Source: Escherichia phage SonjaBuckley_Bas74
Direction: 5' to 3' (one strand)
Sequence record: PQ850627.1
Length of the DNA stretch: 43,096 nucleotides
Below are positions 1-43,096 of this stretch, piece after piece. Numbering within the stretch: the stretch's first letter is position 1; every line of letters begins with the position of its first letter. The translations under genes were made by a program, and so were the position numbers. The notes beneath the pieces are model-generated. The model made no database searches. It saw only the letters and a list, made by a program, of their open reading frames with translations, and was not told the origin of the DNA.

Positions 1-549
1 GTGCGCTCTGATGGTCAGACGCATATGCAAGGGGATTCTATGAAGCTGAAACTTAAGCAGCCATCGCCAGAGGTGGTACAAGCTGCACATGAAGAAGCTG
101 TTAGCGCAAACCGTCGCCGTAAACGACCGCGCGGTAAACAGAGCCTTTATCAATCATCCCGTAATTCTGCGGCATTGTGGGACCCGGACTACTGTGACGC
201 GTTAATCGAGTTCTTCGACCGCACGTCGTGGGAGCTTGTGCCAACGTCTAAGGGTGACGAACGCCCACTGATTCAGGATAAGCCGCCGTCACTGGCCCGC
301 TTCGCCTTACACATCGGCGTCACTATCCCTATTATTAAGCTTTGGCTGCGTGAGATTCCCGCATTTGCAGAAGCCTGGGAGACAGCACAGGCGCTGGAAG
401 AGGCATACTTCACTGAAACGGGGGCCGCGGGCATCTCTGCTACGTTTGCCGCCGCGAAACTGGGCCTGAATAAAACAGTTGTCGCCGAAGAAGTACGCGA
501 CGAGCCAATCAGCGAAGTAACAATTAAGGTGGTGTCCGGTGAACGTTAA
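1..549 (+). CDS. terminase small subunit (frame open from window edge; likely start ATG at 40)
   Basis: ATG at 40 preceded by AAGGGGA SD; basic N-terminal stretch RRRKRPRGK and HTH-like segment; immediately upstream of and overlapping the large terminase ORF. Confidence 0.6.
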   Translation: MRSDGQTHMQGDSMKLKLKQPSPEVVQAAHEEAVSANRRRKRPRGKQSLYQSSRNSAALWDPDYCDALIEFFDRTSWELVPTSKGDERPLIQDKPPSLARFALHIGVTIPIIKLWLREIPAFAEAWETAQALEEAYFTETGAAGISATFAAAKLGLNKTVVAEEVRDEPISEVTIKVVSGER

Positions 550-1810
550 TATCACGGCAACGGAGCCGCAAGGCGCGTTTCTCGGTATGCATTGCAAGTT
601 TCCGGCATTCGTAGCTGGCTTCGGTACGGGTAAATCCGAAGTTATGTGCAACTCTGCACTACTCGACAGCATGGAAGGTGGTAGCGATTCTATCATCGCC
701 ATGTATGAGCCGACTTATGACCTGGTGCGCCTCATCCTTGCACCGCGTATGGAAGAAAAGCTCACCGACTGGGGTATCCGGTACAAATACAACAAGTCTG
801 ACAACATAATCTATACGTCTTCCGGACAATTTGGGGATTTTGTTCTGCGTACACTTGATAATCCAGCACGAATCGTTGGCTACGAATCGTTTCGTGCGAA
901 AATCGACGAGTTGGACACCCTTAACATGGAGCACGCCGAGCACGCGTGGAACAAAGTCATCGCCCGTAACCGCCAGTTGCCGCGGACATATAAACCTATT
1001 ACACCGAAACCTGCTAATACCGTTTCCGTGTTCACTACCCCGGAAGGATTCCGTTTCGTACATGACCGCTGGGTAGTCAAAAAGAATCCAGGCTACGAGA
1101 TGATTCAGGCGTCCACCCTGTCTAACCCGTTCCTGCCAGAAGATTATGTGCAGTCGTTACGCGACACATACCCAGGTCAGTTGATTGACGCCTACATCAA
1201 CGGCGAGTTCGTCAACCTGACGGCGGGGACTGTCTATTACGCCTATGACCGCAGGAAAAACAGCAGCCGCGAAACAATAAAACCAGGCGAGACTCTGTAT
1301 ATCGGGCAGGACTTTAACGTAGGCCACATGGCTAGTACAGTTTACGTGCAACGTGGCAAAGTCTGGCATGCAGTCGCCGAGTTGGTGGATATGTTCGATA
1401 CGCCCGATGTGGTGAGAGCCGTAACAGAGCGCTGGAAAAGTAAGGGCCACTATATCGTTATGTACCCCGACGCAAGCGGTAAAAACCGTAAAAGTAACAA
1501 CGCCAGCACATCTGATATTGCCCAGTTACAGCAGGCCGGCTTCGAAGTGCGCGCTAAATCGACAAACCCACAGGTTAAAGACCGCGTAGCGGCGATGAAT
1601 AAGGCGCTTGAATCTGGTATGGTCATGATTAATGAGCAGGCTTGCCCGGTTACCGCGCGATGCCTGGAGCAACAGGCTTACGACAAGAACGGCGAACCGG
1701 ATAAATCGGGTGGTGTGGACCACCAGAATGACGGGACCACATATCCCATCGCGTATGAAATGCCGATTCGCAAACCAGTTATTAACGTCCCGGTGACTTT
1801 CGCACTTTAA
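539..1810 (+). CDS. terminase large subunit
   Basis: GTG start with AAGGTGG SD; Walker A-like GFGTGKS near N-terminus; sits between small terminase and portal. Confidence 0.7.
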   Translation: MNVNITATEPQGAFLGMHCKFPAFVAGFGTGKSEVMCNSALLDSMEGGSDSIIAMYEPTYDLVRLILAPRMEEKLTDWGIRYKYNKSDNIIYTSSGQFGDFVLRTLDNPARIVGYESFRAKIDELDTLNMEHAEHAWNKVIARNRQLPRTYKPITPKPANTVSVFTTPEGFRFVHDRWVVKKNPGYEMIQASTLSNPFLPEDYVQSLRDTYPGQLIDAYINGEFVNLTAGTVYYAYDRRKNSSRETIKPGETLYIGQDFNVGHMASTVYVQRGKVWHAVAELVDMFDTPDVVRAVTERWKSKGHYIVMYPDASGKNRKSNNASTSDIAQLQQAGFEVRAKSTNPQVKDRVAAMNKALESGMVMINEQACPVTARCLEQQAYDKNGEPDKSGGVDHQNDGTTYPIAYEMPIRKPVINVPVTFAL

Positions 1811-1822
1811 GAGGATTATTCA

Positions 1823-3304
1823 ATGTTAACTATGAACGGTCAGAATCAGGGTGTTAAGACAAAACACCGGGAATGGCTGCATCACTTCGATAAATGGCAG
1901 AAGGTGCGCCACGCGCTGGAAGGTGACCTTATCCGCTATCTGCGCAACGTCGGGAAGAACGAGCCTGACCCTACCTACGCGGCACAGCGCCAGGAAGAAT
2001 ATGAGAATGGTGCTATCTGCTACAACTTCACTAAACGTACCCTTGCGGGGATGGTGGGGTCGGTGATGCGCAAAGACCCTGAACAGATTATCCCGCCTGA
2101 ACTGGAGTACCTGTTACGTAATGCAGACGGTTCAGGTGTCGGTCTGTGGCAGCACGCGCAGGACACGCTGATGGAGATTGACTCGGTAGGCCGTGGCGGG
2201 TTGCTGGTGGACGCGCCGGAGACAGCTGCGGCAACGGCAGCCGAACAGAACGCGGGGTTACTAAACCCGGTCATTGCATTCTACACTGCTGAGAACATCA
2301 TCAACTGGCGACTGACCCGCATCGGCTCAGTGAACCGTGTGACGATGGTCGTGTTACGTGAGGTGTGGGAATACTCAGAACCAAGTGCAGAGTTCGAAAC
2401 AAAGTTCGGTGAACAATACCGCGTTCTCGATTTGATTGACGGGCGCTACCGCCAGCGAATCTATCGCTTCGATGCCGAAGGTGGCGCACAGGATGAAGTA
2501 ATCGAAATCTTCCCGGAACTCGGCGAACAGTTGCGCGGTAAAATCCCGTTCACGTTCATTGGCGCAAGCAACAACGACGCCACTATAGACGATGCGCCTT
2601 TACTGCCGTTAGCTGAGCTAAATATAGGACACTTCAGAAATTCGGCCGATGTGGAAGAGGCCAGCTTTATAGTAGGTCAACCGACACTGTTCATTGCCCC
2701 CGGCGAGAACATGAGCATGGAGCAGTGGAAAGAAGCCAACCCACACGGCATACGCATGGGGTCGCGTTCAGGCCACAACATCGGCTCCGGCGGAAATGCG
2801 TTTCTGGTTCAGGCGGCGGAAACTAACCTCGCCAAACAGAATATGCTGGATAAAGAGAATCAGGCCATCCAGATTGGCGCGCAGCTTATCACCCCGACGC
2901 AGCAAATCACCGCGGAATCGGCCCGCCTGCAACGCGGCGCCGACACGTCAGTCATGGCAACAATAGCACGTAATGTAAGCATGGCGTATACCGATGCGTT
3001 GCGCTGGGTTGCGGGTATGCTTGGGCTTAGTGAAGATACTGAGATTGAGTTCAAGCTGAATATGGAATTCTTCCTGCAACCTATGACAGCTCAGGACCGC
3101 GCTCAGTGGATGGCGGATATTAACGCTGGCCTGCTACCCGCCACCGCTTACTATGCTGCGTTGCGCAAGGCAGGTGTGACTGACTGGACAGATGAGGACA
3201 TTCAGAACGCTATTGAAGACGCACCTCTGCCGTTGGGTTCTGTTGCTCAGGTAGCGGGAGAGATTCCGCAGTCGGCGCAGCAACAGGACACCACTCAGCA
3301 GTAA
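1823..3304 (+). CDS. portal protein
   Basis: 493 aa ORF with AAGAGGA SD directly after terminase; followed by intrinsic terminator; size and position typical of portal. Confidence 0.65.
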   Translation: MLTMNGQNQGVKTKHREWLHHFDKWQKVRHALEGDLIRYLRNVGKNEPDPTYAAQRQEEYENGAICYNFTKRTLAGMVGSVMRKDPEQIIPPELEYLLRNADGSGVGLWQHAQDTLMEIDSVGRGGLLVDAPETAAATAAEQNAGLLNPVIAFYTAENIINWRLTRIGSVNRVTMVVLREVWEYSEPSAEFETKFGEQYRVLDLIDGRYRQRIYRFDAEGGAQDEVIEIFPELGEQLRGKIPFTFIGASNNDATIDDAPLLPLAELNIGHFRNSADVEEASFIVGQPTLFIAPGENMSMEQWKEANPHGIRMGSRSGHNIGSGGNAFLVQAAETNLAKQNMLDKENQAIQIGAQLITPTQQITAESARLQRGADTSVMATIARNVSMAYTDALRWVAGMLGLSEDTEIEFKLNMEFFLQPMTAQDRAQWMADINAGLLPATAYYAALRKAGVTDWTDEDIQNAIEDAPLPLGSVAQVAGEIPQSAQQQDTTQQ

Positions 3305-3314
3305 GTTCACCTAT

Positions 3315-3336
3315 AGCCCCGAAAGGGGCTTTCTTA
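3315..3336 (+). terminator. intrinsic terminator after portal gene
   Basis: AGCCCC-GAAA-GGGGCT hairpin followed by TTCTT. Confidence 0.6.
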
Positions 3337-3373
3337 TAGTATGCTATTAACTTTAGCGCCACAGGGTTGATCT

Positions 3374-4417
3374 ATGAGCTTACTTACATCCCTAATCAGC
3401 CATCAGATATGGCTGCAACGCACCGCATCCGGTGAGGTGAAAGACCTCACGCCGTTCATTCAGGAGATAAGGGATGAAATCAAACGGCAGGTGCTGTTAT
3501 TCGGTGACGACGGTCGCAGCACTGCGCGACTGAATAAACTGTTACGCGACCTGGAAGAAGCACTAACCGGTATTACGGGTGACTGGCAAACAAAGCTAAC
3601 AGACGACCTTAAGGAACTGGCGGCGTACGAGGCTGAGTGGAACGTAAAGACACTGACCGCCAACGTAGACGCGGAATTTGTTACGCCTACCGCTGAGCAG
3701 GTATGGGCCGCTGCCGAGTTTCAACCATTATCATTGAGCGACAAGCCCGTTGATTTCACCAAGCTGATGTCTGGATGGGGCGAAACGGAAGTAGCACGTC
3801 TTGTAACTGGAGTTAAGATGGGCTTTGTGCAAGGTCAAACCACACGGCAGATTGTTAAGAATGTTGTTGGCGCTGGTGGACTAGCCGACATCTCAGAACG
3901 TAACGCGACTACGGTAATCCGCACCGCGCTGTCCCACGTATCCAACGAGGCCCGTAACGAGACGTACCGCCAGAACGACGACATCATCGAGAAGTACGAG
4001 TGGGTGTCAACGCTTGACAGCCGCACCAGTACGATTTGCAGGGTCAGAGACGGGATGACGTGGGAAATTGGTAAGGGGCCGATGCCCCCAGCCCATCCGA
4101 ACTGCCGGTCGTGCACGGCTCCGGTAATCAGTTCCGAGTTCGACTTCCTCGATAAAGGCGCAAAACGCGCGGCTAAAGGCGCGGAAGGTGGCACTCAGGT
4201 AAGCGCAGACACCACTTACTACGAGTTCCTTAAACAACAACCGGCGTGGTTTCAGGACCAGGCGCTCGGCCCGGTGCGAGGTAAGATTTTCCGTAACAGC
4301 GGTATATCGCCGGAAGAGTTTCGCGTAATATCTGTAGATGGTTTCGGGAATCCGCTCACGCTTAAGCAGATGGCGGAACTCGATAAACGTGTTGCTGATT
4401 ATCTGAAAGGGGAATAA
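3374..4417 (+). CDS. head morphogenesis protein (SPP1 gp7 / Mu F-like)
   Basis: 347 aa; C-terminal HPNCRSC motif characteristic of this family; position after portal. Confidence 0.65.
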   Translation: MSLLTSLISHQIWLQRTASGEVKDLTPFIQEIRDEIKRQVLLFGDDGRSTARLNKLLRDLEEALTGITGDWQTKLTDDLKELAAYEAEWNVKTLTANVDAEFVTPTAEQVWAAAEFQPLSLSDKPVDFTKLMSGWGETEVARLVTGVKMGFVQGQTTRQIVKNVVGAGGLADISERNATTVIRTALSHVSNEARNETYRQNDDIIEKYEWVSTLDSRTSTICRVRDGMTWEIGKGPMPPAHPNCRSCTAPVISSEFDFLDKGAKRAAKGAEGGTQVSADTTYYEFLKQQPAWFQDQALGPVRGKIFRNSGISPEEFRVISVDGFGNPLTLKQMAELDKRVADYLKGE

Positions 4418-4878
4418 TGATGGGCTTTTTCAAAGTAACTGACGTACCGTCTCGTCGCGTAGTCCAGTACGCCCGCGTGTCTGGCTCTGGCGAGAACGTG
4501 GTATTTATTGAGGACGAAAGTGTACTCGGTACACCGGTAGATGATATGCCGTTTGCAGATAAAACCGGTATTGCGTTGCCCGCCGCCGGTATGCTTTATG
4601 AAATTCCGTATCTGGCGGACGCTGGCGACGTGTATTTCTCTGCGCAACCGCAGGACGCTGAACTGGCGGGCGGCAGCGCAACCATCACTGTCGAGGTTAA
4701 GGCAGGCAAAGCGCCGTATTCTCTGACCTGGTACAAAGACGGTAAGGAAGTGGTGAATGCGCCTGAGGAGGCTCTGTCTCTGACGGTTAATGCGGTCGGC
4801 GAATACTTCGTTAAAGTTACTGATGCCGATGGAGTAGAGGCGGTAAGCAAAGCGGCGAAGGTTACTAAGCCAGAATGA
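4417..4878 (+). CDS. Ig-like domain protein (putative head decoration/accessory)
   Basis: C-terminal segment TITVEV...APYSLTWYKDGKEV...GEYFVKVTD resembles an Ig-like beta-sandwich; start overlaps preceding stop (TAATG); paralogous to 7879-8223. Confidence 0.45.
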   Translation: MMGFFKVTDVPSRRVVQYARVSGSGENVVFIEDESVLGTPVDDMPFADKTGIALPAAGMLYEIPYLADAGDVYFSAQPQDAELAGGSATITVEVKAGKAPYSLTWYKDGKEVVNAPEEALSLTVNAVGEYFVKVTDADGVEAVSKAAKVTKPE

Positions 4879-4881
4879 TAA

Positions 4882-4908
4882 AAGGCCCCATTATGGGGCC
4901 TTAGTTTT
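4882..4908. terminator. bidirectional intrinsic terminator
   Basis: GGCCCCA-TTA-TGGGGCC hairpin with A-run upstream and T-run downstream, between convergent genes. Confidence 0.65.
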
Positions 4909-5111
4909 CAACGGAATCTTGTGTTTAAATCCTGCTCATGGACAACCCTCAGAACAGTGTCATAATCCCCGTATCTTCCAGGTTCAAATATATCTAATGC
5001 CTTGTAAGCAGACATTGCGTCAGGGAAAACCTGCAGAACCTTTTTAACCCGGCACAAGTCACCGTCGAACTCTTCATCGAACTCTTGAACTACTTCGCAA
5101 ATTGCATACAT
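4908..5111 (-). CDS. hypothetical protein (antisense moron, 67 aa)
   Basis: ATG with strong SD AGGAGGTG 5 nt upstream; own promoter TTGCAC-N17-TACTAT at 5139-5167; terminator hairpin at its 3' end. Confidence 0.55.
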   Translation of the reverse strand: MYAICEVVQEFDEEFDGDLCRVKKVLQVFPDAMSAYKALDIFEPGRYGDYDTVLRVVHEQDLNTRFR

Positions 5112-5138
5112 TTTTCACCTCCTGTTTAAGTTAACTGA

Positions 5139-5167
5139 ATAGTACCCTATTATATTGGGGTGTGCAA
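5139..5167 (-). promoter_or_regulatory. sigma70-type promoter TTGCAC-N17-TACTAT for moron 4908-5111
   Basis: Minus-strand reading TTGCACACCCCAATATAATAGGGTACTAT; 31-bp core identical to copy at 13662-13692. Confidence 0.55.
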
Positions 5168-5218
5168 ACTATTTATTTACGTATTCCAGTTATTCCTCGA
5201 ATTGTAAATGTTGGAATA

Positions 5219-5234
5219 AACTATTCGAATAGTT
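5219..5234. promoter_or_regulatory. perfect 16-bp palindrome AACTATTCGAATAGTT (operator candidate) abutting TTGACT
   Basis: Exact inverted repeat; half-site ACTATTC recurs in several promoters of this genome; overlaps a TTGACT -35-like hexamer at 5233-5238. Confidence 0.45.
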
Positions 5235-5441
5235 GACTTTTCACTAAAAATATGATAAGCTCCACCTGAGCTTGTGAAGTATGAACAAGCGACCGCGGCG
5301 CGGGCAGGTAACGGAGCGGGACGTAAGTCCTGAGTGCAGTTACGCTGACGCGTTCGGAAGGGCCATACTCTATTGCTTGTGTAAAAAGTAACTGGTTTAC
5401 TGAGATTACGCCGTTTCTATGTTTAAATGATAAGGACTAGC

Positions 5442-5468
5442 GCCCCGCTTTATGGCGGGGCTTTACTT
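5442..5468 (+). terminator. terminator-like hairpin upstream of spanin genes
   Basis: GCCCCGC-TTTATG-GCGGGGC followed by TTTACTT. Confidence 0.5.
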
Positions 5469-5485
5469 ATCGAGAAAGGGGAAAC

Positions 5486-5872
5486 ATGAATCTTAAAGCA
5501 ACTGTCGTAGCAGGAGCATGTTTCATCATCCTGGTTTACGCACACGGCATCTACCAGTATCGCAGCGGATGGAACGAAGGCCGGGCTAATCTCGTTTCGC
5601 AGCAACAGCAGAAAGCACAGGCTGAGTTAGCGAAGAAAACACAACGGCAGCAGCAGGATGAATCGAAGGCCGCCGCCGCTGACAACGAAGGCAAGACGAA
5701 ATCAGAGGTGATTACCCGTGAAGTCGTTAAGTACATTAAAACGCCTGGTCGCAGCGTGTGCACTTTTGACCCTGAGCGCGTGCAGCTCAAGTCCCGCGCC
5801 GTCGCCAACGCCAATTCCATCCCCGGATACGACGATGATGCAGCCGCCGTGCAAACTGGCGCAGCCAAGTAG
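5486..5872 (+). CDS. i-spanin (Rz-like)
   Basis: N-terminal TMD ATVVAGACFIILVYAHGIY followed by Q/K/E-rich coiled-coil region; contains an overlapping +1 frame lipoprotein ORF. Confidence 0.65.
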   Translation: MNLKATVVAGACFIILVYAHGIYQYRSGWNEGRANLVSQQQQKAQAELAKKTQRQQQDESKAAAADNEGKTKSEVITREVVKYIKTPGRSVCTFDPERVQLKSRAVANANSIPGYDDDAAAVQTGAAK

Positions 5873-5981
5873 CGACGCTGATGAGGATTTGGCCGTCGAC
5901 GTTCAGAATGCTGAATGCGTACGGCAACTGAGACTGAAAGTGTTCATGTTGCAGGATTACGTGAGGAATATTCTGGAATAG
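5718..5981 (+). CDS. o-spanin (Rz1-like outer membrane lipoprotein)
   Basis: +1 frame relative to the i-spanin, overlapping its 3' half; signal peptide with lipobox LSAC; proline-rich mature part SSSPAPSPTPIPSP. Confidence 0.65.
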   Translation: MKSLSTLKRLVAACALLTLSACSSSPAPSPTPIPSPDTTMMQPPCKLAQPSSDADEDLAVDVQNAECVRQLRLKVFMLQDYVRNILE

Positions 5982-6036
5982 TTGCCTTGCATGTTGGAAT
6001 AATTTATTCTTGACATGTAAATCCGGGTGGCCCGGA
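5965..6036 (+). promoter_or_regulatory. phased GGAATA repeats, TTGACA hexamer and TCCGGG-N3-CCCGGA palindrome upstream of scaffold gene (candidate late promoter / activator site)
   Basis: GGAATA at 5965, 5975 and 5996; 12-mer ATGTTGGAATAA shared with 5208-5219; TTGACA at 6010-6015 without a recognisable -10. Confidence 0.35.
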
Positions 6037-6063
6037 TTCCAACGTCCAGGGGACATACTGACT

Positions 6064-6765
6064 ATGAATCGTTTTTTACGTTATCCGTTCCAGGAAGAAG
6101 CTGGAGCAGAAGATAAAGCTGGTGGCGGTGACGCTCCTAAAATGTTCACCGCTGAAGAAGTTCAGGCGCTGATTGAGAAAGAAGTTGCCGGGCTTAAGGC
6201 TAATCAGGAAGCATTGTTGGCGGAGAAGAAAGAAGCCGCTCGCAAAGCAAAAGAGGCCGAAGAAGAACGGCAGCGCGCGCACCAGGAGGCGTTAAAAGCC
6301 GCTGGTAAGATGGATGAGTTCGAAAAGACGATTCGTAGCCAGTACGACCCTGTGTTAGCCGAGAAAGACGGTCGCATCTCCAGAATGGCAGAGCGTATCC
6401 TCGGCAGCGAACGTAAAGCGGTGCTAGGCTCTTTCGCGGGTGACTTTATTACCCCAGAAGCAGTGGACATTCTTGCGCCGTTCGTTAAGACTGAGTTCGA
6501 AGGCGATGATGTGGTTACTAAGTTTGTTGGTGCAGACGGTAACGTAATCACGACTGACCCGGAACAGTTCCGCAAATACCTGCGCGAACACAAGGCGTTT
6601 TCGCATTTGATCAAAGCAAATGCAGCTTCCGGCGGCGGGGCTTCCGGTAGCAAAGGCGGCGGGGCCGCACCAGCGTTTAAAGACATGAGTGAAGCAGAGC
6701 GTTTAGCCCTGTATAAATCGAACCCTGCCGAATTTGAACGGCAACTTAAAGCCCTGAGGAAATAA
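6064..6765 (+). CDS. scaffold protein (putative)
   Basis: ATG at 6064 with AGGGGA SD (ORF track extends to 6010 without SD); K/E/A-rich coiled-coil-like sequence; directly upstream of major capsid gene. Confidence 0.55.
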   Translation: MNRFLRYPFQEEAGAEDKAGGGDAPKMFTAEEVQALIEKEVAGLKANQEALLAEKKEAARKAKEAEEERQRAHQEALKAAGKMDEFEKTIRSQYDPVLAEKDGRISRMAERILGSERKAVLGSFAGDFITPEAVDILAPFVKTEFEGDDVVTKFVGADGNVITTDPEQFRKYLREHKAFSHLIKANAASGGGASGSKGGGAAPAFKDMSEAERLALYKSNPAEFERQLKALRK

Positions 6766-6767
6766 TA

Positions 6768-7817
6768 ATGGCAATTACCACTATCGGCGATATCGTAACT
6801 GGCAACATCCCGGTCCTGGCGTCTTATATGACCGAGGACCCGGTAGAAAAAACCGCGTTCTTCCAGTCTGGTATTCTGACCCCGACCCCGTACGCTGCCG
6901 AGATTGCCCGCGGCCCGTCCAACGTCGCTAATATTCCTTTCTGGAAAGCGATTGATACCTCTATCGAGCCGAACTACTCGAACGACGTATACCAGGACAT
7001 CGCCACCCCGCGTAACGTGCAGACCGGCGAGATGATGGCGCGCGTTGCGTACCTGAACGAAGGTTTCGGTCAGGCGGATTTGACCGTTGAACTGACCAGC
7101 CAGAACCCGCTGCAATCCGTAGCGTCACGTCTGGATAACTTCTGGCAGCGTCAGGCACAACGCCGTCTGATTGCTACCGCGCTCGGGCTGTACAATGACA
7201 ACGTAGCCGCTACCGACGCATACCACGAGCAGAATGACATGGTAATCGACGTGTCTGCTACTCTGGGCTTCGATGCGGGCGCGTTCATCGACGCTACCCA
7301 GACTATGGGCGATGCTCTGATGGGCAACGGCGGTGAAGTGCTGGGGGCTATCGCGATGCATAGCTTCGTTTATGCGCAGGCACGTAAGCAGCAGCTTATC
7401 GACTTCATCCGTGACGCGGACAACAACACCATGTTCGCCACCTACCAGGGCTACCGCGTGATTGTTGACGACAGCATGACCGTAGTCGGCACTGACCAGA
7501 CCCGTAAGTTCATCTCTATTATCTTCGGTAACGGCGCTATCGGTTACGGTGAAGGTTCTCCGTCCAACCCGCTGGAATACGAGCGCGAAGCGTCTCGCGG
7601 TAATGGTGGTGGCGTTGAAACCCTGTGGACCCGTAAGACCTGGTTGCTGCACCCACTGGGCTACAGCTTCACCAGCGCAGTAATCACCGGCAACGGCACC
7701 GAGACTACCTCGCGCTCTGCTTCCTGGCAGGACCTGGCGAACGCCTCCAACTGGAACCGTGTTGTTGAACGTAAGCACGTACCGATCGCCTTCCTGGTAA
7801 CTGGTGTCAGGTCTTAA
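6768..7817 (+). CDS. major capsid protein
   Basis: 349 aa ORF with GAGGAA SD immediately after scaffold gene and followed by strong intrinsic terminator; size and position typical. Confidence 0.7.
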   Translation: MAITTIGDIVTGNIPVLASYMTEDPVEKTAFFQSGILTPTPYAAEIARGPSNVANIPFWKAIDTSIEPNYSNDVYQDIATPRNVQTGEMMARVAYLNEGFGQADLTVELTSQNPLQSVASRLDNFWQRQAQRRLIATALGLYNDNVAATDAYHEQNDMVIDVSATLGFDAGAFIDATQTMGDALMGNGGEVLGAIAMHSFVYAQARKQQLIDFIRDADNNTMFATYQGYRVIVDDSMTVVGTDQTRKFISIIFGNGAIGYGEGSPSNPLEYEREASRGNGGGVETLWTRKTWLLHPLGYSFTSAVITGNGTETTSRSASWQDLANASNWNRVVERKHVPIAFLVTGVRS

Positions 7818-7832
7818 GGTTAAGCTATAATC

Positions 7833-7858
7833 GAGAGGGACTTCGGTCCCTCTTTTCA
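7833..7858 (+). terminator. intrinsic terminator after major capsid gene
   Basis: GAGGGAC-TTCG-GTCCCTC followed by TTTTCATTT. Confidence 0.65.
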
Positions 7859-7878
7859 TTTACTAAGAGGATTCCTAT

Positions 7879-8223
7879 ATGGCAGACGTATTGAAGCGGC
7901 GCATCACCGGCGTCTCCGCTGACGCCCCAGGTGCTAAGATTGACATGGCGACTATTTCTCCTGCGTCTTTTTCTACCCCACTTAACGCTACTACCGAGGT
8001 TACCGCTCCCGCCGCATTGACTCTCACTGTTGCGGTAACTGGTGGTCTGGCCCCTTATTCCTACCAGTGGTATAAGAATAACAACGCCATCGCAGGCGCT
8101 ACCGAGGCTACGTACACCAAGGCCACTACTGTTGCTACTACCGACTCCGGTACGTATAAAGTGGTTGTTCACGATGCGTATGGTAATATTATCTCCAGCA
8201 GCACTGTAGCAACTGTGTCTTAA
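7879..8223 (+). CDS. Ig-like domain protein (putative capsid decoration)
   Basis: AAGAGGA SD; LTLTVAVTGGLAPYSYQWYKNNNAI...GTYKVVVHDAYG matches Ig-like pattern shared with 4417-4878. Confidence 0.5.
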   Translation: MADVLKRRITGVSADAPGAKIDMATISPASFSTPLNATTEVTAPAALTLTVAVTGGLAPYSYQWYKNNNAIAGATEATYTKATTVATTDSGTYKVVVHDAYGNIISSSTVATVS

Positions 8224-8259
8224 TACAGCGGCCCTTCGGGGCCGTAATAAGGAAAGGTC

Positions 8260-8439
8260 ATGGCAGATAATTATGTAATCCGCGAAAAGTACACCCACGT
8301 TGATATTTTAGACGGTCAGGTGATGCCTGTTCGCGGTGTGGTAGAAGCGGATGAACTGGTTGCGACTCAACCGGACAACGAAGAAGCGCACAACAACGGC
8401 GGTGGTACTAAGCGTCGCCGCCGTAAGTCAGAGGAATAA
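8260..8439 (+). CDS. hypothetical protein (59 aa, missed by 60-aa ORF cutoff)
   Basis: ATG at 8260 with AAGGAAAGG SD; uninterrupted frame to TAA at 8437-8439; C-terminal basic tail KRRRRK. Confidence 0.45.
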   Translation: MADNYVIREKYTHVDILDGQVMPVRGVVEADELVATQPDNEEAHNNGGGTKRRRRKSEE

Positions 8440-8442
8440 TTT

Positions 8443-8955
8443 ATGCCGCTAATCGTGGAAGATGGGTCAATAGTACCTAATGCTGACAGTTACATTAGTC
8501 TGGCTGACGCCCGCGCGTTAGCGGCTAATTATGGTCTGGAGCTACCTGCAGACGATACCGCCGCAGAGGTGGCCCTGCGCAACGGTGCTACTTATGTCGG
8601 GCTTGCAGAGCCGCGGATGTGCGGTCGTCGGGTGTCCGCCGAACAGTCTCTGGCGTATCCCCGTACCGGGGTAACGTTAAACGGATTCCCGGTAGCGGAT
8701 AATGTTATTCCGAAACAGGTGATTCTTGCGCAGGTAGTCGCCGCCGTTACGTACGGCTCCGGTACTGAGGTGCGGGCTAACTCGGACGGTCGTTCCGTGC
8801 AGACTGAGCGCGTAGAAGGCGCAGTGACCGTGACCTACTTCAACAACGGCAGCAGTGGCGCCACAACCGCGATTACCGCTGCGGACGACGCCTTACGCCC
8901 GTTACTGTGTGGTGGTCTTAACAACGGCTTCTCATTTAATGTGTACCGGGGTTAA
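8443..8955 (+). CDS. head-tail connector / head completion protein (putative)
   Basis: 170 aa ORF in the connector region between capsid and tail genes; call is positional only. Confidence 0.4.
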   Translation: MPLIVEDGSIVPNADSYISLADARALAANYGLELPADDTAAEVALRNGATYVGLAEPRMCGRRVSAEQSLAYPRTGVTLNGFPVADNVIPKQVILAQVVAAVTYGSGTEVRANSDGRSVQTERVEGAVTVTYFNNGSSGATTAITAADDALRPLLCGGLNNGFSFNVYRG

Positions 8956-8957
8956 AA

Positions 8958-9572
8958 ATGGCGAAGACTAAATCAGAGATGTTTACTCTTATCGGCGCAA
9001 ACCTCCCCGATAACACTACCGGGCTTATTACCCCAGCAGCGTTGCGCGAGGTAATGACACAGATGGCTGACTCACCTATTTACGCCACTCCAGGTGTTAA
9101 AGAGGTTGAAGTTCTCCGTGCCGCGTCTACGGTAACCCAAGCGCCTACCGCGGTAGATACGGCATTGCAGTTAACTTTCGGTGCAGCTCAGGGTAGTGCA
9201 TCCGACCCGGTAATGATTAATGCTGCGGGGCTGGTTACATTCAACACCGCCGGTAACTACGCCGTTCGCATCAAGTTACAGGCAGGCCGCACAGGTGCCA
9301 GCGGAACGTCTATCCTGTTATCGCGCATTCTTCTTAACGGAGCTCAATACGGCTCACCAGCTGCCACGAAACTGGTAAGCGCCGATGTAACAATCCCGAT
9401 TGAATCCCGCGTCGTTATTAACCCAGCCGCAGGCCAGACGTTTGCCGTTCAGATTATGCGGGATAGCGTCGGAACTAACTTCGGTGGTGTATACCCGCAA
9501 GTAGCTACCGTAACCGCATGGGGTACAGCACCGTCAGCGTTACTGGTTATTTCGGGACTGGAGGCTGCGTAA
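8958..9572 (+). CDS. structural protein, unknown role
   Basis: 204 aa ORF tightly packed after 8443-8955 in structural block. Confidence 0.4.
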   Translation: MAKTKSEMFTLIGANLPDNTTGLITPAALREVMTQMADSPIYATPGVKEVEVLRAASTVTQAPTAVDTALQLTFGAAQGSASDPVMINAAGLVTFNTAGNYAVRIKLQAGRTGASGTSILLSRILLNGAQYGSPAATKLVSADVTIPIESRVVINPAAGQTFAVQIMRDSVGTNFGGVYPQVATVTAWGTAPSALLVISGLEAA

Positions 9573-9681
9573 TGGAGGTTAAAAAACGCCTAGTAATAAA
9601 ACGTAGTTACGGTTATAAGAAGCGGTTGTCTGATGCAAGTAAGGAATTAGCCAACATTCTTTCGACCAAGAGAGGGTTAGA

Positions 9682-10041
9682 ATGAGCACCGCTTTCAGTA
9701 AACGTATGCAAGGCGTAGGCACACGCCTGCTAACCAAGTTCGGCAGCACGGTATCTCTCGTCCGCGCTGGCTCGAAAGTGTGGGATGAAGTTCTCGGTGA
9801 ATACGTCTGGTCTGCGGATGAAGTGTTGCCGTTGAAGGCTGTTCCGGTTCCGGTAAACGCGGGACTGGTAAACGGTACGACGATTCAGGCTGGCGACATG
9901 ATTGTTAAAGCGGATTGCAGCGTCGTTCCGAAGATGGAAGACAAAGTGCAATTCGGTGGCGAGCAGTGGTCTGTCGTAGCCATTGAGAAGAAGATGGTTA
10001 ACGATGATGTCGTGGCATACTTTATTCAGGTGAGAAAATGA
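9682..10041 (+). CDS. head-tail joining protein (putative)
   Basis: 119 aa ORF with GAGGG SD; stop overlaps next start (ATGA); positional call. Confidence 0.4.
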   Translation: MSTAFSKRMQGVGTRLLTKFGSTVSLVRAGSKVWDEVLGEYVWSADEVLPLKAVPVPVNAGLVNGTTIQAGDMIVKADCSVVPKMEDKVQFGGEQWSVVAIEKKMVNDDVVAYFIQVRK

Positions 10042-10433
10042 GTTTCGCGCTTGATGTCTCTAAGTTCGTGGAAAAGGCGAAGAAGAACCCCGAGAAGGTG
10101 ATGCGTCAGGTGTCTATCAAGCTGTTTTCCGCTATTATAAAGGCGAGTCCGGTAGATACAGGCCGGTTCCGAATGAACTGGATGGCATCTGGTGGTACTC
10201 CTGCTTCCGGGATTACGGATGCTACGGATAAATCAGGAAACACAGCAACCGGAAACGCTACAAGTTTCGTGCTGAAAGCCACCGACTGGCATGAGTTCAC
10301 GCTGACAAATAACCTGCCGTATGCACAACGGCTGGAGTATGGCTGGTCGCAACAGGCCCCGCAAGGATTCGTCAGGACTAACGTGTCCCGCTTCCAGCAA
10401 CTCATTAACGAAGAAGCTAGCAAGGTGAGATGA
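10038..10433 (+). CDS. neck / tail completion protein (putative)
   Basis: 131 aa; translationally coupled to flanking genes; positional call. Confidence 0.4.
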   Translation: MSFALDVSKFVEKAKKNPEKVMRQVSIKLFSAIIKASPVDTGRFRMNWMASGGTPASGITDATDKSGNTATGNATSFVLKATDWHEFTLTNNLPYAQRLEYGWSQQAPQGFVRTNVSRFQQLINEEASKVR

Positions 10434-10846
10434 TGGGCTACTTTGAGGACTTAACAAAAGCGTTTGATGTGCCGCTGGTAGCCTTCGGAACCACCAACGG
10501 CATCAAGGTAGCGCTTGAAAACATCGACGCGCCGACGTCAACAGATACGCCGTATCTGGCAAGTTACATGTTGCTGGCGGATACCGAGCAGGCTGACTTA
10601 TTCTTCACGGAACAACGCGCCGGTGTCTATCAGATAGACATTAACTACGCATCGGTGAAAGGTAGCGCGCCAATCAATAAAATGGCAGACTTACTTAACA
10701 CGGCGTTTAAAGCAGGTAAGTCATTTTCGCGTAACGACATCTGCGCCGAGGTTCAATCGGTTAGCCTGGGGCCGCTGATTGTAGAAAACGGATGGGCCAA
10801 ACGGCCATTGTCAATTAACTTTATAGCATTCACCAAGAGGCTGTGA
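10430..10846 (+). CDS. tail terminator / tail completion protein (putative)
   Basis: 138 aa; immediately upstream of major tail gene; positional call. Confidence 0.4.
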   Translation: MMGYFEDLTKAFDVPLVAFGTTNGIKVALENIDAPTSTDTPYLASYMLLADTEQADLFFTEQRAGVYQIDINYASVKGSAPINKMADLLNTAFKAGKSFSRNDICAEVQSVSLGPLIVENGWAKRPLSINFIAFTKRL

Positions 10847-10848
10847 AT

Positions 10849-12015
10849 ATGGCTACAACTCCTTTTAAGGGCGCGAATACCGCGCAATTCTATGTGGCGG
10901 AAGTGACCCCGGGTGTAACACCGACTAACCCGGTCTGGTCACCATTACGTAACACGGGCGGTGTTCCTGCCATTACCCGTGACACACTGACCTCCAACGA
11001 ACTCGACGGCAGCCGTGAAACTACATCCATCCGCACCGGTAACAAACAGGTTAGCGGTGAATACGCAATTGAGCTTAGCTCTAAAAGCCAGGATGACTGG
11101 CTAGCCGGGGCTTTAGGCTCTACGTGGCAGGCTGGCGTATCTCTGTCAGGGCTATCGATTACCGTCGCACCGGCTGGCAAGACGTTCACACGTGCCACCG
11201 GCAGCTTTATCACTGACGGAGTTGGGGTAGGCGACCTGATTGCGTTTACCGATTTAACTGGCGATAATGCAAAACCATTTATTGTTACTGCAGTAACGGC
11301 TACGGTTGTTACTGGTGCAGGCATCCAACACACCCTGACCACCGAGACAAAAACTAGTAAGGCTAAAACTGGCGACACGCTGGAAACCGGTAATACGTGT
11401 AAGACGTTCTCTATCCTTACCTGGTACAAAGGCCAGTGCGGCGGTACTGACGCGTACACGTTAACCAAAGGCGTGGAAGTTTCTGGTTTTACCATCGAAC
11501 AGGCTGTTAACGCGATGGTAACTGGCAGCTTCCCATTCATCGGTCGCAGTCAGGAGATTCTCACCACGCCGCCGACCGGTTCCAACTTCTCATCTGTTAC
11601 TTTTGGTGATGAGCCGTTTTCTTCGGTTGACGTTTCCGTGTTCGATGGCTCCACGCCGTTGCGTTGCGACAGCCTGACCATCACCAACGACAACAGCGCA
11701 TCCGCGCAGTTCGAACTCGGCAACACTAACGTAGCGTTTGTAGAACGTAGCCGCGCGGCTAACACCTTCTCCATCTCCGGCAAGCTGTATGACATGGCGA
11801 TGATTCAGAAGTTTATCAACGAGCAGCAGGTAGAGATTAACTCTATTCTGGCGGGGGTAAACGGGGCTATGTCTTTCAGTTTGAAACGTGCGGAGCTTAC
11901 GGCAGTTACCCCAGAGATTGGCGGACCTGAGTCAATCACTCAGTCCATTGAAGGCCAGGCTACTGGCAACCAGTACCAGTCGTCTATTGTTATTCAGCGT
12001 ATCACCTACGCATAA
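10849..12015 (+). CDS. major tail protein (putative)
   Basis: ATG at 10849 with AAGAGG SD (ORF track GTG start at 10843); 388 aa; followed by bidirectional terminator; position before chaperone and tape measure. Confidence 0.5.
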   Translation: MATTPFKGANTAQFYVAEVTPGVTPTNPVWSPLRNTGGVPAITRDTLTSNELDGSRETTSIRTGNKQVSGEYAIELSSKSQDDWLAGALGSTWQAGVSLSGLSITVAPAGKTFTRATGSFITDGVGVGDLIAFTDLTGDNAKPFIVTAVTATVVTGAGIQHTLTTETKTSKAKTGDTLETGNTCKTFSILTWYKGQCGGTDAYTLTKGVEVSGFTIEQAVNAMVTGSFPFIGRSQEILTTPPTGSNFSSVTFGDEPFSSVDVSVFDGSTPLRCDSLTITNDNSASAQFELGNTNVAFVERSRAANTFSISGKLYDMAMIQKFINEQQVEINSILAGVNGAMSFSLKRAELTAVTPEIGGPESITQSIEGQATGNQYQSSIVIQRITYA

Positions 12016-12019
12016 AACT

Positions 12020-12045
12020 AAGGCCCCGAAAGGGGCCTTTTTTAT
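12020..12045. terminator. bidirectional intrinsic terminator
   Basis: AAGGCCCC-GAAA-GGGGCCTT followed by TTTTTT; between convergent major tail gene and moron operon. Confidence 0.7.
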
Positions 12046-12275
12046 TACTCATCAATGTTACTCCTGTACTCCCGTAACTTTTCCAGACTTTCAATTGCTT
12101 CCGCTAAGTCGGTTCCGGTGTCCTTGTGTCCACGTAAACCCATGCACAATAGCTTCTTCAATGCGTGCTGTAACGCCGGGTCGCGGATGTCGAAAGCGCG
12201 GAGCACATCATAAACGTCTACTGTCATAGTGCTGCCGTGAGTATTTGTCATTGTGCGGTTGTATTTTGAAGTCAT
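12045..12275 (-). CDS. hypothetical protein (moron operon, 76 aa)
   Basis: Start overlaps stop of upstream gene (ATGA); ends at bidirectional terminator. Confidence 0.5.
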   Translation of the reverse strand: MTSKYNRTMTNTHGSTMTVDVYDVLRAFDIRDPALQHALKKLLCMGLRGHKDTGTDLAEAIESLEKLREYRSNIDE

Positions 12276-13402
12276 CCCAGCATCTCCGGTGAAATAGTTA
12301 AACGTGCGACCTCGCCATATTCGGCGCTATAAGTAATTACGTTTGCGCTACGCCCAGACATCCATCCGCCGCGCGAGGCGTAGGCGTCTTTCGCCGCTAA
12401 GGTGCGGTGTTGCTCAACAATCATGTTACGGCTTTCTACAATCTTCTGGTGGTGCAGATGGCCTACGTGGGCGTAGCTGTAAACACTCTCGCCGAACGCT
12501 TTACGGAACTTGGCAATCATAACCGGTTCGATAGCGTCGAATCGTGCTTTATGCCCGTGATGGAAGAACAGCGTCGTTTTGCCGTGTTGCACCATCTTAT
12601 AAACATCCGGCGACGTATCGACGAATACACGAGGCTCGTTGTCGTACAGTGTGCTGAACATCTCCGCCAGCCAAATCATTCCGCTTTCGTCGTGGTTCCC
12701 TTGCACTATAAGCAAGCGAACATTTTTATGCTTAACCAGTGCCATATCTACAACACGGCGCACCATACGAATCATGTAGCGAACAAGTTTTTGGTAGCGA
12801 GTGTCCGCGTCAAGGGCGTGACCGCTTGCTGGCGTAACGGCAACCAGACTATCGAAGTGCGCGAAGTCACCTAACAGGTTAATAACTCCAGTTCCTGCAT
12901 CCGGTGCTTTCTGAAACGCCGCGTCGAACCAGCGGGAGAACAGGTCTTCCGCAATCTTCATGTCCCAGTCGTCGCCGCTCTCGTCGGCCCAGGCCAGCAT
13001 ACCGAGATGAAAATCAGATACCGTGTAAAGATTGAGTAGCTTGCCGTCGCGTTTGGCGCGTGCTGCTTTAACAGGGGCGACTGGTGTAATCTCTGATTTC
13101 ATTCCTTCGATTACGGCTTTCATCAACTCGACCTGACGTTCGGCATCGGTGTCTGTCTTAACCCATTGCAACTTAGTGTTGCCGAACTCGTCCACAAGTG
13201 ACGACGTTCCTTTAATCTTGTAGCCATCTGGCACAAGGTGACTAACGTCACGTCCGTGGCCTACGCCTTTCTTAGCCAGCTTCGCTTTACGGATACGAAT
13301 AACGCGGTCTGAGATGCCGTATTTACGGGCGATGTCTACATTCTTCATCCCGGCGTTCAATTCTTCCTGTAACTGTTCGTCGGTTATTTTCTTCTGGGCC
13401 AT
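12272..13402 (-). CDS. metallophosphoesterase (calcineurin/Mre11-SbcD-like) with N-terminal HTH
   Basis: Motifs SDFHLG, LLGDFAHFD, VQGNHDE, FFHHGHKA, VGHLHH match the phosphoesterase motif series; N-terminal KNVDIARKYGISDRVIRIRKAKL is HTH-like; GAGGAAG SD. Confidence 0.65.
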   Translation of the reverse strand: MAQKKITDEQLQEELNAGMKNVDIARKYGISDRVIRIRKAKLAKKGVGHGRDVSHLVPDGYKIKGTSSLVDEFGNTKLQWVKTDTDAERQVELMKAVIEGMKSEITPVAPVKAARAKRDGKLLNLYTVSDFHLGMLAWADESGDDWDMKIAEDLFSRWFDAAFQKAPDAGTGVINLLGDFAHFDSLVAVTPASGHALDADTRYQKLVRYMIRMVRRVVDMALVKHKNVRLLIVQGNHDESGMIWLAEMFSTLYDNEPRVFVDTSPDVYKMVQHGKTTLFFHHGHKARFDAIEPVMIAKFRKAFGESVYSYAHVGHLHHQKIVESRNMIVEQHRTLAAKDAYASRGGWMSGRSANVITYSAEYGEVARLTISPEMLG

Positions 13403-13441
13403 GCTTTACTTCCTCGTGTTTAGGATTTGTCCTATACTAGC

Positions 13442-13633
13442 TCACTTCTCGTTAACATTCGAGTTGCAGGCCCAGATTAAAATAAATACCCACGGCAGCA
13501 GAACCCAACCAAGAAACAGATTAGCCATGAATATCGCTAATTTCGCTTTATGGTTGCGGAAGTATGCAACCAAGAAAGGTGCGAAATAGGCGAGCAGTGC
13601 AAACAGAATTAAGGAAACTGGTAAACTTGACAT
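13442..13633 (-). CDS. superinfection immunity-like small membrane protein
   Basis: Likely start at second ATG (AAGGGG SD); sequence YFAPFLVAYFRNHKAKLAIFMANLFLGWVLLPWVFILIWA resembles the Imm superinfection-immunity family pattern; two predicted TMDs. Confidence 0.55.
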   Translation of the reverse strand: MSSLPVSLILFALLAYFAPFLVAYFRNHKAKLAIFMANLFLGWVLLPWVFILIWACNSNVNEK

Positions 13634-13663
13634 TTTAAACCCCTTCATTGTTGGTGTAAGCGA

Positions 13664-13692
13664 ATAGTACCCTATTATATTGGGGTGTGCAA
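13664..13692 (-). promoter_or_regulatory. sigma70-type promoter TTGCAC-N17-TACTAT for Imm-phosphoesterase moron operon
   Basis: Identical 31-bp sequence to 5137-5167; located 16 nt upstream of ORF start at 13648. Confidence 0.55.
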
Positions 13693-13799
13693 GTAATGTG
13701 ATAGAATAATTTTGCGCCTAGTGTCGCACACGAAAAGCGGGTGGTTCCCGTCTGGCGCGTCAATCTTAACCTGTAACCTCTTAACCAAAGGATTAAAGA

Positions 13800-14216
13800 A
13801 TGAAACTTTCTGATTTTTATTTCGAAGAGAAAGCGCTGGTAGGCAAGAAGATGCCGATTCTCCTGCCGAATGGCGAAGACTCCGGTGAGTGGCTTAACGT
13901 TGTAAGCCCGGATGCGGATGCCGCCGTTAAAGCGGGGCGTGCTTTCATTATCGCGTACCGTCGCGGACTGGCGCGTTTCGAAGAACTGGAAAAAGCTGCC
14001 AAAGAATCCGGCGACTATACTGAATATAACCTGGCGGTTAACGAACTGGCCGAAGACCTCAACCGGCAACTTGCAGCAGAAGTAGTAAACGGCTGGAGCT
14101 TTGACGAGCCTTTCTCTAAGGAAGCGTTTAGTAAATTGCTCGACCAGTTCAAGGCATTAGGCACACAAGTAGCGGCGTTCCATAACGCCGAGCGCAAAGC
14201 ATTACAGGAAAAGTAG
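13800..14216 (+). CDS. tail assembly chaperone (gpG-like)
   Basis: 138 aa acidic ORF directly upstream of tape measure; -1 frame is open across its 3' end. Confidence 0.55.
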   Translation: MKLSDFYFEEKALVGKKMPILLPNGEDSGEWLNVVSPDADAAVKAGRAFIIAYRRGLARFEELEKAAKESGDYTEYNLAVNELAEDLNRQLAAEVVNGWSFDEPFSKEAFSKLLDQFKALGTQVAAFHNAERKALQEK

Positions 14217-14581
14217 ACGCGCTGTACAGGTTCGCCACCTACGAGTTCGTCGATAAGCATAAAATCAGAGAGTTTGATTCTATAGCTGACGGACACGAAC
14301 AGGCGCTTATCGCGATGGGTGTAATCGATAAGAAAAAACGTGCAGCGCGACGGGGTGGGCCAGAATGCCCGCCCCTTTTTATATCCACCTTTGAGACGTA
14401 TTGCGACATTAAGTTTACGCGACACGTGCGCGAGGACGCTGTAGTATTGTTTGCAAGAGAATCCGTTACGTGGCAAGACCTGAAAGCCTATCTCGATGTT
14501 ACGCAAAAACAGCTTAGCCTGTTCGAGATAGACATTATCATGGGCTTAGAAGCAATCTTTGAAGGTAGAAATCATGGCTGA
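14186..14581 (+). CDS. tail assembly chaperone -1 frameshift extension (gpGT-like, putative)
   Basis: -1 frame open from 14186 to 14581, overlapping the last 10 codons of the chaperone; GGAAAAG immediately before the TAG stop; ends just inside tape measure start. Confidence 0.4.
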   Translation, partial: RRAQSITGKVDALYRFATYEFVDKHKIREFDSIADGHEQALIAMGVIDKKKRAARRGGPECPPLFISTFETYCDIKFTRHVREDAVVLFARESVTWQDLKAYLDVTQKQLSLFEIDIIMGLEAIFEGRNHG

Positions 14582-16847
14582 TACCGCTAGCTTGATAGTA
14601 CGAGTATCATCGACCGGCGTCGATAAAACCACATCACAACTGAATGGTCTAACCAAAGCCGCGGGGGCTGCTGCCGCTGCTGTTGTTAGCCTGGAAACCG
14701 CTAAGCAGGTGTTCAGTGCGCTGGTGGCCTCTCAGCGCAACTTCGATAAGCTGAACTCAGGCCTCATCACAATGACCGGGAGTGCTGAGAACGCGGCTAA
14801 GGCTTTCAGCGTCCTGCAACAGTTCGCAAAAGAAACCCCGTATGGTCTTAACCAGGCGGTGGAAGGCTTTACTAAACTTGTAGCCCTCGGCCTGAACCCC
14901 AGCAAAGAAGCGTTAATCTCCTACGGCAACACCGCCGCTGCGATGGGTAAAGACCTTAATCAGATGATTGAGGCTGTGGCGGACGCCAGTACCTTTGAGT
15001 TTGAGCGCTTAAAAGAGTTCGGTATCAAGTCCTCCCAACAGGCGGATACAGTTTCGTTTACGTTCCGCGGCGTAACGACCACGGTTAAAAAGAACTCCGA
15101 AGAGATTCAGAAATACCTTCTGAGCATCGGCAACACCGATTTCGCCGGGGCGATGGAGACGCGCTCGAAGACCTTAGACGGTCAGTTGTCTAGCCTCGCC
15201 GACTCCTTCGATGGTCTTGTACTTGCGGTGGCGCAGTCTGGTTTTGGAGACGCGGTAGGTGAACAAGCGGCAACAGCGGAAGATGCTATTACTGCACTCA
15301 CCGACGCTATCGCGTCTAATGAGATAGCCGCCACGCTCCAGGATTGGGTGACACTGTTCAATGAGTCGTTCAAGTTTATTTCTGATGCCCTGAATGACCT
15401 GGCATTTGACACCGAGGACAAATCCGCTGATATGTCCGACTCGCTGGGCACTATACCAGACGCTATCCGTGAGTGGCTGCCTGACATTCAGCAGACGTTC
15501 CACGAGGTTATTGCATGGTTCCAGCGCATTGACGATTACGCCGTAGCGTTAGGTCAGACCCTTGCCGACGTGTTTGACCCGAGCAAAACGGCAGCGCTCA
15601 CATTTAAAAACCTGACCGCAGAGGCCGACGCCGCATACGCCGCCAGTATAAAACGTGCGGAGGCTGAATCGCAGGCCATTACAGACAGGTCTAAGCAGCG
15701 TAAGAAAGAAATTGAGGAACAGCGCAAGCAGTACGACGAGCGCAAGAAGCAAGAAATTGACTTAGCCAGCCTTGTTAATAAAAAGGGTGGAACTGGTGGC
15801 ACCGGAAACGCTGACGATAAAGCGACAAAAGCGGCTGCCAAGAAAGCAGAACAATTGCGGAATCAGGCGCAAGATTACCTCGACACTTTGGCCCGCCAGA
15901 ACAACGATGAGTTAAAGGCTATCGACGCGCAGGAACAGCAGAAACTGGCTAAGGCAAAAGAGTTCTACAGCCAGGGCGCGCTGTCGCTGAAAGAATACGA
16001 GCAAGCAAAAACGGCTATTGTCCTTGAAGCAGGGCAAAAACGCCAAGATGAACTGGATAAACGTCAGAAAGAAGCCCTGGAAAAGCAGCAGAAAGGTGAC
16101 GACTTCATGTCTCAGATTATGGGCCAGAACGCCACTGAGCTTGAGCTTCTCGATATCCAGGAACAGCAGAAACTGGCTGTCGCAGATAAGTACCGCGAAC
16201 AGGGTCTGATTAGCGAGAAGCAGTACCAGGCCGCGCTTAACGCCATCAACGAGCAGTACGCCACGAAACGCGCCGACGCAACGGCAACCGCCTTTGGTAA
16301 CATGGCCTCAAACATCGGTTCGGCTTTGGGCGAGGCTTCTGGCGCGTATAAGGCATTCGCTATCGTACAGGCCACTATAGCCACATACACCGCAGCTATT
16401 GAGGCGTACAAGTCCACGGCTGCTATCCCTGTAGTTGGCCCGTTCCTGGCCCCTGTAGCCGCTGCCGCAGCCGTTGGGGCGGGTATGGCGCAGATTTCCG
16501 CTATCAGGTCCGCGCGTGAACAGGGCGGTCAGTTATCCGCGGGGCAGGCTTCTACTATCGCCGAACGCGGTAAACCTGAGGTAATTATGCCGGCGGGGGC
16601 GTCGCGAGTACGCACCGCGCAACAAATGAAAGAGATTATGGGCCAAAACGGGTCTTCTTCCGGCCCATCTAATGTTACTATCGTAAACAACACGAGTTCG
16701 CAAATCGGCAACGTATCTACTGAACAGGATGATGAAGGGCGTCTGCGCATCATCATCGAGGAGCAGGTAGCTGCCTCTTTGCAGAACAGTAATAGTAAGA
16801 TTAGCAAGGCCCGCAAGGCCACAAGAAACGCGCCGGGGTTTAAATAA
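14559..16847 (+). CDS. tail tape measure protein
   Basis: 762 aa, largest ORF in tail block; alanine- and coiled-coil-rich; glycine/alanine-rich hydrophobic C-terminal segment; alternative ATG at 14574 with AAGGTAG SD. Confidence 0.8.
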   Translation: MKVEIMADTASLIVRVSSTGVDKTTSQLNGLTKAAGAAAAAVVSLETAKQVFSALVASQRNFDKLNSGLITMTGSAENAAKAFSVLQQFAKETPYGLNQAVEGFTKLVALGLNPSKEALISYGNTAAAMGKDLNQMIEAVADASTFEFERLKEFGIKSSQQADTVSFTFRGVTTTVKKNSEEIQKYLLSIGNTDFAGAMETRSKTLDGQLSSLADSFDGLVLAVAQSGFGDAVGEQAATAEDAITALTDAIASNEIAATLQDWVTLFNESFKFISDALNDLAFDTEDKSADMSDSLGTIPDAIREWLPDIQQTFHEVIAWFQRIDDYAVALGQTLADVFDPSKTAALTFKNLTAEADAAYAASIKRAEAESQAITDRSKQRKKEIEEQRKQYDERKKQEIDLASLVNKKGGTGGTGNADDKATKAAAKKAEQLRNQAQDYLDTLARQNNDELKAIDAQEQQKLAKAKEFYSQGALSLKEYEQAKTAIVLEAGQKRQDELDKRQKEALEKQQKGDDFMSQIMGQNATELELLDIQEQQKLAVADKYREQGLISEKQYQAALNAINEQYATKRADATATAFGNMASNIGSALGEASGAYKAFAIVQATIATYTAAIEAYKSTAAIPVVGPFLAPVAAAAAVGAGMAQISAIRSAREQGGQLSAGQASTIAERGKPEVIMPAGASRVRTAQQMKEIMGQNGSSSGPSNVTIVNNTSSQIGNVSTEQDDEGRLRIIIEEQVAASLQNSNSKISKARKATRNAPGFK

Positions 16848-18247
16848 TGAGCGACTTATACTTTCCACGTAGCCTTAAGCCAGTGGTATCGAAAGGCTAC
16901 TCAATGACCAGACGCAACAACGTCTGGAGTGTAGATTTAGCCGGTGGCGGAGTGCGTCAAGGCCGTGACACGTATTATGATGTGTTCCCAATAAGCGTAA
17001 CCCTGATTACATCTGCACTAGGGCGACAGGCGTTCCTGTCGTTCCTTGAGAAAGTGGACGGCGGCGCGTCAAGTTTCTGGATGGCGCATGACTTCGGCAT
17101 GGGTATTGAAGATTATCAGGTAACCATCACGTCCACCATCGCGGAGTCCACCGAAGACGGCATTAACTGGACGATTACTTTCACGGCAACCGCCGAGAAA
17201 TCCCCGTTCCAGGACCTCGAGAACCAGTGTCTTGTCAATAATCTGCCGGATTTGTATGGTTGCTATGGTGACGGGCTGGGGTGTTTCCTGAAAATATACG
17301 CGAACTATGAGACAACGTTCCCGCGAATCTGGAGTAATGAAGGCCCTGCCGGATATCCGCCGATTAACCTTCTGGCGTCGACTCTTGATAGCCGCATTGT
17401 GTATGAAGGGCCGCAGGTTTATTACATCAACCGCAACGGCAATCTTGTGCAGTCCGCCACTAATGAATGGCCTCTTACGTTTATCGATGGAGTTGCTGTT
17501 GGGCGTGTACCACCGGAAAAGGCGGCTACCAATGTGGTAGAACATTCTAACAACTTACTATCTACATCATTTTCGCGCACCAGAACAACAACTACGGCGA
17601 GTTCTTTGGCGTTATTCCAAGAAACTTATGCTGCTAAATTAACCGCAACGTCGGTATCAGGTAACCATTATATAAACAAGGCAGAGGCCCCAGAACAAGA
17701 AACAAGATACTCTATTAGTGCTATTATAAAAGCAGATGAGTACCAGTCGGCAGCGGTATCCATCGGCAACCGAGCCGCTTTAGATAATTTCCAGTATGCC
17801 TATGTTGACTTAGCCTCCGGCTATTTGATATCAGGCGACACCTCAAGGTCGTTCGTAAGCAATCTTGGTGGTGGGTGGTATCACGTTTCAATGTCAGCGG
17901 ACACTAACGACTCCGGCGGATTGATTTATTCGCAGATAAACATGTTGTCTCCGTCTAACTCCCTCACCTTCACAGGGGATGATGTCAGTGGGTTCATTAT
18001 AGCCCTAATCCAGATGGAGCCTTCAGAGTTTGCCTCCTCCCCGATAGTGACCGAGGAGTCACCGGTAACTCGTCCAACGGCATCAGCAAAAGTGGCAATG
18101 AACGGCGCGACAAGCATCGACATTACCTATTCCGACGGCTCTGTGGTAAACGTTCTGGCGGCAGATGATTACGCAACCATCCCGCAGGCTGATTCCGCGT
18201 GGGGTAGCAAGTACATCACTCGTATTGATTTTAATGTGGACGGTTAA
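16847..18247 (+). CDS. distal tail / minor tail protein (putative)
   Basis: 466 aa ORF starting at TAATG overlap with tape measure stop; positional call. Confidence 0.45.
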   Translation: MSDLYFPRSLKPVVSKGYSMTRRNNVWSVDLAGGGVRQGRDTYYDVFPISVTLITSALGRQAFLSFLEKVDGGASSFWMAHDFGMGIEDYQVTITSTIAESTEDGINWTITFTATAEKSPFQDLENQCLVNNLPDLYGCYGDGLGCFLKIYANYETTFPRIWSNEGPAGYPPINLLASTLDSRIVYEGPQVYYINRNGNLVQSATNEWPLTFIDGVAVGRVPPEKAATNVVEHSNNLLSTSFSRTRTTTTASSLALFQETYAAKLTATSVSGNHYINKAEAPEQETRYSISAIIKADEYQSAAVSIGNRAALDNFQYAYVDLASGYLISGDTSRSFVSNLGGGWYHVSMSADTNDSGGLIYSQINMLSPSNSLTFTGDDVSGFIIALIQMEPSEFASSPIVTEESPVTRPTASAKVAMNGATSIDITYSDGSVVNVLAADDYATIPQADSAWGSKYITRIDFNVDG

Positions 18248-18250
18248 TTT

Positions 18251-18766
18251 ATGAGCCAGGAATCTGTAGAAGCCGCCTATCGCCGTAAGCTGGCCTCAAA
18301 TCCCGACGGCGAGATGGACTACATCACGTTGCAAATCAGCCACCCGTTGTTGTCAAAGACGTACTATCTTGTTCGTGGGCTACAGGAACTCACGGCAACA
18401 CTGGAGACAGGCGAAATTATCACGTTCGAGCCAACCCCGATGGAGGCGTCGGGGGCGGCTAACAACAGTGATATGGACCAGACGACTACGTTTACTTTAC
18501 CGGATATTCTCAATCAACTTGACGATGAGATGGATAAAATCCCTATGAGTAACACCGAGTTGCCGAAGTTCGTCTTCCGTCGTTACGTCAGCACAGACCT
18601 GTCTTATCCGGCTGACGGTCCTGTCATGTATGAGTTGCAGGCCATCAACCAGGAGAAGGGCGAGTTCTCCGCGGATGTTGGTACACCTATGCTGAACCAG
18701 CGAAGCACTGGTATACTGATGACACCTAAAGAGATACCGTTATTACGCGGCCTGTTGACCACATGA
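18251..18766 (+). CDS. minor tail protein (putative)
   Basis: 171 aa; tightly packed in tail tip gene set. Confidence 0.4.
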   Translation: MSQESVEAAYRRKLASNPDGEMDYITLQISHPLLSKTYYLVRGLQELTATLETGEIITFEPTPMEASGAANNSDMDQTTTFTLPDILNQLDDEMDKIPMSNTELPKFVFRRYVSTDLSYPADGPVMYELQAINQEKGEFSADVGTPMLNQRSTGILMTPKEIPLLRGLLTT

Positions 18767-19128
18767 ATATTAACGACTACACGGGCATACCTTACGACTT
18801 TCGCAAGCGCAATTGCTGGCATCACGTTCGCATTGTACGGGCCGATGCCGGGTTAGAAACCCCGGCGTTCGACGTTACAAGCCCAACGGCGATTAACGAA
18901 GCGTTCGACGAAGGCCATCGTGACACGAAGGGGCTTACAAAAATTGATAAGCCTGAAAACTTCTGTGCGGTTCTTATGGGGTATCGCCGTGGCGGTCGTA
19001 TCGTGTGGCACGCGGGAGTTTACTTCGACGGGATGGTGAGTCATTGCGAGCTTGCGTCCCGTCAGGTACGGCTTGACAGGCTGGCGGATCTCAGAGACAC
19101 GTACACGGAGATTGAATTTTGGCGATAA
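18763..19128 (+). CDS. tail assembly protein with NlpC/P60-like Cys-His signature (putative)
   Basis: 121 aa; NCWHHV and later His residues reminiscent of NlpC/P60 catalytic signature seen in lambda K-like proteins; ATGA coupling to upstream gene. Confidence 0.4.
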   Translation: MNINDYTGIPYDFRKRNCWHHVRIVRADAGLETPAFDVTSPTAINEAFDEGHRDTKGLTKIDKPENFCAVLMGYRRGGRIVWHAGVYFDGMVSHCELASRQVRLDRLADLRDTYTEIEFWR

Positions 19129-21686
19129 TCCTGCACTACACGCGAAACGCTGATGGCGCTTTCAACCGTACAAAACACGTCGGGATGCCGATGGAGTTTG
19201 TCGTTAACCGTATCCCGGACGGCGTTCCGGTACGCGTCTATCTTGGCGAGATTGGTGATGATACTGATGTTACAGACGACTTCGACGCGCTCAAAGACGA
19301 GGACGCCGTGTACCACATTATTGAGGGCGCTGGCGGCGGCATTGGCGACGCCATCGGGAGTGTATTCAGTTTCATCCTTAAGCCAATCGCCAAATTGTTC
19401 GGGCTAAACACAGCGGCTAACGCTAATTATTCCGCTACCAACAATCAGGCTACGTCGCCTAACAACAGTCTCACCGACCGCTCAAACAAGCCACGACCTT
19501 ATGAGCGTTCCTATGATATCTGCGGGACAGTGCAGACCATCCCCAATGACCTGATGCAGACATATAAGGTGTTTAATGCCGCGGGTGCGCTTATTGAATA
19601 TGCGTACTATGACGCCGGTCGAGGGTATCTGCATATTGAGGAAGACGGTGTAACTGAGGCAGATACCCGAATCAGCGAGATAACTGGCTCGTCGGTGACG
19701 GTGTATTCTCCTTACACTTCGCCGAATAACACCAGCACACCACAATTGCATATCGGCGACCCTATAGACCAGAAATTGTACGTTACATTTAAAAACGCCG
19801 ATGTCGATGGCGCTGTTCTTCCCGCCCCTAATGATATCGCTATAGACGTGCAGGACTACACTGTCCAGCGGCAGGGAACAACCGGCGTTGTAGTAGGCGA
19901 TGACGCTGGTTTCGATGAGTTTTTGGCGGTCGGGGACCTGGCATACTTCGATAACGTATATGCAGATACAACCCCAGGGTCTTTGGGTAATGAGGTTAAC
20001 CTGGACGGGAGGTACACGGTTCTTTCGGTTAGTGAAACCACCCTTATTGTGGACGTCAGTACAAATCAATCAGTATGGAACCAGCTAGGGGCGTCTGTGT
20101 GGTTTATAGGTGAAGAGGGTAACCATCTTATAGGCCCGGCGGACACTTACGCGGCTTCTCTCTCTGAATGGGCGTACATCACCCGCGGTACTGTCGACCG
20201 TGTTGTAGCCAATGTCGCCGCCAGCAACGGCATGTATAAATACAACGGCGACTATAACCGCGCTTCAGTGACAGTGGAACTGCAATACCAGATGGTTGAT
20301 GAGCTGAAACAGCCTGTAGGTGATATATTTACTGTACAAGGAACCGTAACAGGCCGGAACACGGATTACACAGGTATTACTCTTTACGGAAGTTTACCAA
20401 CTGCTTCCAGATTCCGCGCCCGTATGCGTCGTGTTTCCGACACCGATAAAGATTTTGAAGGTACTGTTAGTGATGAGGTTACTTTCACTAATCTGTACGG
20501 GCAGTCTCTGGACACAACCCCGCACTACGGCAACAGAACCACCGTACACTGCGCTCGTAAACAAACGCCACGTGCCGCGGAGGTGTCAGAACCGGAACTA
20601 CGCATGATAGCAACCGAGATGTGTTACAAATACTTAGGTAACGGCATATTCGATACTGTAATGACCACAAATACTCAGGCGGTGCAGTCGCTAATCAGAC
20701 TGGCCCGTGACCCGGCGGTAGGTAACTTAGAACTGACAACCGCAAACATGGACAAGTTACTCGCTGTGCAGGAAGAAATTGAGTCCTATTTCGGCAGTGA
20801 ATTAGCGGGACAATTCTGCTACACGTTCGACGACTACGACACCACGATGCAGGACATCGTTCAGACTATAGCGGAAGCCGTGTTCTGTACTGCGTACCGT
20901 AAAGGTGCGGATATTATGCTGCGATTCGACCGTCCGGTTGCTGGGCCTGAGATGGTGTTCACCCACCGCAGCAAAACTACTGGTACAGAGAAATGGACGC
21001 GCACGTTCAACGATTCGACAACCTATGATAGCCTGTCGTTCTCATACATCGACCCGGATACTAACGTACAGGAAACGATTTATATCCCGGAAGAACTCGG
21101 AGCAAACACCGAGGAATATGAATCGAAGGGCGTACGTAACTATCAGCAGGCATATTGGCTGGCGTGGCGTCGCTACCAGCGCAACGCGTTAAGTAAAGTT
21201 GTCGTAGAGTTCGAAGCTACCGAAGAAGGCGCTCTAGCTACTCCCGGCGGCGTAATCAGCGTGGTTAAAGGCTCCCGCATCGCGCCGCAGGATGGTTATG
21301 TTGTCGCCGTTAATGGGCTTACGCTTACGCTGTCGCAGCCGGTTACGTTTACTCCTGGTGATGACCATTCCATCATTCTTAAGAAGCGCGACGGCTCTGT
21401 GCAGAGTATTTCTGTTATCAAAGGAAGCCACGACCGCGAAGTGATTATGCTCTCCGCGCCGGAGGAGGCAATCTACACGGGGAATAGCGCGCTAAAAACT
21501 GAGTTTTCATTCGGCAACGAAGCAAGGCATAATGCTCAGAAGATAGTTGTTTCTTCAATCGACCCCGGCGACGACCGCACGGTCAAGATTACGGGCTACA
21601 ACTATGATGACGGATTCTATAAATACGACGGCGTCGCGCCATACGGCAGCGGTTTCTCCGACGGATTCAGCAATGGTTTTAATTAA
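19119..21686 (+). CDS. tail tip / central fiber host-specificity protein (putative)
   Basis: 855 aa ORF, apparent TTG start with GGAG SD; position after tail assembly proteins. Confidence 0.45.
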   Translation: MAIILHYTRNADGAFNRTKHVGMPMEFVVNRIPDGVPVRVYLGEIGDDTDVTDDFDALKDEDAVYHIIEGAGGGIGDAIGSVFSFILKPIAKLFGLNTAANANYSATNNQATSPNNSLTDRSNKPRPYERSYDICGTVQTIPNDLMQTYKVFNAAGALIEYAYYDAGRGYLHIEEDGVTEADTRISEITGSSVTVYSPYTSPNNTSTPQLHIGDPIDQKLYVTFKNADVDGAVLPAPNDIAIDVQDYTVQRQGTTGVVVGDDAGFDEFLAVGDLAYFDNVYADTTPGSLGNEVNLDGRYTVLSVSETTLIVDVSTNQSVWNQLGASVWFIGEEGNHLIGPADTYAASLSEWAYITRGTVDRVVANVAASNGMYKYNGDYNRASVTVELQYQMVDELKQPVGDIFTVQGTVTGRNTDYTGITLYGSLPTASRFRARMRRVSDTDKDFEGTVSDEVTFTNLYGQSLDTTPHYGNRTTVHCARKQTPRAAEVSEPELRMIATEMCYKYLGNGIFDTVMTTNTQAVQSLIRLARDPAVGNLELTTANMDKLLAVQEEIESYFGSELAGQFCYTFDDYDTTMQDIVQTIAEAVFCTAYRKGADIMLRFDRPVAGPEMVFTHRSKTTGTEKWTRTFNDSTTYDSLSFSYIDPDTNVQETIYIPEELGANTEEYESKGVRNYQQAYWLAWRRYQRNALSKVVVEFEATEEGALATPGGVISVVKGSRIAPQDGYVVAVNGLTLTLSQPVTFTPGDDHSIILKKRDGSVQSISVIKGSHDREVIMLSAPEEAIYTGNSALKTEFSFGNEARHNAQKIVVSSIDPGDDRTVKITGYNYDDGFYKYDGVAPYGSGFSDGFSNGFN

Positions 21687-21698
21687 AGAGGACTCTAT

Positions 21699-23879
21699 AT
21701 GTCAAGCGGATGCGGTGACGTTTTAAGCCTGGCGGATTTACAGACCGCCAAGAAGCACCAGATTTTTGAAGCTGAGGTTATCACCGGTAAAGCTGGCGGT
21801 GTAGCTACGGGTGCTGATATTGATTACGCAACTAATCAGGTTACGGGACAGACACAGAAGACGTTGCCAGCCGTGTTGCGTGACGCCGGGTTCAGACCTG
21901 CGCCATTCACATTCGAAACAGGTGGGACTTTGGGCGTTAACGACGCTGACCTGGCGGTGTTGTGGCCAGGGCCATCAGGCGACGGCAACTATTATGCATG
22001 GAAAGGTGCCCTGCCAAAAACCATCCCGGCATCTTCAACCCCGGCGTCTACGGGCGGAGTAGGCCAGACCGCATGGGTTGCCGTTAGTGAAGCTGCATTG
22101 CGCCGTGATTTGGCCCTAAGCACTGGCGCAGGGTTAGTTGGGACAACATCCGGCAGGACCGTACAGGCAGAGTTTGACTACCGCAAGACTCAAGCAGCAA
22201 AAACAGAGATAAACATACTTGACTACCTTCCAGCTAACGTGATCGCAGCTCTAAACGATGTTAACGCGTCAAAAGCACTAGGAAGCGTAAGGACATACAT
22301 TGAGCAGGCTTTAGCGGCAGCAACTAGCGAGAATATCGGTACTGGGGTTACTTTACGTTTCCCGGCTGGGTTCTTTTGGCTTGATTCTACTCTTAACCTT
22401 CCAAAAAGGACGCGTATTGTTGGGGTCTACCCAGAAACATACTTTATGGCTCTCCCTGACTTTACTGGCACTAACGTAATTGCCGGTTCCACAGGACCCG
22501 CTATAGTCGCTATTGATAACACAGGACAAGACCCGTTTTATATTGAAGGTTTCCAGATAAACGCAGATGGTTCCCAGCCGAATGTGGTTGGGCTGCACAT
22601 TGGCGGCTGCCGTAATTCCGTCGTCCGTCGGATATCTGTATCTGGAACCTTCGATGCTGCTGTTATTATCCACCCTAAAAACGCAACATCTGGAGACGTG
22701 GAGAACCTGGAATTAAGCCACGTATGGACATTAGGCGGTGGGCTTGTGCTCAGGACTAATACAGATATCGACCGTGGAAATTTAACAGGCCTGTCATTCC
22801 GGGATTGTATGTTTTTCAGCACAATCGACAACAACCCTTCATGGGCGACATCTGGCAACCCTAGTATCAGGTTCTCCTGCCATGTAGACCGACAGATTTT
22901 TGCATGTACATTCGACCGTGTAGGATGGGCGAGTCGCGCAACATACGCCATCTATTCAGAAAGCCTAGCCGGAAATAGTGCATCTGATGTCAAGGGCTTC
23001 CGCGATATTCATTTTACAGATTTCCACGGAGAAGCCCACAATGCCGATGGGTCATTAACAGCGGACTGTACTTTTGCCCTTCTTGCGAATATGCGTAACA
23101 GTACATTTACTAATATCCAACGCTCCGGCGCTGTGACTCGCGGCGGCATTATCATGGATGGGTGCGAATACGTAACATTCAACTCAGTATCATTTGCGGA
23201 CCCTAATATCACAACAGGAACAACGACACCTTGTTGCGTATACCAGAACTCCACCAACAGATTTAATAGATTTATTAACTGTGACTTAACAGATGCAACC
23301 GGGAGCATGTTTGATTTAGCCGGTCGGACCGTGTCAGCCAGTGTAATGTATTATTTTAATGGTCTTTTTTGGGACGATAGTGGGACAAGTACCTGGGATA
23401 GTGAACAAATGTCTTCAAAACCATTTGTTCTTTTTAAAAGGTCTGCGCTTAACGCTAATAACGGTTCTGCTTACCCGCAGGAATCAGGCGTAACTATGAC
23501 TACTTCTGGTGATAATCTACAGGTTACCTTTGCACGAGACGTTCCCCAAAAAACATTCACAATACCAATCACAACTACAAACGCGGTTTTCAACAATCAC
23601 GACCGCGTTTATGTTCTTTTCAGGCATCAATTTACCAGTTATGGGACAAATACTGTCGTAAAAATAGGACTAGGAACCTCATATGTGACTATATCACCAC
23701 AGAACGGTAACGATTATTTTGCAGCCATCAGTCTTGCCAGAAGCCAGGCAACTAGTTTTAATATCCAAGTTACCTATAGCGGCGCATCTGCAGACTGCAG
23801 CATATTAATCAGAGATTTAGTAATTTCTGACAGGATGCCGTGGGTGCCAAACTTCACCAAATCCTTACTTTGCGATTAA
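21699..23879 (+). CDS. tail spike / receptor-binding protein with beta-helix-like repeats (putative)
   Basis: 726 aa, last structural gene before bidirectional terminator; N/T/G/S-rich repetitive sequence suggestive of a right-handed beta-helix. Confidence 0.5.
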   Translation: MSSGCGDVLSLADLQTAKKHQIFEAEVITGKAGGVATGADIDYATNQVTGQTQKTLPAVLRDAGFRPAPFTFETGGTLGVNDADLAVLWPGPSGDGNYYAWKGALPKTIPASSTPASTGGVGQTAWVAVSEAALRRDLALSTGAGLVGTTSGRTVQAEFDYRKTQAAKTEINILDYLPANVIAALNDVNASKALGSVRTYIEQALAAATSENIGTGVTLRFPAGFFWLDSTLNLPKRTRIVGVYPETYFMALPDFTGTNVIAGSTGPAIVAIDNTGQDPFYIEGFQINADGSQPNVVGLHIGGCRNSVVRRISVSGTFDAAVIIHPKNATSGDVENLELSHVWTLGGGLVLRTNTDIDRGNLTGLSFRDCMFFSTIDNNPSWATSGNPSIRFSCHVDRQIFACTFDRVGWASRATYAIYSESLAGNSASDVKGFRDIHFTDFHGEAHNADGSLTADCTFALLANMRNSTFTNIQRSGAVTRGGIIMDGCEYVTFNSVSFADPNITTGTTTPCCVYQNSTNRFNRFINCDLTDATGSMFDLAGRTVSASVMYYFNGLFWDDSGTSTWDSEQMSSKPFVLFKRSALNANNGSAYPQESGVTMTTSGDNLQVTFARDVPQKTFTIPITTTNAVFNNHDRVYVLFRHQFTSYGTNTVVKIGLGTSYVTISPQNGNDYFAAISLARSQATSFNIQVTYSGASADCSILIRDLVISDRMPWVPNFTKSLLCD

Positions 23880-23883
23880 AACT

Positions 23884-23908
23884 AAGGCCCCGTTTGGGGC
23901 CTTTTCTC
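23884..23908. terminator. bidirectional terminator at structural / replication block junction
   Basis: AAGGCCCC-GTTT-GGGGCCTT followed by TTCTCT; convergent transcription units meet here. Confidence 0.65.
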
Positions 23909-24045
23909 TACTCTTCCGATAACTTCTCCAGCACAAACGCCAGTTGCGCATTAGCGGCATCTCTCTGTTGCCGTAGGCGTAGAACCTCCTCTTCGAGTTC
24001 CTTGATACGTTTTTGCAATGCTGGAATCGGGGCTATGATGTTCAT
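23908..24045 (-). CDS. hypothetical coiled-coil protein (45 aa)
   Basis: ATG overlaps helicase stop (ATGA); uninterrupted frame to TAG; not in ORF track because under 60 aa. Confidence 0.4.
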   Translation of the reverse strand: MNIIAPIPALQKRIKELEEEVLRLRQQRDAANAQLAFVLEKLSEE

Positions 24046-25466
24046 TTCTTACCTCGTCTCTTCATGTAGTTAAGCAACTCTTCCTGTACCGATTTCTTCT
24101 CGTCGGTACGCGCGGCAACAACCTCGTCCAGCGTGTCTTTAGCGACTATGTGATAAAGGAACACCGGGCGCTCGTGCCCAGCTTGTTTCTGACGGACCGG
24201 GCCTATACGCTCGACAACCTGCAAATAGTGCTCAAGGTTCCAGCCTTGTGAGATGAATGCCAGATGATGTCCGCCGTCTTGTAAATTCAAACCATGGCCC
24301 GCTGACGCAGGATGTACGCATAAGATTTCTACTTCACCGCGGTTCCACGCTTCCATCTGCTTATTACCCCTGACACCTTTGGCAAAGGCCTGTGCTTGTG
24401 GGAATCGCTTAAGGATGCGCTCCAGTTCGTGCTTGAACTGATAGGCCACCAGTAACGGTGCCCCCTGTAACTCCTCAACAATGGACTCGAGCGCATCAAG
24501 TTTCGTGTCGTGCACTTTCTCCCATTCTTTGGTTGATTCGCCATCTGGCCCCGATACATACACGGCACCGGAGGCAATCTGTAGGCACTTCGACGTCTTC
24601 GCCGCAGCGTTAGCCGCTTCAACTTCTCCGCTTTCCAGTTCCGCGAATAACTTCTCCTCCATATCGATGTACGCCTGACGTGCTTTCTTCGGCAGGTCGA
24701 TTTCAACCGGCACAATAATCGGCGCTTCACACCCGAACCACTCGGCGGCGTCAATCGTGAGACTAATGTCCTTCATCTTCTGGTGAATTTCATTATCCGC
24801 ACCCGGGCGTGCGTGGTATTCACGGGCCATCGCAGATTTCCCTTTCTGTACCGAGTTAAACCAGCGGTCGGTGAATGCTGTGTACGATGACCCCAGGCGC
24901 TCGCCTGCGTCGATAAACCAGTTCTGCCCCCACAAGTCCTTGAGGCCGTTTGGTGACGGCGTGCCAGTCAGGTTAATGAAACGCTTAACTTTGCCAAATG
25001 CCACTTTACTAAGCGCCTTTGCCCTCTTGCTGCCGCCTGAACGGCTGCGGAATGACTTCAGTTTCGTGCTTTCATCGGCAACGATAACGGTAAAAGGCCA
25101 GTCGTCTTTGCCGTAGTAGTCAATCAACCACTCTATTACCTCATAGTTCGTGCACACCACGTTAGCGTCCGACTCCAGCGCCGCGATGCGGCGCTTCTCT
25201 GAACCGGTCGCGTCTACGACACGCAGACATGGGAAATTCCACTTAGTTTGTTCCGCCGGCCATGTGCCTGATGCAACGCGCAACGGGGCGAGGATTAACA
25301 CGCGGTCCTCTTCTGTAAGCTGCCCGTTGCGGAACAGTCGGTTTAATGTCCACAGTACGCTGCCAGTCTTCCCGGCGCCCATGCTCGCCCAAATATTACA
25401 GCGATGGTGCCGCAACATGAACGAAGTCATTAGCTTCTGGTATTCGCGCCTTTGAAACTTACTCAT
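24042..25466 (-). CDS. SNF2-like superfamily 2 DNA helicase
   Basis: Walker A GAGKTG, motif II VIVADESTKLK, motif III LTGTPSPNGL. Confidence 0.75.
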   Translation of the reverse strand: MSKFQRREYQKLMTSFMLRHHRCNIWASMGAGKTGSVLWTLNRLFRNGQLTEEDRVLILAPLRVASGTWPAEQTKWNFPCLRVVDATGSEKRRIAALESDANVVCTNYEVIEWLIDYYGKDDWPFTVIVADESTKLKSFRSRSGGSKRAKALSKVAFGKVKRFINLTGTPSPNGLKDLWGQNWFIDAGERLGSSYTAFTDRWFNSVQKGKSAMAREYHARPGADNEIHQKMKDISLTIDAAEWFGCEAPIIVPVEIDLPKKARQAYIDMEEKLFAELESGEVEAANAAAKTSKCLQIASGAVYVSGPDGESTKEWEKVHDTKLDALESIVEELQGAPLLVAYQFKHELERILKRFPQAQAFAKGVRGNKQMEAWNRGEVEILCVHPASAGHGLNLQDGGHHLAFISQGWNLEHYLQVVERIGPVRQKQAGHERPVFLYHIVAKDTLDEVVAARTDEKKSVQEELLNYMKRRGKK

Positions 25467-26253
25467 TTACGGCCCCTATGAACGCCTTTATAAATTCAGC
25501 GGCTACTTGCGGGACGATAGCATTGCCGTAACCGCGCAATCGTCCCACTCTGGCGGGTACCCCATTAGCCAGCGGGAATGCGCCGGGTTCAACTGGCCTG
25601 AATTTTCCATCCCGGCATCCGAGCCAGTCAGCATCTGACCAGAACCCGTTAGGCGGATTGGCTGTGTCAGAGATGCCTCTGTTTGCAGATTGTGGCCCCC
25701 GTTCCTGCCCTGATGGCCTGCTCCCGCCGAGTTGTTCGCACACGGTGTTGGCCAGTTGCTGCGCTCCGAAGAACAATCGATTCCTTTTGTGCGGTGCGCC
25801 GACGCTACAAGCTGGGAGTACGGCAAACCCGACGGCGTAGTCTTCTCTTTCCAGGTGAGTTTGTAAATCGCACATCCACGATTTTGCAATTGCTGCCGCA
25901 ACCTGCTCCCCAAAGATGACTGGAGGGTGGCACTCGCTGATGAGGTCGAGGAGCACAGGTGCGAGGTGTCTCTGGTCGAACTGTCCGAGTTGCTTTCCTG
26001 CCGTGCTAAACGGTTGGCAAGGCGGACTTCCCGTCCATATAGGCGTATCTTCAGAAACTCCCGCAAGTCTGAGCGCGAGAGGCCAGCCGCCGATACCCGC
26101 GAAAAAATGACACTGGGTGAACCCGTCAAGGTCTTCTGGCTTAACTTCGGTAATGCTTCTTTCATCTACAACTCCAAAAGGTATGTGACCCTGTTTTATC
26201 AACTCACGCAGCCACGCGGCTGCGCCTTTATCCCATTCGTTGTAATAGTTCAT
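25459..26253 (-). CDS. DNA (cytosine-5)-methyltransferase, short form
   Basis: FAGIGG (motif I), PPCQPFS (catalytic PCQ motif IV), [16 protein letters not shown]; only 264 aa. Confidence 0.6.
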
Positions 26254-26441
26254 TTCGCCACCAGAACTAACTCTTTACGCCCGAACGCCGTAACGTTACC
26301 GGTTACGTCTTCAATAACCAGTTTACCGTTCGACTCGACGAACACCGTATCAACGGCAACAGGACGACGGGTCTTAACGTTGAAAATCATGTCGCCTGGT
26401 ACGATGTCACGTGCTGGTTTGCGGTCATATTCGTGTTTCAT
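26250..26441 (-). CDS. hypothetical protein (63 aa)
   Basis: ATG with AAGGAA SD; preceded by TTGACA-N17-TATAGT promoter; ATGA coupling to methyltransferase. Confidence 0.5.
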   Translation of the reverse strand: MKHEYDRKPARDIVPGDMIFNVKTRRPVAVDTVFVESNGKLVIEDVTGNVTAFGRKELVLVAK

Positions 26442-26757
26442 TTCTAAATTCCTTATATTGTTGGGGTATGTGCTTACTATAATAGTCTGCTATTAGGGTG
26501 TCAATCTGTTTTATCGAACCAACGACAAAAACATTTGCGCCACGTTTACGTATACGCTCGTGTTCCCGTAGCTGGTGCGGGTCTGGCTTAGTGTTTTCGT
26601 CTTTCTTCACCTCGACGAACCAGACGATGCCGCCGGGTAGAATTGCCAGCAGGTCAGGAGCGCCTGAACGTCCTTCGTAGGAAAGTTTACGAACGAGGCC
26701 ACCAATGGCCTCGAATCGCTCTTTTGCGTATTTCTGGATGCGGCCCTCTTTAGTCAT
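26425..26757 (-). CDS. VRR-NUC domain nuclease
   Basis: GAPDLLAIL...VWFVEVKK...HQLREHERIRKRGANVFVV matches the VRR-NUC pattern (PD-(D/E)XK-type core). Confidence 0.6.
   Translation of the reverse strand: MTKEGRIQKYAKERFEAIGGLVRKLSYEGRSGAPDLLAILPGGIVWFVEVKKDENTKPDPHQLREHERIRKRGANVFVVGSIKQIDTLIADYYSKHIPQQYKEFRNETRI
26476..26504 (-). promoter_or_regulatory. promoter TTGACA-N17-TATAGT (internal to 3' end of VRR-NUC gene)
   Basis: Minus-strand reading TTGACACCCTAATAGCAGACTATTATAGT; perfect -35, near-consensus -10, 17-bp spacer. Confidence 0.5.
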
Positions 26758-26906
26758 GACCGCAGCATCCAGGTAAGGAAAACCCAGCCTAGAATGGCAA
26801 CACCGGCAAACTGAAAGAACAGGCCGTAACAGAACATAGCAGCTATTCCCGCACCGAGTAACAGTGCGAGCATGGTTACTATGGTCCTAAATACAAACAT
26901 TGTCAT
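26754..26906 (-). CDS. small hydrophobic membrane protein (50 aa)
   Basis: Uninterrupted frame; stop overlaps VRR-NUC start (ATGA); sequence almost entirely hydrophobic. Confidence 0.4.
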   Translation of the reverse strand: MTMFVFRTIVTMLALLLGAGIAAMFCYGLFFQFAGVAILGWVFLTWMLRS

Positions 26907-26988
26907 AATACGCACCCCTCACGTTTCGTATGCTCAATCCCGCAGCGCGGGCAGATTCGGCAGTCTTCTTCATAAAACCAGTAAATTT

Positions 26989-27120
26989 TCATTCCAGCAC
27001 CCACATATAAATTGCGATGAACATGCCCAATATGGCAACCATCATGCCGTATTGTCCCTCGTGACAGTAGACACCGGCGGCAAATCCCGCCAGTACCGCG
27101 ATAATCAGTTTACTTGGCAT
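26989..27120 (-). CDS. small hydrophobic membrane protein (43 aa)
   Basis: ATG with AAGGAGA SD; two hydrophobic segments. Confidence 0.4.
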   Translation of the reverse strand: MPSKLIIAVLAGFAAGVYCHEGQYGMMVAILGMFIAIYMWVLE

Positions 27121-27805
27121 CTCTACATTCTCCTTCAGGCCACCTATTAGGAAAAGACGGTATATGTGAAACTTCTCTCGCCGCTTTTATTCTTTTAATG
27201 GTGGGACCTATCTCCGTAACCATTTCAATGAATGTAAACCGGTGTCCTCTGGTAAGATTACATGTCTGACAACAAGAAACGCAGTTAGATACTATGTGCC
27301 CGCTTGTATTATCTATGCGGTCTACCCCGACTTTTGTAGTGCTTCCGCAATAATGGCATGGCTGTGATATTAGTTTAATAACGCTTTCCAGTGTTAAATC
27401 GCAGATAAGCCCTTTTCCTGAATCTGCTCTTTTGTATCCTAACAAAAGCGCGTACGCCCGCGTCCTTTGGTCCTTATTCACCAGTTCCCTGCGTTGCTTG
27501 TTGAGACACTCCCGGCAATCTTTCCTGATATGAGAGCCATTACTTTTATTTCCTTTCCTGAAGTTTTCCTCTGTTAAAGGTTTTACCTCCCCACACTTTC
27601 TGCATTTAACAGGCTTCCCAGTGAAAACATACCAAGGGCTTTCTCGTCTGGATTTACCTTGTAATTTAAGTTTTTCGTCATACTTTTCCTTCCTGTTAGC
27701 ATTTACACACTCTTTACACCAGCGTTGCAGCCCGAGGCGCGTTGACTTTGAAAAATACTCTGTAGTCGCCGGTTTATCTTCGCCGCATCTTGAACACTTT
27801 TTCAT
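27110..27805 (-). CDS. HNH homing-type endonuclease
   Basis: Cys pairs CSRCG, CKEC, CRKCG, CREC plus CHYCG...GVDRIDN...H core; ATG at 27805 with GGAG SD (ORF track TTG start at 27817); inserted between polymerase terminator and nuclease genes. Confidence 0.7.
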   Translation of the reverse strand: MKKCSRCGEDKPATTEYFSKSTRLGLQRWCKECVNANRKEKYDEKLKLQGKSRRESPWYVFTGKPVKCRKCGEVKPLTEENFRKGNKSNGSHIRKDCRECLNKQRRELVNKDQRTRAYALLLGYKRADSGKGLICDLTLESVIKLISQPCHYCGSTTKVGVDRIDNTSGHIVSNCVSCCQTCNLTRGHRFTFIEMVTEIGPTIKRIKAAREVSHIPSFPNRWPEGECRDAK

Positions 27806-27815
27806 TAATAACTCC

Positions 27816-27850
27816 AAAAAAAAATACCGACATAGCCATTATATCGGTAT
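27816..27850 (-). terminator. intrinsic terminator after DNA polymerase gene (minus strand)
   Basis: ATACCGA/TCGGTAT stem followed on the minus strand by a run of nine T. Confidence 0.7.
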
Positions 27851-27882
27851 TTACATTTTCTACAACGTATTTCCTAAATCTA

Positions 27883-30063
27883 CTACTTGGCGTATCTGTA
27901 CATTTCGCTACCTTCTGCTACAAGAGGGAACCCCTCCGCCCATTCCGGTAATTCACACATCAACCGCTCAAGCTCTGCAACATTGTATTCCGGTAAATCA
28001 GGTGTCTCGCAGATAATCTCATCGTGTACGTGAAGTACAATCGGGTAGCCGTTTGCTTCTACGTTCAGCAGGGCATTAGCCAGCAAATCACGGCACAATG
28101 CCTGAGTGCAGTTTTCCACCAGTTTACCCGAGTAGGTGTACTGGAACCCCCACTGACGGGTTAGCTGATTTTCGCCCTGGTACTTAATGCGCACGTTAGT
28201 AGACACTTTTCCATCTTCGTCTGTTTCTTTCGACACGCTCAACCCGACGCCCGGATAAGACATAACGCGACCCGACGGCAACGTCATGCGCAACCACCAG
28301 CCGGCGACTTTGTTGCCGTTGTTGTCTGTCTCTACGTTGCGCGAAAACTTAACCCCCCTAGGCCCCGCGGTGAACTCTTTACCTGGATTGCGGATAGCGG
28401 CCATAGCTGCGTCTTCAATATCTCGCCAGAAAGCTACTGTTTCAGGGTGTGACTCTCGCCACATACGCTTGATAGCGTCACAGGTACGCCACACTTTCTT
28501 ATCAAGAATATACGATGGTCGGTCATCCTTCTCCCCGGGTCGCGGCGGTCGCTTGGCTTCCTGAATACGTGCCCATTCATAGCCGCGTGCAGTAGCCGCC
28601 CAGATGTGGTCCGGGAAAGTACCGTCCATTGTTTTTGACATATCAACAAGGTCAAGTCCGAGGTTCTTAGCAAACTGAACGAAAGCGCCAACACCACCAG
28701 CGTAGCCGAGGCCAAGCTCGCAGGCTTTACCAATCTGGCGCAAGTCTTTGCGTTCCTTCTTAATGTAATCCGGCTCCATGCCGAACATCTTACCCGCGGT
28801 TACACAGTAAATGTCCAGCCCGGCGCGGAACGTATCTAGCGCGGTTTCTTCGCCTGCCAGCCACGCAAGCCCCCGACCTTCAACGTTAGAGTAATCGGCG
28901 ACGACAAACTTTTTTCCGGCTTCCGGGATAATGCAGCTACGCACCGTCGATGCCGTTAGCTTAGCGACATCGAAACGGCGATGCGCGCGGCCCTTAAGTA
29001 ACGCTGAAATACCTTTATCCAGTTCATCATCGTGATAGTACCCACGCGCGAGGTTCTGCGGCTGAAATCCTTTACCGGCAAATCGTAATGTACGCTTGGC
29101 TCCGCCGTACTGAATGCAACCACGACGGCGGTCGTCCGACGAGCGCCCTAACAGCAGCGGGTTATATTTCGTTGACGCTGTGGACGCGGCCCCGAGGCGC
29201 ATTTCGATAATCGTGCGTGCGTCGTCCGGTAAATCATCATCCGCCAACAGGTCGTTAAGCGTAGACTTCTGCGCGTTGTGGATGCGGTGCGCTGGTGCAA
29301 GTTCACGCAGAATCGGCAGGAAGTCTTTACCAGTAAGCGAGCCGCCGTATTTGCGCTGTGCTTCTTCCTGTAGCTGGGCCTTGTGTTTTTCCACGGCTTC
29401 AATCGCGGCTTCCGCCAGCGTCACATCAACCTTAAACCCACGGTCGTTAATCAACTGGTCCAGTTCCAGTACACGGTCTTCGAACTCGGAGTTACCCCAA
29501 CGCGGCAGCTTATGGAAGACTTCACGCATCGCAGTGATGTCGCTCACGGCGTACCTGATGAACATCGCCCACTCGTCAGGGTGAGTTTCTGCGGTGTAGC
29601 GGCGGATTTTGTAGTTCTTCGGCGTCGGTTTAGAGAAACGCTTAATCAGAGCCTTGCCGCGTTTATCTTTCGCGTTGTCTGCAGACACGCCCAGCACTTC
29701 GCACAGCGCATCAAGAGAACCCGGCAGCGCGTGACGGAACGCCCAAATCATAGTATCAATGGTGTTACTTACCGGAATATCAAAGTCCCAGCAGTGTTTC
29801 ATGATTAGGCGATCGAAAAGTCCACCGTTGTGCCACACCATCTTGATGCGGCTGTTGGGCTTAACAAGGCGGCGCAGTGCGCGGTGTAAATCCCCCGGCA
29901 TGTCGCTGCCGTCGGTGCAATCCCATACCCGCACAGGTTCGTCGTCAAAAGCATATGTACAGATAAGCACTTCGGTTGACGGGTGTTCGGCGTAAGCGTA
30001 AGAACCGACTTTCTTCAAATCGGCTTCTGAGAATGTTTCAAAGTCTAAGAACAGGTAACTCAT
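27883..30063 (-). CDS. DNA polymerase I family (family A) with N-terminal 3'-5' exonuclease domain
   Basis: N-terminal FLDFETFS exonuclease motif; C-terminal RQIGKACELGLGYAGG and VLHVHDEIICE polymerase motifs; 726 aa. Confidence 0.85.
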   Translation of the reverse strand: MSYLFLDFETFSEADLKKVGSYAYAEHPSTEVLICTYAFDDEPVRVWDCTDGSDMPGDLHRALRRLVKPNSRIKMVWHNGGLFDRLIMKHCWDFDIPVSNTIDTMIWAFRHALPGSLDALCEVLGVSADNAKDKRGKALIKRFSKPTPKNYKIRRYTAETHPDEWAMFIRYAVSDITAMREVFHKLPRWGNSEFEDRVLELDQLINDRGFKVDVTLAEAAIEAVEKHKAQLQEEAQRKYGGSLTGKDFLPILRELAPAHRIHNAQKSTLNDLLADDDLPDDARTIIEMRLGAASTASTKYNPLLLGRSSDDRRRGCIQYGGAKRTLRFAGKGFQPQNLARGYYHDDELDKGISALLKGRAHRRFDVAKLTASTVRSCIIPEAGKKFVVADYSNVEGRGLAWLAGEETALDTFRAGLDIYCVTAGKMFGMEPDYIKKERKDLRQIGKACELGLGYAGGVGAFVQFAKNLGLDLVDMSKTMDGTFPDHIWAATARGYEWARIQEAKRPPRPGEKDDRPSYILDKKVWRTCDAIKRMWRESHPETVAFWRDIEDAAMAAIRNPGKEFTAGPRGVKFSRNVETDNNGNKVAGWWLRMTLPSGRVMSYPGVGLSVSKETDEDGKVSTNVRIKYQGENQLTRQWGFQYTYSGKLVENCTQALCRDLLANALLNVEANGYPIVLHVHDEIICETPDLPEYNVAELERLMCELPEWAEGFPLVAEGSEMYRYAK

Positions 30064-30077
30064 TATTTTTGACCCCT

Positions 30078-30108
30078 AGTAAAAAGGCCCAATGAAGGGC
30101 CTTAGTTA
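30078..30108 (-). terminator. intrinsic terminator after SSB gene (minus strand)
   Basis: AAGGCCC-N6-GGGCCTT hairpin followed on the minus strand by TTTTT. Confidence 0.65.
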
Positions 30109-30122
30109 AATTGATTCAGATA

Positions 30123-30749
30123 TTAGCGGCGGCGACGTTCGCGGCGCGGTGCTTCATCTTCTTCGTCGTCTTCCAGGTCATTGACGCTCGCAGCGACTTT
30201 AGAACCGCCGAACGCTTTGCCTTCGCCAACGTATTTAATCGCCAGCAGGTTAACGCCGAGGACTTTGTATTTCTGGCTGAACCAGATTTCAACGCTTACG
30301 TTAGCTAAGCATCCGCTGTAAACCTGTTCACCTTCAATCTGTTCGCCGTCTACGTTGAAGTCCTGCTCTACCTGAGTCTCACCTTTTTTAGAGGTTACAA
30401 TCAGCGGCTGTTTCTGTGCCTTCGCTTTGAAGTAGAAGCCTTCCGGGAAGTCTTCAAACGGATTGTCGCGCTCGGCAATGTCTTTAATCGCGCATTTATC
30501 CATGTGCTTACCTTCACCGTAGTTGGACTTCATCCATTTCTCGGCAGCGGCTGCGCCTAACGCTTCTTCAACTACAGCGTAAACGGTGTCGTAGAGTGCA
30601 TCGATTTGAGCATGGTCAGACGGCAGGATGATAGTCGCGCTGTACTGGCCTTTAGTGATTGAGCCATCATCGTTTTCACGGTCTTTTTCACGTTCAAATA
30701 CGTTAACCCAAGCAGTGTTTACTTTACGCAGATTCAGTTTAATACCCAT
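30123..30749 (-). CDS. single-stranded DNA-binding protein (DUF2815-like) with acidic C-terminal tail
   Basis: 208 aa; C-terminus DLEDDEEDEAPRRERRRR; located between DUF2800-like nuclease and polymerase; own promoter and terminator. Confidence 0.55.
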   Translation of the reverse strand: MGIKLNLRKVNTAWVNVFEREKDRENDDGSITKGQYSATIILPSDHAQIDALYDTVYAVVEEALGAAAAEKWMKSNYGEGKHMDKCAIKDIAERDNPFEDFPEGFYFKAKAQKQPLIVTSKKGETQVEQDFNVDGEQIEGEQVYSGCLANVSVEIWFSQKYKVLGVNLLAIKYVGEGKAFGGSKVAASVNDLEDDEEDEAPRRERRRR

Positions 30750-30808
30750 CTTAATTTCTCGCTTTTAAGTTTCGTTTACTCCGGGAAGCTGCCCGGTCAG
30801 TGATTAGA

Positions 30809-30837
30809 ACTATAATAGCTAACTATTCAGGTGTCAA
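30809..30837 (-). promoter_or_regulatory. promoter TTGACA-N17-TATAGT upstream of SSB gene
   Basis: Minus-strand reading TTGACACCTGAATAGTTAGCTATTATAGT; spacer contains AATAG-N5-CTATT inverted repeat. Confidence 0.55.
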
Positions 30838-31026
30838 ATAAAATTTCGCAATACGGACTATGTTCTCGAAATCATTCATATCAACGGGTTCGAATTCATC
30901 CTCCACATGGTTGTATCGCACCATCGTGCCGTTCAGGAACGTAAACGATTCCGAATGGATATAACCGCCCCAGCGCCATATCATCACAAAATCTTTATCT
31001 GTGGGCATTTCATTTACTTGAATCAT
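30823..31026 (-). CDS. hypothetical protein (67 aa)
   Basis: ATG at 31026 with GAGGAGGA SD, overlapping stop of upstream nuclease (ATGA). Confidence 0.45.
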   Translation of the reverse strand: MIQVNEMPTDKDFVMIWRWGGYIHSESFTFLNGTMVRYNHVEDEFEPVDMNDFENIVRIAKFYLTPE

Positions 31027-32264
31027 TCCAAATCCTCCTCTGTTACCTGATTCCACTCAGGACGTTTGTCGTCTGCCGTTGCGACACATGGTGCGCCTGG
31101 CTTACGGGTAATGAAGTCTTTCAGTTCTTCTTCCGGTATGACTTTAACAGCTTCGGTAGGTGACATGAGCACTTCTTTAGTCAGCTTGTCGCCGTAGAGT
31201 TCTGTTACTTTCTCCGCGTCTTTCCATGCACGATTACCCGGGCGGCCTTCAACCAACTTGTAACCATGAACTTTCTTACCTGAATGCAACGCGGCCGCCA
31301 TAGCTTTCTCAACCTTGTCGATGTGCTGGCGCAACAGCGGCAACTTCTCATACTCAGCTACGAGTTGCTCCGGCGTCAGTTCCAGCACAAAGTCGTCTTC
31401 CAGTTCTTCCGCCAGTACAGAATTAACCGTCTTTGTACGCGCAGCGCATTGTTCAGAGAACCGGCACCACTGACAACCATCTACCGATGGCTTGAAGTCC
31501 GACGCTTTCAGGTTCTTCTTGCCACGGAAATACGCATCAAGCGCTAACAGCGCGCGTTTCTGTGCGAACTTAGCGAACAGTTCCAGTCCTTCAACCGGGA
31601 TGTCCCACTCTGTCGCGCCCCCAGCGTAAGGCTGGAAGATGACCAGACGAACGGTTGTTATGTTATAACGTCTCTTGAGTCGACGATAAACACCGAGAGC
31701 GTAAAGCATAAGCTGCTTGTTTTCTTTCGCTTCGACGCGATGCCGCCCGGTTTTCAGGTCGCCGATAATGAGCATGTGCTCGTCGGTGTTTGCCAGTTCC
31801 TGGACAGCAACGAGGTCAGCGGTTCCGAACGTCTCAACGCCTTCATACCCCGGATGCAATACCTCAGTAAGATTGACACGCATTTCCAGCTTGGCGTAAG
31901 TCGCTACGTCTATAATCGCTTTGCAGTAGTCGGTGTACTTGCGCACCTGCTCAATCATGTCCGCCGTAATCAGTACCGCGCCTTTCATCGGGCTGATTAG
32001 CGCCTTAATCTGACCTTTGCCTTCATCCAGTACGTAAGCGCCGACTTCACGCTCCAACGGCAACGCAGTGCCGCGTATATAGGCGTTGAGATGGACCTCA
32101 GCTATGGTGTGCATGGCGGTCCCCGTAACGGCAGCTTTACCTGACGTGTTAGGAATATCTTTTTCACAGGCCAGTGATGCACTGCACGTCAGCCACTTCT
32201 TAGCACCTGACGGCGACAATAAGGCGTGCACATCATTATTGCCACCGCGTTCTTTTAGAATCAT
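31023..32264 (-). CDS. PD-(D/E)XK nuclease, Cas4/RecB-like (DUF2800-like)
   Basis: N-terminal LLSPSGAKKWLTCSAS; C-terminal cysteines CQWCRFSEQC typical of Cas4-like Fe-S nucleases; start likely ATG at 32264 (GGGAGA SD), ORF track GTG at 32279. Confidence 0.6.
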   Translation of the reverse strand: MILKERGGNNDVHALLSPSGAKKWLTCSASLACEKDIPNTSGKAAVTGTAMHTIAEVHLNAYIRGTALPLEREVGAYVLDEGKGQIKALISPMKGAVLITADMIEQVRKYTDYCKAIIDVATYAKLEMRVNLTEVLHPGYEGVETFGTADLVAVQELANTDEHMLIIGDLKTGRHRVEAKENKQLMLYALGVYRRLKRRYNITTVRLVIFQPYAGGATEWDIPVEGLELFAKFAQKRALLALDAYFRGKKNLKASDFKPSVDGCQWCRFSEQCAARTKTVNSVLAEELEDDFVLELTPEQLVAEYEKLPLLRQHIDKVEKAMAAALHSGKKVHGYKLVEGRPGNRAWKDAEKVTELYGDKLTKEVLMSPTEAVKVIPEEELKDFITRKPGAPCVATADDKRPEWNQVTEEDLE

Positions 32265-32533
32265 GCTCTGTTCTCCCACTGGTCAATTAAATGCCGTGTC
32301 TTGTGGTCGCAATGTAAGGCCCATCCATACATCGACTCGAAGACATAAAAGTCAGGCTTGGCGAAAGTTGTGCGCTTAATCTGTGACACGTGACGGCCTA
32401 TATCTTTAGGCCGTGGTACTTTTCCTAAGTACGCCATCTCTTCCATCTGGTGCGCACCGGACGGAGCACGCAATAGCCATAGCGCCTCTGTGTTATCCCG
32501 CCTGTCGACGGCTCGGTAGAGTTGGTAAATCAT
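32261..32533 (-). CDS. hypothetical protein (90 aa)
   Basis: ATG start; ATGA coupling to downstream nuclease gene. Confidence 0.5.
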   Translation of the reverse strand: MIYQLYRAVDRRDNTEALWLLRAPSGAHQMEEMAYLGKVPRPKDIGRHVSQIKRTTFAKPDFYVFESMYGWALHCDHKTRHLIDQWENRA

Positions 32534-32576
32534 AATTCCGACCCTCAGTTAAAGCGGCCCGAAGGCCGCGAGATAG

Positions 32577-33077
32577 TTATTCTTCTTCGAAATACTTGTT
32601 CTTGATTGCTGTCAGGCGTTCCAGGTATTCAGCCAGGTCTTCGTCTTTAATCGCTGCAATCTTCATTTTCTTACCTGTGAACTCTTCCAGCAGTTCATCA
32701 GAATCATCGCACGCGGCATCGCTCGGACCTTCGTTAATTGCATCGTCGATAGCCTGAATCTGGTCGCGCAGAGACTTATAGTCTACTTCTTCTTTCTCTT
32801 CTTCCGGCTCTGGCGTCGTTTCCTCTACTTTAGCTTTACGCGGCTTGCGTTTTGGCTTCTCTTCCTCCGCCGGTTTAGTGTCAACTACGTCTTCACCTTC
32901 AACCGGGATTTCTTTTGTTGCTTCTTCAGCGCACTCAGCTACCGCTTCTTTGGTGTACGATACCGTCTCTACTTCCAGCGGCGTGGCAACCTGAACAACT
33001 TGTTTCGCACTGTTCGCGGCAATCAGTTCGTGCGCAACTACGAAACGTTCCAGTAATACTAAGAATTTCTCTAACAT
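32577..33077 (-). CDS. highly acidic hypothetical protein, first gene of minus-strand early operon
   Basis: GAGGAGAG SD; 166 aa with long D/E-rich segments and a short basic patch KPKRKPRKAK; immediately downstream of TTGACA-N17-TATAGT promoter. Confidence 0.5.
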   Translation of the reverse strand: MLEKFLVLLERFVVAHELIAANSAKQVVQVATPLEVETVSYTKEAVAECAEEATKEIPVEGEDVVDTKPAEEEKPKRKPRKAKVEETTPEPEEEKEEVDYKSLRDQIQAIDDAINEGPSDAACDDSDELLEEFTGKKMKIAAIKDEDLAEYLERLTAIKNKYFEEE

Positions 33078-33108
33078 TTGTTTCTCTCCTCTCGTTTGGT
33101 ATGGGCTA

Positions 33109-33137
33109 ACTATAATAGCGAACTATTCACATGTCAA
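33109..33137 (-). promoter_or_regulatory. promoter TTGACA-N17-TATAGT for minus-strand early operon
   Basis: Minus-strand reading TTGACATGTGAATAGTTCGCTATTATAGT; differs at three positions from the 30809-30837 copy. Confidence 0.55.
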
Positions 33138-33176
33138 TGGGCTTTTCTAAAATAATTAATATGGTACTATTCACAT
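33122..33176 (+). promoter_or_regulatory. pair of 11-bp direct repeats ACTATTCACAT spaced 44 bp (operator candidates) with weak plus promoter for HTH gene
   Basis: Exact repeats at 33122-33132 and 33166-33176; second copy overlaps TACTAT -10-like hexamer 32 nt upstream of the regulator ATG. Confidence 0.4.
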
Positions 33177-33201
33177 ATCAACTGACTAAGGAGTAATTGA
33201 C

Positions 33202-33417
33202 ATGCAACCATCTGAACTAGGCATCCGTGTAGAACAACGCCGCAAAGAACTCGGCATCTCCCAGCGCCGTTTGGCGGCCCTGACCGGCGTTTCCCAGGGC
33301 GCGATTAACCAACTGGCACTTGGAGTAACTCAGGACGTCCGCCCGGCAACGCTGTTCAAACTGGCGGAAGTTCTGGAAGTAGACGCCAAGTGGCTGGCGT
33401 TAGGTGAAGGGGCTTAA
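33202..33417 (+). CDS. XRE/Cro-type helix-turn-helix transcriptional regulator
   Basis: 71 aa; LGISQRRLAALTGVSQGAINQL is a classic HTH; AAGGAG SD; lone plus-strand gene convergent with primase, followed by terminator. Confidence 0.7.
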   Translation: MQPSELGIRVEQRRKELGISQRRLAALTGVSQGAINQLALGVTQDVRPATLFKLAEVLEVDAKWLALGEGA

Positions 33418-33431
33418 AGCCCCTTTCTTTT
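33409..33431 (+). terminator. intrinsic terminator after HTH regulator gene
   Basis: GGGGC-TTAAA-GCCCC followed by TTTCTTTTT. Confidence 0.6.
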
Positions 33432-33434
33432 TAC

Positions 33435-35657
33435 CTATTCCAAATCCTCCTCTGTCACCACCAGCATCTCATTTGGTTCGTATAGTGTCTTCGGCCTTAA
33501 TCTATCCCCTATTCTTTCGGGTATACGATATGTTCTCGGTACTACTTCGCCGTTAGCATCGCAACCAAGCATTAGTTCTCCATCTTTCAACATTTTATCA
33601 AGATGGGTGTTAGTCACAGAGAAGTCACCGGAACGAGCCACTATCTGCTGCTGAGTAAAACCGCGACCTGTGTCATCTGACTGTTGCAGGTCTTCCAGTG
33701 CCGAAAGTATTGACTCCTTCCTTACTTCATCCCTGCCGCGTTTAACTTCTTCCTTTACTTTTTGCTTACCTTCTTTCGTCAACCCTTCTTCCCGCTCTTT
33801 CTCCTCGTCAGTTTTGAACGGCTCGAAACCCCACGGCATCAACACAAGCGCCTTGTGTGGTTCAGGAAGGTCCAGGTTTACGATTGTGCCGTATTCTTCT
33901 GTGCCCCCCAGGAACTCAACCGCACGGTACTCTTTCGGCGGCGGAGCTTCGCGGAACTGCACAGACTCCAGCACCATGCCAACCGTTTTCTGTTGAGGAC
34001 CGTGCTTAAATTTCGAGTGGTATACGTTTATTTGACGGTCGGTTGCACGTTCGATTGTCAGTTCCACGTCAACACCCGCATACAGCGCCCCACTGCCGCG
34101 TGCTTTCTTTCCACCCTTCGGCGTATGGTGGACAACGCCTACTGCGGCTTTAGTTGCATCGCGTACTTCTTTCAGAATGGCGATAACTTTACCCATGCCG
34201 ATTGCTGTTGATGAACTGTTCTCGTCGAACTTATCAATCGTCAGTGCCAGGGTCTGGTTAAGGGTGTCGAACGCAACCATGCCAATTGGCTCGTCGCCAG
34301 CAGTTTCGCGCATTAACTTAATCAGGCTTTTAAGTTTGCCGACTTCGCCCATATCGATGACGTGTACATAATCTTTACCTTCCCCGCCATATTTAGCCGC
34401 TAGTGCATCAATACGGGTGCGTGTAGCTGCGCCACCCTCACCATCAATATAGAAATGGTGGCAACGCTGGGTATCCGCCCCCGCAAACCTGTACCCGGCG
34501 GCGCTGAGGTACATCATCCCCAGCGTATAGAACGATTTGTACGTGCCAGATTCCCCGACGATATCCCAGATACAATCCGACGGCATGTACCCCTCAACGA
34601 CGAAATCAGCCTTTACCGGCTCCGGTAACTCGTCCTCCTCTGAGTCCTCGTCGTCTTCCAGGTCGTCGAGGCTGCAAGTTACTGGGTCCTCGTTCTCTGT
34701 GCGGTGTAGTTCTTCAATCTCTTCTTCCGGTAAATCAGGCAGAGCCGCACGAATGCTGTTAATGCTGATAGGTTGCTTATCTATGTTAAGCTCGTCGGGT
34801 AGGCCACACATACGCAGGGCCAAATGCTGCCTACGGTTAAGCTCGGTGCAAGCGCCGTTGTTTGTATGCTGGCAGACAAAGCGCACTTCTTTACCGTCGA
34901 GCATTATGCTGGTGGAGCCCTTGCCTGTATGCAGATGTTCGTTAGGGCATGGCACTTCGTACCCGCGCCCGGAAGATAAAGCGTCAAGGCCAAGCTCGGC
35001 TTCGCAGAAGTGTGCTATATCCGCGTTAAGCCCATGCTCATCAGCGGCAAGTGTTTTAGCCTCACGCTTACGCAACCCCATCTCTTCGGCTTTCTTGATG
35101 TACCGCTCAGCACGGATAACACGCCCTTCTGTAACCGTTATCTTCGACTCTTTATGCGGCAGGTAGATAAGGCGGTTGCCGTCTTCTGTGCAGTGGTCGC
35201 GCAACGCTTCGTCTATTTCTAACTCTGCACAAATAGCACGTTGCACCATCCACGCGTCGTTAGAGTTAAACGGCGTGCGAGCTGGAACCAGAACGCGGAA
35301 AGCGTAATCTCCATTTTTACATGCGTGCTGATGCGATGCCGTTGTGTGCAGAATATTGAAGAACGGCGCGTTCTTGAATTTGCGTGTCAGGTCGCGGTAC
35401 TGAGTACGGTTGAGATGGTCGAAATCGAACTTAACCACACTGTCTTCCAGGATAGCGTTTTTACGGCGACCACCAACAGGCGCAATAGCTTTCTGTTTAA
35501 TCTTGGCAGCGTCGTACTCTTCCTTAGTCCATGACGGGTCCACGGATAAACGCTTCGATGTATCGCAGACATACTCGACAAACTGCTCCAGCGGCATTTC
35601 ACGCGCTACAGGGTTTTTATCGAATGTGTTACGCAGCGTTGCAAAAACAATATTCAT
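33435..35657 (-). CDS. DNA primase-helicase (primase domain plus RecA-like ATPase)
   Basis: 740 aa; Walker A GESGTYKS; N-terminal region with Cys/His cluster; synteny with PolA, SSB and nuclease genes. Confidence 0.6.
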   Translation of the reverse strand: MNIVFATLRNTFDKNPVAREMPLEQFVEYVCDTSKRLSVDPSWTKEEYDAAKIKQKAIAPVGGRRKNAILEDSVVKFDFDHLNRTQYRDLTRKFKNAPFFNILHTTASHQHACKNGDYAFRVLVPARTPFNSNDAWMVQRAICAELEIDEALRDHCTEDGNRLIYLPHKESKITVTEGRVIRAERYIKKAEEMGLRKREAKTLAADEHGLNADIAHFCEAELGLDALSSGRGYEVPCPNEHLHTGKGSTSIMLDGKEVRFVCQHTNNGACTELNRRQHLALRMCGLPDELNIDKQPISINSIRAALPDLPEEEIEELHRTENEDPVTCSLDDLEDDEDSEEDELPEPVKADFVVEGYMPSDCIWDIVGESGTYKSFYTLGMMYLSAAGYRFAGADTQRCHHFYIDGEGGAATRTRIDALAAKYGGEGKDYVHVIDMGEVGKLKSLIKLMRETAGDEPIGMVAFDTLNQTLALTIDKFDENSSSTAIGMGKVIAILKEVRDATKAAVGVVHHTPKGGKKARGSGALYAGVDVELTIERATDRQINVYHSKFKHGPQQKTVGMVLESVQFREAPPPKEYRAVEFLGGTEEYGTIVNLDLPEPHKALVLMPWGFEPFKTDEEKEREEGLTKEGKQKVKEEVKRGRDEVRKESILSALEDLQQSDDTGRGFTQQQIVARSGDFSVTNTHLDKMLKDGELMLGCDANGEVVPRTYRIPERIGDRLRPKTLYEPNEMLVVTEEDLE

Positions 35658-35782
35658 TTCTTTTTCTCCGCACGTTCTAAGGCTTCCTGCATACGGCGCA
35701 TTGCGCGGTTCATCTTTACCGGCGCGAAGAAATCGGCGCCGTGTTTCTGTCGGCGCAGCTGTGGAACTATTAACTTCGTCAT
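35654..35782 (-). CDS. hypothetical small basic protein (42 aa)
   Basis: ATG with AAGGAT SD; stop overlaps primase start (ATGA). Confidence 0.35.
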   Translation of the reverse strand: MTKLIVPQLRRQKHGADFFAPVKMNRAMRRMQEALERAEKKK

Positions 35783-35851
35783 TGTATAATCCTTGTGCTT
35801 ACTTTGATGATTTGTGCTTTGGCCCCGACGTTCTTGCGTTGGGGTTTCTTT

Positions 35852-36142
35852 TTACCGTTTAGCCAACCCTTCCAGCAAATTTTTATACTCTTCAAAATAT
35901 TCCTCGACCAAATCATCGCCGAAATAGAAGTCGATATACTCGAGATTATCTCTTACGTTAAGCGATGCCGACATGGTGCTTAGTTGGCGTAAGCTAATTA
36001 GCTTCATTTCTGTTTCTACGCAGAAAGGCCGGTAGGTATCAAGATGGCAAGAGATATTGAAGCATAAAGCGAACTCTCCGGCCACGGAGTGAACCATATA
36101 CACTTCGTTTTCTGCTTTATTGTGGAAAATTACGCCTTTCAT
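35852..36142 (-). CDS. hypothetical protein (96 aa)
   Basis: ATG with AAGGAGA SD; ATGA coupling to upstream HTH gene. Confidence 0.5.
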   Translation of the reverse strand: MKGVIFHNKAENEVYMVHSVAGEFALCFNISCHLDTYRPFCVETEMKLISLRQLSTMSASLNVRDNLEYIDFYFGDDLVEEYFEEYKNLLEGLAKR

Positions 36143-36321
36143 TTCACGTTCTCCTTAATCCATGCTTCGACTTTATTACGGTCAAATGTTCCCGGTAAAC
36201 GGCGGCCCATAACCTTAATACAGCAGTCAGGGAATTTGCCGCTGCGCAACCAGTTATTAATGGTCTGACGTGTCACCCCGATACGCTCGGCTACCTCATT
36301 CTGTGTCATGTAATGTTGCAT
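36139..36321 (-). CDS. AlpA/excisionase-type HTH DNA-binding protein
   Basis: Likely ATG start at 36321 with AGGGGAT SD (ORF track GTG at 36435); MTQNEVAERIGVTRQTINNWLRSGKFP matches the HTH_17 pattern; first gene downstream of TTGCTT-N17-TATACT promoter. Confidence 0.55.
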   Translation of the reverse strand: MQHYMTQNEVAERIGVTRQTINNWLRSGKFPDCCIKVMGRRLPGTFDRNKVEAWIKENVK

Positions 36322-36352
36322 TTTTATATCCCCTGTTTGTTTAGTGAAACCG

Positions 36353-36381
36353 AGTATAGGATAGCGGGAATGTAAAAGCAA
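36353..36381 (-). promoter_or_regulatory. promoter TTGCTT-N17-TATACT for AlpA-like HTH operon
   Basis: Minus-strand reading TTGCTTTTACATTCCCGCTATCCTATACT, about 30 nt upstream of ATG at 36321. Confidence 0.45.
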
Positions 36382-36418
36382 CCAATCCCTGCAATATTTA
36401 ATCTTTACAAAAAAGTTA

Positions 36419-36448
36419 TTGAAAGTTCTTGACACATGTTTGTATAAT
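36419..36448 (+). promoter_or_regulatory. promoter TTGAAA-N18-TATAAT driving a non-coding transcript
   Basis: Consensus -10 TATAAT at 36443-36448; divergent from the minus promoter at 36353-36381. Confidence 0.45.
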
Positions 36449-36455
36449 GGTTTTG

Positions 36456-36675
36456 GGACTTGTATATATTACGGAGTTGACGAACCCTCCCCGAGGGATT
36501 CGTCAACCCCTCCCAGACAGCTGAGATGCTTGCCTTGTGGTTTAAGGATAAGTGTATCTAAATCTCATTTAAAGAAGTAACCCGCTGAAATATCTACTGT
36601 TTCTTAATGTGCCGTAGATTCGCAACCGTAAAAATGTAACGATTATTGGGCAGGCTTAGGGCCTGCCCTTTAGTT
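36456..36675 (+). ncRNA. candidate small non-coding RNA (about 220 nt)
   Basis: Promoter upstream, strong 5' hairpin at 36476-36507, intrinsic terminator at 36648-36675, no ORF with SD (only an 11-codon ATG frame). Confidence 0.3.
36648..36675 (+). terminator. intrinsic terminator closing the candidate sRNA
   Basis: GGGCAGGC-TTAGG-GCCTGCCC followed by TTTAGTT. Confidence 0.6.
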
Positions 36676-36740
36676 ACCAAGTAATAAGAATAAAGGCACA
36701 ACAGTTTCGAAAGAATCACAACGGCAACGTAACTATTCTC

Positions 36741-36769
36741 TTGCACACCCCAACATAATAGGATACTAT
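36741..36769 (+). promoter_or_regulatory. sigma70-type promoter TTGCAC-N17-TACTAT for plus-strand small-gene cluster
   Basis: TTGCACACCCCAACATAATAGGATACTAT; 29 of 31 positions identical to the moron promoter repeat. Confidence 0.55.
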
Positions 36770-36803
36770 TCACTTATCGAAACGAGACAGAGGAGTGAAG
36801 GTT

Positions 36804-36989
36804 ATGTTTAAGAAGGGTCAGTTGGTTCGTAATAGATTGAGCGGCGATTTATTTACAGTAATAGAATCAAATCTAATGTGGTTTGGTTTTGTGGAGGTTA
36901 ATAGCGTAGCGGGTTTCGGTAAAGGGTTACTCCGTAAATGTGATTTAGAACTCATCGGCAACAATTTTAAATTCAAAGGGGCGAAGTGA
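36804..36989 (+). CDS. hypothetical protein (61 aa)
   Basis: ATG with AGGAGTGAAGG SD (ORF track GTG at 36795); first gene downstream of TTGCAC-N17-TACTAT promoter. Confidence 0.45.
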   Translation: MFKKGQLVRNRLSGDLFTVIESNLMWFGFVEVNSVAGFGKGLLRKCDLELIGNNFKFKGAK

Positions 36990-37348
36990 TGGATAAGCAA
37001 GTTTTACGAACAGCCGCTGAAGGCGCTATTGAGAAATATGGGGACGAATGGTTTGGGACTGGAAGTCAAATTTGCACCGTTCACAAGTCAAAGATTAAGC
37101 TTATATCTTATGCCAGCCCTAATCTCGTAATTGAATTGCTGGATGAAATAGCAGCCCTAACAGAGGAGAATATTAAACTTAATCAAAAAATTGATAAGTT
37201 ATTAATATGGCCCGGTATAGAGTTTGATTCGTCAGCGTGGGGTTTCTCTAACAATGATGGTGATGCCGCGCTTGAATTAATATGCGACCACACGGCATCG
37301 GATCCTGATGCTCGTGCCGACGACTCTGAGGGAGGTTGCCGTAAATGA
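36986..37348 (+). CDS. hypothetical protein (120 aa)
   Basis: ATGA coupling to upstream gene; uninterrupted frame. Confidence 0.5.
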   Translation: MMDKQVLRTAAEGAIEKYGDEWFGTGSQICTVHKSKIKLISYASPNLVIELLDEIAALTEENIKLNQKIDKLLIWPGIEFDSSAWGFSNNDGDAALELICDHTASDPDARADDSEGGCRK

Positions 37349-37536
37349 GAATTCGAATAACTGATGTTGATTATGCGGACCCGCGCGACGGTGACGATTT
37401 GCCGCTTAGTTACTGGGGTGTTGCTCTTGGTGGTGAGTTTGAAGTGGACGACGTAGCTGACGGTACATTCGTAATTGAATGTGACGCCGGGTATGTAGTT
37501 GTGTACCCCTGTGAATGCGAAGTCCTGGAGGACTAA
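37345..37536 (+). CDS. hypothetical acidic protein (63 aa)
   Basis: ATGA coupling; D/E-rich. Confidence 0.45.
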   Translation: MRIRITDVDYADPRDGDDLPLSYWGVALGGEFEVDDVADGTFVIECDAGYVVVYPCECEVLED

Positions 37537-37539
37537 GTT

Positions 37540-37683
37540 ATGAGAGAAGCATTTGAACGGTGGGCCGTCGTTGAGGGTCTGCCCGTTAACAAGGGTTCGA
37601 AGAAAGAGTACCTGAACGCTAAGACGCGTCTCGCGTGGCGGGCGTGGAAGGCTGGTATGCAAGCTGTGATGAATAAGGGGTGA
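37540..37683 (+). CDS. hypothetical protein (47 aa)
   Basis: ATG with GGAGGA SD; uninterrupted frame to TGA; under ORF-track cutoff. Confidence 0.4.
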   Translation: MREAFERWAVVEGLPVNKGSKKEYLNAKTRLAWRAWKAGMQAVMNKG

Positions 37684-37686
37684 TTT

Positions 37687-37887
37687 ATGAGTCAGTGGAT
37701 TAAGTGTAGTGAGCGGATGCCGGAAGAAGGCGAGATGGTCCTTACTGCGTTTCGTGGTGTTGTTAGGTCGGGCGTGTGTAAGGCTGTAGATGTTATCGGC
37801 GGTAAGTGTTTTGTAAGTGAGATTGACAGATGCCACGGGACACCGGCGACCCACTGGATGCCGTCACCAAGGCCGCCGGAACAATAG
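37687..37887 (+). CDS. hypothetical protein, DUF551-like C-terminus
   Basis: 66 aa ending THWMPSPRPPEQ, resembling the conserved C-terminal motif of the DUF551 phage protein family; followed by strong terminator. Confidence 0.45.
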   Translation: MSQWIKCSERMPEEGEMVLTAFRGVVRSGVCKAVDVIGGKCFVSEIDRCHGTPATHWMPSPRPPEQ

Positions 37888-37910
37888 TTTAAGATTTTAC
37901 TGAGTGACTT

Positions 37911-37948
37911 ACGCTGCTACACAGCAGCGTATCATTTTTCTCATTTTT
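37911..37948 (+). terminator. intrinsic terminator after 37687-37887
   Basis: ACGCTGCT-ACAC-AGCAGCGT followed by ATCATTTTTCTCATTTTT. Confidence 0.65.
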
Positions 37949-38001
37949 GTTCTATTTCACCAAACGCAACAATCGAAGCGACTATTGCAGGAGATGCAAC
38001 A

Positions 38002-38100
38002 ATGAAACTGAATGACATCGTAACCTGGACCGGTAGAAACGGAGAAAAGCGATTCGGGCTTATTGTTGCGTCAAACGGCAACAAGTACCGTGTTATGTGA
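38002..38100 (+). CDS. hypothetical small protein (32 aa)
   Basis: ATG with AGGAGA SD 8 nt upstream; short frame to TGA. Confidence 0.3.
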   Translation: MKLNDIVTWTGRNGEKRFGLIVASNGNKYRVM

Positions 38101-38179
38101 TGGCGTCAGTGGGCACGACGCCCGAGGTACTACTGGATTAGTGGAGAACGATTATCTTTAAAACACCAATAAAATTTAC

Positions 38180-38208
38180 TTGCACACTGTGATAGAATAG
38201 GCTACTAT
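38180..38208 (+). promoter_or_regulatory. sigma70-type promoter TTGCAC-N17-TACTAT
   Basis: TTGCACACTGTGATAGAATAGGCTACTAT followed by leader ACAAACGAGAGGAGAG and ATG at 38240. Confidence 0.5.
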
Positions 38209-38239
38209 TCATTTACACAAACGAGAGGAGAGACAGAAG

Positions 38240-38368
38240 ATGTATAAGTATCTGACGGTAGAAAAACTGGAACAGATTTATGCGGAGTTGCGAGTTTGCT
38301 GCGTATGCAGCGGCAACTACAAACTTGTTTACGGAGAACTGGAGGTAGACGATGCTCCTGGAATGTAA
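38240..38368 (+). CDS. hypothetical small protein (42 aa)
   Basis: ATG with GAGAGGAGAG leader downstream of TTGCAC-N17-TACTAT promoter; CCVCSG cysteine cluster. Confidence 0.35.
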   Translation: MYKYLTVEKLEQIYAELRVCCVCSGNYKLVYGELEVDDAPGM

Positions 38369-38570
38369 ATCCCATGATCGCTATTGGGTGCTCACTAAAA
38401 ATGACTTGTACCACCTCAAAGAAGACGGCGACGAGAGCCGCTGCTACATAATAGACGACAATGGCACTGAACTTGATGTCTATTACACCGGGTATGGTCG
38501 GTGGGCGTTATCAGCGGACGATGAATTTGTGTTTGAAGAATATAACGGGGAGGAGCCAGAAGATGAGTAA
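38352..38570 (+). CDS. hypothetical acidic protein (72 aa)
   Basis: ATG with GGAGGT SD; overlaps end of previous small ORF. Confidence 0.5.
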   Translation: MLLECKSHDRYWVLTKNDLYHLKEDGDESRCYIIDDNGTELDVYYTGYGRWALSADDEFVFEEYNGEEPEDE

Positions 38571-38982
38571 CAAAAACGAAGTATTCGAGTACCTGATTGA
38601 CCAGCTACGGCAGCAGGTAAATAACAACCAGTGCGAAGACCTGGCGCATGAGGTGCAGTCACTTAAGAATCAGTTACGCGATGCGTCTGCACAGATTAAG
38701 GAGTTGCATCTGGCGCTGGTTACAGCTACCGGTGATGTGGAGGCGTACAAACTTATCCGCAAAGGTGGGTACGTTTCCGCAGGCCAGCGCTACGTGGTTG
38801 GCGAACATGCGCCCGGGCCAACGGTAAATTGTCGGCGCACCCAGACGCCTGTACCGCCGGAGCAATCTGGTTGCCGTAAAGAAGATGCCCAGGAAGGGCC
38901 CTACCGTTTCTATTATGTAGTGATAGATGGCTCCGCGCCGTTCGGTACGAAAGTATGTAAAACGTGCGGGGGATACTTCTGA
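38563..38982 (+). CDS. hypothetical protein with coiled-coil segment and C-terminal CxxC (139 aa)
   Basis: ATG at 38563 with GGGGAGGAG SD, overlapping upstream stop; ORF-track start 38461 lies inside the preceding gene and lacks an SD. Confidence 0.5.
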   Translation: MSNKNEVFEYLIDQLRQQVNNNQCEDLAHEVQSLKNQLRDASAQIKELHLALVTATGDVEAYKLIRKGGYVSAGQRYVVGEHAPGPTVNCRRTQTPVPPEQSGCRKEDAQEGPYRFYYVVIDGSAPFGTKVCKTCGGYF

Positions 38983-39185
38983 TGACCAGCATCTTATTTA
39001 TCTGGGTATTGTACGCAGGCCAGATGCAACTAGCGGCATCAGAAACGTTTTACTCGATGGAGGCGTGCCAGTCAGCGGCACGCGCCGCAGAGAACGCGCA
39101 CTTCCTGTTTCAGGGCGACAAGCCCAACGATTCAGAGGTACGCGCTATCTGCTCACCTAAGAGACTTGGTAAACAGGAGAAATAA
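38982..39185 (+). CDS. small secreted/membrane-anchored protein (putative signal peptide)
   Basis: ATG overlapping upstream TGA; N-terminus MTSILFIWVLYAGQMQLAAS is signal-peptide-like. Confidence 0.4.
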   Translation: MTSILFIWVLYAGQMQLAASETFYSMEACQSAARAAENAHFLFQGDKPNDSEVRAICSPKRLGKQEK

Positions 39186-39186
39186 C

Positions 39187-39390
39187 ATGGTACAGAGATA
39201 TTCTAAGTATGGGTCCGACAACCATTTCATTGACCGCCACGGGAAGTGGGTTAAGTTTGAGGACTACCAGAATCTTGACCTAAAGCTGTTGGAAGTTGAA
39301 GCCGAGTTACAGAAATACAAGGACCAGTTCCCGGATTACGTCGAGTGCGCGAACTGTGGGTCAGTTACACATGTGGGAGGGGTGGAGTAA
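39187..39390 (+). CDS. hypothetical protein (67 aa)
   Basis: ATG with CAGGAGA SD; CANCG near C-terminus. Confidence 0.45.
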   Translation: MVQRYSKYGSDNHFIDRHGKWVKFEDYQNLDLKLLEVEAELQKYKDQFPDYVECANCGSVTHVGGVE

Positions 39391-39683
39391 TGTCGTTAGC
39401 AACTGACATCCTGAAACGAAGCGGCCTTGCGCCGCTGTCACCGAGAGCGAAGACACGTATACACAAGCGTCGCCGTAACGTGCTGTACCCTGAGATTCAG
39501 GCCAGACGCAAAGTTGTCCGCGCCTGTGGATTCCAGAACGGGAAGGCCGTGAATCTGGGTGAGTTCAAAACACAGGAACGCGCAGCTATCGCTAATCGGT
39601 TATTTAATTACTGGAAATCGCTGGGGTATGAAGATATTCCGACGAAACCGCAGAGACGACAATACATCTGGCGTCATAAATAA
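39390..39683 (+). CDS. AP2-like DNA-binding domain protein (putative)
   Basis: ATG with GGGAGGGGTGGAG SD; GFQNGKAVNLGEFKTQERAAIANRLFNYW resembles the AP2 domain pattern common in phage HNH-associated proteins. Confidence 0.4.
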   Translation: MSLATDILKRSGLAPLSPRAKTRIHKRRRNVLYPEIQARRKVVRACGFQNGKAVNLGEFKTQERAAIANRLFNYWKSLGYEDIPTKPQRRQYIWRHK

Positions 39684-39758
39684 ACCGTTATTAGGATAAT
39701 TCCTACCCGTGGTATCCTCCAGTTACTGCATACTTAATACGCACCTGGAGGATTCATC

Positions 39759-40067
39759 TTGGATAAATTTACTGAAACAGTGACAGGCTGGCTTCTGGCA
39801 GCCGCACTAGCTGGTGGGGTAATCGGACTACGACAACATAAGTCCGCTATTTCCGGCCCTATCGACGGATTCTGCTTTATTGCAACTGGCTTCACTTGCG
39901 CCGTATTTGGCGCGCCTCTCGCCGCTCAATGGTTCGGTATTACCGGAGAGCGCGAGATAGCTGGCCTCGGATTCATCATCGCAATTCTCTGGATGCCCAT
40001 CTATTCCCGTCTCTCCGGTATCGTCGCCGGAGAATACATCGCACGTCGAGGAGGCACAGATGAATGA
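39759..40067 (+). CDS. holin (three predicted TMDs)
   Basis: Apparent TTG start 6 nt after GGAGGA SD; three hydrophobic helices and charged C-terminus; directly upstream of endolysin cassette. Confidence 0.55.
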   Translation: MDKFTETVTGWLLAAALAGGVIGLRQHKSAISGPIDGFCFIATGFTCAVFGAPLAAQWFGITGEREIAGLGFIIAILWMPIYSRLSGIVAGEYIARRGGTDE

Positions 40068-40332
40068 ATTATTCTGGTTCGGCGGTATGCTGGCAATCGG
40101 AGGCACATCGCTGTTTAATGTATATCACCCCAGCGCGGATGACGGATTATTTGGCCGTGTGCTATATATCCTGACCGCTATTGTCTGCGCCGCAGGATGT
40201 ATCCACCTGTTACAGGGCAGCATGTCTCCGACGCTGCCTGAGACATTAATCACATTAGTTGCGCTGCGCCAGATTCGTCAGGCGTGGCTGTCATACGGAG
40301 GACATAAGCGTGTCTCGAAATATTTCAGATAA
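40060..40332 (+). CDS. membrane protein, second holin/antiholin-like component (putative)
   Basis: 90 aa with two hydrophobic helices; overlaps holin stop; between holin and endolysin. Confidence 0.45.
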   Translation: MNELFWFGGMLAIGGTSLFNVYHPSADDGLFGRVLYILTAIVCAAGCIHLLQGSMSPTLPETLITLVALRQIRQAWLSYGGHKRVSKYFR

Positions 40333-40422
40333 TGGACTTACCGCAGATAAGCTGCGCGAGGTTTTACACTACGACCCCGATACCGGAGTTTTCGCGAACC
40401 ATAAATTACGGGAAGGTGCTTT

Positions 40423-40908
40423 ATGAGAAACATTAGCAACAATGGCATCAAATTCACCGCCGCGTTCGAGGGATTCCGCGGAACTGCGTATCGTGCTACG
40501 CCAAATGAGAAGTACCTGACTATTGGGTACGGTCATTATGGGCCAGACGTAACGCCAGGCAAGACCATCACCCCGGGACAAGGCCTCCTGTTACTGAATC
40601 GTGATATGGCTAAGGCTGTAGCTGCGGTTGACGCAGCAGCACACCATTCATTGACACAGGCACAGTTCGATGCAGTGTGCGACCTGGTATACAACGCAGG
40701 TGCTGGTGTGATTGCTGCTACTACCGGCACGGGTAAGGCACTGCGTTCTGGTGATATTGCAACGCTGCGGGCTAAGCTGACACTGTTCATCAACCAGAAC
40801 GGCAGACCGTTACTTGGTCTGCGCCGCCGTACTGCCGGTCGTCTGGCGCTGTTCGACGGTAAACCGTGGCAAGAGGCAGAGGCTATCGGGCGCGCGGTGA
40901 AAGGTTGA
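40423..40908 (+). CDS. endolysin, T4-type lysozyme (GH24-like)
   Basis: FEGFRGTAY...TIGYGH and QFDAVCDLVYNAG match the catalytic region pattern of phage lysozymes; followed by strong intrinsic terminator. Confidence 0.75.
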   Translation: MRNISNNGIKFTAAFEGFRGTAYRATPNEKYLTIGYGHYGPDVTPGKTITPGQGLLLLNRDMAKAVAAVDAAAHHSLTQAQFDAVCDLVYNAGAGVIAATTGTGKALRSGDIATLRAKLTLFINQNGRPLLGLRRRTAGRLALFDGKPWQEAEAIGRAVKG

Positions 40909-40974
40909 CACCTGAGACTAATCCGACGATACTTAAATCACCTCCTGTTCCATACCTCTGCTCTCCAGTTTTAT

Positions 40975-41003
40975 CCCGGCCCTGACCCAGCCGGGATTTT
41001 TTT
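40975..41003 (+). terminator. intrinsic terminator after endolysin
   Basis: CCCGGC-N9-GCCGGG followed by ATTTTTTT. Confidence 0.7.
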
Positions 41004-41025
41004 ATCTATTTTCTGCAATGACTAG

Positions 41026-41054
41026 TTGACTATTACCTACGACCCTATTATATT
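41026..41054 (+). promoter_or_regulatory. promoter TTGACT-N17-TATATA after endolysin terminator
   Basis: TTGACTATTACCTACGACCCTATTATATA followed by leader CAACGAGAACGGAG and ATG at 41088. Confidence 0.45.
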
Positions 41055-41087
41055 TACTCCATCGACAACGAGAACGGAGTAGAGAAG

Positions 41088-41336
41088 ATGAGTAACGTAC
41101 AGACAATCGCAATAACCGAGGAACTTGAAGCCAAATGTATCGCATGGACTATGGGTAATGACCCGGTTGCTATGCGTAAATTTCCAATGAAAATCACAGA
41201 TACCGAAGCATTCAAAGACGCACAACTGATGGCGCGTATCGCCGTTAGTAACCTGAGCCGCAATATCCCTGCGGATGCGTTCTGGTTCGCGGCTATGCAG
41301 ACACTGAAAGCAGCTTATGCAGGAGAGAAGAAATGA
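41088..41336 (+). CDS. hypothetical protein (82 aa)
   Basis: ATG with GGAGTAGAGAAG leader downstream of TTGACT-N17-TATATA promoter. Confidence 0.5.
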   Translation: MSNVQTIAITEELEAKCIAWTMGNDPVAMRKFPMKITDTEAFKDAQLMARIAVSNLSRNIPADAFWFAAMQTLKAAYAGEKK

Positions 41337-41530
41337 AAGTTAAAGCCGCTAAAATTCTCTGGTTAGCCGCCCTTGACTATGTCACAGAGGGTAAAGTGTA
41401 TGATGTATACAACCCGACAGCTACTGGTTTCGGTTATATAGACTCCGACGACGACTGCCATATTTTCATAGACTTTGGTAACGATGACGGTGATGGTTTC
41501 CACGGCGTTAAATGGGAGGTTGTAGAATGA
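41333..41530 (+). CDS. hypothetical acidic protein (65 aa)
   Basis: ATGA coupling to upstream gene. Confidence 0.45.
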   Translation: MKVKAAKILWLAALDYVTEGKVYDVYNPTATGFGYIDSDDDCHIFIDFGNDDGDGFHGVKWEVVE

Positions 41531-41688
41531 GCGAACAAGGTCAAGTAAGCCAACCATTACGAGTAGGCCGTAAGGTGAGTCACACCCCGTTCCCGACACG
41601 CGAGGAACTGATGAAACGTAACAGTTTCCCTGGGCCGGACAAGAACAAGTATCTCAACCGCATGTGGGGAGAGCGTAAAAATGACTGA
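41527..41688 (+). CDS. hypothetical protein (53 aa)
   Basis: ATGA coupling; uninterrupted frame; under ORF-track cutoff. Confidence 0.35.
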   Translation: MSEQGQVSQPLRVGRKVSHTPFPTREELMKRNSFPGPDKNKYLNRMWGERKND

Positions 41689-41866
41689 CCGTGAATATGA
41701 AAAGATGATGGTAGAGGCCGTTAACGGCGGCGTAGACATTAGCCACGTGATGTGCGTCCTGAATAATAAAATCGCGGTAGCCGAGCAAATGGTGGAGTCG
41801 CTTTATGAGGCGCGCCGCGAACTGATTAACCGCTTCAACCTGAACAAAGGTGACACCAATGCATAA
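41681..41866 (+). CDS. hypothetical protein (61 aa)
   Basis: ATG overlapping upstream gene by 8 nt. Confidence 0.45.
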   Translation: MTDREYEKMMVEAVNGGVDISHVMCVLNNKIAVAEQMVESLYEARRELINRFNLNKGDTNA

Positions 41867-42158
41867 AATCACAATTGCATCGCTCGAGCGCCGTATTATG
41901 GTGCTTGAGTCGGAGAAACAGACGTTAGGCGGGCAACTGTCAATTAACGGTGAGTTTCAACTGGAGGCGTATAAAGAACTTCTAGAGGCGTTTAAAGAGC
42001 TACAAGCCATCGCGTCTGACATAGAAAATATGATTGGATTGTTGCAATCCGGGGAGTGGGCCGAACACTGCACTAAATCGGCGTTAGGAAAACGGCTTGA
42101 GACGGAGATTACTGACATGCTGAGTTGTCTTGTTGAGGCGCCAGATGAGCACGCCTGA
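41859..42158 (+). CDS. hypothetical coiled-coil protein (99 aa)
   Basis: ATG at 41859 with AAAGGTGA SD (ORF-track GTG at 41850). Confidence 0.45.
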   Translation: MHKITIASLERRIMVLESEKQTLGGQLSINGEFQLEAYKELLEAFKELQAIASDIENMIGLLQSGEWAEHCTKSALGKRLETEITDMLSCLVEAPDEHA

Positions 42159-42327
42159 GCCGGTAGTTATCGATGGCGTCCTGTGGAAACCTTACTCGGT
42201 TAACCACATCGACGCCGATGGGAAGAAGTTCAGTTTCTACATTTTTGCGATTAGCCGTGAGCACGCTGCGTGTGTAGTAGACGATATACGAGAAACGGCG
42301 TGGCTTGGCGATGAGATAGTGGGGTGA
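42145..42327 (+). CDS. hypothetical protein (60 aa)
   Basis: ATG overlapping upstream gene end; ORF-track start 42130 lacks an SD. Confidence 0.4.
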   Translation: MSTPEPVVIDGVLWKPYSVNHIDADGKKFSFYIFAISREHAACVVDDIRETAWLGDEIVG

Positions 42328-42331
42328 GAGC

Positions 42332-42415
42332 ATGAGTCTTGAGGTTGTTATAAGTCTGGTTGGTATTAGTTACTTCATTGGGCTATTGGTCGGTTTTCTG
42401 TGGGGTAGATACTAA
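42332..42415 (+). CDS. hydrophobic micropeptide (27 aa, single TMD)
   Basis: ATG after GGGGTGAGAG; sequence MSLEVVISLVGISYFIGLLVGFLWGRY; stop overlaps next start (TAATG). Confidence 0.3.
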   Translation: MSLEVVISLVGISYFIGLLVGFLWGRY

Positions 42416-42585
42416 TGTTCAGCGACATCAACGCAGCAATCGAAGAAGCAATCTGGCGCCGTTACAACGGCGAGCAACAGCGTCACTTCTGCCTGGTGCA
42501 ACGTGGTAACATGGTCGCCGTGGTGCAGGACCGCGATAACAAATATCCGAATGCGATGTGGACAACGAGGAATTTCTTAGGATGA
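42415..42585 (+). CDS. hypothetical protein (56 aa)
   Basis: Translationally coupled on both sides; uninterrupted frame. Confidence 0.35.
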   Translation: MFSDINAAIEEAIWRRYNGEQQRHFCLVQRGNMVAVVQDRDNKYPNAMWTTRNFLG

Positions 42586-42818
42586 TTACCAGCATTCCTA
42601 ACCTGATTAAAGAATTTGGTACGATGGCGGAGACATGCCGACAAACCGGTATCAACGAAATGACGATTGCTAAGTACAGTAAAGACGTTGATTGTGAGCG
42701 CCACGTAATTTATAACAATCGTCTGATGACGCACGTTAAGACTAGCCCGGTGTTATTCACGCGCCGTGGTATCACTAAAACTGAGCAACGTATTGCTAAA
42801 GAGGAGAGTGGAGAATGA
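42582..42818 (+). CDS. hypothetical protein (78 aa; alternative start 42558)
   Basis: ATGA coupling at 42582; same frame as ORF-track start 42558. Confidence 0.4.
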   Translation: MITSIPNLIKEFGTMAETCRQTGINEMTIAKYSKDVDCERHVIYNNRLMTHVKTSPVLFTRRGITKTEQRIAKEESGE

Positions 42819-43000
42819 AAAAGTTAACTATCTACTGGAAAACAGGGGCTACGTCAGAACTCGATGTTTTCAGCGTAACGCAGTGTGAAAAGTTCTGGTA
42901 TGCCGAAACATTCAACGGTGAAGTGAGAATACCAATCGCACTGGTATACGGCGGCGATATAACAGAATACCAATCGCACTGGTATACGGCGGCGATATAA
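42815..43000 (+). CDS. hypothetical protein whose 3' end runs through a 38-bp tandem duplication
   Basis: ATGA coupling; stop codon lies in the second repeat copy; followed by intrinsic terminator. Confidence 0.4.
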   Translation: MKKLTIYWKTGATSELDVFSVTQCEKFWYAETFNGEVRIPIALVYGGDITEYQSHWYTAAI

Positions 43001-43001
43001 C
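42926..43001 (+). repeat. perfect 38-bp tandem duplication (2 copies)
   Basis: AGAATACCAATCGCACTGGTATACGGCGGCGATATAAC at 42926-42963 and again at 42964-43001, followed by partial third start AGAATAA. Confidence 0.9.
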
Positions 43002-43018
43002 AGAATAACCAACCCACA

Positions 43019-43043
43019 AGCCCTCTACGGAGGGCTTTTCTGT
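43019..43043 (+). terminator. intrinsic terminator at right end of window
   Basis: AGCCCTC-TACG-GAGGGCT followed by TTTCTGT. Confidence 0.6.
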
Positions 43044-43096
43044 ACATCCCGCCCAATCCCCTTATATAATCCATTTAGACGCGTAGGGCGCGTCTG

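Follow-up and report, generated by a model that had tools for sequence, protein, structure and literature searches.

The two short repeats that lie between divergent genes of Escherichia phage SonjaBuckley_Bas74 belong to a 14-bp dyad, AATAG-N4-CTATT, which overlaps about ten predicted promoters of the phage, and the gene beside them encodes a 71-aa XRE-family protein of the Cro type. The anatomy of this arrangement, its conservation and the family of the protein are established by the results below. Our preferred, though tentative, interpretation is that a small phage repressor, acting as a dimer, uses the box as its operator; the XRE protein is the leading candidate for this repressor. Because the repeats are boxes that overlap about ten promoters, the Cro-like gene, as judged from sequence, is more likely to encode a regulator that shuts off transcription across the genome than to act as a local switch. 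Both the motif (as a promoter found by PHIRE) and the gene (annotated as a repressor or Cro) are already public, and the finding is a tidy and unsurprising one, a Cro-like regulator kept in a virulent phage, that is, ordinary phage biology.

The DNA analysed, hereafter the window (43,096 nucleotides, PQ850627.1), is an almost complete genome of Kagunavirus (Guernseyvirinae). Kagunavirus and Jerseyvirus are phages of E. coli and Salmonella that are isolated especially often; Guernseyvirinae are advocated for therapy and food safety, and also as small chassis for synthetic biology. The group is called virulent, or "strictly lytic", and reports of lysogen-like behaviour in it are disputed. The genera compared were Kagunavirus, Jerseyvirus and Cornellvirus (for example, phage Shemara), together with Serratia phage Scapp. 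Promoters are, throughout, predictions from the sigma-70-type consensus.

The divergent intergenic region

The intergenic region (33078-33201, 124 bp) extends from the ATG of a minus-strand gene for a 166-aa protein to the ATG of the gene for the 71-aa protein. A preliminary description of this DNA had proposed a divergent regulatory region here, with promoters, repeats and a terminator; we recovered each of these elements where it had been placed, and operator-like sequences indeed overlap both predicted promoters. The region is a compact back-to-back pair of predicted promoters, the stronger one leftward and the weaker one rightward. The 166-aa gene (32577..33077, minus strand, from the ORF list) stands at the head of a leftward exonuclease/recombination operon. 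Its product matches PHROG 3127 (1e-67), of unknown function, and has no Pfam match; near-identical records call it 'hypothetical' or '13.88 kDa late protein'.

The strong minus-strand promoter proposed here is present: the promoter scan finds TTGACA-N17-TATAGT at 33109..33137 on the minus strand, with 11 of 12 positions fitting the consensus. We call this promoter class B; its 29-nt architecture is repeated at 30809-30837 and 26476-26504. On the plus strand, the scan gives TACTAT (33165..33170) as the -10 hexamer of the predicted XRE promoter, and this hexamer overlaps the second copy of the 11-bp repeat, as had been noticed before. The predicted XRE promoter shares its -10 context, TACTATTCA, with four promoters that we call class A (TTGCAC-N17-TACTAT), but has a poor -35 (CTTTTC); an alternative predicted XRE promoter, TTCACA-16-TAAAAT, lies at 33126-33153. 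A Shine-Dalgarno sequence, AAGGAG (33188..33193, plus strand), conserved in relatives, precedes the ATG of the XRE gene by 8 nt. The region also holds a 9-bp inverted repeat, CATGTCAAT/ATTGACATG (33130-33138 and 33196-33204), which is not conserved in relatives and was therefore treated as chance. An Rfam search of 32900-37000 at E <= 1 found no RNA element.

A dyad box at promoters throughout the genome

The box AATAG-N4-CTATT is the top palindrome of the genome. It occurs in seven exact copies versus about 0.04 expected, and allowing at most one mismatch gives 13 matches (0.99 ± 0.92 expected; 0 of 100 shuffles reached 13), with three of the one-mismatch boxes associated with promoters. At about ten sigma-70-type promoters a box coincides in part with the -10, the -35 or the sequence between them. 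The dyad is not specific to 33078-33201, and, since it marks about ten promoters, any switch would be genome-wide rather than a local autoregulatory module.

Box 1 (33114..33127; this and the other boxes are listed without strand) is the perfect AATAG-CGAA-CTATT. It sits within the leftward class B promoter of the intergenic region, in its spacer, and ends in the T that is the first base of that promoter's -10 hexamer. In 25 distinct relatives its arms are invariant and its centre has six variants. Perfect boxes are found likewise in the class B promoters of the SSB/DNA-polymerase operon (30814..30827) and upstream of methylase/helicase genes (26481..26494). In class A promoters the perfect box lies over the -10, as in that of the rightward small early genes (36757..36770), in a second rightward one (38196..38209), in that of the superinfection-immunity (Imm) gene (box 13663..13676; gene 13442-13648, minus strand) and in that of a 67-aa gene on the minus strand within the late region (5138..5151). 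Box 2 (33158..33171), AATAT-GGTA-CTATT, has one mismatch and overlaps the -10 of the XRE promoter; the imperfection is kept, its arms AATAT and CTATT being invariant in nine distinct Kagunavirus sequences. A further one-mismatch box, ACTAG-TTGA-CTATT (41021..41034), overlaps the -35 of the late-operon promoter TTGACT-17-TATATT, and a similar box, AATAG-TTGA-CTTTT, lies at 5228-5241; the Jerseyvirus counterpart of the late-promoter box is AATAG-TTGA-CTAGT.

The register of the box relative to the promoter varies: class B promoters have 4 nt between the -35 and the box, class A promoters 10 nt and the Imm promoter of Jerseyvirus 7 nt, and in late promoters the box overlaps the -35. In three promoter families the major-allele frequency is 1.00, 0.99 and 1.00 in the arms versus 0.84, 0.79 and 0.70 in the centre, and invariant arms with a variable centre are seen across Kagunavirus and Jerseyvirus. 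Cornellvirus carries a variant, AATAC-N4-CTAAT, which is found in both orientations relative to transcription; in Shemara it has nine matches at up to one mismatch, versus 2.2 ± 1.25 expected. The AATAG and AATAC boxes show reciprocal absence between the genera. The XRE gene of Shemara is flanked by an exact variant box in the leftward promoter and a one-mismatch box over the -10 of the XRE promoter. From its registers, invariant arms and orientation, the box appears to behave as an element distinct from the core promoter.

The motif has been published before. In fBC-Eco01 (Kagunavirus), PHIRE gave the 'phage promoter' consensus tgAATAGTa-ccTATTat-T (PMC9825357), and in vB_EcoS-Golestan seven PHIRE motifs were termed promoters (PMC7203180). 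These are the same sequence element as the box, at the same loci, and the published consensus is matched at intergenic sites here. Both papers assign the motif to a phage RNA polymerase, but these phages encode no such gene (none is annotated in complete relatives), and all motif copies lie within sigma-70-type -35/-10 hexamers with 17-18 bp spacing. The dyad, its variable register, the genus-level variant and a link to an HTH protein are not mentioned in these papers.

The 71-aa XRE protein

The 71-aa XRE/HTH_3 gene (33202..33417, plus strand) is monocistronic and convergent with the primase-helicase gene. It had been credited with its own terminator, and GAAGGGGCTTAAAGCCCCTTT followed by a T-run (33406..33432, plus strand) fits this claim: the stem is 9 bp (33406-33426), the stop codon lies in the loop, the minus direction has no T-run, and a terminator is likewise annotated at this position in the fBC-Eco01 record. 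The protein matches Pfam HTH_3 (PF01381) over residues 11-65 with 49.7 bits versus a cutoff of 23 (E = 3.9e-13). Among solved structures, its closest relatives are 434 Cro and the N-terminal domain of the 434 repressor; the match to 434 Cro in the PDB (E = 8.5e-6) pairs XRE residues 6-68 with residues 4-64. The AF2 model (pLDDT 81) is a compact, all-helical HTH fold, and a Foldseek search with it had HipB, C.BclI, C.AhdI, 434 repressor/Cro, SinR and P22 c2 among its matches, with TM 0.58-0.69 and probability 1.00 for HipB, C.BclI, 434 repressor/Cro, SinR and P22 c2. The 434 relatives, matched over the full length of the protein, and the predicted fold, which is shared with dimeric binders of palindromes, support the earlier suggestion that the HTH protein is Cro-like. 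In the single-sequence model, the C-terminal part is drawn as one long helix.

The protein is 93-100% conserved in 37 Kagunavirus loci, and, among the DNA-binding proteins compared, it is the only one found in Kagunavirus, Jerseyvirus and Cornellvirus; an ArsR-like protein is absent from the window. The XRE protein of Cornellvirus, the genus with its own box, is 40% identical. In RNA-seq of Kagunavirus K1B4, a 'specific DNA binding' gene, 004, which lies beside AAA/primase gene 005, is expressed (PMC12645636), and by gene order we infer that it is the XRE gene. In Cornellvirus and Scapp the XRE gene heads the primase operon and is divergent from the exonuclease-SSB-polymerase operon; by comparison, this placement may be the ancestral layout, with the gene in the classic position of an early regulator. 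The surroundings of the gene give no sign of other roles of small XRE proteins that we looked for: there is no co-transcribed toxin, as in type II toxin-antitoxin systems (HipB/HigA-like), the neighbours being the primase and the opposite-strand 166-aa gene, and no endonuclease or methylase adjoins the gene, as for a restriction-modification controller. The C-5 methylase gene (25459-26253) is 7 kb away and has another promoter.

Several comparisons between genera, however, count against the XRE protein as the binder of the box. The Kagunavirus and Jerseyvirus proteins are 48% identical and differ where residues of the 434 proteins contact bases (G33S, A34L, Q37H), yet their boxes are identical; the recognition helices of Jerseyvirus and Cornellvirus are more alike, yet their boxes differ. 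The Cornellvirus box is asymmetric, a poorer fit to a symmetric homodimer, and Jerseyvirus has its perfect boxes elsewhere, the one beside the XRE gene being imperfect (AATCG) and conserved as such. Overall, the comparison of three XRE types (Kagunavirus, Jerseyvirus and Cornellvirus) with two box types leaves their co-variation ambiguous.

Other candidate readers of the box

A serious rival, though we consider it unlikely, is that the boxes are operators of a second protein, a 60-aa HTH_17 protein (MerR/Xis-like winged helix) made early, with the XRE protein having a different target or the role of an antagonist. The gene (36139..36321, minus strand; Pfam HTH_17, 33.1 bits versus a cutoff of 27) has a predicted promoter, TTGCTT-17-TATACT, without a box. 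Its product is 82% identical between Kagunavirus and Jerseyvirus, the genera with the identical box, while Cornellvirus, the very genus that lacks the AATAG box, has no homologue; the protein is confined to 442 Kagunavirus/Jerseyvirus records. It is present in all 442 of them, and XRE counts per organism are at least as high, so that no natural knockout of either gene is obvious. The model fold of the HTH_17 protein matches BldC, Xis and RacA, and a 14-bp inverted repeat is the binding site of RacA, which suits the box. However, small proteins of this fold mostly polymerise on direct repeats rather than bind short palindromes, as BldC, Xis, RdfS and P2 Cox do, and the protein has no evident dimerisation element. 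Moreover, Cornellvirus, which lacks the protein, still has a related box at the same promoter positions. In K1B4, gene 008, with an HTH domain, is one of four 'early' genes (PMC12645636) and, by gene order, was taken as the HTH_17 gene.

It is distinctly unlikely, in our estimate, that the box is only a cis feature of the promoters, which duplication of promoters has multiplied and which the host's RNA polymerase or another host factor recognises, with no dedicated phage regulator binding it and the XRE protein unrelated. The right arm of the box always supplies bases of a -10 or -35 hexamer, extended consensus sequences are common among phage early promoters, the discordance of XRE divergence with box sequence fits an XRE-independent box, and two papers called the motif a promoter (PMC9825357; PMC7203180). 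But a feature of this kind accounts poorly for dyad symmetry with invariant arms and a free centre, for four registers and, in Cornellvirus, both orientations, or for the left arm, which plays no part in the recognition of class A and class B promoters by sigma-70. Among recognition sequences of host regulators, the ArgR, Fur and MarA boxes resemble the box in a half-site alone.

Lysogeny and carrier state

The preliminary description had seen no integrase and no long CI-like repressor, and this is true both of the window and of near-identical annotated genomes: no integrase is annotated in relatives, 590B and Shelanagig lack any annotated long repressor, the other ORFs tested showed none, and no lysogeny module was found elsewhere, the window being essentially the whole genome. 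None of 5,426 complete E. coli genomes matched the window sequence, and the class B promoter pattern found nothing in 185,579 species-representative genomes, where a scan with the primase gave only a MAG fragment and a contaminant-like scaffold.

Against this stand a few observations that would suit integrase-free immunity. A lysis-lysogeny switch has been proposed for Jerseyvirus SGP-C, with its HTH genes called Cro-like and CI-like; this phage forms turbid plaques, PCR-positive, superinfection-immune clones that release phage were obtained, and an episome was proposed (PMC8790156). A complete Kagunavirus genome was also deposited as a circular 44-kb 'plasmid' from a blood isolate of E. coli (CP088689.1), and global silencing would need boxes on nearly all promoters, as is seen. 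One regulator would then shut nearly all promoters while being expressed itself from an unboxed or weakly boxed one. We regard it as quite improbable that the two HTH proteins and the boxes provide integrase-free global silencing by which Guernseyvirinae persist as a repressed episome in some cells, and as very improbable that the XRE protein, the HTH_17 protein and the boxes form an immunity system holding the silenced phage in a carrier state or pseudolysogeny. The empty search of E. coli genomes and the stray fragments among species-representative ones speak against the immunity system, no partition or plasmid-maintenance genes are annotated, the fBC-Eco01 and Golestan genome papers report no lysogeny genes (PMC9825357; PMC7203180), and in the SGP-C evidence a carrier state is not separable from contamination or resistance.

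The direct repeats

The two copies of ACTATTCACAT reported for the intergenic region are exact (33122-33132 and 33166-33176), and at up to one mismatch the 11-mer has three matches in the window versus 0.59 expected. A repeat search extended the repeat to 25 nt, with copies TAATAGCGAACTATTCACATGTCAA (33113..33137, plus strand) and TAATATGGTACTATTCACATATCAA (33157..33181, plus strand) that are 84% identical and 44 bp apart. The second copy holds a weak minus-strand promoter-like match, TTGATA-18-AATTAT, and looks as if the class B promoter unit had been duplicated here and the duplicate had then diverged. Each 11-mer is the right half of one 14-bp dyad box. Its last three bases, CAT in copy 1, vary among close relatives, even by a 1-nt indel, which identifies them as promoter spacer and, with the variable length, rules out the 11-mer as a functional unit; it is the dyad, and not the 11-bp direct repeat that had been taken for the operator, that is conserved. 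Dimeric XRE proteins recognise dyads and are not known to bind direct repeats spaced 44 bp. A private XRE operator was sought in the intergenic regions of Kagunavirus, Jerseyvirus, Cornellvirus and Scapp and none was conserved, the only conserved elements being the promoters, the box and a leader, CATATC..AAC. Although the repeats are exact, statistically unexpected and placed at both promoters beside a gene for a Cro-like protein, we thus hold it very unlikely that they are private operators of a local Cro-like autoregulatory switch, given their variable end, the Jerseyvirus positions that have only CTATTA in common, the palindrome at about ten promoters and the dyad-binding habit of the family.

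Discussion

We infer that a protein binds the boxes, and likewise its identity, the direction in which it regulates and the order in which promoters respond. On the preferred interpretation, the leftward promoter TTGACA-17-TATAGT would drive the exonuclease/recombination genes, and the weaker rightward promoter, with its -10 TACTAT, would drive the 71-aa protein. As it accumulates, the XRE protein would fill the perfect boxes first, turning down the early and replication promoters as Cro does in lambdoid phages. The promoters with one-mismatch boxes, that of the XRE gene itself and two of late operons, would be occupied last, and this late filling may bring about autoregulation and a move towards late expression. 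Of the Cro-like autoregulatory or early-to-middle switch originally envisaged, the Cro-like protein and the divergent promoters stand; with the box at about ten promoters, any such switch would not be confined to this locus. If one 71-aa protein and one 14-bp box do govern almost all promoters, the timing of gene expression in these phages would be easy both to test and to engineer, and mutation of boxes or deletion of the regulator should alter timing, burst size or the turbidity of plaques. Such control would be relevant, too, to the disputed lysogen-like reports in this "strictly lytic" group.

The proposal for SGP-C concerned the same orthologous genes, with the XRE gene as 'Cro' and the HTH_17 (Cox-like) gene as 'cI'; it was based on annotation and plaque phenotypes and defined no operators (PMC8790156). 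The sequence evidence here does not confirm lysogeny, and it attributes the boxes to neither the XRE nor the HTH_17 protein.

The closest likeness is to phage 434. Its Cro has 71 aa, the same length as the XRE protein; its operators (OR1-3) are 14 bp, ACAAG-N4-CTTGT, a dyad laid out 5-4-5 like the box, in which the outer bases are conserved and the centre is free to vary, and they likewise overlap divergent early promoters. In contrast to 434, the half-site here is AATAG rather than ACAAG, the sites are candidates from sequence, the XRE gene is monocistronic in Kagunavirus, and both a CI partner and a tripartite operator are absent. We found no divergent partner repressor with an oligomerisation or S24 domain, no integrase, no prophage among the E. 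coli genomes searched and no clustered tandem operators; two boxes lie 44 bp apart and about eight distant promoters are boxed. Controller proteins of restriction-modification systems (C.BclI, C.AhdI) are also small XRE dimers of similar size and fold that use paired dyads over their own promoter for concentration-dependent control, but here no restriction-modification gene pair adjoins the regulator and the boxes extend beyond its own promoter.

The scattering of sites over about ten promoters is more reminiscent of the stoperators of mycobacteriophage L5 gp71 and the operators of P1 C1, where many short sites genome-wide serve one regulator. Those sites are asymmetric, the L5 stoperators lie in transcribed regions and block elongation, and both systems serve stable lysogeny in temperate phages; unlike them, the boxes described here are dyads on core promoters of a phage without an integrase. 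As with gp71 and C1, however, the scattered copies could let one small regulator control most of the transcription units of the phage.

Results

We found the 124-bp intergenic region between a minus-strand 166-aa gene (32577-33077) and the plus-strand HTH gene (XRE; 33202-33417) at 33078-33201, as the preliminary description had it. ACTATTCACAT is present there in two exact copies (33122-33132 and 33166-33176), a direct repeat that a repeat search extended to 25 nt at 84% identity, with 44 bp spacing, and promoter prediction returned the claimed minus-strand promoter, TTGACA-17-TATAGT, at 33137-33109 (11/12). The TACTAT hexamer lies at 33165-33170, and the 71-aa ORF beyond it has a ribosome-binding site (AAGGAG), encodes a protein that clearly belongs to HTH_3, and ends at a terminator of its own, with a 9-bp stem and the stop codon inside the loop. 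This terminator (33406-33435) has a T-run on the plus strand only, and therefore leftward transcription of the primase operon may read antisense through the XRE gene into the operon of the 166-aa gene.

What did not hold was the 11-bp direct repeat as the unit. A core-motif search located TACTATTCA exactly at four sites in the window, and comparison of their contexts revealed the true unit, a 14-bp dyad, AATAG-N4-CTATT (the box). Nor is the repeat private to a local switch, since the box has seven exact copies genome-wide (at 5138, 13663, 26481, 30814, 33114, 36757 and 38196), all of them within predicted sigma-70-type promoters. With up to one mismatch there are 13 matches against 0.99±0.92 expected, a number reached by none of 100 shuffles, and the box ranked top in an unbiased census of all palindromes and dyads with 5-bp arms (7 copies against ~0.04 expected). 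One-mismatch boxes included, three layouts occur: the box covers the -10 in four exact promoters (class A; TTGCAC-N17-TACTAT), lies in the spacer of three promoters, all of leftward replication and including that of the intergenic region (class B; TTGACA-N4-AATAG-N4-CTAT/TATAGT), or, with one mismatch, covers the -35 of two plus-strand promoters of the late region (41021-41034 and 5228-5241). The first 11-bp copy is the right arm of box 1 (33114-33127) plus promoter spacer; the second combines the right arm of box 2 (33158-33171), which is imperfect (AATAT-GGTA-CTATT), with the bases immediately downstream, and most of the -10 predicted for the HTH gene falls within this arm. Perfect boxes are found on early and replication promoters, and imperfect ones on the XRE and late promoters.

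The same logic recurs in another divergent promoter region (5111-5486): a perfect box (5138-5151) serves a minus-strand 67-aa gene, and the one-mismatch box at 5228-5241 belongs to the promoter directed toward the spanin and capsid genes. It also holds a perfect 16-bp palindrome, AACTATTCGAATAGTT, at 5219-5234, with the box half-sites in the opposite arrangement. Antisense within the late region, a T4 Imm-type superinfection immunity gene (13442-13648, minus strand) has its own boxed class A promoter.

Over the 3.2 kb around the intergenic region (32500-35700), Escherichia phages vB_EcoS_XY2, 590B and BASEL Bas70-76 share 98-99% identity with the window; this stretch matched 442 Guernseyvirinae records, from which the window is, judged by its sequence, a Kagunavirus genome that is nearly complete (43.1 kb, against 41-45 kb in relatives). 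The intergenic region hardly varies among 37 IMG/VR Kagunavirus loci, including those in which another gene takes the place of the divergent left-hand one. The three bases following ACTATTCA in the first 11-bp copy vary among these loci, including a 1-nt indel, as promoter spacer should, and box 2 is kept in its imperfect AATAT form. In the promoter families of the 166-aa, SSB and Imm genes (25, 14 and 15 distinct sequences, respectively) the box arms are invariant (major-allele frequency 1.00, 0.99 and 1.00) and the centres vary (0.84, 0.79 and 0.70), with 6-7 different centres per family. In Jerseyvirus Shelanagig the box is extended to TAATAG-N4-CTATTA at five orthologous promoters, and the Jerseyvirus Imm promoter, which has another -10, carries the box in a third register (TTGCAT-N7-AATAG-N4-C/TATTAT). 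With its invariant arms, free centre and movable register, the box has the marks of a dyad bound by protein and separate from the hexamers that RNA polymerase reads.

The exact box is absent from the Cornellvirus Salmonella phages Shemara and vB_SenTO17 (0 and 1 copies, respectively, with up to one mismatch), which bear AATAC-N4-CTAAT at equivalent promoters. Shemara has three exact copies of this variant; with up to one mismatch it has nine, where 2.2±1.25 are expected and none of 100 shuffles gave as many. In vB_SenTO17 the two counts are two and six. The variant occurs in either orientation, over the spacer or the -35. The Shemara XRE gene heads a rightward operon that includes the primase (35330-38169); an exact variant box in the divergent leftward promoter and a one-mismatch box covering the XRE -10 reproduce the two-box layout of the window. 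The divergent arrangement of XRE-primase against exonuclease-SSB-polymerase is found again in Serratia phage Scapp (3992-6737). Gene order in the window is the standard one: plus-strand late genes (1 to ~23.9 kb), a leftward replication block (helicase, C-5 methylase, VRR-NUC, PolA, SSB, DUF2800 exonuclease and the 166-aa gene), the lone plus-strand XRE gene, a leftward primase block with a second HTH gene (HTH_17) at its head, and lastly small early genes, which are rightward, lysis genes and terminase. Given the position of XRE at the head of the primase operon in Shemara and Scapp, an inversion of the primase block seems to have left the XRE gene on its own in Kagunavirus and Jerseyvirus, and the lineage with the inverted block appears also to have gained the HTH_17 gene.

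A gene for a 235-aa homing endonuclease, endonuclease VII/HNH-like (27110-27817, minus strand), lies in a low-GC patch (43%) with VRR-NUC on one side and DNA polymerase on the other; it is probably a mobile insertion, because it is missing in phage 590B. At 36344-36680 the predicted promoter of HTH_17, which has no box, faces away from a near-consensus promoter on the plus strand, TTGAAA-18-TATAAT (36419-36448). The transcript predicted from the latter is ~230 nt, to a strong terminator (36648-36668). The region (folding z = -4.5; long hairpin at 36473-36510) had no Rfam match and is not alignable in Jerseyvirus; it may encode a Kagunavirus-specific small RNA or short ORF.

The annotations of 590B and Shelanagig list neither an integrase nor a long CI-type repressor, and the window ORFs tested yielded none, in agreement with the preliminary description. 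There were no matches in 5,426 complete E. coli genomes, and stray fragments only in species-representative genomes. A complete Kagunavirus (92.6% identity over the query; XRE and HTH_17 proteins 100% identical) was deposited as CP088689.1 ('pC16EC0033-2'), a 44,086-bp record classed as a circular 'plasmid' of a Korean E. coli isolate from blood, in whose assembly it stands; it may reflect either a carrier state or contamination. NZ_JACVEL010000022.1 (Taishania pollutisoli scaffold22), 19 kb in a Bacteroidota assembly with Jerseyvirus-like genes and two perfect boxes (identity to the window: primase 53%, XRE 48%, HTH_17 82%), almost certainly represents contaminating phage DNA. Jerseyvirus SGP-C is reported to form turbid plaques and to give immune clones releasing phage, which is weak evidence for lysogen-like behaviour, and its two HTH genes were explicitly named Cro-like and CI-like (PMC8790156); thus, the idea of a switch in a lytic phage is already in print.

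Discussion

From the reading of this locus as a local Cro-like autoregulatory or early-to-middle switch, we retain a Cro-like regulator beside operator-like sequences with no lysogeny module, and abandon the 11-bp unit and the local scope. The Cro-like regulator and the 14-bp dyad, a candidate operator, would form a genome-wide system, which is directly testable. Seven PHIRE 'phage promoters' of fBC-Eco01, with the consensus tgAATAGTa-ccTATTat-T, were wrongly ascribed to phage RNA polymerase (PMC9825357), and seven PHIRE motifs were reported for Golestan (PMC7203180). GenBank names the XRE gene 'transcriptional repressor', 'DicA', 'Cro' or 'XRE'. In the coarse, unsynchronised RNA-seq time course of Kagunavirus K1B4, HTH gene 008 is one of four early genes and the 'specific DNA binding' gene 004, adjoining AAA/primase gene 005, falls in the middle class (PMC12645636); gene order suggests that 008 is HTH_17 and 004 is XRE. 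New relative to this literature are the dyad nature of the PHIRE motif, its placement at three sites on promoters, the contrast between early and replication promoters, with perfect boxes, and those of XRE and the late genes, with imperfect ones, the variant box at genus level and the XRE gene's ancestral place in an operon.

As binder of the boxes we tentatively favour XRE, with less than even confidence. The geometry of the site suits it, its position is the classic one for an early regulator, and it is the sole DNA-binding protein, among those compared, common to all three genera; Cornellvirus, moreover, retains the box system without HTH_17, and its XRE and its box both differ. However, between Kagunavirus and Jerseyvirus the XRE proteins share 48% identity, with differences at three positions that correspond to 434 contacts, although the boxes of the two genera are identical; the recognition helices of Jerseyvirus and Cornellvirus are more alike, yet their boxes differ; and the box beside the Jerseyvirus XRE gene is a conserved imperfect one. 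These three observations would instead favour HTH_17, an unlikely binder in our estimate, whose conservation is about equal to that of the box: the protein (60 aa; 36139-36321, minus strand) is 82% identical in Jerseyvirus, absent from Cornellvirus and found only in 442 Kagunavirus and Jerseyvirus records. It passes Pfam HTH_17, and in predicted fold it is similar to BldC, Pukovnik Xis, RdfS and RacA, all small winged-helix proteins of the MerR/Xis-like kind. Boxes without any dedicated phage binder are quite improbable, and the remaining probability lies with another factor or with variants among these explanations.

The best solved relatives of XRE, our preferred binder, are 434 Cro (also 71 aa) and the N-terminal domain of the 434 repressor, aligned over about the whole length, and its AF2 model (single-sequence, pLDDT 81) matches HipB, C.BclI, 434 Cro and repressor, SinR and P22 c2, all of which are dimeric dyad binders. 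The 434 operator is 14 bp long, its outer bases conserved and its central 4 bp free, and this is the geometry of the 14-bp box of the phage.

Follow-up and report, generated by a model that had tools for sequence, protein, structure and literature searches.

A conserved non-coding unit with exchangeable cassettes at the divergent early junction of Kagunavirus and Jerseyvirus genomes

The sole divergent junction in the genome of Escherichia phage SonjaBuckley_Bas74 is a 480-nt interval without genes, running from an HTH_17 regulator to the first early gene, and it raises the question of what such an interval might produce. The window that we analysed (the whole of sequence record PQ850627.1, 43,096 nt) is a complete Kagunavirus (Guernseyvirinae) genome, with Escherichia phages Bas71, Bas76, DUEC01 and KMB35 as near-identical relatives. 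An earlier note, made without database searches, had placed a candidate regulatory small RNA here, with a promoter of its own, a very stable 5' hairpin and an intrinsic terminator. In GenBank records the early switch region of the Guernseyvirinae, of ~0.5-1 kb, is left blank or filled with spurious ORFs; the fBC-Eco01 record already lists two of the features, a predicted host promoter that is P1 and a predicted terminator, and leaves both uninterpreted. Our search of the literature on the Guernseyvirinae transcriptome, non-coding RNA, promoters and terminators returned genome announcements only, with no transcriptome, Northern or 3'-end data found, and this phage group goes unmentioned in a review of phage-derived sRNAs from 2025 (PMC12197685). 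We conclude that the non-coding unit at this locus is real, is conserved and has not been described before, being in kind either a phage early non-coding RNA or a terminated leader.

Table 1. Positions, in window coordinates, of the genes and sequence features discussed in the text.
Feature	Position	Strand or direction	Remarks
Structural genes	1 to ~23.9 kb	rightward	
Replication genes	36321 to ~24.0 kb	leftward	
HTH_17 regulator, 60 aa	36139-36321	minus	left neighbour of the gene-free interval
PL, early promoter of the HTH/helicase-primase operon	36381-36353	minus	TTGCTT-N17-TATACT; read from sequence
P1, sigma-70 promoter	36419-36448	plus	TTGAAA-N18-TATAAT; 11/12 consensus positions
SL1, predicted 5' stem-loop domain	36455-36514 (core hairpin 36476-36507)	plus	-24 to -29 kcal/mol, z ~-5.5
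SL2, second predicted leader hairpin	36524-36559	plus	minimum-energy fold
Near-invariant, mostly unpaired stretch, left part of cassette W	36597-36647	plus	33 distinct variants, two genera
Left arm (TGCCGT) of the cassette-bounding inverted repeat	36610-36615	plus	pairs with 36721-36726 in isolated-domain folds
Intrinsic-terminator-like hairpin and tail	36648-36675 (hairpin 36648-36668)	plus	GGGCAGGC-UUAGG-GCCUGCCC + UUUAGUU
Invariant A-rich segment 3' of the terminator	36676-36700	plus	invariant in alignments
Hypervariable linker inside W, 10 nt	36701-36710	plus	at least 6 versions and 9-10 nt deletions, 33 variants
Conserved right end GAAAGAATCACAACGGCAACGTAAC, with right arm ACGGCA (36721-36726)	36709-36733	plus	
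P2, early-cluster promoter	36741-36769 (33-nt motif 36741-36773)	plus	TTGCAC-N17-TACTAT; phage-specific repeated motif
Small early genes, ~6 kb	from 36804 (first ATG)	rightward	

The promoter with which the proposed unit opens is well founded, P1 being the best promoter-like site within 35000-38000, and transcription from it is predicted to start at ~36455. Its placement in an early switch region also stands, with PL 40 bp behind P1 and P2 ahead of the first early gene (Table 1). The -10 element of PL, TATACT, is kept in all aligned relatives, and a promoter scan located the equivalent site in phage Jersey. Every relative carries a P1 in the same place, as TTGACA-N17-TAAGTT, TAAGGT or TAAAAT, or as TTGACT-N17-TAAGCT; among the loci retrieved for comparison (~60, out of >400 GenBank Guernseyvirinae genomes), P1 and its leader fall into at least five unrelated sequence types, with P1 near consensus in every lineage. 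At 36412-36431 of the window a 10-nt sequence is repeated in tandem (AAAGTTATTG/AAAGTTCTTG), with the result that two -35-like hexamers, TTGAAA and TTGACA, stand 10 nt from each other upstream of a single TATAAT; the first alone has workable spacing. Jerseyvirus leaders (loci L005-L007 and L052) have a perfect palindrome, GTAACTTCAAGTTAC, exactly at the predicted P1 start (38891-38907 in L052), which to judge by its sequence is likely an operator, and more copies of AGTAACTT are found downstream of it.

The early genes have a promoter of their own, P2, and P1 is therefore not required just for their expression. Separated from the terminator by 65 nt, P2 is part of a 33-nt motif (TTGCACACCCCAAYATAATAGGRTACTATTC) that occurs three times in the genome, at 36741-36773 on the plus strand and at 5135-5167 and 13660-13692 on the minus strand, against 0 copies expected; a looser core of the motif, AACATAATAGnnTACTAT, has 10 matches against 0.28 expected. 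An inverted repeat in the motif, AATAG-N4-CTATT, overlaps the -10 element and may be an operator. A repeated 'phage promoter' motif in the fBC-Eco01 paper corresponds to the P2 motif (PMC9825357). The two minus-strand copies head minus-strand inserts in the structural region. We considered whether the segment beyond the terminator might be an upstream element that P2-type promoters have in general, and rejected the idea, as the two minus-strand copies have nothing in common with it upstream of the -35.

Two observations concern the leftward side of the junction. The helicase-primase gene (33435-35657, minus strand) is a mosaic, in that residues 348-740 of its product are 91-99.7% identical in phages such as NTEC3; the N-terminal half of the NTEC3-type protein is unalignable, and other phages align over the full length at 59% only. 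Between the 96-aa and 42-aa leftward genes lies a further hairpin, GGCCCCGACG/CGTTGGGGTT, followed by TCTTTTT (35821-35846), which was called on the plus strand and which the fBC-Eco01 record gives as a terminator on both strands.

The transcript predicted from P1 begins with a structured leader. The 5' hairpin proposed earlier does fold as claimed, at -24.0 kcal/mol (z = -5.4), a value that 0 of 200 shuffles equalled, with outer arms GUUGACGAA/UUCGUCAAC and inner arms CCCUC/GAGGG; the predicted transcript as a whole (36455-36680, 226 nt) has a fold of -71.4 kcal/mol, with z = -4.5 against shuffles. The emphasis that had been put on P1 and this hairpin is justified in so far as both features are real, but their sequence is lineage-specific, being common to only ~20 records, all of close relatives, in a BLAST search of 50,697 phage records. 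Despite non-identical sequence, the first 60-90 nt of each leader type fold as a long three-tier SL1. The middle helix of SL1 has been swapped outright with its complementarity kept (CGCUUAA/UUAAGCG, UGUUUAACCC/GGGUUAAACA or GCUUAGCG/CGCGUUAAGGC), and the base helix, in the B and C lineages, has G-C or A-U at one pair and A-U, G·U or G-C at another. An equivalent of SL2 is present in the B and C lineages, where the changes are single and all G·U-compatible. Over the whole structure 99% of paired cells keep their pairing, compared with 32-48% when the partners are slid by 1-3 columns; doubly changed pairs are few (4, in the automatic alignment). A long-range helix of the minimum-energy fold, UGUGCC/GGCACA, was discarded, as it is broken with no compensation in loci L078, L080 and L081.

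At its far end the unit has the GC-rich stem-loop and following U-rich tract of an intrinsic terminator. With its flanks the hairpin folds at -21.9 kcal/mol (z = -4.6), and the stem alone, of 8-9 bp with 7 G-C pairs, at -17.1 kcal/mol. In the tail, TTTAGTTA, 5 of 8 positions are T, and its TransTerm-style score is a moderate -3.9; in the RNA the tail reads UUUAGUU, three U's and then an A, and it is identical in 33 of 33 variants. What had been described as a 'clean' terminator is thus present, hairpin and tail alike, but with a short U-tract, and for this reason read-through into the early operon is likely. The stem covaries between relatives, one A-U pair appearing as G·U in locus L024 and as G-C in L088, and a C-G pair as U-A in 6 sequences. 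Successive changes in the hairpins from A-U through G·U to G-C point to selection on the RNA, the G·U intermediates especially. Mimicry of an anticodon loop or of a CRISPR repeat by the hairpin was set aside, the loop being its most variable part.

Beyond the close relatives, the sequence that is shared at this site is a block of ~135 nt (~36597-36733), which we call cassette W and which runs ~65 nt beyond the terminator. In the same BLAST search W was common to 334 phage records, at 88-96% identity over ~36585-36700; its carriers are Escherichia Kagunavirus and Salmonella Jerseyvirus phages, 266 of the 334 being Salmonella Jerseyviruses, and the block is unannotated in all of them. In a whole-genome comparison with phage Jersey the genes are 68-92% identical. 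Substitutions within W are strongly uneven among 33 variants from two genera, the hairpin loop and the linker being saturated and the flanking 30-50-mers invariant. Given this saturation beside invariant flanks, we read W as being under purifying selection and not as the outcome of recent transfer alone. The mostly unpaired stretch at 36597-36647 is, from the modelled folds, a candidate interaction region. On the other side of the hairpin, AGUAAUAAGAAUAAA at 36680-36694 consists of five A-R-N triplets in succession, a post-hoc observation, and both substitutions seen inside it hit an N position. Short repeats are frequent in the region: four GTAAC/GTTAC sites within 170 nt are the genome-wide maximum, and GCAAC(C)GTAA and CACAAC occur twice each. 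Because the ~65 nt beyond the terminator are equally conserved, a simple sRNA ending at the terminator fails to account for the conservation. The earlier proposal of a regulatory small RNA holds for the non-coding unit, for its conserved promoter-terminator architecture and for the kept pairing, but the near-invariant part is the 3' third and extends past the terminator.

W is not the only sequence found at this position. A scan of IMG/VR with the P2 5' UTR revealed Kagunavirus contigs in which the core of the block is replaced by unrelated non-coding sequence, with P1, the leader, the right end GAAAGAATCACAACGGCAACGTAAC and P2 still present. Counted in records, the alleles of the site are W (334), X (32), Y (20) and null (at least 40), so that the locus is kept in >400 related phages as three exchangeable versions and a deleted one. 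Cassette X, found in 32 GenBank records with K1G and K1H among them, has a GGGGUGGGC/GCCCACCC hairpin within an AGAGUAC/GUACUCU outer stem, then UUUUAAG; no canonical terminator was called in it. Cassette Y, with 20 records including Golestan and Raoultella phage RP180, has (CUCA)n, n ~3-6, followed by a GGUGCC-UUCG-GCACC hairpin and a U/C-rich tail, and the terminator called in it is weak. U-tracts are sub-optimal in W, X and Y alike. The CTCA microsatellite of Y varies from ~3 to 6 copies between otherwise near-identical phages (loci L099, L102, L103, L108, L110 and L111), and the run is predicted to pair with a GGAGUGAG stretch of the leader. All three cassettes start with (U/G)UGCCGU(A/G) and are followed by ACGGCAA, and in isolated-domain folds UGCCGU/ACGGCA forms the closing helix of every cassette; this shared helix is suggestive only, since its arms never vary and TGCCGT is over-represented genome-wide. 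Across the whole window TGCCGT/ACGGCA is 2.7-fold over-represented (77 vs 28 ± 5.5) and TTGCCGT 3.5-fold (29 vs 8.2 ± 3.1).

The arrangement around the cassettes is steadier than their content. A sigma-70 promoter is present 223-268 nt upstream of the terminator in 44 of 44 W-bearing loci (the distance from P1 to the terminator being 221 nt in the window and 255-268 nt in relatives), and in X and Y loci it lies 235-299 nt upstream of the conserved right end. The simple promoter-hairpin-terminator layout first suggested is to this extent general, but what fills the site is one of three alternative cassettes or, in the null allele, nothing. Poor conservation, or replacement by a coding gene in relatives, had been named as grounds against the unit; no relative has a gene in place of the region, although the sequence of P1 and its hairpin is confined to the ~20 records mentioned above. 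In phage Jersey the W block is exactly absent; 40 or more Jerseyvirus records, those of SETP3, SETP13 and SB3 among them, have the same junction, which sits between ~17-nt imperfect direct repeats (CTGA..TGCCG.A.GATTC). The right end GAAAGAATCACAACGGCAACGTAAC, which follows W, X and Y in Kagunaviruses, is lost from the null allele along with the cassette. What remains in phages of this type is P1, SL1 and SL2, with P2 mostly intact, which argues for a role of the leader that is independent of termination. A coupling of cassette loss to P2 decay, as in Jersey (TGCGAT), was rejected, as it fails in SETP3 and SB3. Leader types and cassettes assort largely independently, implying recombination at the junction AAGTnnCTGAT. 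In some close relatives an extra small gene ('internal head protein') stands directly downstream of P2 (Bas70, locus L003, 1504-1722), and its insertion there indicates further mosaicism at the site.

The cassettes also differ in their relation to the first early gene. Two segments of Y could pair with the 5' UTR and Shine-Dalgarno (SD) region of this gene by complementarity (z -2.1 to -2.6), and the leader associated with Y bears a mimic of the same 5' UTR; leaders of the ST20 type have a copy of the P2 5' UTR. X has an anti-SD-like stretch, CUUCACUCC, with a 9-nt match opposite GGAGUGA(A/G)G. For W, no complementarity to the downstream translation-initiation region was found (z = +1.0).

Database searches placed the unit in no described family. 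Rfam 15 at the gathering threshold gave no match in the whole window or in the X, Y and Jersey-type W loci, and permissive Rfam scans gave terminator-driven noise only, at <=20 bits. The check by Rfam search and by folding and conservation across relatives, which the earlier note had put forward, thus has a divided outcome: no family match, but pairing of the stem-loop and the terminator that is kept via compensatory or G·U changes. In 5,426 E. coli genomes there was no W-block match of ~20 nt or longer. A bacterial origin of the block was rejected, with no E. coli match and with GTDB 17-mer matches that are nearly all chance, in unrelated taxa. A scaffold of 18,987 bp in a Taishania pollutisoli assembly (Bacteroidota; NZ_JACVEL010000022.1) carries a Jerseyvirus-type P1 unit with W, and is probably phage contamination of the assembly. 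The short inverted repeat (6-7 bp) and the imperfect direct repeats recall a MITE or an IS-derived element, but there is a single site per genome and none in E. coli, and we discarded this origin; a replication origin or pac site is unlikely, as the cassette is missing or replaced in many viable phages.

Searches for partners of W gave chance-level results. The best runs in the phage genome are 13-14 nt including G·U pairs, which is the chance level, and the top one lies on an untranscribed strand; complementarity to the host rrn operon (16S, 23S, 5S and three tRNAs) is at most 9 nt of Watson-Crick pairing, equal to shuffled controls. Of the features of Hfq-dependent sRNAs, the unit has its own promoter (P1, 11 of 12 positions) and a predicted non-coding transcript with no conserved ORF; in place of an uninterrupted poly-U tail of ~6-7 U or more it has UUUAGUU. 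A possible seed is present in the conserved unpaired 36597-36647, for which complementarity is at chance in the phage genome and the rRNA operon and for which the host was screened at ~20 nt or longer.

Comparison with known systems helps to define what the unit resembles. StxS sRNA, like lambda 6S RNA, is the short PR'-tR' transcript of lambdoid and Stx phages (PMC7547250). The likeness lies in a strong constitutive phage promoter with an intrinsic terminator within ~200 nt, upstream of an operon, the distance from P1 to the terminator being 221 nt here, and in these systems such a short non-coding RNA can have its own trans function. In contrast to them, the downstream operon here has its own promoter, P2, 65 nt beyond the terminator, and does not depend on antitermination in the same manner; no Q-like antiterminator or qut site was identified, and the eight adjacent proteins match no antiterminator family in Pfam or PHROGs. 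The present phage is moreover virulent, its unit lies in the early and not the late region, and there is no sequence or Rfam similarity. The c4 RNA of phages P1 and P7 and the CI RNA of P4 are leader-derived immunity RNAs from an early operon of a phage or satellite that has a gene for a large primase-helicase. Segments that complement one another internally, or that complement a downstream RBS, are seen here for X and Y; W, whose z of +1.0 was given above, has no detectable complementarity to the downstream translation-initiation region; nor is there a lysogeny or immunity context, and the Rfam C4 model has no match. The early leader of T7 has the RNase III site R0.3, and leaders of the ompA type have 5' stabilising hairpins. 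As in the T7-type leader, the early region opens with consensus host promoters, and a large conserved stem-loop follows ahead of the first gene, but here a terminator-like hairpin and a second promoter stand between the leader and the genes. The put element of HK022 is an antiterminator RNA; it too consists of stem-loops that are transcribed soon after an early promoter and ahead of a terminator, but there is no sequence similarity, and SL1 sequences vary freely between lineages here. Membership in the lambda 6S/StxS, c4/CI or T7-type class, the nearest parallels in logic, fails on at least one defining feature in each case.

Our own reading, which we put at about an even chance of being right, is that 36419-36735 is a dedicated non-coding transcription unit heading the rightward early region, the P1-driven structured RNA of which has a leaky end at the cassette terminator. 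We infer both the transcription of the unit and its termination. In this model, host sigma-70 RNA polymerase would initiate at P1, at ~36455, and would transcribe the structured leader of SL1 and SL2, followed by ~50 nt of mostly unpaired, near-invariant sequence. A substantial fraction of transcripts would end at the GC-rich hairpin and UUUAGUU (36648-36675), yielding an RNA of ~220 nt that would be hairpin-protected at both ends, and the remaining transcripts would continue through the conserved right end and past P2 to reach the early genes. W, as the last ~135 nt, would be an exchangeable module, in place of which relatives have X, Y or nothing at exactly the same site. We also infer that the invariant unpaired stretch contacts an RNA or protein partner sequence-specifically. 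That the RNA from the P1 unit acts in trans is conceivable, although we lean against it.

Several of the same observations can be accommodated by a leader that acts in cis only, as an attenuator or insulator, a possibility that we regard as rather doubtful. P1 would then be the first of tandem early promoters and the terminated RNA functionless; SL1 and SL2 would protect or process the mRNA 5' end, and the leaky terminator would tune P1 read-through and shield the regulated P2 from occlusion. This is favoured by the null phages SETP3 and SB3, which keep P1, SL1, SL2 and an intact P2 and in which P1 must read into genes, by the sub-optimal U-tracts of every cassette, by the position of P2 immediately after the cassette, and by the UGCCGU/ACGGCA closing helix, which in the isolated-domain folds is possible in read-through RNA only. 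The complementarity of CUUCACUCC in X and of (CUCA)n in Y to the SD region of the first gene, and the mimicry of that 5' UTR by the Y-type leader, have a switch-like character. Conservation past the terminator and the retention of the leader in null-allele phages, neither of which the simplest sRNA model explains, also sustain this alternative. However, a terminator or insulator needs ~35 nt, leaving ~100 more invariant nt of W, in two genera, unexplained; W itself is without anti-SD complementarity; and the closing-helix sequences allow no covariation test as they never vary, and contain the over-represented TGCCGT. The persistence of conservation beyond the terminator could instead reflect a DNA-level element, with the invariant hairpin flanks as protein-binding or recombination sites, such as HTH_17 operators on P2 or cassette-exchange linkers. 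The clustered GTAAC/GTTAC, GCAAC(C)GTAA and CACAAC motifs, the TGCCGT...ACGGCA inverted repeat that bounds all cassettes, the ~17-nt imperfect direct repeats flanking the null allele and the HTH_17 regulator encoded next door are all in keeping with this. We nevertheless consider it unlikely, as the hairpin, with its G·U intermediate and fully compensated pairing, and SL2 of the leader, upstream of the cassette, with its wobble-only changes, together indicate selection on RNA, and the other two P2-type promoters are without similar upstream sequence. Dispensability rules out an essential origin or packaging site, and a single-copy, phage-specific sequence is no proliferating mobile element.

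The interval might alternatively be the relic of a lost early 'moron' gene, whose promoter, decayed 5' UTR and terminator are left with no present function. The type-A leader does include AGACAGCUGAG-AUG, similar to the early-gene RBS AGACAGAGGAG, the ST20-type leaders contain their P2 5' UTR copy, and small promoter-gene units make up the early region in mosaic fashion; but the near-invariance of W across genera beside a saturated internal linker, the compensatory changes in SL1 and the terminator, and the maintenance of P1 near consensus in every lineage make decay a distinctly improbable explanation. It is scarcely credible that the function resides in a small protein, whether from a plus-strand frame of 10-11 codons or from an annotated minus-strand ORF of 33 or 59 aa. 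The earlier note had counted a single ATG frame of 11 codons with no SD; there are in fact two short plus-strand frames, at 36527-36562 (11 codons) and 36607-36639 (10 codons), but the absence of an SD holds for both. Neither is conserved, and the ATG of the second is AAG in BUCT825 and many other relatives. The minus-strand candidates stem from the Bas71 and Bas70 GenBank records, which annotate 'hypothetical proteins' of 33 aa (36405-36506) and of 38-59 aa (36594-36773). Of 27 variants, 14 have the 59-aa frame open, but indels and stops break it in the other 13, the W block having 1-nt indels (A4 vs A5); X and Y are unrelated in sequence, and Y has a 4-nt microsatellite of variable copy number. 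These frames lack conservation, and the annotated ORFs are probably gene-caller artefacts. On both strands every frame is interrupted in some of the relatives, which upholds the description of the unit as non-coding, and a small-protein gene, with a conserved ORF and a ribosome-binding site, was rejected.

A more far-reaching version of the non-coding unit, which we offer as speculation and think fairly unlikely, is that the P1 locus is a cassette-exchangeable RNA gene. It would combine a constant promoter and structured 5' scaffold with one of several 3' effector modules (W, X or Y) or with no module at all, each module being a different trans-acting RNA, and virulent Guernseyvirinae phages would swap the modules by recombination at the conserved boundaries. 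Candidate roles of such modules would be as host-takeover, anti-defence or inter-phage competition RNAs. Swappable modules of this kind would account for the near-invariance of W in phages of E. coli and Salmonella despite its dispensability.

Three candidates for new RNA families emerge from this work, together with a sequence of 135 nt that is near-invariant, and the natural allelic series of W, X, Y and null constitutes a ready-made genetic experiment. The close relatives Bas71 and Bas76 belong to the BASEL collection of E. coli phages, which should make such experiments practical. Kagunavirus and Jerseyvirus phages are among those most often isolated on E. coli and Salmonella, and are used in therapy and in biocontrol cocktails. 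An RNA with trans action would join a very small number of regulatory RNAs that are known from virulent siphophages infecting enterobacteria. Serving as a leader or insulator only, the locus would still define the early transcription architecture of the group, comprising PL, P1, a leaky terminator and P2.

Follow-up and report, generated by a model that had tools for sequence, protein, structure and literature searches.

In at least seven lineages of enterobacterial siphophages that encode the same holin family, the promoter of the lysis genes may be nested within a hairpin that acts as a terminator or masks the Shine-Dalgarno (SD) sequence, so that holin would be made only from transcripts of this promoter, while RNA coming from earlier genes would be terminated or silenced. 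In Kagunavirus the terminator would have decayed, leaving an origin-selective translational gate that, together with a UUG start codon, would set the rate of the lysis clock. This general reading is advanced tentatively, as one whose probability we place just short of one half. That the hairpin forms only on upstream read-through RNA, and that the holin's own mRNA starts inside the hairpin with a freer SD, we consider an evenly balanced proposition.

Genomic context of the lysis cassette

The window, by which we mean the whole analysed stretch of 43,096 nt from Escherichia phage SonjaBuckley_Bas74 (PQ850627.1), is the genome of a Kagunavirus-like siphophage. Of the 204 phage records that match the 1.2 kb surrounding the hairpin, the best is Escherichia phage Bas73 at 95%. 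Structural genes occupy the + strand up to ~23.9 kb and replication genes the - strand up to ~35.7 kb; a series of small genes then follows on the + strand and runs into the lysis cassette, which, across the ends of the window, is followed by the packaging and structural genes of that strand. The upstream genes at 38352-39683 are co-directional with the holin gene, and a promoter/terminator scan detected no terminator-like site from 37931 to the 75-nt block that precedes it. The features considered here are as follows:

39684..39758, + strand: intergenic regulatory block of 75 nt upstream of the holin gene (from conservation)
39691..39696, + strand: putative weak -35 element, TTAGGA here and TTAAGA in roughly half of the relatives (part of the best-scoring site in the 120 nt upstream)
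39710..39718, + strand: putative extended -10 element TGgTATCCT, with TG at 39710-11 and the hexamer at 39713-18 (overlaps the 5' arm by 5 nt)
39714..39722, + strand: 5' arm ATCCTCCAG, the anti-SD (read directly; fold)
39723..39744, + strand: A/U/C-rich loop of 22 nt (leader 5' end if transcription starts at ~39725)
39725, + strand: predicted transcription start, 7 nt after the -10 element and 3 nt past the 5' arm (from the -10 position)
39745..39753, + strand: 3' arm CTGGAGGAT with the SD GGAGGA at 39747-39752 (read directly)
39754..39761, + strand: spacer TCATC and TTG (from comparison with the U-tracts of relatives)
39759..40067, + strand: holin gene, PHROG 2359, 102 aa, TTG start (ORF and profile match)
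40060..40332, + strand: second holin-like gene, PHROG 2508; overlaps the 3' end of the holin gene (profile match)
40423..40908, + strand: endolysin, Phage_lysozyme PF00959 (Pfam/profile match)

The product of 39759..40067 is assigned as a holin by its full-length profile match to PHROG 2359 (E = 9e-30; residues 1-96 correspond to profile positions 4-98 of 110), hole formation being predicted. Pfam contains no family for either holin-like protein or for the two upstream ORFs. The second holin-like gene and the endolysin gene are bridged by a 34-aa ORF (40332-40436), which is a CDS in the Bas73 annotation. Near-consensus sigma-70-like sites were found directly after the endolysin gene (TTGACA-17-GATACT at 40905-40933 and TTGACT-17-TATATT at 41026-41054) and in the small-gene region (TTGAAA-18-TATAAT at 36419-36448); these sites possibly indicate additional transcription units. 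Elsewhere in the genome, the longest imperfect inverted repeats, with 15 and 14 nt per arm, are located at 36473-36510 and 14483-14536.

Translation start of the holin gene

TTG at 39759 is the first possible start of the holin ORF, because an in-frame TAA occupies 39735-39737, and the absence of an in-frame ATG until late in the gene, as originally claimed, was confirmed: the next ATG is codon 79 (39993). The original prediction had left a choice between TTG at 39759 and GTG at 39780, and comparison with homologues favors the former. The TTG is conserved in all 45 loci of the Kagunavirus/Jerseyvirus lineage examined, and it aligns with the ATG-GAT/GAC (Met-Asp) of the holins of Dhillonvirus, eiAU and RF1, giving the N-terminus M-D-K, as well as with the ATG of the KW1E and Wc4-1 holins (Met-His and Met-Asn, respectively); in PHROG 2359 it corresponds to position 4. 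A TTG start is also found in the L051, P0038 and Scapp lineages, and a GTG start in P0037. Since the TTG aligns with the ATG of homologues and GTG 39780 has no SD, we take TTG 39759 to be the real holin start; the GTG, which lies in a segment deleted in Dhillonvirus, is unlikely as an alternative. The same GTG, at codon 8, is the sole second start in this gene, and the lambda-type dual-start motif is thus absent. That the weak start codon serves as a throttle on holin synthesis is reasonable.

Beyond the start codon itself, the first ~26 nt of the gene (39759-39784) are near-invariant among 43 relatives, including synonymous sites, and a small hairpin, UUACUG-AAA-CAGUGA, is predicted at 39767-39781. 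The start of this gene is misplaced in some database records. The eiAU holin is annotated 18 codons short (position 922 of its locus, L050, versus 868), and the ATG at L050:868 gives the M-D N-terminus of the family; the holin of Salmonella phage TU03 is annotated from an internal ATG and not from the TTG (L063, 378 versus 414). In several records, the holin gene is called hypothetical or is left unannotated.

A hairpin that occludes the Shine-Dalgarno sequence

The hairpin described in the original prediction is present as claimed: ATCCTCCAG (39714-39722) and CTGGAGGAT (39745-39753) are complementary over nine perfect Watson-Crick pairs, five of them G-C, and enclose a loop of 22 nt. The SD lies within the 3' arm and is separated from the TTG (39759-39761) by a 6-nt spacer (39753-39758). 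A 9-bp hairpin is by itself not exceptional, because 11 perfect 9-bp stems with loops of 3-30 nt were found in the window and about five are expected (5.0 +/- 2.8 in dinucleotide shuffles). The local fold of 56 nt has a free energy of -17.3 kcal/mol (z = -3.4), and none of 200 shuffles was as stable. When all SD-motif matches that precede a start codon and an ORF of 50 codons or more (86 matches, representing ~84 distinct starts) were ranked by accessibility, the holin SD was the most occluded of the genome. Its probability of being unpaired is ~1e-4; the second most occluded site has 0.03, and the median is 0.44. A near-complete block of the SD, in line with the sequestration first proposed, is predicted for any RNA carrying both arms: the probability of an unpaired SD is 0.001 in read-through RNA versus 0.22-0.45 in RNA starting at 39722-39725, where the truncated leader is still predicted to be partly paired.

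Several other roles or interactions were dismissed. The freed SD could pair with CUUCUGG within the gene, but this was disregarded, as most relatives have CTC at that place. An RNA thermometer and an RNase III site were discounted on general grounds, the stem being too stable for the former and too short for the latter. Translational coupling was rejected because 31 nt separate the stop codon of the upstream ORF from the 5' arm (15 nt in phages carrying an HslV-like gene), a distance that is probably too great for a terminating ribosome to open the stem. A search of 39000-40500 against Rfam at E <= 1 returned no match.

Conservation and covariation of the hairpin

The 75-nt block is nearly invariant in 120 phage records and 41 IMG/VR loci, and it is the same whether a 97-aa ORF or an inserted HslV-like peptidase gene lies upstream. 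The latter gene, of the HslV family, is located directly upstream of the block, at the 39684 junction, in Bas73 and many relatives (L001, 1881-2321) and is absent from the window; in the phages that carry it, the block supplies its stop codon, the TAA within AGGATAATTCC. Among 43 distinct relatives, nucleotide diversity was 0.018 for the 40-nt hairpin and 0.054 for the block, compared with 0.06 for holin codon positions 1 and 2 and 0.35 for position 3, so that the hairpin is ~20 times less variable than the third codon positions. In the same set, variable sites comprised none of nine in the 3' arm, one of nine in the 5' arm and eight of 22 in the loop, those of the loop all being rare variants. 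The hairpin element is under strong purifying selection.

Within the lineage, arm changes are confined to the 5' arm (A8->G in L040 and PK1; C7->T together with A8->G in L051) and keep G.U pairs. Compensatory double changes were found at four pairs in Dhillonvirus and at one in P0038/L064 (T-A->C-G, pair 5). Over all relatives, the stem contains four compensatory pairs and two pairs of the G.U type, with 98% of the cells paired versus 33-55% in controls with slid partners; as MAFFT misaligned the Dhillonvirus hairpin, these counts were obtained with arms anchored by hand on a shared CCAG/CTGG core and with a dummy loop. The pattern supports selection for a base-paired RNA structure. The loops are unrelated between lineages both in sequence and in length (6-22 nt overall; 6-15 nt in L051, P0038 and Dhillonvirus). 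Within Kagunavirus the loop is conserved, though it is replaced in these three lineages; the Scapp loop has ACTTAA(A)TA in common with the window loop (39723-39744). Neither fold-back inhibition, as proposed below, nor its rivals explain the degree to which the loop and the initial 26 nt of the gene are conserved in Kagunavirus.

Terminator character in related phages

A U-rich tract and then the start codon come directly after the hairpin in L051, P0038, Dhillonvirus, five KW1E-like phages, eiAU and P0034, and the only SD-like G-run in these phages lies in the 3' arm. The hairpins of these sister lineages range from -12 to -22 kcal/mol and have terminator-like loops of 6-10 nt; their U-tracts include TTTATTTTG, TTATTTTG and TTTTTTATG, as well as TTTTTT and T8. 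By these features they are canonical intrinsic terminators, and the stem in the window is, on sequence comparison, homologous to them. The window itself departs from the terminator pattern in a loop of 22 nt (versus 3-8) and in the tail TCATCTTG, with T at four of eight positions; residues 39754-39761 (TCATC and TTG) appear to be a degenerate remnant of the U-tract of the relatives. The promoter/terminator scan called neither kind of element at the block, and the published annotation of fBC-Eco01 contains no terminator and no predicted promoter at the hairpin. In most lineages, a terminator is followed by ATG and the SD-like run is in the 3' arm, and RNA containing the whole hairpin would neither continue into the holin gene nor allow its translation; therefore, the holin mRNA must start inside the hairpin.

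The layout is different in Scapp and P0037, where a separate canonical terminator precedes the SD hairpin and the loops are large (18-19 and 19-21 nt, respectively). A distant holin homologue, P0050, is encoded on an Enterobacter prophage-like contig (L065, 680-800), where a terminator, GGCCGC-TTTAT-GCGGCC TTTTCC, lies 25 nt before a free SD and ATG, with no promoter-like site upstream. This arrangement is a different one, possibly based on antitermination.

A promoter-like site on the 5' arm

The best sigma-70-like site and the best SD-proximal hairpin were sought separately in the 120 nt upstream of the holin gene of each lineage. In the window, the putative -35 element TTAGGA has a 3/6 match to the consensus, with TT invariant and position 4 polymorphic (G/A) in 43 sequences. 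The TG and TATCCT of the extended -10 are invariant in these sequences, where the common polymorphisms fall at the "n" of TGn (G/C), in the spacer and at -35 position 4. TGnTAnnnT has this position with respect to the hairpin also in L051, P0038/L064, Dhillonvirus, eiAU and P0034. The window site scores 7.6 bits, a value reached by 22% of random 120-nt segments of the genome; because this is not above background, the case for a promoter in the window is one of homology and of position/geometry.

The geometry recurs across lineages. In all 14 hairpin-bearing sequences, which represent six groups, the -10 element ends at -3 to +4 nt relative to where the 5' arm begins, and +1 is predicted at -3 to +3 nt relative to where this arm ends; under a uniform null, the coincidence of the -10 element with the 5' arm in six groups has a probability of ~4e-7. 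P0038/L064, a seventh group that was fetched afterwards and is thus out-of-sample, gave +1 and -4 for these two distances, with the start inside its 13-nt 5' arm. The distant homologues P0038, P0039 and P0041 were not found by scanning viral contigs, nor was P0038 in metagenome contigs, and the P0038 locus was reached through its encoding contig instead; P0040 was uninformative for the upstream comparison, as its contig begins 30 nt before the gene. The KW1E group conserves TTGACC/TTGATG, a spacer length of 17-18 nt and TACTAT/TAACAT, while spacer and stem sequences change; its sites score 10.5-13.5 bits, 12.3-13.5 in four of the five phages, and random segments reach 12.3 bits with p <= 0.007. 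Lineages with a poor -35 element have a TGn extended -10, whereas those with a good -35 do not. In real promoters, a poor -35 is compensated by a TGn extended -10.

Where the upstream gene is divergent (RF1 and P0026), no SD hairpin is found; in Wc4-1, the upstream gene is co-directional, yet the SD hairpin is likewise absent. Two other -10-like hexamers occur in the block: GATAAT (39695-39700), which would place both arms in the mRNA, and CATACT (39729-39734). GATAAT is the only -10 candidate further upstream; L051 and P0038 share TGnTAnnnT with the window but not GATAAT. A repeated phage-specific promoter was also considered and rejected: the block motifs have no second copy in the window and only weak matches elsewhere in it, with three mismatches and in unrelated contexts (13420 and 42577). 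A search of the literature yielded no work on this leader, nor any mapped transcription starts or transcriptomes for Kagunavirus, Jerseyvirus or Dhillonvirus. Comparative evidence strongly supports a promoter that initiates between the arms in the KW1E, P0034, Dhillonvirus and P0038 lineages. For the window, we infer that the promoter-like site is used and that the 5' end of the mRNA lies near 39725.

Proposed mechanism and alternative explanations

We propose that the hairpin would be the remnant of an intrinsic terminator with the promoter of the lysis cassette built into it. RNA polymerase coming from the upstream co-directional genes would transcribe both arms, and the read-through RNA would fold, pairing the anti-SD arm ATCCUCCAG with the SD and preventing holin translation; in the sister lineages such RNA would also be terminated at the hairpin. 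The weak promoter of the cassette itself would consist of TTAGGA and TATCCT with a 16-nt spacer between them that has TG at its end (-15/-14). The 5' arm would double as part of the -10/discriminator region, transcription would start at ~39725, just past this arm, and the SD would be far more accessible, since the holin's own mRNA would contain only the 3' arm. Holin output would then be set by the weak promoter and the TTG, independently of the strength of upstream transcription. We infer both the existence of read-through RNA and the effect of this arrangement on lysis timing. The separate terminator in Scapp and P0037 counts against this mechanism, as it would make the insulating role of the hairpin partly redundant.

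The hairpin was originally read as a brake on lysis timing. Of that reading, selection on the hairpin, blockage of the SD and a plausible contribution of the weak start codon are upheld, while the location of the hairpin in the holin's own mRNA is called into question by the overlap of the -10 element with the 5' arm and by the homology to terminators. We regard such a brake as unlikely, though still a serious competitor. It would require that the holin mRNA hold both arms, either by starting upstream of 39714 or by existing only as long read-through RNA; the SD would be sequestered in the functional mRNA because both arms are present, and rare breathing of the stem, together with the TTG, would slow holin synthesis and delay lysis. 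The single-stranded loop of 22 nt would perhaps assist the breathing by serving as a standby site for the 30S subunit. A stable, conserved and covarying hairpin with extreme SD occlusion fits this explanation, as does a window that has no convincing promoter; the loss of the U-tract and the gain of a large A/U/C-rich loop, which also occurred in the other non-ATG lineages (Scapp and P0037), suit a standby site, and the loop is conserved within Kagunavirus. SD-masking stem-loops of lambda S (bioRxiv 10.1101/2025.05.14.654169) and IS200 tnpA (PMC4513863) provide precedents. However, a brake within the mRNA leaves unexplained why, in seven lineages, a -10-like element coincides exactly with the 5' arm, frequently accompanied by TG or a consensus -35, and why the hairpin is absent from lineages with a divergent upstream gene. 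A terminator that abuts the ATG, as in the sister lineages, is incompatible with a place in translated mRNA, and the GATAAT that could supply a longer transcript is the element not kept in L051 and P0038. If this explanation is nevertheless right, the leader would be a further case of SD masking that tunes a holin, comparable to lambda S.

It is improbable that the hairpin is primarily a leaky terminator or attenuator between the upstream genes and the lysis and late genes, read through by Q-like antitermination and with a secondary overlap of the SD. Homologous hairpins in L051, P0038, Dhillonvirus, KW1E and eiAU do have U-tracts and look canonical, the lysis cassette is positioned ahead of packaging and structural genes on the same strand as in lambda, and the P0050 prophage holin is preceded by a plain terminator. 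In the window, however, the long loop and T-poor tail are those of a stem that neither the scan nor the fBC-Eco01 annotation calls a terminator, and the hairpin would still form after antitermination and block the SD; in KW1E-type phages, antitermination would be unnecessary because near-consensus promoters are embedded in the hairpin. An explanation at the level of DNA, in which the inverted repeat is an operator with two half-sites for a phage or host regulator, overlaps the promoter and has no role as RNA structure, is very improbable. The repeat does straddle the putative -10/+1 region within a highly conserved block, where a second small inverted repeat, AGGA-N4-TCCT (39693-39704), is also found. 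The arm changes are, however, compatible with G.U pairing on the sense RNA only. Pairing is preserved among lineages that have entirely different arm sequences and loop lengths (6-22 nt), most lineages have a U-tract after the stem, and the arms have no other copy in the genome.

Comparison with known regulatory systems

The nested device, as proposed, has counterparts among known regulatory systems. Fold-back inhibition, by which the transposase genes of IS10 and IS50 are shielded against promoters outside the element (Davis, Simons & Kleckner 1985, cited in PMC13181058), is the logic that would be applied to the lysis clock. In these elements, the distal arm covers the ribosome-binding site, the element's own promoter starts between the arms, only outside transcripts fold and are untranslatable (PMC13181058), and a dose-sensitive, potentially harmful product is involved, as in the present case. 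In contrast to the IS elements, the gene here is a phage holin, transcription entering from upstream would come from the phage itself, the hairpin is in evolutionary terms a terminator and remains one in sister phages, the putative -10 element overlaps the 5' arm, and the device is known from sequence alone.

In lambda S, a stem-loop at nt -21 to -7 controls ribosome access to the SD of Met1 (bioRxiv 10.1101/2025.05.14.654169). Both systems place a holin SD in a stem-loop just upstream of the start, and in both, translation efficiency would set the lysis time. The lambda structure, however, apportions two AUG starts, for antiholin and holin, within one mRNA; here, the dual-start motif is lacking, the start is UUG, the stem is longer, the loop has 22 nt, the holin family is unrelated, and the hairpin probably lies outside the main mRNA. 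The left end of IS200 combines a terminator directed against impinging transcription with an SD-sequestering stem-loop in the 5' UTR of tnpA (PMC4513863). There too, a terminator and SD sequestration silence a toxic or dose-sensitive gene, and Scapp and P0037 have the same layout of two elements; the IS200 stem-loop, however, is part of the gene's own transcript, and IS200 employs antisense RNA and Hfq, neither of which is indicated here.

The lysis region of lambda offers a further comparison. In the lambda pR'-tR' arrangement, a promoter and a terminator lie directly upstream of the holin-endolysin genes that head the late genes of the same strand, and tR', located ~190 nt downstream of the start, is overcome by Q. 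Unlike in lambda, no antiterminator would be needed here, because the promoter would be inside the terminator-like hairpin.

Implications for lysis timing

For the annotation of these genomes, the TTG start is to be regarded as real, and several database records truncate or miss the holin gene. Lysis time is a central trait of phage fitness and depends on the rate of holin accumulation. If the nested-promoter reading is true, fold-back inhibition would here be described for the first time for a lysis gene of a phage. A device of ~45 nt, in which promoter, terminator, anti-SD and SD are superimposed, would uncouple the holin dose from upstream transcription, and a natural and portable module combining an insulator with a weak start would become available for phage engineering. 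The fold-back model, if right, would also explain how these phages can carry the lysis cassette right after co-directional genes without premature lysis.

Follow-up and report, generated by a model that had tools for sequence, protein, structure and literature searches.

A 38-bp tandem duplication, probably microhomology-mediated, at the 3' end of a small gene in one Kagunavirus genome

Microhomology-mediated tandem duplications are common and reversible, and they are the dominant class among tandem duplications, including those found in E. coli and in viruses (PMC8639346; bioRxiv 10.64898/2026.02.28.708716). In the events described by Dan et al. (2021, PMC8639346) and Wei et al. (2026, bioRxiv 10.64898/2026.02.28.708716), a single-copy segment flanked by a short repeat becomes a head-to-tail pair, and the locus presented here shows the same change. 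The likeness extends to the details of the junction: one arm is found there, no filler is present, the periodic run equals twice the unit plus the arm (82 = 76 + 6) and the copies are identical. As in an essential-gene example from that work (PMC8639346), the event is tolerated at the 3' end of a gene. However, the published duplications are subclonal variants in deep sequencing, whereas ours is read from the consensus of one phage genome. The arm is also short and AT-rich, a class reported to duplicate rarely, its chance of duplication being about 1,000-fold lower than that of long GC-rich pairs (PMC8639346). A 6-bp AT-rich arm would be a weak substrate, and this counts against slippage. According to our analysis, the repeat is nevertheless probably a genuine, recent and private microhomology-mediated tandem duplication in one Kagunavirus lineage. 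It would then be a tidy natural case of such an event fixed in a phage genome, although its biological weight is small.

The stretch of DNA analyzed here (the window) is 43,096 bp long, and the repeat, the small gene, the terminator, the promoter-like site and terS all lie on its + strand. Near its right end, the 38-bp unit AGAATACCAATCGCACTGGTATACGGCGGCGATATAAC occurs twice head to tail, at 42926-42963 (copy 1) and 42964-43001 (copy 2), and both direct reading and a script check found the two copies identical base for base. Tandem Repeats Finder places an array with a period of 38 and 2.3 copies at 42926-43012 (score 165). A scan of all 43,096 bases showed that this is the sole perfect tandem with a period of 15-100, and a perfect 38-bp tandem at any of these periods would be expected by chance about 5e-17 times (43,096 x 86 / 4^38). 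The duplication adds 0.09% to the genome. Identity at period 38 does not stop with the second copy but covers 82 bp, from 42926 to 43007, that is 2 x 38 + 6, and the six additional bases are AGAATA.

These six bases open the right-hand microhomology arm at 43002-43013, in which AGAATA is exact at 43002-43007 and the remainder imperfect. The arm, AGAATAACCAAC, resembles the start of the unit, AGAATACCAATC, and the two form an imperfect 12-nt direct repeat. The first-pass annotation had reported the perfect 38-bp tandem at 42926-43001, followed by a partial third start, and an open reading frame that passes through copy 1 in one frame and stops in copy 2. Direct reading, the script and Tandem Repeats Finder bear out the first of these statements, and a TAA at 42998-43000 bears out the last. 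The partial third start is real as well; judged from the alignments described below, it is the ancestral right-hand arm of a short direct repeat that was there before the duplication.

To place the repeat, we compared the window with its relatives. With the last 797 bases as query, 157 phage records matched, almost all of them Kagunavirus (Guernseyvirinae) phages of E. coli or Salmonella, and the best matches are vB_EcoS_XY2 and 590B, both at 99.5%. In all 12 aligned relatives that carry the gene (XY2, 590B, fEg-Eco19, fBC-Eco01, SHAK7693, fFiEco03, 536P11, Bas76, Snoke and three IMG/VR contigs), we found a single copy of the 38-bp unit. Across 41292-43096, two substitutions and a single 38-bp gap are all that separates the window from XY2, and the alignment shows a clean junction at which no bases are inserted or deleted. 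In XY2, 590B, Bas76 and one of the IMG/VR contigs (L026), AGAATA stands on both sides of the single unit, 38 bp apart; there, the unit opens with AGAATACCAATC and AGAATAACCAAC follows 38 bp later.

We then searched for the duplicated state itself with a 60-nt query spanning the junction of copy 1 and copy 2. No INPHARED record contains the junction; the records that match the query do so in two pieces that overlap and together cover 44-49 bp of the record, as expected for a single copy. The junction was likewise not found in IMG/VR, and its matches in GTDB genomes and JGI metagenomes are all chance matches, in unrelated organisms that do not have the unit. At the protein level, no record of the exact 61-aa product was found among 153 billion gene positions. 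The duplication is thus known from one sequence, the genome in the window. One record among the relatives calls for a remark on its label: OR594180.1 (vB_EcoM_SHAK7693; L030 in our set) matches the Kagunavirus region at 92%, while its taxonomy line reads Autographiviridae; Studiervirinae; Kayfunavirus and its name has the myovirus-style "EcoM", and it is probably mislabelled.

The surroundings of the repeat are closely shared with XY2. Seven successive small genes at 41333-42815, immediately 5' of the duplication, encode proteins 100% identical to those of XY2. Elsewhere the genome is mosaic relative to XY2, with differences at the N-terminus of the tape measure protein and a methylase of 60% identity, and several XY2 genes, including those for an HNH endonuclease and a sliding clamp, have no match in the window.

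The periodic run of 2 x 38 + 6, together with the arms found in single-copy relatives, is the signature of a microhomology-mediated tandem duplication. A random tandem duplication gives at least 6 bp of extra periodicity with p ~0.0013. Because the copies show no differences, while the flanks differ from XY2 at a few sites, the event appears to be young. The first-pass annotation had proposed a recent duplication or replication slippage, and the single-copy relatives, the identical copies and the ancestral 6-bp microhomology support this well. Taking all the readings in which the duplication is real together, we consider it quite likely that the phage does carry two copies.

The sequence of events may be pictured as follows. 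In the ancestor, whose state would be kept in XY2, 590B, Bas76 and the IMG/VR contig, AGAATA was present twice, 38 bp apart. During replication, a nascent 3' end that had already copied one AGAATA would have re-annealed to the other, so that the 38 bp between them were copied twice. Should the bottom strand have been the growing one, its end (the complement of AGAATACCAATC) could pair with AGAATAACCAAC at 10 of 12 nt, with one bulge. The change is most likely near-neutral and may have been fixed by a plaque-purification bottleneck or by drift. Direct-repeat pairs of at least 6 bp at spacings of 10-100 number about 1,000 in this genome, all equivalent in this respect, so that the site is not singled out mechanistically and its proximity to the terminase genes is incidental. 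We also considered a hairpin within the unit as the driver of slippage and rejected it: DNA folds of the single unit are ordinary (z from -0.4 to -1.0), and although the duplicated form folds strongly (z = -4.15), this follows from the duplication and is no evidence of its cause.

One of the only two substitutions that separate the window from XY2 in 41292-43096 lies within the unit. At 42947 in copy 1, a G to T change turns GAC into TAC (D45Y), at a position where all 12 aligned relatives have G, and the same T is found at the corresponding position of copy 2, 42985. The presence of T in both copies could mean either that the substitution is older than the duplication or that both copies were built from the same reads. 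Residue 45 varies in the family, where it is D, N or Y, and the D45Y allele recurs in a divergent lineage (P0008, five Logan contigs). We treat D45Y as an ordinary polymorphism that came earlier than the duplication.

A quasi-palindrome template switch was examined as a source of this substitution, since the change of TAGA to TATA creates a complement to the TATA located 9 nt downstream within CTGGTATACGGCGGCGATATAACAG. The change does strengthen a weak inverted repeat, but the idea found no support, as 10.5% of random substitutions in the genome improve a local quasi-palindrome at least equally. The fold energies of the unit DNA also hardly differ between the alleles (-4.1 vs -4.1 and -3.1 vs -2.8 kcal/mol), and the T allele in a divergent lineage weakens the idea further.

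The repeat could instead be an assembly or circularization artefact, another option raised by the first-pass annotation, in which a terminal overlap of the contig (of length k or k-1 from a de Bruijn assembler, or an untrimmed overlap from joining by hand or of fragments) was left in before the genome was closed and rotated to the terminase gene. After assembly the genome was clearly rotated, manually or in a pipeline, so that it begins with terS, the two copies are perfectly identical down to the rare T allele, and the duplication occurs in no other sequence of INPHARED, IMG/VR or the 153 billion gene positions, all of which fits such an artefact. An untrimmed overlap from a de Bruijn graph would likewise appear as a perfect tandem at one place in a rotated circular genome. 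Its length should be k or k-1, and 38 equals 39 - 1, which fits a k = 39 graph with contigs overlapping by k-1. Yet 38 is an unusual overlap for an assembler, and none of the common SPAdes settings (k = 21/33/55/77/99/127) yields it. Moreover, the breakpoint of an overlap artefact should be arbitrary, whereas the observed one coincides with a pre-existing 6-bp direct repeat and so is not arbitrary in sequence; an artefact leaves the microhomology of the relatives unexplained, and the ancestral 6 bp would be a coincidence with p ~0.0013. Elsewhere the assembly is clean and shows no indel or frameshift errors against XY2, whose proteins align to it over their full length in single HSPs, unbroken by frameshifts. 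We therefore regard an assembly artefact as unlikely, though by no means negligible.

The duplication falls within a small gene. An open reading frame of 61 aa at 42815-43000, whose start codon overlaps the stop codon of the upstream NinH-like gene (ATGA), encodes a protein homologous to phrog_22569, a 51-aa Kagunavirus product with no assigned function. In the relatives, the protein reads MKKLT…RIPIALVDGGDITE and has 51 aa. A PHROG profile search assigned the window's product to phrog_22569 (E = 3.7e-19), with residues 1-49 aligned to positions 1-50 of the 52 in the profile, and its identity to the 51-aa homologues is 82-92%. The duplication adds 10 aa, which form a tail outside the profile. 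A Pfam search gave no match for the protein, and an AlphaFold2 model from an alignment of 12 sequences reached a mean pLDDT of 53 and is unusable.

Translation passes through copy 1 in the native frame (…RIPIALVYGGDITE), which gives residues 38-50 and the first base of codon 51. In copy 2 the frame is shifted, and this copy contributes the tail YQSHWYTAAI and a new stop codon, the in-frame TAA at 42998-43000 (GATATAAC of copy 2), one base before the end of that copy. The ancestral TAA of the 51-aa gene is still present at 43006-43008 but is now out of frame. The junction splits the ancestral stop between TA and A and changes TAA to TAC. Because the junction lies within the stop codon, all 51 native positions are kept (with D45Y) and 10 more codons follow before TAA. 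The reading frame is thus extended and not truncated, a point on which the first-pass annotation was silent. That the duplication falls exactly on the stop codon explains why it is tolerated: elsewhere in the gene, an out-of-frame insertion of 38 bp would break the reading frame, while here it adds only a short tail. The 61-aa form should not be taken for the normal form of the family.

Another sequence shows an extension of the same gene by a different route. In the metagenomic relative P0001, the TAA has become TAT, and this stop loss yields a protein of 77 aa, so that an extended version of the phrog_22569 gene exists in another sequence. As in the window, the 51-aa gene loses its TAA and gains a C-terminal tail. 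In contrast, P0001 has a point mutation and no duplication, and its 26 additional codons read through the terminator. This allele (L040:275-508, on the ENA metagenome scaffold MUNK22-1…_11058) runs through the terminator hairpin and the promoter region and ends at a TAG in the terS-leader hairpin just 5' of terS.

What lies between the NinH-like gene and the terminator varies among Kagunaviruses (loci L034, L035, L038 and L039). Some carry the 51-aa phrog_22569 gene there, and others carry unrelated small open reading frames, of 219 and 99 nt in NTEC3, 102 nt in Bas71, 201 nt in ZCEC5 and 183 nt in Golestan. This position looks like a moron-like accessory slot.

A real duplication could also have been kept by selection. 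The tail, perhaps together with D45Y, would alter the activity or the recognition of a small accessory protein, for example in escape from a host defence, and the duplication would act as a reversible switch. The window and XY2 differ at very few places over about 1.8 kb, and two of these lie in the last 17 codons of the gene; D45Y is found again in a divergent lineage; and Kagunaviruses vary in the accessory content of the position that follows the NinH-like gene. All of this agrees with selection. In yeast, tandem duplications of this kind give reversible adaptive phenotypes (PMC8639346). Against it, two changes in one short gene make weak statistics (roughly 4% by estimate), position 45 is variable in the family, and no comparable tail occurs in other isolates save for the one stop-loss variant. 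The protein itself has no Pfam match, its PHROG has no assigned function and its structure model is unusable, which also counts against the idea. We give selection on the tail an outside chance. The more specific proposal, in which the duplication and D45Y together form a selected and quickly reversible C-terminal switch in the moron-like slot, allowing for example escape from a defence that senses the protein or is inhibited by it, has a slimmer one still. If true, microhomology-mediated duplication would serve as a contingency mechanism in a lytic phage.

The first-pass annotation had offered, as one option, that the repeat lies near a physical genome terminus or packaging site. In XY2, 590B and fEg-Eco19, the last bases of the window (…GCGCGTCTG) continue directly into its first, GTGCGCTCTGATGGTCAGACGCAT…, and by this seamless join the right end is an annotation convention and no physical terminus. 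Several BASEL phage records begin at the same base as the window. The window is therefore an entire Kagunavirus genome, circularly permuted, whose opening point was set at an in-frame GTG upstream in the small terminase gene (terS, 1-549).

Base 1 of the window is this GTG, and the true start of terS is probably the ATG at 40. The PHROG terminase match begins at residue 14 of the GTG-initiated product, and 590B annotates terS from the ATG equivalent to window position 40, where a good SD is present. Several deposited relatives also start terS at the upstream in-frame GTG.

Between the repeat and terS, two transcription signals can be recognized. An intrinsic terminator at 43018-43043 has its hairpin at 43018-43037, with an 8-bp stem (AAGCCCUC/GAGGGCUU) and the loop UACG, followed by a U-rich tail. 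Its assignment is based on RNA folds and on the annotated terminator in fBC-Eco01 and Snoke; a simple terminator scan made no call. RNA folds give the same terminator hairpin with one copy of the unit or with two. A sigma-70-like promoter at 43041-43070, ahead of the terminase operon, combines TGTACA, an 18-nt spacer and TATAAT and matches 10 of 12 positions. The terminator, the promoter-like site and the terminase genes are unaltered by the duplication.

Proximity to the terminase genes is also what suggests a packaging repeat, whose copies would mark a physical end (a direct terminal repeat joined head to tail) or a pac or cos element. Position alone favors this: the repeat lies about 95-170 bp 5' of the small terminase gene, and this proximity is the only likeness to the terminal repeats and pac sites of tailed phages. 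Unlike those elements, the repeat is unconserved, lies within a coding sequence whose frame it shifts and is followed by a terminator and a promoter before terS. Relatives with TerS and TerL at 99.5-99.8% aa identity (window vs XY2) have one copy, and no record of a relative ends within the unit. In the family member for which termini were analyzed, fBC-Eco01, PhageTerm gave no obvious or fixed termini (PMC9825357).

The first-pass annotation had linked the repeat to a terminus or a packaging site, with the terminase genes just across the window boundary. The terminase genes are indeed there, but the single copy in the relatives, the conventional nature of the end and the PhageTerm result for fBC-Eco01 speak against the link. 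A link to pac, cos or a terminal repeat is not supported by these comparisons, and we find it scarcely credible that the copies are a packaging element. Repeats near this edge of the window, next to the terminase genes, should not be read as packaging signals. The phage probably packages a permuted genome by the headful mechanism. TerL matches Terminase_6N/6C (Pfam), and in fFiEco03 an HHpred-based annotation describes TerS as P22 gp3-like. Neither TerL nor TerS gave a sequence-level match in PDB, so the headful assignment draws on Pfam, on the HHpred note of this relative and on the published PhageTerm result.

The region that leads into terS has further features of its own. The sequence AATCCCCTT at 43055-43063 is the exact reverse complement of AAGGGGATT at 28-36, the SD region of the likely terS start at 40. 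An RNA fold of 43007-43096 joined to 1-48 is unusually stable (-50.5 kcal/mol, z = -4.0) and pairs 43055-43063 with 28-36. Because this anti-SD precedes the -10 box of the promoter-like site, it would be carried only by read-through transcripts. The fold thus hints that translation of terS may differ between read-through RNA and RNA initiated at the promoter. The anti-SD pairing gains no covariation support from fEg-Eco19, which has AATCACCTT and no compensating change.

Two adjoining hairpins, at 43077-43095 and 3-25, stand before and across the annotated start of terS. The first is AGACGCG-TAGG-GCGCGTCT and the second GCGC-TCTGA-TGG-TCAGA-CGC. Both share GCGTCTG/CAGACGC, and alternative pairings are possible. 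They may represent a regulatory element, a processing site or a candidate packaging recognition site. The region of these hairpins is invariant in XY2, 590B and fEg-Eco19.
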